A DNA stretch of 24,000 bases from Lactococcus garvieae (GTDB lineage Bacteria; Bacillota; Bacilli; Lactobacillales; Streptococcaceae): the NCBI RefSeq assembly GCF_016027715.1, contig NZ_CP065691.1, positions 753,954-777,953 on the forward strand, given 5' to 3'. This document shows positions 1 to 24,000 of the stretch, one piece after another. Within the stretch, counting starts at the first letter, position 1; each line of letters opens with the position of its first letter. Both the position numbers and the translations under genes were made by a program. The notes under the pieces were generated by a model. It saw only the letters and a list, made by a program, of their open reading frames with translations. It was not told the origin of the DNA and ran no database searches.

Positions 1-1060
1 ACGGTATTCCCAAAAGGACGCCCCATAGACCAAAAACTTTTCCCGCAGTTAAAAGAACAAAAAGTACTGTGATAGGATGAATGCTTAATTGTTTACCTAA
101 AACCAATGGAGAAACAAAGCGACCTTCAAGCGTTTGCTCAATGATGTAGACAATCAAGACTTTAAGTAGCATTACAGGACCACCTGTCGCAAGACCAATA
201 ATCATTGCTGGGATAATGGCTAAATAGAAACCGAGGAACGGAATCAAGTTAAAGAATCCTGACAAAATCGCAAGGGTAATTCCGTAGCGCAAGCCAATGA
301 TAGGAAGCCCAATCGCAAGCATCAAAGCTACGGCAATCGCAACAATAACTTGACCACGAACGTAGTTTGCCAGTTGTGAATTCATCTCAGTCAAGATTTT
401 TGAAGTATCTTTACGCCAGTTCACGGGTAAAAGATGAGTGATATATCCGTTCAAGTTTTTTCCATCTCGTAAAAGGTAGAAAAGAACAAAGGGGAAAATA
501 ATAAGAGAGATAAAGACACTGGCAGTTCGTGTGATAACGTCTGTAATGGAGCTAAAAGCAGCTGTTGAAAAGTTTTTCGACCAATCTACAATATTGTTGC
601 CAAGAGAATCCATAAAGTCATCCATCTGTGGACGGAATTGTTCAAAATGACGGTTTGTCAATAATTGATTGACTTCCTCTTGAATCTGGTCCACATAGTT
701 GGGAACATGCTTAGAAAAAGTAGCCACACTATTTGATACTGAGGGAATAGCGTAAGCTAAGCCCCATACAAGCAAGCCAGCTATCAACACGAAGATAACG
801 ATAATACTCGCAATACGTGGTACGCGTTTTTTTTCTAAATAATCAACAATGGGATTAAGCAAATAATAAAATACGGCTGCCAAAACAATGGGTAATGAAA
901 CAATAGTTAAGAAATCAGCAATCGGTGCAAAAATGAAGTTCACCTTGCTCAGTAGTAGAATATTCAGCAACAAAAGTAAGACTACTAGGAGTGCCGTTAC
1001 TACTTTATTATTAATAACCCATTTGAAAAAAACAGAGGCTCTAAAATTTTGTTTTTCCAT
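1..1060 (-). CDS. AI-2E family transporter (PerM/UPF0118-type permease); C-terminal end cut by the window edge
   Basis: Absent from the ORF track because it runs off the left edge. Hand translation from ATG 1060..1058 gives MEKQNFRASVFFKWVINNKVV...FYLLRDGKNL...ANYVRGQVIVAI...FFNLIPFLGFYLAIIP...IEQTLEGRFVSPLVLGKQLSIHP. It is multi-pass hydrophobic with the typical AI-2E pattern. SD AAGGGA lies about 8 nt upstream. Confidence 0.8.
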   Translation of the reverse strand, partial: MEKQNFRASVFFKWVINNKVVTALLVVLLLLLNILLLSKVNFIFAPIADFLTIVSLPIVLAAVFYYLLNPIVDYLEKKRVPRIASIIVIFVLIAGLLVWGLAYAIPSVSNSVATFSKHVPNYVDQIQEEVNQLLTNRHFEQFRPQMDDFMDSLGNNIVDWSKNFSTAAFSSITDVITRTASVFISLIIFPFVLFYLLRDGKNLNGYITHLLPVNWRKDTSKILTEMNSQLANYVRGQVIVAIAVALMLAIGLPIIGLRYGITLAILSGFFNLIPFLGFYLAIIPAMIIGLATGGPVMLLKVLIVYIIEQTLEGRFVSPLVLGKQLSIHPITVLFVLLTAGKVFGLWGVLLGIP

Positions 1061-1160
1061 AGGAATTTTCCCTTCTTATATGTAAAGTACTTTCTAAATT
1101 ATAACATAATCTTGATTATATTGGGCTGGAAGGCGTTTGTTTTACATAATATTATTTATG

Positions 1161-1189
1161 CAAAAAAAGCTGGATTTACAGCTTTTTTA
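1161..1189 (-). terminator. Rho-independent terminator overlapping the methyltransferase stop codon
   Basis: Minus strand reads AAAAAAGCTG-TAAATC-CAGCTTTTTTTG, a perfect stem followed by a T-run. The A-run on the other side makes it potentially bidirectional. Confidence 0.65.
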
Positions 1190-1793
1190 GTTCGTAGTAT
1201 TGTATTTGGAAAAATATTTTCCGTTTAACGATTTGCCAACCTTGTTTTTTGAAAAGATGGTGTAACTCTTTTAGCTGATAAACCTTAACATCTCCTTCTC
1301 TCGAAAAACGATTAAGCCGCCAATTATAGAGCTTCGTCACTACAGGGATATGTATTTCCGCAATGATTAAACGACCCTCTGGTTTTAACAAACGACCAGC
1401 CTCACTAAGAAAGCGGTTGGGATGAGGGAAATGGTGAAAACTTGCAGAACAGATAATAACATCAAAGTTATGATCAGAAAATGGGACATTTTCGGCACTG
1501 CCTTGTTTGAACTCAAACTCAGGGTGACGTTGACGAGCGATTTTCACCATTTCTGATGAAATATCTAAGCCTGCACCAACTATCTTTTTCTCCTTGCTCA
1601 GCATTGCTAAGAGCGTGCCATTAGCACAACCCATATCGAGGATGTTAGCATTTTCTTGAAACTCTAAATGTTTAACAATGAACTTCTTGAAAAAGGAAGC
1701 CAGAAAACCATCGAAAGAATGATCAAAATGTTGGGCGATATTGTCATAGAATTTTTCTGATTCTTGTTCGTAGTTGTGGTGTTTGTGTGGCAT
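1176..1793 (-). CDS. Class I SAM-dependent methyltransferase, substrate unknown
   Basis: 205-aa ORF with SAM motif I (ILDMGCANGTL) and a downstream acidic loop (GAGLDIS). It sits 10 nt downstream of the rRNA methyltransferase gene, so is probably co-transcribed. Confidence 0.8.
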   Translation of the reverse strand: MPHKHHNYEQESEKFYDNIAQHFDHSFDGFLASFFKKFIVKHLEFQENANILDMGCANGTLLAMLSKEKKIVGAGLDISSEMVKIARQRHPEFEFKQGSAENVPFSDHNFDVIICSASFHHFPHPNRFLSEAGRLLKPEGRLIIAEIHIPVVTKLYNWRLNRFSREGDVKVYQLKELHHLFKKQGWQIVKRKIFFQIQYYELKKL

Positions 1794-1802
1794 TTTTAGA
1801 CC

Positions 1803-3155
1803 TTATTTCTTTCTCAACAACCCCACACACTCCACATGCTTCGTCTGCGGAAAGAGGTCAACAGGTTGTACTTTTTCCAAAAGATAGCCTTCTTCTTCGA
1901 AGCGAACGACATCACGCGCAAATGTCGCTGGATTGCAGGAGATATAGACGACAGCTCGTGCTTGTGTTGCTGTAGCAGCTTTGATAAAGCTTTCGTCAAG
2001 TCCCTTGCGTGGTGGGTCCACAAAGATAACGTCAGGTTGGATACCGTCTTGCAACCATTTTGGCATCACTTCTTCTGCGGGCCCGACTTCATAGTGGGCG
2101 TTCTGTATGCCGTTCAGTGCGGCGTTCACTTTAGCATTTTCTACTGCTTCGGGTATGATTTCCATGCCGTAGACCTGGGCAACCTTGTCTGCCATTCCAA
2201 GTCCAATTGTTCCGATACCAGAGTAAGCATCAATCACGACATCTTCGGCTTTCAAATCAGCAAAATCATAAGCTAACTGATAGAGTTTTTCTGCCTGTGC
2301 TGTATTGACTTGATAGAAAGCACGGGCCGAGATTTGGAAATCTTTGCCTAACATGCTGTCCGTAATATAATCTTTACCTGAGAGAAGTTCAAACTTAGAG
2401 CCAAAGATCGCATTTCCAGTAGAGGTATTAACACTAAGCTGAAAAGAAGTCACTTTATCACGATACTCAGCGACCAGTTCTGAAAGTCCCGCAAACTTTT
2501 CTTTAGTAACGACCAAAACAAGCATCATTTGGCCGCTATGATAACCACGGCGAATCACGATGTTGCGCACGATTCCTCGCTTCGTTTTTTCGTCATAAGG
2601 TGGGATATTAAGCGTGATTAAACTTTCCCGTACTTGATTGACAAGGGCGTCAATTTCAGTATTTTGAATATAGAAGTCATGTATTGGAACTAAATCATGT
2701 GAGTTCTTCCGGAAAAAGCCTGTTTCTGTACGGCCATTGACGACACGGACGGGAACCTGAGCTTTGTTTCTATACTGACTTTCTTGTTCTGCACCAAGTG
2801 TCTCCATCACAGGAAAATCAGGTTTGTGTGCCGTTTTACGGAGTACATCAACAACCTGTTTGCGCTTGAAATGGAGCTGCGCTGGATAAGTCATATGCCC
2901 AAAGTCAGCAATCCCTGTACGCAGATAGGTCATATTTACATCCTGCACTCGATCAGGAGACTGACTGATCCATTCTTCGACTTTACCAAAACCGAAGTTC
3001 TTCCCGACCTTCAGAATTTTCATTTTTATTTCTTCATCAGGTAGTGCATTTTCAACAAAAAAAGGGAAGTTATCTTCCTTGATAACTCCTTGTCCTTCAT
3101 GTGTCAAGTCAATCACTTTTCCTTGGATAATTTCATTTTTCTGGAATTTTTTCAT
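1803..3155 (-). CDS. rlmD: 23S rRNA (uracil-C5)-methyltransferase, RumA/RlmD (RlmCD-like) family
   Basis: 450 aa with an N-terminal TRAM-like domain (QGKVIDLTHEGQGV...). C-terminal methyltransferase motifs are DAYSGIGTIGL, DPPRKG and YISCNPAT. No Fe-S cysteine cluster follows the TRAM domain, as in Gram-positive RlmCD-type enzymes. Confidence 0.85.
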   Translation of the reverse strand: MKKFQKNEIIQGKVIDLTHEGQGVIKEDNFPFFVENALPDEEIKMKILKVGKNFGFGKVEEWISQSPDRVQDVNMTYLRTGIADFGHMTYPAQLHFKRKQVVDVLRKTAHKPDFPVMETLGAEQESQYRNKAQVPVRVVNGRTETGFFRKNSHDLVPIHDFYIQNTEIDALVNQVRESLITLNIPPYDEKTKRGIVRNIVIRRGYHSGQMMLVLVVTKEKFAGLSELVAEYRDKVTSFQLSVNTSTGNAIFGSKFELLSGKDYITDSMLGKDFQISARAFYQVNTAQAEKLYQLAYDFADLKAEDVVIDAYSGIGTIGLGMADKVAQVYGMEIIPEAVENAKVNAALNGIQNAHYEVGPAEEVMPKWLQDGIQPDVIFVDPPRKGLDESFIKAATATQARAVVYISCNPATFARDVVRFEEEGYLLEKVQPVDLFPQTKHVECVGLLRKK

Positions 3156-3240
3156 GATTTTATAATATCATACTGTGCCGATAAAGTCTAATTACTTTAT
3201 GTTCTACTCGGAGATCCACACAAAGCCTTTTTGCGCATCA

Positions 3241-3279
3241 AAAAATACAGATAATTCACCGTTTATCTGTATTTCTTTT
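3241..3279 (-). terminator. Rho-independent terminator ending the glycoside operon
   Basis: ATACAGATAA (3245-3254) pairs with TTATCTGTAT (3263-3272) around an 8-nt loop. On the minus strand it is followed by TTTTTTGAT. Confidence 0.7.
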
Positions 3280-3296
3280 ATACTTGCTTATGTTAG

Positions 3297-4148
3297 TTAT
3301 AGGTCTTCTTTTAAAATTCCTAAAGCTGAGCCAATATGCCCGCCTGACACCATCCATTTTTTGGCCGCTTTTTGTAGACTTGTTTCTTCAGGGTAGTTCA
3401 AAATATCAGAAGAAATGCTATTAAAAACCCAAGGCACACCCTCGTCACTGTCCGGATTTGTTTTTACCAAATCATAGTCACTGGCAAATAATCTCAGATT
3501 TGACTTCTCCTTCAACCAATCTTTTAACTTAGGAGAGAGCAGCCATGTGCTAGTTACACAAGGTGCTTGTTCATAACTTGGAAAATGCTTCTTCAAAAAA
3601 TCCTTCGCTTTAAGATAATTTTTTGAAATAATCTCGTGAGACAAGTTAGCATCAGATGGAATATGAATAGAAATATATTTCTTGCCTGCCAATCGTGCTA
3701 TTTTATTTTTATGTGGAGGAGCAACCCTTTCAAACTCTAATTCTTGAATCCTAAATATCAAGCCACTCGTATAGCGCCAAGTCCAAAAACCTCGATTGAA
3801 TTTATAAGTTGAGATTATTTTTCTTGTTTCTTCTAAAAATCTCGTGAAGCACTTCATCGTGTCGATATAAATTTCATAAGATATACCATGTGGTACGTAG
3901 TTTTTGTCCCAGCATAAAAAGGCAGCACATAAGTGATAAGTCAGCTCCATCAGCGTATCATTACTGTACAGTTTTCCTAGTCGCTCTGCCTCTTGTGCAG
4001 CAGCTTTAACATCGAGTAACTTTTGTGCGCTCGTCTTCAAATCTTTGTCACTGATTATGGCGGAATTTTTTAATACAGTATCCTGTACTAAATCAGGAAT
4101 CTCAATATCAGCCATAAATTTTTTCATCGGTATTAGTATTGCTTCCAT
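3297..4148 (-). CDS. Uncharacterised protein, possibly acyltransferase-domain (NAT_N / GNAT_C-like)
   Basis: 283-aa ORF with strong SD GGAGGA upstream of ATG 4148. The pattern ...FNRGFWTWRYTSGLIFRIQELEFERV... resembles my recollection of the NAT_N/GNAT_C acyltransferase family. This is unverified. Confidence 0.45.
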   Translation of the reverse strand: MEAILIPMKKFMADIEIPDLVQDTVLKNSAIISDKDLKTSAQKLLDVKAAAQEAERLGKLYSNDTLMELTYHLCAAFLCWDKNYVPHGISYEIYIDTMKCFTRFLEETRKIISTYKFNRGFWTWRYTSGLIFRIQELEFERVAPPHKNKIARLAGKKYISIHIPSDANLSHEIISKNYLKAKDFLKKHFPSYEQAPCVTSTWLLSPKLKDWLKEKSNLRLFASDYDLVKTNPDSDEGVPWVFNSISSDILNYPEETSLQKAAKKWMVSGGHIGSALGILKEDL

Positions 4149-4185
4149 CTCTTCCTCCCAAAATCGACTAAGATAAAGGCCGCTT

Positions 4186-5892
4186 TTATTTTGAATTGAT
4201 AACTTGTATTAAATCTTCTCGCAATTTGTCATAAGCTTTATAATCCTGTTTAAATACCTGAGGGTTACTATTGTGACTATCAAGCATCCATTCAGCTGGA
4301 TCTTCTATTTCAAGAAAGTCCTTTATGATTTTTGAAACAGCTACTTCATTAATCTTCTCCGCATTTTTGATCAGGCTAAAGTCTTCTATGCCTCTTTGTA
4401 GCTCTTTATAACGTAGAGATAAGAGAATATGCCCTGAATATGAAGGATAGACTAAGCAGAGATCCCCGATAGGTAAAGCTCCTGTATTATATCGGATATC
4501 GTGTCGTGCATTGTCTGGCCAGCAGTTGTAAGCCCAGCGAAGGAGACCATCTGTTTTGAAGTAATGTGCTAAGAGTCCTTGTACACGTGATTCTAGTAAG
4601 GGACTGTGAAGGAAAGTGTTTGGCTTGTCAGGATAGTTACAGATATAGTACTGCGTTTTTCCAGAATGGCTTTGGCTAAGTTCTTTGTAGTTATTACACG
4701 TACAATAGTAGGAAGTCACTGGATAATCTATAACCGGTAGCAAGGCTTCAAGTACTGGTTCTTTATCAAAAACACCTTTTACTTTCAGTGTAGGCTCTAT
4801 TGATTTAAGAATCTCTAAAGAACGTTTGAATGTGTCGATTTCATGAACTTTGGGCTCATCAGAGATGATGCGCACTTTTTCCCAAACTCCTAATGCCTTA
4901 AAATGATTAAAAAGCTGTTTGATATAGTGCTCTAGATCCTTTTTATCTTGGATAAAATCAATGGTTTCTCTGGCTTCATCATAGTAGCGGATGACCAGCT
5001 TTTCTGGATGGTCAAGTTCTTTTACCAAGGGGAAGAATGGTGGTTGCCAAACACCTAATAACCCAAAAATATCGATTTCTTGATCTATGCCTGCGGCGAA
5101 CATACATTCTAAATAACGGTCTAGTATCGAAAAGTCACACTGGATTTCTCCTGCTTCACTTTTCTTAACGCTAATCATTGAGTACTCATAAAGATTGGCT
5201 GGATAGTCTTTGACTATATAGTTAAACCAGCCTTTCCATGGTATTTCACCCGCAATCACTGTGATAACCTTTTGATTAAGGACCGCTAAACTCTCCGCCA
5301 TTTCCCTAATCAAGCGAAAATGTTCATCGCCCCACAAAGGCACTTGATAAGTTCGAGCAAGGTTCGAAGGTTGTTGCCAGATATCGAGATTAAAGTTGTA
5401 TCCTGTATCTTCAGGAAAACTATAATCGCCTACCTTTACTCTTAGCGTTTTAGAAAGTACTTTCTCATCCTTAGCAGTTAAGTCTGAACGATAAAGCGTA
5501 ATTTCGACTGGATAGGTGCCTGCCTGTATCTCAGAAGGCGTCGAAAATTCAAGATATATAGGAGCAAAGCGATCGCCCGAATAAGTTTTAGCTGTCTGTT
5601 CTAATAGTTTGTCTGTGTATTCAATATTTTCATTTCCCATGTAATATTCTTCAAATTGTAACGTCACGGGCAACTCGGATTTGATCTCTATGCGATAAAT
5701 CGGAATCTCAATTTGATCAGGGATGGAAAATTCTTTTCCTAACACAAAATGATTCTCACACCCATCGTGTAATAGTAAATGGCATGCACCAAAGCTATTT
5801 TTATAAACGGGTAATGACTCAAGTTCATCAGGTGTCCCTGAGAACAGACTCGTCGATGCCTTATAACTTTCATGAACTATATAAGCCTTCAT
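4186..5892 (-). CDS. DUF4091-containing glycoside-hydrolase-like protein (GH123-like), cytoplasmic
   Basis: 568 aa with no signal peptide and SD GAGGA upstream. An Asp-Glu pair sits in RIISDEPKV (codons at 4855-4860), where GH123-type enzymes carry a catalytic DE. The C-terminal LLRWAYNCWP region resembles DUF4091. Assignment is from memory. Confidence 0.5.
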   Translation of the reverse strand: MKAYIVHESYKASTSLFSGTPDELESLPVYKNSFGACHLLLHDGCENHFVLGKEFSIPDQIEIPIYRIEIKSELPVTLQFEEYYMGNENIEYTDKLLEQTAKTYSGDRFAPIYLEFSTPSEIQAGTYPVEITLYRSDLTAKDEKVLSKTLRVKVGDYSFPEDTGYNFNLDIWQQPSNLARTYQVPLWGDEHFRLIREMAESLAVLNQKVITVIAGEIPWKGWFNYIVKDYPANLYEYSMISVKKSEAGEIQCDFSILDRYLECMFAAGIDQEIDIFGLLGVWQPPFFPLVKELDHPEKLVIRYYDEARETIDFIQDKKDLEHYIKQLFNHFKALGVWEKVRIISDEPKVHEIDTFKRSLEILKSIEPTLKVKGVFDKEPVLEALLPVIDYPVTSYYCTCNNYKELSQSHSGKTQYYICNYPDKPNTFLHSPLLESRVQGLLAHYFKTDGLLRWAYNCWPDNARHDIRYNTGALPIGDLCLVYPSYSGHILLSLRYKELQRGIEDFSLIKNAEKINEVAVSKIIKDFLEIEDPAEWMLDSHNSNPQVFKQDYKAYDKLREDLIQVINSK

Positions 5893-5904
5893 TTTTTCCT
5901 CTTT

Positions 5905-6870
5905 CTAAGTAATATATTGACTTGGTTTGGTTAGTCGTTCTAAAATTTTCTTGCACTGCTCCTCACCAAATTTTTCAGGAATTAACTCTGAGAGCTGGGA
6001 GAGCGTCAGTTTCTTTACTATCTTTAACTTGCTTCTATCTTTCCAGTGGGGGAAAGCCTGCAGTAAGATGTCTTGATTATTGCTGTCTTCAAGTAAATTC
6101 CCAATAGAATAATCTATTACACTCTCTGGCGCAGGTTTATCCCCTGTGGCTTTCCAGTTTATTTCCATCCATTCGACAGCTTCCGAAAACCAACGTGAAA
6201 ATCGTTTATCTACCATCTTTTCTTGAGCGCCAAACATTTTCGTAGCTAACGATAAACCGTGAAGGCCTTTTTGGAAGATATGTGCCTCAAAAGGAATATC
6301 ATTTTCTTCCAAAGCACGAAGATATAATAAAGAGTTCTCTATAGGTACCACATTGTCCTCAAATGTTGAAAAGAGGAAAGTAGGAGGTGTTTCTCTCGTT
6401 ACACACGTTTCTAAAGAAGGTGCTTCAATCTGCATCACTTGGGCAAAAGATTTCAAAATAGCAGGGTAGCCTAAAATACAGAGACTTGGCTTAACTGGTG
6501 ACAGAGTAGAAAGAGCAGCAGCTAAGTGTCCTCCTGCCGAAAAACCGATAACTGCGATTTTCTTGTCATCAATCATCCATGTTGTCGCTAAATCTTGAAT
6601 TTTTCGTAAGGCTTTTTGTGCATCTTCGAGGGACTTCTCAAAACTTCTTTTATCTCCCACGTGATAGTGTAGTACGCCCGCATGGTAACCCTGAGCAAGA
6701 AAATTCAAGGCGATAGGCTCTCCTTCTCGTTCACTACAAAAAGAATAGCCGCCCCCTGGAATAACTAAAACAAAAGGTCGATTTCCTACACGGGAAAACT
6801 CTTCTTTATCTTCATGTAGATAAACTGTTAAACTTGCTTCATCATCAAAGGTAAAAGTTTTAGTTCTCAT
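5905..6870 (-). CDS. Alpha/beta hydrolase (esterase / deacetylase-like)
   Basis: Oxyanion-type VIPGGGY and nucleophile elbow GFSAGGHLA. The track start at 6873 is GTG; the adjacent ATG at 6870 with AAGGAA upstream is preferred. It overlaps the GH1 stop by 11 nt, suggesting translational coupling. Confidence 0.8.
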   Translation of the reverse strand: MRTKTFTFDDEASLTVYLHEDKEEFSRVGNRPFVLVIPGGGYSFCSEREGEPIALNFLAQGYHAGVLHYHVGDKRSFEKSLEDAQKALRKIQDLATTWMIDDKKIAVIGFSAGGHLAAALSTLSPVKPSLCILGYPAILKSFAQVMQIEAPSLETCVTRETPPTFLFSTFEDNVVPIENSLLYLRALEENDIPFEAHIFQKGLHGLSLATKMFGAQEKMVDKRFSRWFSEAVEWMEINWKATGDKPAPESVIDYSIGNLLEDSNNQDILLQAFPHWKDRSKLKIVKKLTLSQLSELIPEKFGEEQCKKILERLTKPSQYIT

Positions 6871-8233
6871 CACTTTCCTTTATTTCATTTTTAGAAATAA
6901 GCTCTTGATACCAGTAAAAGCTATCTTTTTTGTATCTCGCTAAGTCAAGAAGGTCTTCATCCGTCCGGTTAACATAGACAAAACCATAACGTTTTTTTAT
7001 TCCTTCATGAGTGCTTACCAAATCAATCGCACTCCATGGGCAATAACCAATCACTTCGACACCATCGGCCATCGCTAAGGCCATTTGTTCGATATGCTCC
7101 TTCAAGTAATCAATTCGATACTGATCATGCACAGCGCCATCATCTGTCAAGACATCATTTGCTCCAATACCATTTTCCGTAATTAAGAGTGGCAAATGGT
7201 ATCTTGAATAAATTTCATTCAGAGTAAAGCGGAAACCTTTTGGATCAATGGGCCAGCCGAACTCGGTCATCTGGAGATGAGTATTTTCAACGGATTGGAA
7301 AAAACCAGGGATTCCAAAACCAGACTGCTGATCGATTTTGTTGTCTTTTTCAAAATAGCTTGCAACTGTCATTGTATTATAGTAGTTAAAGGCGATATAG
7401 TCACACGTTCCTTGAGATAAAATCTCCTGATCTTCTTTCGTTACGGTCGGAGCTGCACCGATGCTCTCTAAGATATGCCAAGCATTGTGATTATATCTAC
7501 CAAAAACAGCAACATCTAAGAAAAGCCAGTTTCTTAAAGCACTCATATTTAGAGCAGCCAGCTGATCTTCTGGGCGTTCAGAAGCTGGATAAACACTTGC
7601 AATATTTGGTGCAGGCCCTATCTTCCCTTGATAGTTTCCGTCATGGAACATTTTTGTGACTTTCGCTTGGGCCACTAACATATGATGGTTTTCTTGGAAT
7701 TTTTCCTTCATACTTTTTTGACTCGTGCCAATCACTGAACCTGCGAGCGCCATCACATTTTGCTCGTTAATGGTTTGCCATAAAGGCACATCATCTGCAA
7801 AATGTTCAAAGAGCACCTGACAGTAACGTGTGAATTCTTCGATAGTTTCACGATTTTCCCAGCCCCCTTTTTCTGCAATATAAAGCGGTAAATCAAAATG
7901 GAAAACAGTAACAACCGGTTGTATTTCATTTTCATTGAGCAGATTTATGAGGTTTTTATAAAATTGGATGCCCTCTGGATTAACTTTACCGTCTGGCATG
8001 ACACGACTCCAAGAGATTGAAAACCTATAAGCCTTGAGTCCAAGTTCCTTAAAGAGTGCTACATCTTCTTTATAGTGATGATAGTGATCAGAGGCTACTG
8101 TAAAATCTGTCGTGCCTTCAGGTATCTCTTTTACGTCTTGAACAGAAGGACCTTTTCCCTCTTCATTCCAAGCTCCCTCTACCTGATAAGCGCTTGTAGA
8201 TGCCCCCCATAAAAAATCTTTTTTAAATTTCAT
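6860..8233 (-). CDS. GH1 6-phospho-beta-glucosidase
   Basis: N-terminus is FLWGASTSAYQVEG, acid/base TINEQN, nucleophile ITENGIG. C-terminal DLVSTHEGIKKRYGFVYV matches the Ser/Lys/Tyr phosphate-binding signature of phospho-beta-glycosidases. The track start 8242 is TTG; ATG 8233 (MKFKKDF...) is preferred. Confidence 0.85.
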   Translation of the reverse strand: MKFKKDFLWGASTSAYQVEGAWNEEGKGPSVQDVKEIPEGTTDFTVASDHYHHYKEDVALFKELGLKAYRFSISWSRVMPDGKVNPEGIQFYKNLINLLNENEIQPVVTVFHFDLPLYIAEKGGWENRETIEEFTRYCQVLFEHFADDVPLWQTINEQNVMALAGSVIGTSQKSMKEKFQENHHMLVAQAKVTKMFHDGNYQGKIGPAPNIASVYPASERPEDQLAALNMSALRNWLFLDVAVFGRYNHNAWHILESIGAAPTVTKEDQEILSQGTCDYIAFNYYNTMTVASYFEKDNKIDQQSGFGIPGFFQSVENTHLQMTEFGWPIDPKGFRFTLNEIYSRYHLPLLITENGIGANDVLTDDGAVHDQYRIDYLKEHIEQMALAMADGVEVIGYCPWSAIDLVSTHEGIKKRYGFVYVNRTDEDLLDLARYKKDSFYWYQELISKNEIKESDEN

Positions 8234-8238
8234 TATTC

Positions 8239-9123
8239 TCAATTTCCCTTTCTTGCTGCTCCGATAAGATTAGCATCAGCTTTAAATTTTGCTGCTTCAA
8301 TCACTATTGGTTGTAGTGTTTCCTTGATAATTGGAGCTGTCGTAAACAGTTTTTGATAAGCTTCTTCAATCTTCTCGATAAGAAGAGGCTGCTGACTTAT
8401 GCCACCACCAATCACAATCTTTTCAAGGTCTAAAATCAACTGAAGATTGAAGCAAAGTATAGCAACACCTTCGCAGTAACTTGAAAAAAGTTGTGCTGCT
8501 TCTTTATCTGTGGAACTTTTTAAGGCGCTAAAAACGAGTGGCCCATCATTCTCTACTTGGAGCTGGTTTGCTAACGAACTGATGAGTTTCACAGCTGAAA
8601 GCCCCATACCTACAAAGGAATCTGCTCCGTAAATCGCTCTTTCTCGGATCCAGAAACTTACTTCTCCCGCCTGATTATGGCTGCCTTTATAGAGTTGCTC
8701 ATCGATACAAATTCCTGTTCCCACACCTGTACCTAAGATAATGGCCGCTCCATTTTTAATGCCTTTGAGATTTCCAAAGGCCATTTCTCCTAGAGTTGCT
8801 GCTTTTGCATCATTTTCAACAACCACTTCTAAGTTTTCAAGCCCTTCAATATCAGCTATCAATGCTTTCAAATTTATACCATTCAGGTATGAAACTGCTC
8901 CTCCATAGAAAACAGTACCCGATTCATCAACTGAACCAGGGACTGAAAAAGCTATTTTTGTGAAAGAATTGATTTTTAGATAGTCATTAATTATTTTTTT
9001 TATTTGTTGACAAAATTCCTCTAAATTTTGTGCGGTAGGCAGTTTATCTTTAGTAGTAACTGTTTCATTCTCAACAAATCCTACTTTGATGTGTGTTCCA
9101 CCAATATCAATTCCTAAAATCAT
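8239..9123 (-). CDS. ROK family sugar kinase (glucokinase or beta-glucoside kinase BglK-like)
   Basis: ILGIDIGGTHIKVG ATP-binding motif and ROK-like GTGVGTGICIDEQLYKGSHNQAGEV. No N-terminal HTH, so a kinase rather than a repressor. Tandem ATGs at 9126 and 9123; SD GGGG spacing favours 9123. Confidence 0.8.
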   Translation of the reverse strand: MILGIDIGGTHIKVGFVENETVTTKDKLPTAQNLEEFCQQIKKIINDYLKINSFTKIAFSVPGSVDESGTVFYGGAVSYLNGINLKALIADIEGLENLEVVVENDAKAATLGEMAFGNLKGIKNGAAIILGTGVGTGICIDEQLYKGSHNQAGEVSFWIRERAIYGADSFVGMGLSAVKLISSLANQLQVENDGPLVFSALKSSTDKEAAQLFSSYCEGVAILCFNLQLILDLEKIVIGGGISQQPLLIEKIEEAYQKLFTTAPIIKETLQPIVIEAAKFKADANLIGAARKGN

Positions 9124-9135
9124 CATTTCCCCTTT

Positions 9136-10482
9136 TTATGCTTGCATACTTTCTTGTAAGCTTTGCTCCATGGTTTCATGACGACTTACTTGTTCTGCTG
9201 CCATTTCAAGTTCATATTCTTTTTTATCTGCAATTTTAATAAATGGATACCACATAACAATACCAATCAGCATACTAATAACCATCAAGATTGTATAATT
9301 TAGTCCACCTGAGAGAGGCATTTTTACAAAGACAGGTGTAGTCCATGGCAAAAGACTCATTGTCGGATTAAGATTGATTGGTAAAATGGTAGTTGTTAAC
9401 CCCCAAGTCACAAAACCAGCAATTAACTGTGTGAACACTTGCGGAATAAAGAAGATTGGATTTAAAATGATTGGCATACCAAACATAATTGGTTCTGTAA
9501 TATTAAACAATGAAGGAATGAAAGAGAGTTTACCTAACTGTTTCATTTTGGCTGATTTGCTACGAATCATGAAGAAAGTGACAAAGCCCATAAATCCAGC
9601 TGCGTACATACCCATGTAGATCACTGATGGGATAAGGAAAGGAAGGTCTTCACCTTTTTGAAATGCGCCAATATTTGTGACAATCATTGTCATTGTAATC
9701 ATTCCCAAAGGACCTTGTAAAACGGCATTATGGATACCAAAGAACCAAAGGATAGCTAATATTTCCATAATAAGGATAATTGACAAAGGACTAGCTGCCA
9801 ATGAGTTGAGTGGGGCACTGACTACATCAATGAAGAATTGGAAGATTGAACCTGAAGCTGTAAATCCAAAGGCCACACGTAAAGCAAAGACCAAAGTAAA
9901 GATAAGTGTAACTACAAAGACTGGTGCTAAAGATTGTGTAACCATCGGAGGAACACTTTCAGGAAGCTTAAGCATTATTTTCTTCTTAGAAAGAAAGGCG
10001 TACAGACGTGTCACTAAAAGTGCTGTTAACATCCCAATAAAGAGACCTTGACCACCCAAGAAGTCAAGTTTCAAAGCTCCAATAGCTTGAGTTACTTCCT
10101 TACCATCTTGTATCACCGTAGTTGAGATTGTTTGAGGCATGAGCATAATGAAACTTGCTAAAGAAATAAGGGCAGAATTTCGTTCATTTGCTCCCAGTTG
10201 CTTCGCATAAGAGTAAGCTAAACTATAGACCACATAGATTGAGAATACTCCAGTAGCACCATTTGTGATTGCCTCTACATGGGGATAAATTCCAATCTTA
10301 GTTAAAAATTCAATCCATGCAGGAATCGGGAAATTACCGATGATTGTAATAAAGGCTATACCCAATGTAATTGGACTGGTACGAATAAAGCCTTCCATAA
10401 GTGCGGCTAAAACTTTATTTTGCTGTAAGCGTGAAGCTACCGGCATCAATTTGTCATTTAGAAAAACTTCTAATTTGCTCAT
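9136..10482 (-). CDS. PTS sugar transporter subunit IIC (lactose/cellobiose family); no IIA or IIB in the operon
   Basis: 448-aa polytopic membrane protein with the N-terminus typical of cellobiose-type EIIC (LNDKLMPVASRLQQNKVLAALMEGFIRTSPITLG). AGGAG SD upstream of ATG 10482. Confidence 0.85.
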   Translation of the reverse strand: MSKLEVFLNDKLMPVASRLQQNKVLAALMEGFIRTSPITLGIAFITIIGNFPIPAWIEFLTKIGIYPHVEAITNGATGVFSIYVVYSLAYSYAKQLGANERNSALISLASFIMLMPQTISTTVIQDGKEVTQAIGALKLDFLGGQGLFIGMLTALLVTRLYAFLSKKKIMLKLPESVPPMVTQSLAPVFVVTLIFTLVFALRVAFGFTASGSIFQFFIDVVSAPLNSLAASPLSIILIMEILAILWFFGIHNAVLQGPLGMITMTMIVTNIGAFQKGEDLPFLIPSVIYMGMYAAGFMGFVTFFMIRSKSAKMKQLGKLSFIPSLFNITEPIMFGMPIILNPIFFIPQVFTQLIAGFVTWGLTTTILPINLNPTMSLLPWTTPVFVKMPLSGGLNYTILMVISMLIGIVMWYPFIKIADKKEYELEMAAEQVSRHETMEQSLQESMQA

Positions 10483-10511
10483 TTTATACTCCTAATATTT
10501 ATTTCTAATAG

Positions 10512-12734
10512 TTATAACGATATAATTAATTCTTCTTCCTGCCCATATGCAACAAGATAGAAACCAAATTTCCCTGATTCAAAGTGCCATTCACCTTGAT
10601 TATCAGAAAATGAAAGATCTTCCTTTGTAAGAGTAACAGCCAATTCTTCTTTTGCGCGTGGCTCTATTTTTATAAATTGACTCGCAACTAATTTTCGGAA
10701 AGGTTGGACGATCGATGCAGTCATATCTCTCATATAAAGATGAACCACTGCATGGGTTGTCTCATCCGACAGATTTTCGAGTTGGTAAGCTAACTCTATC
10801 TGGTTGCTCTCTGTAAAGGAGATGTTTTCCATATTTTTCAGCCATTTTACATCAACTTGATTGTAAGTAAGGCCTGTTCCAAATGCGTACAGGGGATCAT
10901 TAGACTCATCACTGTATTTGGAAACAAATCGTATGTTTTTGTTTTCTTCATTCAAAGGTCGTCCTGTAGTATTTTGCGCATGATAAATAGGAATTTGACC
11001 TTCACTTCTTGGGAATGTCATCGTAAGCTTAGCGCTGGGACTCGCTTGACCACTCAGTAAGTTTGCGATACCTGTACCACCCATCGTTCCTGGGTACCAC
11101 ACTAAAAGTAAACTTGAGAAGTAAGGTTCAACTTCTGTCAATACCAGCGGACGTCCTGTATAGAGAAGGCCGATGATTGGTTTATCTAATTGAGCGAGTG
11201 CTTTGATGAGACGAAGTTGCTTATCTGGCAAGGAAAGCTTAGCCTTAGAGGCACCTTCCCCACTCTCTAAAAATTGTTCCCCAATCGTCAAAAGAATAAC
11301 ATCGGAATTTTCAGCAACTTCTAGTGCCTCTTCAATCAGCTCTTTCTCATCCCCAATCGGGCCGTTTAAATACTCAATCCCCGCCTTGAGTGGGCCAAAA
11401 CTCTCATAGGAATCAAACAAGTTATAGCCTGTAGCAAATGTAAGATTTTCTTTCGCAAAGTTATTTTCTAACCCCTCTTTTAAAGTAACAGTATCTTGCG
11501 CTTTACCACTGACCGAGGCCCAGAAACCGAGAGTGAACTTGCTTTTTCCATAGGGACCAATGACAGCTATTTTTTGCTGAGCACTCAAAGGAAGAGTGTT
11601 CTCCTTATTTTTCAACAAGACACAACTTTTTTCAACGAGTTCAACAGCTGTTTCTTTAGCTTCCGCTGTAAGAAACTCGCCTGTATTTTCTTGATCGAGC
11701 CCTCGAAAAGGATTTTCAAAAAGTCCCAGCTTATTTTTGAGCTCTAGAATACGCCATACTGCTTCATCAAGAAGGTCTTCATCTACTTCTCCTGATAAAA
11801 TCAGAGGCTCTAAACCATTTGCATAAACCGAAGTCATCATATCAAAGTCCACACCCGCCTCAATTGAAGCTTTGGCAGATTCTTCTTGACTTGCTGTGAA
11901 ACCATGTGCTTGTAATTCCTCAGTAGCTGAATGATCTGAAACCAAAAGTCCTGAGAAGTTAAATTTTTCTCTTAGAATATCTCGGTTCAGCCACTTATTC
12001 CCTGTCGAAGGCACACCATTTAATACATTAAATGCTGTCATCACAAGCAATGCATTGGCTTCAATTGCTGCTTGGTAGGTTGGAAGATATTCATTAAACA
12101 GTCGTTGGTTGGACATATCTACTGTGTTATACTCACGCCCAGCTTCAGGTGCACCATATGCCGCAAAGTGCTTTATACAAGCTGCCACATGGTTTTCCGA
12201 GACATAATCTTTAACCTGACCTTGATAGCCTGTCACCACACTTTTCGCAAATTCCTTTCCAGTATAAACATCCTCACCTGGCGATTCCATCACGCGCCCC
12301 CATCTCGGATCTCTGGATAAGTCCAGCATAGGAGAAAATACACAATGAATGCCACTCAAATAACTCTCTTTAGCCGTGACTTCAGCTGCTTTTTGAATGA
12401 GGTCAAAATCATAAGATCCTGCTTGAGCCAGAGGCAAGGGAAATATCGTGCGAAAGCCATAAATAATATCTGACATGAAGAGCAGTGGAATCCCATGAGA
12501 ACTCTCTTTAATTGCCTGCTCTTGAATAATTCTTAACTTTTCAGGATCATTCACATTATAAATCGATCCTACTTGGTGAATATCAAAATTATCAGGGAGT
12601 CCCAAATCCTTAAGGGGGCCGGTCGGCATAACACCACTATCGGTGAACAAATCTCCGTTTAACTGAACAGTCTGTGCAATTTTTTCTTTTAAGCTCAAAG
12701 TATTAAATTTTTCTTTTAGCTTATTTTCTTCCAT
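10512..12734 (-). CDS. GH3 beta-glucosidase (BglX-like), cytoplasmic
   Basis: 740 aa with no signal peptide. GH3 motifs DPRWGR, KHFAAYG and nucleophile region GLLVSDHSA, plus a C-terminal Fn3-like domain. AGGAGA SD upstream. Confidence 0.85.
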   Translation of the reverse strand: MEENKLKEKFNTLSLKEKIAQTVQLNGDLFTDSGVMPTGPLKDLGLPDNFDIHQVGSIYNVNDPEKLRIIQEQAIKESSHGIPLLFMSDIIYGFRTIFPLPLAQAGSYDFDLIQKAAEVTAKESYLSGIHCVFSPMLDLSRDPRWGRVMESPGEDVYTGKEFAKSVVTGYQGQVKDYVSENHVAACIKHFAAYGAPEAGREYNTVDMSNQRLFNEYLPTYQAAIEANALLVMTAFNVLNGVPSTGNKWLNRDILREKFNFSGLLVSDHSATEELQAHGFTASQEESAKASIEAGVDFDMMTSVYANGLEPLILSGEVDEDLLDEAVWRILELKNKLGLFENPFRGLDQENTGEFLTAEAKETAVELVEKSCVLLKNKENTLPLSAQQKIAVIGPYGKSKFTLGFWASVSGKAQDTVTLKEGLENNFAKENLTFATGYNLFDSYESFGPLKAGIEYLNGPIGDEKELIEEALEVAENSDVILLTIGEQFLESGEGASKAKLSLPDKQLRLIKALAQLDKPIIGLLYTGRPLVLTEVEPYFSSLLLVWYPGTMGGTGIANLLSGQASPSAKLTMTFPRSEGQIPIYHAQNTTGRPLNEENKNIRFVSKYSDESNDPLYAFGTGLTYNQVDVKWLKNMENISFTESNQIELAYQLENLSDETTHAVVHLYMRDMTASIVQPFRKLVASQFIKIEPRAKEELAVTLTKEDLSFSDNQGEWHFESGKFGFYLVAYGQEEELIISL

Positions 12735-12757
12735 CTATGTCTCTCCTTTTTTTATTT

Positions 12758-12775
12758 AAAAAAGCGCTTTCTTTA
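12758..12775 (-). promoter_or_regulatory. cre-like / operator palindrome upstream of the GH3 operon
   Basis: AAAAAAGCGCTTTCTT is centred on a GCGC core, with 8 of 9 symmetric pairs. One half-site (AGAAAGCG) is close to the CcpA cre half-site TGAAAGCG. It sits between a minus-strand TATAAT (12781-12786) and the RBS. Confidence 0.3.
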
Positions 12776-12882
12776 AATTAATTATAGTTTCTTTTGACTT
12801 CTTTTTATATAATATTTTTCGTATTTATATCAAAAAACATGTAAAGGGTTACATAAATTATTTTTTTACACTTATGCAATAC

Positions 12883-12917
12883 AAAAAGAGAGCGATGAGT
12901 TGAATCCCTCTCTTTTA
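12883..12917 (-). terminator. Rho-independent terminator of the esterase gene
   Basis: AGAGAGCGAT (12887-12896) pairs with ATCCCTCTCT (12904-12913) with one mismatch and a 7-nt loop. On the minus strand it is followed by TTTTTG. Confidence 0.6.
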
Positions 12918-12926
12918 TAAGTTATT

Positions 12927-13943
12927 CTATTTATCTTTATATTCTCTCACGAACTCCAAGGTTTGTCGGTAACATTCTTGGGATTCTTTGAGTGAGTAGT
13001 CAAACTGATACTCGTGCGTAATCTCTTTTTCTAAATCTTTATAAAACAAGCCACGTACAGGAACCTTTAATTCCTTCAACTTCTTCTCAAAGGCAATCCC
13101 TTGATCTTGAAAAGAGTAGGCATTCCCATCAGTAATATAAGTTGCTGGAAAATCTGAGGTTAAGTGATTTACAATACTTATCTCGTCCAGTTTTGGGCTG
13201 TCCTGCCAGTTCTTAGTTCCGATTTCTGCCCAAGCGACAGTGGTTACAAAGAATTTCATGAATTGACTACTTGAGCGAACATTGGTCATCTGTGTGAGAT
13301 TCACAGGTCCACAGTAAGATATTGCACCCTTCAGTACTTTTTTATCTAAATCTTGTGGCACGCCTACATCTTTTCCATAGCTTGCATTTGTCTGTGTTGC
13401 AGCATACTGAAGAGCAATCTGTGAGCCGGCACTGTCGCCACCAAGCATAATTTTAGACAGGTCTAAAAACTTGTATTTCTCTTTTTTTAAGCTCTGAACT
13501 AGCTCACTGAGCTGCATGACTTGATTGGGATAGCCTGACTCAGGTGCTGTCTCATAATTCATAGATAAAACGGCAATATGTGCATCCGCAGCTAATCGAG
13601 TAGCAAATTCCTGAGTGCCTTTTTTATCGCCACCGACAAAACCGCCACCATGCACCCAAATCAAAACAGGAAGCGCTTCTTGGCTTTGCTTAGGGTAGTA
13701 TATATCGTAGGAATTATCTTTAAAACGTGACGCATAGCTTTGATCTTGCACAGTCGTAATCTTTTCCTGAGCTTTTCGGTAAGATTCAGGTGCAGTAATT
13801 TGTACTTCAGAGTTAAACATATGACGAATAATCCAAACGCCTGGTTTAGGCGAGACATTAAATGCAATCACCACTAATAAGAACAATCCTACTACAATAC
13901 CCAAAAACCATAACAGGCCTTTCAACAGTACTTTTTTATACAT
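12927..13943 (-). CDS. Membrane-anchored or exported alpha/beta hydrolase (family IV/HSL-type esterase)
   Basis: N-terminal TM/signal segment (LLWFLGIVVGLFLLVVIAF), HGGGF oxyanion motif (WVHGGGFVGG) and nucleophile GDSAGSQIA. Confidence 0.8.
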   Translation of the reverse strand: MYKKVLLKGLLWFLGIVVGLFLLVVIAFNVSPKPGVWIIRHMFNSEVQITAPESYRKAQEKITTVQDQSYASRFKDNSYDIYYPKQSQEALPVLIWVHGGGFVGGDKKGTQEFATRLAADAHIAVLSMNYETAPESGYPNQVMQLSELVQSLKKEKYKFLDLSKIMLGGDSAGSQIALQYAATQTNASYGKDVGVPQDLDKKVLKGAISYCGPVNLTQMTNVRSSSQFMKFFVTTVAWAEIGTKNWQDSPKLDEISIVNHLTSDFPATYITDGNAYSFQDQGIAFEKKLKELKVPVRGLFYKDLEKEITHEYQFDYSLKESQECYRQTLEFVREYKDK

Positions 13944-14029
13944 AATCTTTTTAATAAATCCTCTCTTTTTCGTCGATTAAGTATACCATGAAAAATATAT
14001 TAAATACAACTATCAATTAGAAACTTTTT

Positions 14030-14057
14030 TTGATTAAGGTTTATTTTATGTTAAAAT
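14030..14057 (+). promoter_or_regulatory. Candidate sigma-A promoter of the AraC regulator gene
   Basis: TTGATT (14030-14035), 16 nt spacer, then extended -10 TGtTAAAAT (14049-14057). It lies about 35 nt upstream of the start codon. Confidence 0.4.
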
Positions 14058-14093
14058 ATAACATGAAAAAAGTTTTGGAAAGAAGTAACATTG

Positions 14094-15266
14094 ATGGATT
14101 ATGAGGCTCTACTATTCGTTACAAAACAGCTCTATTATAAGTACTTGATTCCTTTTGTGGTTATTAACGATGCAGATGAAATAATCATTCCTAAAAAAGT
14201 CGATTATTTAGAAAGCTACCTCACAAGTCCTTATCTCAAACAGATGGTGAAAGGTCAGATTTCTTTGTTTGAAGATAAGGATCATTTTTTCAGCAGTTTT
14301 TATTGCGACTTACTGGAATATAAAAATTGTAGAGTCTTAATAGGTCCCTGTGGCATACTTGGTACAGCAACAGAGTCTTATAAGTTTAATAATCACAATT
14401 ATTTAGCAGGTGTGCATTACTCCAAAGAGAGTCGAAAGACCTTTATGGACTTTGTAGAGCTCTTGTATGCTCTGCTCAATGGAAAGCTCCCCGACAGTAC
14501 TAATTATAAATGGATTGTACGTCAAAAACTCAGCAAGGCACATACCGATGTTATTTTAGAAAAAAACCTGTCCCTCAGACGTTACGACGGTTCTTCATTT
14601 GACTCCTATGAGTTTGAAAAAAGATATATCGAGGCTATTAAACGAAATGAACCTGAAAAATTAGAGTGGATTTTCAAGAAAATGAACAGTACCTATGATG
14701 CTGAACTCTCAACAAGTAAACTCGAAGCTTTAAAGTATAAATATGCCTCATTAATTGCGATACTCACTCGAGTGAGTATTAGTAATGGTGTACCGATACT
14801 TCAAGCATATAGTTTATCTGACTCGCTGATTCAAAAATTACAGCGTATTCACTCTACTCATGAATGCCTAGCGCATATAAAAGAAAGTTCTTTCCTCTTT
14901 ATGGAGCTCATACATAGCTTCCCATACTCCGAGAAAAGCCATCTTGTCAAGCAAGTCTTATACTATATCGACGATCATCTGTATGAGCAGATTACACTGA
15001 AAAACTTATCTGATTATACGCAAAAAAACGCCACTCACTTGTCTACAGAGTTCAAAAAAGCCGTGGGACACACGATACATAAATATATTATTCAGAAAAA
15101 AATTGCTGAGGCAAAACATCTCTTGCTGTTTACATCCCAAAGCTATAAGGAAATTGCTCTGCAGCTCAGCTTCTCTAGCCAAAGTCATTTCATCCAGAGC
15201 TTTAAACGTATCGAAGACATGACACCTTTAGAGTTTAGAAACAAGTATTTTTCATCAATTTTCTGA
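14094..15266 (+). CDS. AraC family transcriptional regulator, divergent from the glycoside/esterase genes
   Basis: C-terminal double HTH typical of AraC/XylS (LKNLSDYTQKNATHLSTEFKK...YKEIALQLSFSSQSHFIQSFKR). The N-terminal roughly 270 aa is a non-obvious sensor domain. Start is ATG 14094 or the adjacent TTG 14091. Confidence 0.85.
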   Translation: MDYEALLFVTKQLYYKYLIPFVVINDADEIIIPKKVDYLESYLTSPYLKQMVKGQISLFEDKDHFFSSFYCDLLEYKNCRVLIGPCGILGTATESYKFNNHNYLAGVHYSKESRKTFMDFVELLYALLNGKLPDSTNYKWIVRQKLSKAHTDVILEKNLSLRRYDGSSFDSYEFEKRYIEAIKRNEPEKLEWIFKKMNSTYDAELSTSKLEALKYKYASLIAILTRVSISNGVPILQAYSLSDSLIQKLQRIHSTHECLAHIKESSFLFMELIHSFPYSEKSHLVKQVLYYIDDHLYEQITLKNLSDYTQKNATHLSTEFKKAVGHTIHKYIIQKKIAEAKHLLLFTSQSYKEIALQLSFSSQSHFIQSFKRIEDMTPLEFRNKYFSSIF

Positions 15267-15299
15267 TCAGCACGCTGCTCAAAAACTGTCAAAATATCA

Positions 15300-15333
15300 T
15301 AAAAAACCTTGAAACTGAATCAAGGTTTTTTTG
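15300..15333. terminator. Bidirectional rho-independent terminator between convergent genes
   Basis: AAAAAACCTTGA-AACTGAA-TCAAGGTTTTTTT. The 8-bp perfect stem is flanked by an A-run and a T-run. Confidence 0.75.
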
Positions 15334-15373
15334 TCGTTTATTTTATTATGAATAACAGAGAGAAAACTATCCA

Positions 15374-16144
15374 CTAAATATCATAAAAAGGATTGGTATT
15401 CACTTTGCTTTCTAATATCTCTACCTCTGGAGTAAAGCCTTTTAATTTTTCAGAAACCTTGGGGATGAATAAATGTTCCAAGTAATGCCCAGGGTCAAGC
15501 CCAATCAGACCTTGGGAAAGCTGATCATGCCCAGCATGATAATATATGTCTCCCGTGATATAGATGTCCGCACCTTTCGCCTTAGCATCGGGCCAAAACT
15601 TGCCACCACTACCCCCACATATAGCAACACGACGAATCATTTGCTCCAGTGAGTGGTCATACGTAACCAGACGTATGTGGTCTAAGTTGAAAGCTTGCTT
15701 CATCTTCTCAGAAAAAGCAGCCAAGTTCATCGGTTCAATATTCCCGACACGTCCCAGTCCCTCTTCCGTCAAAACTTCTGTATCCTGTATCTCCAAAAGT
15801 TCACAGAACCAGTCATTAAGACCGCCATCTACGACATCGATATTCGTATGACTGGTGTACACAGCGATACCAGCTTTAGCCAAGTCAAGTACAATCTTCT
15901 CTTGACTGTCCGCATCTGTTAAGTTTGTCAGAGGACGAAAGATCACTGGATGCTTCGCTAATATCAGGTCGACACCATTTTCAATCGCTTCAAGAACAGT
16001 CTGTTCACGAATATCCAGTGCAACTAAAACTTTCTTTACCTCAGCATCTAAGGAACCAATCTGTAACCCTACAGGATCTCCCTCGACTGCCAGCTCTTTC
16101 GGACAAAACTCTTCATACAAGGATACAAAATCTCTGATTTTCAT
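15374..16144 (-). CDS. Nif3-like dinuclear metal centre protein (YqfO/NIF3 family)
   Basis: 256 aa with DPVGLQIG, AKHPVIFRP, YTSHTNIDV and a C-terminal ITGD...GH motif. The 4-nt ATGA overlap with trmK matches the conserved yqfN-yqfO pairing. Confidence 0.85.
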   Translation of the reverse strand: MKIRDFVSLYEEFCPKELAVEGDPVGLQIGSLDAEVKKVLVALDIREQTVLEAIENGVDLILAKHPVIFRPLTNLTDADSQEKIVLDLAKAGIAVYTSHTNIDVVDGGLNDWFCELLEIQDTEVLTEEGLGRVGNIEPMNLAAFSEKMKQAFNLDHIRLVTYDHSLEQMIRRVAICGGSGGKFWPDAKAKGADIYITGDIYYHAGHDQLSQGLIGLDPGHYLEHLFIPKVSEKLKGFTPEVEILESKVNTNPFYDI

Positions 16145-16818
16145 TGTAGAACTCCTTCTATCTTTTCTTTTTCTGCTTGTACTTCTGCCCGTTTTTCGTG
16201 GTTTTCGGGGAGTCGCTCTAATATCTTGTTTAAAGTGTTTAATTCTTTATTCCATTTTGTACGGAAAACGTCGGACTTTTCTTGAGACAGGTAGGGACCA
16301 AAGGTGAGCTCTGTTTCATTCAAGCTCGACTTGCCATGCTGAGCCACAATAATCTCATATATTTTTCCTGCTTCAAGGAGGATTTTTTCGGATGTGATAG
16401 AGAAATCATTCGCCATCAACCACGCACGTAGACTCTCCTCATGATTATTGGGCTGTAAAACAAGTTGCTCAACCTTACTTAGTTTTTCTTTTCCCGCTTC
16501 CAAAATCTCAGAAATTAATATCCCACCCATGCCAGCAATGACAATGCTCGAGATTTCATCTGCTTCTTCAAAAGCTGCTAAACCATTGGCGAGTCTTACT
16601 TCTATTTTGTCTTGTAAATTTTGTTCATGCACATGATTTTGAGCTATCTGATAAGGGCCTTTGACCACTTCTCCAGCAATAGCAAAGCCTATCCTCTCTT
16701 GTTGAACTAGGTAGGTAGGAAGATAAGCATGGTCGCTTCCCACATCAAGAAGTCGGCTACCTTGGGTTACAAGATCAGCTACAGCTTGAAGACGTTTTGA
16801 GAGTTTTATTTCATTCAT
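16141..16818 (-). CDS. trmK: tRNA (adenine(22)-N1)-methyltransferase TrmK
   Basis: 225 aa beginning LSKRLQAVADLV..LLDVGSDHAYLP, with IAGMGG. Conserved position upstream of nif3. Confidence 0.85.
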   Translation of the reverse strand: MNEIKLSKRLQAVADLVTQGSRLLDVGSDHAYLPTYLVQQERIGFAIAGEVVKGPYQIAQNHVHEQNLQDKIEVRLANGLAAFEEADEISSIVIAGMGGILISEILEAGKEKLSKVEQLVLQPNNHEESLRAWLMANDFSITSEKILLEAGKIYEIIVAQHGKSSLNETELTFGPYLSQEKSDVFRTKWNKELNTLNKILERLPENHEKRAEVQAEKEKIEGVLQ

Positions 16819-17455
16819 TTAATTTTTTCTTTCCAAATTTGCAGTATTCGAGAACAGGACATTCTTCACATTTGGGGGCACGAGCTGTACAGTGATAACG
16901 TCCAAAAAAGATAAGATGATGATGTGTTTTCACCCAGCGGTCTTCTGGGATAAGCCGCATCAGTTTTTCTTCTACTTCAAGTACGCTGGCCTTTTGGGGC
17001 ACGATATCTAACCGTTTAGATACACGTTCCACGTGAGTATCCACTGCGATACCCGGTATGCCATAGGTCTCCCCTAAAACAACATTGGCCGTTTTTCGCC
17101 CGACACCAGGTAAAGTTTGCAGCAGCTTTTTATCCCGAGGAAGTTCACCGTTAAAATCACGGACCAGCATTTGCGCTGTCTTTACGATATTTTTAGCCTT
17201 CGTTTTATAAAGTCCTATCGTTCGGATACATTGCTCCACATCTGCAATGTCTGCCTGTGCGAGACTTTCAGGATCAGGATATTTGGCAAAAAGAGCGGGA
17301 GTCGCTTTATTTACACCTTTATCCGTTGCTTGAGCAGATAAAATGGTCGCAATCAACAGCTGAAAGGGAGTCTCCCACTCCAGCTCTCCATGCGCTTCTG
17401 GGAACATCTTGACGATGATATCCAGAGCTTCCAAAAATTTTTTCTTACTTAGCAT
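16811..17455 (-). CDS. nth: Endonuclease III (DNA-(apurinic or apyrimidinic site) lyase)
   Basis: HhH-GPD motif LPGVGRKTANVV, catalytic-region DTHV, and C-terminal Fe-S cluster CX6CX2CX5C (CTARAPKCEECPVLEYC). Start set at ATG 17455 (MLSKKKFLEAL...), just after the dnaD stop; the 246-aa track ORF extends into dnaD. Confidence 0.9.
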   Translation of the reverse strand: MLSKKKFLEALDIIVKMFPEAHGELEWETPFQLLIATILSAQATDKGVNKATPALFAKYPDPESLAQADIADVEQCIRTIGLYKTKAKNIVKTAQMLVRDFNGELPRDKKLLQTLPGVGRKTANVVLGETYGIPGIAVDTHVERVSKRLDIVPQKASVLEVEEKLMRLIPEDRWVKTHHHLIFFGRYHCTARAPKCEECPVLEYCKFGKKKLNE

Positions 17456-17456
17456 A

Positions 17457-18131
17457 TTACTTTCCGTTCCAAGGACCATCCATAGGGATATAGAAGTCAG
17501 TAGTTTTATGACTCTGTGCGGTCTCTGTTCTTTCCTCTTTCCGTTGTTCAACAGCCTGAGTACTCATCAAACCATCATTACGCCAGTTCCGTAAAATGGC
17601 CTTGATATAGTTGAGCGATACCTTACGGTTGACCACCGCCTCACGGAGAGCCAGCTTGATAAGTTCAAGATCATACTTCTCTTCAAAAAGAAGAATGCGG
17701 AGTTCCTCACTCTGCATGGGCGTAATCATCCCCATCTCGGCTTCAAAAATATTTACCAGTTCTTGAAGCTGACCTTTATTTTGCAGTGGAGGATGCTCTT
17801 CTTCTTTTGCAGATTCATTCGTCAAGCCTGATAACTCATCCAGCCTTTTCAGAGCTGGTGTAACATCAAAGATCGTTTCCATATCCCCTGATATTTCTAA
17901 CAAGGTCACTTTAAGAGAGCCAAACTCCTGCAGCTTGTCAATACTGCGGTTGACATCTGAGAGTTTCTTGCCAATCTTTCCCGCAATATCACTCGGAGCA
18001 CTGTCTCGATTTTCATATAAATAAAGCCAAACCAAAAAGTCCTCTGCGGAAGGGAAAAGCTGGGCAAAATGCTCCAGCAAAGCATGAGGAAGAATGATGT
18101 GTCCAGCCATATAATTTTCGTAGTAGGTCAT
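17457..18131 (-). CDS. dnaD: Replication initiation / membrane attachment protein DnaD
   Basis: 224 aa with a C-terminal DnaD/DnaB_2 domain (ITPMQSEELRILLFEEKYDLELIKLALREAVVNRKVSLNYIKAILRNWRNDG). The conserved dnaD-nth adjacency of Firmicutes is present. Confidence 0.85.
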   Translation of the reverse strand: MTYYENYMAGHIILPHALLEHFAQLFPSAEDFLVWLYLYENRDSAPSDIAGKIGKKLSDVNRSIDKLQEFGSLKVTLLEISGDMETIFDVTPALKRLDELSGLTNESAKEEEHPPLQNKGQLQELVNIFEAEMGMITPMQSEELRILLFEEKYDLELIKLALREAVVNRKVSLNYIKAILRNWRNDGLMSTQAVEQRKEERTETAQSHKTTDFYIPMDGPWNGK

Positions 18132-18137
18132 TATATT

Positions 18138-18146
18138 ATTATATCA
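18138..18146 (-). promoter_or_regulatory. Extended -10 promoter element (TGATATAAT) directly abutting the dnaD start codon
   Basis: Minus strand reads TGATATAAT-aatata-ATG. The -10 hexamer ends 6 nt before the ATG at 18131 and no SD sequence intervenes. Confidence 0.35.
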
Positions 18147-18178
18147 TATTCACTCGGACAAGATTTAGTGCCTTAATT

Positions 18179-18211
18179 AAAAAATACTAATTTCAATAAT
18201 TAGTATTTTTC
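18179..18211 (-). terminator. AT-rich hairpin, candidate bidirectional terminator downstream of the island gene
   Basis: AAAAATACTAATT (18180-18192) pairs perfectly with AATTAGTATTTTT (18198-18210) around a 5-nt loop. The stem is almost all A/T, so stability is modest. Confidence 0.4.
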
Positions 18212-18331
18212 TTTATTTTTTATAGTCTGTTCCCTAGAACATCTTTTTCTGCCTTAAGTCCTTTGGGCAATTTTACCTGTGCTGGGCGCGGGTGTTGCTT
18301 CGCTCCTGACCCCAGCGCTTATGCGCTAAGA

Positions 18332-19960
18332 TTAAGGATTACGGATGATGAGGGCTGGACGGACACCCCCACTAGCAAAGCTAGTAGGCACAACAAAATT
18401 GCCACCCAAGCGGCCATTGGTATGCACACACCAAGCAAAACCTGAAGCACCAGGGGTACGAAGCCACCACCAGCCTAGAGCAGCGGAACCACGCTGTGCA
18501 TGGTAAGGAAAAGCTAAATCTTCCCCGGATAAGCGGGTCACGTCCGCAAGAGAAAGGGCAAAGGCGCGTGCGGTTCCGCTTGGATCAACTTGCGTGATAT
18601 CATTCGCTACTGTGCCTATTAAGTTTGTAGGAAGCCATCTGTTACCACCTGTAAAACTCACTGCAGCATCCGCAACTTCCCCTGTCGTAAAGCTATTGGC
18701 GACAGGCTGAACTATGGCTTGGACGGCACTGCCAAGAGTGCTATACCAAGTGGCAAGTTCTGCTTCTTGGTCGTTCCAAGACACATTACGGATGGCATTG
18801 TTACGGATAATCATGTGATTGCCATCGCCCATATTTTCAAGGTAACGGTATTGTTCCCCTGACATAGTAAAGATTCGACCCGGATACATCGCTCCAAAGT
18901 TAAAGTCTGATGGTGGAGAATCCACATCGGCATCAGGGTTTGTTCCTTGGTCCCCATCATCCATGGCATTGTTACGAATACCTGTGAGGAAGTCCGCTAA
19001 GCGGTCATGCCCATCAGGCAGGAAGTCGTCACTGTTGTCAGGACTGACCAGTCCACTCTCCACATGGATACCATAGTAGTAAGAGCCATTGAAAACCGTA
19101 TCTTCGATAGCCGCCGTCATCTCTGCCGCATCCAGCAGGTAAGAAGTTGCTTCGCCCGGTTCTAGGAGTGAGGCCCAGTAAGCCCAGCCTGTTTGGTGAT
19201 CTACCACCCAGAAGTCACCGATCTGTTGGTAAGGTTGGAGTTGCGCCCACTGCTCGATGGTCATTGGGGCACGTTGTTGGTGGAGGTTTTGTGCCGCATC
19301 ATTGGTGATGGCTTCGCCCGGCCAAGTTGGGGTACTGTTGTCAAAGCTGTCACCCTCCGACCAGTAATCGTCAGTCCCATCCCCGGGGTGCGTAGCGCCA
19401 TCGGTCGTGCCGTCTGTTGCTCCACCTCCTGCGATATAGTCCCGGGCATGACCTGCGGCTGCCGTCATCTGATCCATGTTGTCATGGTTGAAAGTTGGCA
19501 TGTACCACGGGGCATCTCGTCCTTCACGACTCCAGCCAAAAGTCAGGTGGGCATAGCGGTCAAAAGCATTGGACGGGTCGGTGTTCAGTCGGTCATTGAT
19601 ATTGGTGGCATTGGGCATCCATGTGGTCCAAGAGTCCAAGTTGGTACGCTCTGTGCCTGGCACAAGTTGTGTCCAGCTGTCTTGACCTGTTTGTCGGGTT
19701 TCTAAAAACTCCGACAAGCGGATACGAGCCATGATGGGACGTTCGCCGTAGTTTTCGACAAAGACATCTTTGTTTTCAGTGTCGCGGTTATAGTAGTCGT
19801 GCACACGGCCACCCACGTTAATCTCGATTTGGTTTTCTCGGTCATTGATGGCCCGCTGGTTAAAGGCGGTGAAGGCATAAGTGCCTCCGATGAGGAGCAA
19901 TAAGAGGGAGAGAAGGACGTAGTTGCGTAATCTCCGGTTCTTTTTCTTTTCTGGTGTCAT
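18332..19960 (-). CDS. Exported or membrane-anchored protein of unknown function with a DUF6273-like C-terminal domain
   Basis: ATG 19960 has SD GAAAGGG 7 nt upstream; the track start 20005 is a TTG with no SD. N-terminus is a basic n-region plus Leu-rich h-region (KKKNRRLRNYVLLSLLLLLIGGTYAFTAF). The C-terminus (...ARAFALSLADV...WWWLRTPG...GGVRPALIIRNP) matches my recollection of DUF6273. Confidence 0.7.
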   Translation of the reverse strand: MTPEKKKNRRLRNYVLLSLLLLLIGGTYAFTAFNQRAINDRENQIEINVGGRVHDYYNRDTENKDVFVENYGERPIMARIRLSEFLETRQTGQDSWTQLVPGTERTNLDSWTTWMPNATNINDRLNTDPSNAFDRYAHLTFGWSREGRDAPWYMPTFNHDNMDQMTAAAGHARDYIAGGGATDGTTDGATHPGDGTDDYWSEGDSFDNSTPTWPGEAITNDAAQNLHQQRAPMTIEQWAQLQPYQQIGDFWVVDHQTGWAYWASLLEPGEATSYLLDAAEMTAAIEDTVFNGSYYYGIHVESGLVSPDNSDDFLPDGHDRLADFLTGIRNNAMDDGDQGTNPDADVDSPPSDFNFGAMYPGRIFTMSGEQYRYLENMGDGNHMIIRNNAIRNVSWNDQEAELATWYSTLGSAVQAIVQPVANSFTTGEVADAAVSFTGGNRWLPTNLIGTVANDITQVDPSGTARAFALSLADVTRLSGEDLAFPYHAQRGSAALGWWWLRTPGASGFAWCVHTNGRLGGNFVVPTSFASGGVRPALIIRNP

Positions 19961-20032
19961 AGTGATACCCTTTCTTGTTTTATCTTTTTTATCTTTTGAC
20001 TTCAAACTTTCGTGTCCTTAGGGCGGGCCACG

Positions 20033-20059
20033 AAAAAAGCGCTCCAGAGATCCCGAGCG
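20033..20059 (-). terminator. Terminator-like hairpin inside the leader of the island gene (possible attenuator or sRNA 3' end)
   Basis: Minus strand reads CGCTC-GGGATCTCTG-GAGCG-C-TTTTTT. The 5-bp GC-rich stem and U6 tract lie about 75 nt upstream of ATG 19960 and about 80-105 nt downstream of the predicted promoter. Confidence 0.4.
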
Positions 20060-20093
20060 TTTGGGTGCAAGTAAAAGGCGGGTGTCTACCGCT

Positions 20094-20140
20094 TGTGCTG
20101 TGCTGTGCTGTGCTGTGCTGTGCTGTGCTGTGCTGTGCTG
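20094..20140. repeat. Pentanucleotide microsatellite (TGTGC)9 plus TG; reads (GCACA)n / CAGCA repeats on the minus strand
   Basis: Nine perfect tandem copies counted base by base from 20094 to 20138, followed by a partial TG. Confidence 0.95.
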
Positions 20141-20144
20141 GCCG

Positions 20145-20173
20145 ATTATAAGTCATCACTTTCACCCCGTCAA
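20145..20173 (-). promoter_or_regulatory. Near-consensus sigma-A promoter facing the pentanucleotide tract and island gene
   Basis: Minus strand has TTGACG (20173-20168), exactly 17 nt of spacer (20167-20151), then TATAAT (20150-20145). The predicted +1 falls at about 20136-20139, the first repeat units. Confidence 0.55.
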
Positions 20174-20356
20174 ATCATTTAAAATAAACTAAGAATCTCT
20201 CTCATAATATTTTAACATTTATTTCTTATAAGTTAAAATGATTTCAATAAAGTTACGAATAAGTCTCTTATGTACCCAGTTTGAAAAAACTTCCGTAAAG
20301 AGTAAAACACAGGCTGAAACAAAAAGCTCCCTTCTCCTTTTATATAAAATATGAAG

Positions 20357-20390
20357 AAAAAGAAAAAAGAGAGGCTAAGCCTCTCTTTTC
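20357..20390 (-). terminator. Rho-independent terminator of mleS-mleP
   Basis: AGAGAGGC (20368-20375) pairs with GCCTCTCT (20379-20386) around a 3-nt loop. On the minus strand it is followed by TTTTTTCTTTTTC. Confidence 0.75.
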
Positions 20391-20393
20391 GGT

Positions 20394-20425
<32 letters not shown>

Positions 20426-20458
20426 TATATTACTTGATTAACTGTACACTCTGTTATA

Positions 20459-21739
20459 TCAGTTATAGAAGAAACGTATAAGGATACCACCCATGATAAG
20501 TACGATAGCACCACAGAGTCGGTTTGCCATCTGAGCAAAAGCAATCATCTCCATACGATCAGAAGCTGAGAGCACAGCGATATTTCCTGTTCCACCCATA
20601 GAGTTGTTAATCATCCCAGTACCAATCGCTGTTTCGACGGGATACATGCCAAGAAAGAGTCCGAGGAACCAGCTCGCCAAGCCCATCGCCACTACACTGG
20701 TTAGGCAGAGTACGATGAATTGCCAGGTTAAGGCAGAGCCGAGTGTAGTCAGATCAATCAAAGCTAAACCTATACCAGCCAAGACAGCATGAGTAAGGTT
20801 CGTCATAATGATTTGGTTGAACATGACAACAGATTCTTCTAAAGCTTTAGGAACTGCATCAAAAGCTTTGAGTACAAAAACGATGATAATCATAAAGGCA
20901 TATTCATGAATATTCGGGAAGAACTTGTTCAAAATAACACCCACCATCAGCAGAGAGAAAGCATAAAGCATCCCAACACCGATTTTTGTTGCATCAAATT
21001 CAATTTTTGGTTTTGCGAGTTCTTCTTTTGTCGCTGAGACTAAAGTTCCGTGTCCGTTGTATTTTGATTTTGCAAAGATTTTAGAAATAGACAGTGCGCC
21101 GATAATCGCAATAATATTCCCAAAAGTTACGGCGGGAGCAAGTTGAGAGAAAATCGCGGTTTGATTGCCGTTAGCAAGGCCATCAGCATAGATTTGGGAA
21201 AGCGGAGTAATCCCTGCTCCCATACCACCTGACATCATCGGCATTGAAACATACATGACGGAGTCAGCAAAGCCCTTGCCCAGCAACATACCCATACCAC
21301 CAACAGCGAAGAAGCCCACGACCATTGTGACTAAAGCTACAGGGATAAATTTAGCAGATGCTTTAACGAGTAGACTTCTGTTCATACCCAAGATTGAACC
21401 ACAGATGAGTGCTGCAATATAGAAGTCAAGGAAGCCGAACTGTCCACCCATAAACTTCCCTACTGCAGTGATAACATCAGAGGGGATAACATGGAAGAAC
21501 GACAAGAGCGTTGCACCTATCAGTGTAAAGACAGAGCCACCACCCAGGTAAGAGTTCATGATTGGTAACTTCTCACCGATGAAGTAAAGAAGATGTCCCA
21601 ACAATACAAGCAAGAGGGTAATCCCAACCATGTTGAGCGGGAGTTTCCCAAGAGCTATGGTCGCTGCTAATACAATCATGAAAAAAGCATAGAGTGGAAG
21701 ACTTATTCCTGAAATTTTTATTTCTTTTAATTTTTTCAT
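20459..21739 (-). CDS. mleP: Malate permease, 2-hydroxycarboxylate transporter (2-HCT) family
   Basis: 426-aa polytopic membrane protein of 2-HCT size and pattern (MleP/CitP-like). It starts 17 nt downstream of the malolactic enzyme gene. Confidence 0.8.
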   Translation of the reverse strand: MKKLKEIKISGISLPLYAFFMIVLAATIALGKLPLNMVGITLLLVLLGHLLYFIGEKLPIMNSYLGGGSVFTLIGATLLSFFHVIPSDVITAVGKFMGGQFGFLDFYIAALICGSILGMNRSLLVKASAKFIPVALVTMVVGFFAVGGMGMLLGKGFADSVMYVSMPMMSGGMGAGITPLSQIYADGLANGNQTAIFSQLAPAVTFGNIIAIIGALSISKIFAKSKYNGHGTLVSATKEELAKPKIEFDATKIGVGMLYAFSLLMVGVILNKFFPNIHEYAFMIIIVFVLKAFDAVPKALEESVVMFNQIIMTNLTHAVLAGIGLALIDLTTLGSALTWQFIVLCLTSVVAMGLASWFLGLFLGMYPVETAIGTGMINNSMGGTGNIAVLSASDRMEMIAFAQMANRLCGAIVLIMGGILIRFFYN

Positions 21740-21756
21740 TTTAATCCATTAACCTC

Positions 21757-23379
21757 TTAGTATTTTGGATACCATTTCATATCGCGAACCGCTTTAGCCA
21801 TATCTTTTTCTTCTGTTTGAGCTAAACCTTGTTCTTGAGCTTTTTTGGCTACTGCTTCTGCCACTTTGATTGAAACGTCAGCCACATATTCAAACGGAGG
21901 AAGTACTGGAGCACCAGCTGCTCCTGGATCAACTAAACCGCTCAATGAGTGTGCCGCAGCACCAATCATTTCATCAGTAAGAAGAGAAGCTTCAGAAGCC
22001 AACATACCAAGACCCAAACCTGGGTAGATCAAAGCGTTATTGGCTTGACCGATTTGGTAGTCTACACCTTTGTAAGAGATTGTTCCTGATGGAATACCTG
22101 TTGCGACAAAAGCTTTACCGTCAGACCAAGTGATTACTTGCTCAGCAGTTGCCTCTAATTTTTTAGTTGGATTTGAGATAGGGAAGATAACTGGACGTTC
22201 TGTGTTTTCACACATCGCTTCAACAACTTCTTGGGTGAAAGCACCAGCGTCAGTGGAAGTCCCTACCAAGATAGTAGCTTTAACTGTTTTGATAACTTGA
22301 GCCAGATCAGTCATGTCCCCAGCGTTTGCAAAGTCAGCACGTTTTTTTGCAAATGGTTTTTGTGCGGGTGTCAGGTCTTCCATATCATCAAAGAGCAAAC
22401 CTTGTTTGTCCATCATGAAGAAATGATTATAAGCTTCTTCTTCAGAAAGGCCTTCACTGACCATTTCTGCGTGCACGCGAGCAGCGATACCTGCCCCAGC
22501 AGATCCACCACCGTAGCAAAGGTAAACTTGGTCTGTCAATTTTTCGCCTGTGATATCGAGGGAACCAAAGATACCACCTAAGACAACAATCCCTGTTCCT
22601 TGGATATCGTCATTGAAAGTTGGAATAACTTTCTTATATTTGTTCAAAATGTTGGCTGCGTTTGAACGTCCGAAGTCTTCCCAGTGCAAGTAAAGTTTAG
22701 GGAACATATCTTCAGCTGTTTCAACAAACTGATCAACAAAGTTATAATATTGATCGCCATAAACACGTTCGTGACGGTTTCCTAAGTACATCGAATCTTC
22801 GAGTAATTCTTTGCGGTTAGTACCTGCATCGATAACGATTGGGAGTACAGAGGCTGGGTCGATACCGGCAGCTGCAGTATAAATCATTAATTTACCAACA
22901 GAGATATCGACACCTTGTGTACCCCAGTCGCCGATACCAAGGATACCTTCAGCATCTGTCACAACGATAAGACGGATATTGCGATCGCCAGCTGCATTTT
23001 TCAATGTTTCTTGGATATTTTCGGGATGGTTAATATCAAGATAAGCTGCATATTGGGGATCTACAAAAAGTCGACTGTAGTTTTCGATAGTTTCAGCAAT
23101 AACTGGATCATAAACGATAGGGTTAAACTCTACGATATGTTGGTTGAACAAATAATAGAATAAAGTACGGTTTGTATTAAAGATTTCCATCAAGAAATGG
23201 CGTTTTTCCAAATCGGATGGTTTTTCCAAGTAATGTTGGTAGGCTTGTTCTGCCTGTTCTTCAATTGTTTGAATATAAGGGGGTAAAAGACCAATCAAGC
23301 CAAGCTCTTTACGTTCTTCCATAGTAAAGGCTGTTCCTTTATTTAAGAAAGGATTATTTAAAATTTCATGTGCACGCAT
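21757..23379 (-). CDS. mleS: Malolactic enzyme (NAD-dependent malic-enzyme family)
   Basis: Starts [19 protein letters not shown], the malic-enzyme N-terminal signature, with NAD-binding [10 protein letters not shown]. The track start 23394 is the TTG of TTGGAGGA, which is itself the SD for ATG 23379. Linkage with mleP and divergent mleR supports malolactic rather than malic enzyme. Confidence 0.85.
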
Positions 23380-23473
23380 TCGTACGTCCTCCAAATTTAT
23401 TATTAATATAAGAAATTCTTACAAGATTTATTTTAATACTTATAAAAAATTATAGTCAAACTCGTAGATTATG

Positions 23474-23488
23474 ATAAATATTATTTAT
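23474..23488. promoter_or_regulatory. Perfect 15-bp palindrome fitting the LysR T-N11-A box in the mleR/mleS divergent region
   Basis: ATAAATA-T-TATTTAT has all 7 symmetric pairs complementary. It lies 55 nt upstream of the mleR start and 95 nt upstream of the mleS start. Confidence 0.4.
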
Positions 23489-23542
23489 AACAAACCGCCT
23501 CACTTGTGATAAAATATAGAGGTTAAAGGAGCGATGAAACTA

Positions 23543-24000
23543 ATGAACTTGCATGATTTCGAGTATTTTAATGCCTTAGGCGATTTATTGTCTTTTACTG
23601 CTGTTTCTAATCATTTTGGAGTAAGCCAACCTACCATTACCTATGCCGTAAAGAGATTGGAACAATATTATAACTGTAATTTAATACACAAAGATCGTTC
23701 GCATCGAACCGTTGTTTTGACGGATGAAGGAAAAATCCTAAAAACCCATGTCGAAAGCATTTTAGAAGAGTTGTCTCTGACCGAGAAGGCTATTGAACAT
23801 TCTCGCAAAAAGCAAACCCATATTGGTTTTCCGCCGATTATCAGAGCAAAAATTCTCGCGGAACTGTTGAATGATAAAGAGGCGATGAGTTTTTTGTCTA
23901 ACTTTGACTTGGTGTCTGGAGGTTCCGAAAAACTTTTGACTAAGCTCATTTCTGGCAACATTGATTTTAGCCTTATCGGAAGCACTGTTCCTCTCATGCA
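23543..24000 (+). CDS. mleR: LysR family transcriptional regulator MleR (N-terminal part; continues beyond the window)
   Basis: Open to the right edge, so absent from the track. Hand translation gives MNLHDFEYFNALGDLLSFTAVSNHFGVSQPTITYAVKRLE..., a LysR wHTH. The in-frame ATG at 23534 is only 2 nt from the AGGAG SD, so 23543 is preferred. Confidence 0.8.
   Translation, partial: MNLHDFEYFNALGDLLSFTAVSNHFGVSQPTITYAVKRLEQYYNCNLIHKDRSHRTVVLTDEGKILKTHVESILEELSLTEKAIEHSRKKQTHIGFPPIIRAKILAELLNDKEAMSFLSNFDLVSGGSEKLLTKLISGNIDFSLIGSTVPLM

Follow-up and report, generated by a model that had tools for sequence, protein, structure and literature searches.

The 24,000-nt stretch of Lactococcus garvieae DNA analysed here (the window) carries, on its minus strand at 18332..19960, a gene for a 542-aa protein that is predicted to be exported and to be the product controlled by the upstream elements described below. 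The N-terminus comprises a basic and a hydrophobic segment, forming a putative signal or anchor sequence, and the C-terminus matches the Pfam family DUF6273 (E=1.4e-5), for which a C-type-lectin-like fold has been modelled in those phage receptor-binding proteins that serve as DGR targets (PMC10743442). A match of the protein to TIGR04090 (SipW-dependent matrix protein) was weak and sub-threshold. The AlphaFold model was confident for residues ~340-542 only, with pLDDT values of 82-97 in the C-terminal domain (AF2), and a Foldseek comparison of this model with the PDB returned nothing significant, with weak Mtd-like matches. No reverse transcriptase or DGR was present within the window, leaving the action of a DGR on the DUF6273 domain unsupported. 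An antisense ORF of 170 aa also lies within the G+C-rich gene (19193-19705, plus strand) and is probably a by-product of composition.

A dispersed gene family with a shared upstream cassette

Our homology search retrieved 408 relatives of the protein, all belonging to the L. garvieae group and the best 120 of them at 62-91% identity; those with a species name belonged to Lactococcus garvieae, ileimucosae, muris and formosensis and to one uncultured Lactococcus. Scanning of genome contigs yielded one locus, an L. petauri relative at 48% identity. Five relatives (P0033, P0067, P0076, P0082, P0116) were encoded on a single contig of 2,050,570 bp, giving at least five paralogues per chromosome, and single metagenome samples held 6-7 family loci each. 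The N-terminal two thirds of the proteins are conserved, and the last ~150 residues, corresponding to the DUF6273 region (alignment columns about 400-599), are hypervariable between paralogues. G+C content was 0.48-0.56 in the family, which is G+C-rich in all copies, compared with about 0.36-0.44 in the flanks. An earlier note on this DNA had read the gene as an island gene for a foreign protein; the several distinct paralogues per chromosome, all of them G+C-rich and with a variable C-terminus, indicate instead that it does not stand alone but is a member of a resident, dispersed and diversifying multigene family.

The similarity among paralogues extends upstream of the gene. A blastn comparison of the window with a paralogue at another locus (L007, beside cutC) gave 90-93% identity over 20257..18344 and none outside, delimiting a conserved cassette (18344..20257, minus strand) that is common to paralogues elsewhere on the chromosome and comprises two predicted promoters (P1 and P2), a short leader and the gene. 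Its upstream part, ~300 nt long, is carried by each paralogue. A second perfect microsatellite, (ATT)10 at 20396-20425 or (AAT)10 on the minus strand, was observed outside this cassette, between the stop of a gene for an mleP-like 2-hydroxycarboxylate transporter (20459-21739) and the terminator of that gene (20390-20364); it occurred in 0 of the 94 fetched loci.

Predicted promoters, leader and terminator around the pentanucleotide tract

Between the promoters and the gene lies a pentanucleotide tract (20094..20140), identified by Tandem Repeats Finder with a period of 5, 9.4 copies of the unit TGTGC, 100% matches and 0 indels, and reading as (CAGCA)9+CA on the minus strand. A 15-nt probe, (CAGCA)3, had seven overlapping matches, every one within the tract, where shuffles would be expected to give 0.01; a pattern scan of viral contigs gave no match. 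The gene begins 133 nt downstream of the tract, at ATG 19960, and is preceded at 7 nt by its own ribosome-binding site (19968..19975, minus strand; AGAAAGGG). The positions stated in the earlier note all proved correct.

The promoter scan found again the minus-strand pair TTGACG (20173-20168) and TATAAT (20150-20145), here called P2 (20145..20173), with 11/12 consensus matches, a spacer of 17 nt and 4 bases (20144-20141) between the -10 hexamer and the tract. In an alignment of 26 upstream regions, CTTGA and TATAAT were invariant and their spacing fixed in all lineages, and because the whole family shares this arrangement, P2 is probably a real promoter. A second predicted promoter, P1 (20209..20236, minus strand), lies ~65 nt upstream within the cassette common to the paralogues and consists of TTAACT-16-TGtTAAAAT, an extended -10 form with 9/12 matches together with the TG. 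P1 was also conserved in the alignment of 26 regions; at the same position, L008 has TTGAAA-16-TACAAT (10/12) and L022 has TTGACA-16-TGnTAGAAT (11/12). Its predicted start, near 20202, is upstream of the leader ORF.

In promoter-spacer switches of the porA/opc/hif type, the repeat is situated between the -35 and -10 hexamers and copy number alters their spacing. Such a switch was ruled out here, since the tract starts 4 nt past the -10 of P2 and ~70 nt past that of P1, and the spacers of the two promoters are fixed at 16-17 nt; the earlier note had already pointed out that copy number would leave the -35/-10 spacing unchanged.

The tract is enclosed in a short ORF with its own predicted translation start. 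A Shine-Dalgarno-like GGGGTG (20163..20168, minus strand) stands 6-8 nt before an ATG at 20156, just upstream of a leader ORF (19989..20156, minus strand) that contains the whole tract and encodes 55 aa plus stop at n=9 units, translating as MTYNRP(AQHST)n. In the window, with n=9, this predicted ORF runs through the tract, a first hairpin and the predicted terminator. The ATG, located 3 nt before TATAAT, was invariant in 26 distinct upstream sequences from ~9 lineages in which the adjacent bases vary, and a G-rich G(A/G)GG motif was kept at a fixed distance from it, as GAGG or AAGGAG in other lineages (AAGGAG-5 nt-ATG in L054). Elsewhere, gene callers annotate this ORF as a hypothetical protein of 45-92 aa, the length of which tracks repeat number and frame; public gene calls of this kind were found at L003 1310-1456, L006 1-147, L084 712-849, L085 594-863, L092 668-853 and L097 531-749. 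One long open frame through the leader is, by our estimate, fairly often expected by chance, and the absence of stops from the repeat units was uninformative as evidence, given that 67-77% of pentamers and 14 of the 15 single-step neighbours of CAGCA are also stop-free.

Past the tract, folding placed a first hairpin at 20078..20092 (minus strand), GCGG-TAGACAC-CCGC, followed by a T-rich stretch; it was scored terminator-like in L008 and L022. The loop of this hairpin holds TAG 20088-20086, the stop of the reading frame designated OFF below. This TAG was kept in all long-leader lineages, and in L053, L038 and L061 it is replaced by TAA, so that the codon changed and the stop was kept. One frame stops (TAG or TAA) no more than ~14 nt past the tract in every long, terminator-bearing leader lineage and also in L001, L075, L079 and L053. 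A predicted intrinsic terminator, T2 (20033..20059, minus strand), CGCTC-GGGATCTCTG-GAGCG-C-TTTTTT, folded with a dG of -10.8 kcal/mol, and a stem-loop with a T5-6 tail was found in all long-leader lineages (dG -9 to -15 kcal/mol). T2 in the window is modest, having a 5-bp core, a 10-nt loop and a C ahead of the T-run; a promoter and terminator scan of the window did not call it, and covariation was thin, with one of the five core pairs showing a compensatory change, from U-A to C-G. A short deletion ~40 nt past the tract takes out the 5' arm of T2 in L012, L050 and L051, where the residual fold amounts to -3 to -4.5 kcal/mol.

The leader as a whole folded no more stably than shuffled sequence (z = -0.18 and +1.09), leading us to reject a riboswitch-like structured leader, and Rfam covariance models at gathering score had no match in the whole window. 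Rho-dependent polarity on the C-rich leader was set aside since Streptococcaceae are not known to possess Rho. Just upstream of the gene RBS, the window has an A-rich short tandem repeat (19973-19997; period 9, 2.7 copies), and the region matching it in L027 consists of three copies of a 15-nt unit (GAAGTAAAGATAAAA) and a fourth degenerate copy. Taken together, these two arrangements indicate that a second, smaller length-variable element is located between terminator and RBS.

The module is not complete throughout the family. Short-leader lineages (L001, L053-57; ~3 units) have no terminator, so a mechanism that relies on it would not be universal; as judged from these lineages, both promoters and the small ORF are older than the terminator and the expansion of the tract. 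In a tract-less subfamily at ~40% identity (L065-L067), a P1-like element (ATTATTTTGAAT...) is followed directly by GAGGAG and the gene ATG, which suggests that the leader-tract-terminator module came to lie between P1 and the gene either through insertion or because the translation start was duplicated.

Variation of the tract among relatives

Tract length was compared across isolates and samples, and the range of 2 to 39 units refers to homologous cassettes and paralogue loci other than the window's own mleP|gene|dnaD locus, with unit counts given where both flanks were assembled. This comparison of copy number among strains had been proposed in the earlier note, together with the view that the tract is prone to slippage and a candidate for variation, and this view is supported: unit number differed among loci with a 100% identical protein and near-identical flanks. 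Loci with the identical protein P0113 had 4, 5, 15 and 24 units, and the same chromosomal locus with a different allele of the protein (P0087) had 18 in two isolates. Identical P0091 proteins were preceded by 7 and 26 units (and by 2 on a possibly chimeric contig), and isolates with identical P0110 by 14, 10 and at least 31. Paralogues P0004 and P0001 had 27 and 17 units, P0116 had 39 in the complete genome CP141707.1, and L050 and L051, representing the same locus, had 8+3 and 12+3. The L. petauri-type lineage was constant at 3 units, and L001, L075 and L079 likewise had only ~3, with no variation. Between-assembly differences at long tracts could partly be assembly error.

The position of the tract was as consistent as its length was variable. 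All members at least 43% identical to the window protein and with the upstream region assembled had P2 and then, 0-5 nt on, a period-5 tract (L024 and L023 were left unscored in this survey), and subfamilies at 34-40% identity had no tract. The unit itself differed by lineage, being CAGCA, CAACA, CAGCC, GCAGA or a mixture, with GCAGA in basal lineages, and both the period of 5 and the position were kept in ~9 lineages. Such changes of unit at a constant period and position, in combination with variable copy number, are the mark of a tract that mutates by strand slippage and is selected to remain a repeat, whatever its unit.

These data bear directly on the possibility that the tract is a neutral, hypervariable microsatellite carried along in a conserved upstream cassette, gene expression being independent of n. 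The lineages L001, L075 and L079, which keep ~3 units without variation, and the sharing of n=18 by two isolates would be consistent with neutrality. Against this, the period-5 tract has held the same position in ~9 lineages despite four changes of unit sequence, a conserved start stands on one side of it and a conserved stop, followed by the terminator, on the other, and a system of the same layout has been proven experimentally (PMC3894217). On this evidence we regard neutrality as very unlikely.

Two further observations concern the assemblies themselves. Some 20 contigs from drafts or metagenomes break off within the tract (L005, L006, L010, L027, L030-32, L038, L040, L041, L043, L044, L046, L061, L082, L086, L087, L089, L093, L094 and L098), making it a systematic assembly breakpoint, for which the multiplicity of the cassette, the length of the tracts or the two together are responsible, and these ends are not evidence of heterogeneity within samples. 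In L084, the same 551-aa gene (P0091) as in L083 and L085 is preceded by 2 units and by the upstream flank of another paralogue's locus, with an ABC2 membrane gene where LMWPc would be expected; this represents either recombination between cassettes or a chimeric metagenome assembly at the shared repeat.

A candidate leader-peptide attenuator and its alternatives

The arrangement described above recalls the pil1 and pil3 loci of Streptococcus gallolyticus, where a promoter precedes a leader ORF that has an RBS and an ATG to itself (Danne, Dubrac, Trieu-Cuot, Dramsi 2014, PLoS Pathog; PMC3894217). The GCAGA repeats in that leader number 22 in pil1 and 13 in pil3, and a stem-loop terminator carrying six T lies beyond it (PMC3894217). 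With 22+3n repeats, translation of the leader ends 39-49 nt short of the terminator and expression is low, as it is with stops at least 28 nt upstream of the terminator; in the other frames, the stop falls at or beyond the terminator, ribosomes block the hairpin and expression is high (PMC3894217). The mechanism was proven with ATG, three-stop and terminator-deletion mutants (PMC3894217).

Our comparison of the L. garvieae cassette with pil1 concerns the layout as read from the sequence. In both systems, a pentanucleotide repeat of strain-dependent copy number is situated wholly in a short leader ORF with RBS and ATG, one frame stops well before a stem-loop with a T-run (low) and the others stop within or beyond it (high), the levels of expression being a prediction in Lactococcus, and the controlled product is exported or surface-located. 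The hosts of both are Streptococcaceae, and the GCAGA unit of S. gallolyticus also occurs in the basal lineages of the Lactococcus family. The architecture, called unusual in the earlier note, has a precedent in the S. gallolyticus layout (PMC3894217). There are differences as well: the main unit here is CAGCA (also CAACA and CAGCC), the product is a single DUF6273 lectin-like exported protein as opposed to a sortase-pilus operon, and in the L. garvieae group the cassette is multiplied over at least five paralogues per genome. Moreover, the leader RBS and ATG are overlapped by P2, a second promoter close to consensus, two terminator-like hairpins stand in tandem with the OFF stop in the loop of the first, and the terminators are weaker (-9 to -15 kcal/mol versus -18.7 and -28.2 in S. 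gallolyticus).

The best explanation of these features, which we hold with moderate confidence, is that a phase-variable leader-peptide attenuator of the pil1 type is present, with the tract as its mutable element. Transcription from P1 would yield an mRNA whose first frame, beginning with the RBS and ATG 20156, crosses the stop-free (CAGCA)n, and gain or loss of 5-bp units through slipped-strand mispairing would shift the frame in which ribosomes exit the tract. With n = 2 mod 3, ribosomes would halt at TAG 20088-20086, 26 nt ahead of the terminator stem, allowing the terminator at 20059-20033 to form, with little read-through to the gene (OFF or low). With n = 0 or 1 mod 3, which includes the window at n=9, the ribosome would cross the terminator and block the hairpin, and RNA polymerase would proceed into the gene for the 542-aa exported lectin-like protein (ON or high). 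Since each of the several paralogues per genome has its own tract, expression across the family would be combinatorial and stochastic.

The anatomy of the cassette, its conservation, the variation of copy number between strains and the dependence of stop positions on frame are direct observations. In a simulation of the window sequence from n=5 to n=13, the stop for n = 1 mod 3 was TAA (20018..20020, minus strand), 13 nt beyond the T-run, and that for n = 0 mod 3 fell 41-42 nt beyond the T-run and 31 nt before the gene ATG; n=8 and 11 are thus predicted to be OFF and n=9, 10 and 12 to be ON. Among 29 complete terminator-bearing loci, 10 were of the OFF type, with the stop 24-31 nt before the stem, and 19 of the ON type, with the stop within or beyond the terminator. 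Isolates with identical proteins differed in predicted state, as in L091 (n=14, OFF) and L092 (n=10, ON). By analogy with the proven pil1/pil3 system, we infer that the leader is translated, that P1 is used, that T2 terminates transcription and that expression of the gene is affected. The deletions of the T2 arm in L012, L050 and L051 may be naturally occurring alleles that are locked ON, comparable to the terminator deletion constructed in pil1.

These results divide the proposal of a phase- or rheostat-variable switch made in the earlier note. Comparison of the sequences strongly supports a switch that works by slippage; the rheostat, acting by length, is not, because P1, the RBS with ATG, the post-tract stop and the terminator together predict a three-phase leader-peptide switch that depends on n mod 3. 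The mode of action envisaged there, a change of leader length or start-site context, overlooks these four conserved elements and is probably wrong in detail.

A rheostat would nevertheless have parallels. Repeats with graded effects, and with no leader ORF or terminator logic, are known from Moraxella catarrhalis uspA2 (AGAT), Haemophilus influenzae hmw1A/hmw2A (7-bp repeats; hmw has two promoters) and group B Streptococcus bca (AGATT), and they share with our cassette a strain-variable repeat that separates the start codon of a surface-protein gene from its promoter(s); they differ in that the conserved start, stop and terminator found here predict period-3 behaviour. Such a rheostat would work from P2, with transcription starting ~7 nt past TATAAT, in the first unit, and an untranslated (CAGCA)n whose length would set, in a graded way, how stable the mRNA is, how efficiently it is terminated or how well it is translated. 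The strength of P2 (11/12) and its invariance in all lineages, the ordinary ~60-nt leader that short-leader lineages would obtain from it and the predicted lack of structure in the tract would all be consistent with this reading. It leaves unexplained, however, the invariant ATG and RBS in the P2 spacer, the conserved post-tract stop and the constant 24-31 nt from there to the terminator. In addition, a P2 transcript would have no start codon before the two terminator-like hairpins and would be terminated whatever the value of n, and its first 15 or more bases would be identical for any n of at least 3. We therefore consider a P2-driven length effect unlikely.

P2 raises a related question for the attenuator itself. 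The P2 -10 is downstream of the leader ATG in all lineages, so transcripts from P2 would miss the leader start; they would begin in the tract, with no start codon, and then meet two terminator-like hairpins. Part or most of transcription may therefore bypass the proposed mechanism. P2 may provide a short RNA or a low, constant level of read-through; otherwise it would be the main promoter, and the leader ORF would matter less than its conservation suggests. One way of combining the two promoters, which strikes us as rather improbable, would be a dual-output cassette in which P1 transcripts are gated by n mod 3 and P2 constitutively produces an abundant (CAGCA)n small RNA. The P2 RNA, devoid of the upstream ORF, would end at hairpins 1 and 2, its length and number of motifs following the tract, and might have a function in trans, such as the titration of an RNA-binding protein with a preference for triplets spaced by 5 nt. 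If so, the 5-7 or more cassettes per genome would couple an opa-like, combinatorial repertoire of lectin-like proteins to a variable pool of small RNAs.

A remaining alternative, that P2, tract and hairpins 1 and 2 simply form a trans-acting CA-rich small RNA of about 5n+35 to 5n+65 nt, for instance a sponge for a protein reading NAG/NAA triplets spaced by 5 nt, with the gene reached through read-through only, would accord with the strong conserved promoter, the unstructured repeat, the two terminator-like hairpins with T-runs and units readable as (C/G)A(G/A)+2 nt, which we presume to resemble TRAP-type sites, but it appears most improbable, as no Rfam family matches, the leader folds no more stably than shuffled sequence (z = -0.18 and +1.09), the analysis yielded no candidate for the binding protein and the conserved ATG/RBS and stop have no place in it.

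Returning to the attenuator, its multiplication over paralogues invites comparison with the opa genes of Neisseria, the pentameric repeats of which are also cited in the S. gallolyticus study (PMC3894217). Both systems would use a pentamer to switch among three phases, in independently switching paralogues that encode variable exported proteins. They differ in where the repeat acts: it lies within the structural ORF of opa and frameshifts the protein, whereas here stops in all frames separate the tract from the gene ATG. Frameshifting of the structural gene was accordingly rejected for our cassette, with stops in all three frames before ATG 19960 and the main frame closed by TAA 20020-20018. 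In opa, the repeat is a CTCTT pentamer in the coding region for the signal peptide of a multigene family. Repeat-driven phase variation in general is well documented in Gram-negative pathogens and rare in Gram-positives.

Our full-text literature search gave no paper in which L. garvieae was connected with phase variation, with pentanucleotide repeats or with this gene family, and in the literature searched, pil1/pil3 of S. gallolyticus was the only experimental example of a pil1-type leader-peptide and terminator mechanism. The cassette would thus represent a known type of mechanism, placed, as the analogy makes fairly probable, in front of a paralogous family of variable lectin-like exported proteins. 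If this is true, the Streptococcaceae would possess in this mechanism a regulatory cassette that can be reused, and it would account for the breaks of draft assemblies at the tracts as well as for the annotated 45-92-aa 'hypothetical proteins'; clones with n=8 versus n=9 or 10 would offer an immediately testable contrast. Variable ligand-binding proteins would then be expressed in a stochastic and combinatorial manner in L. garvieae, L. petauri and L. formosensis, three emerging pathogens of fish with zoonotic potential, and this would have a bearing on vaccine antigens, strain typing and interaction with the host.
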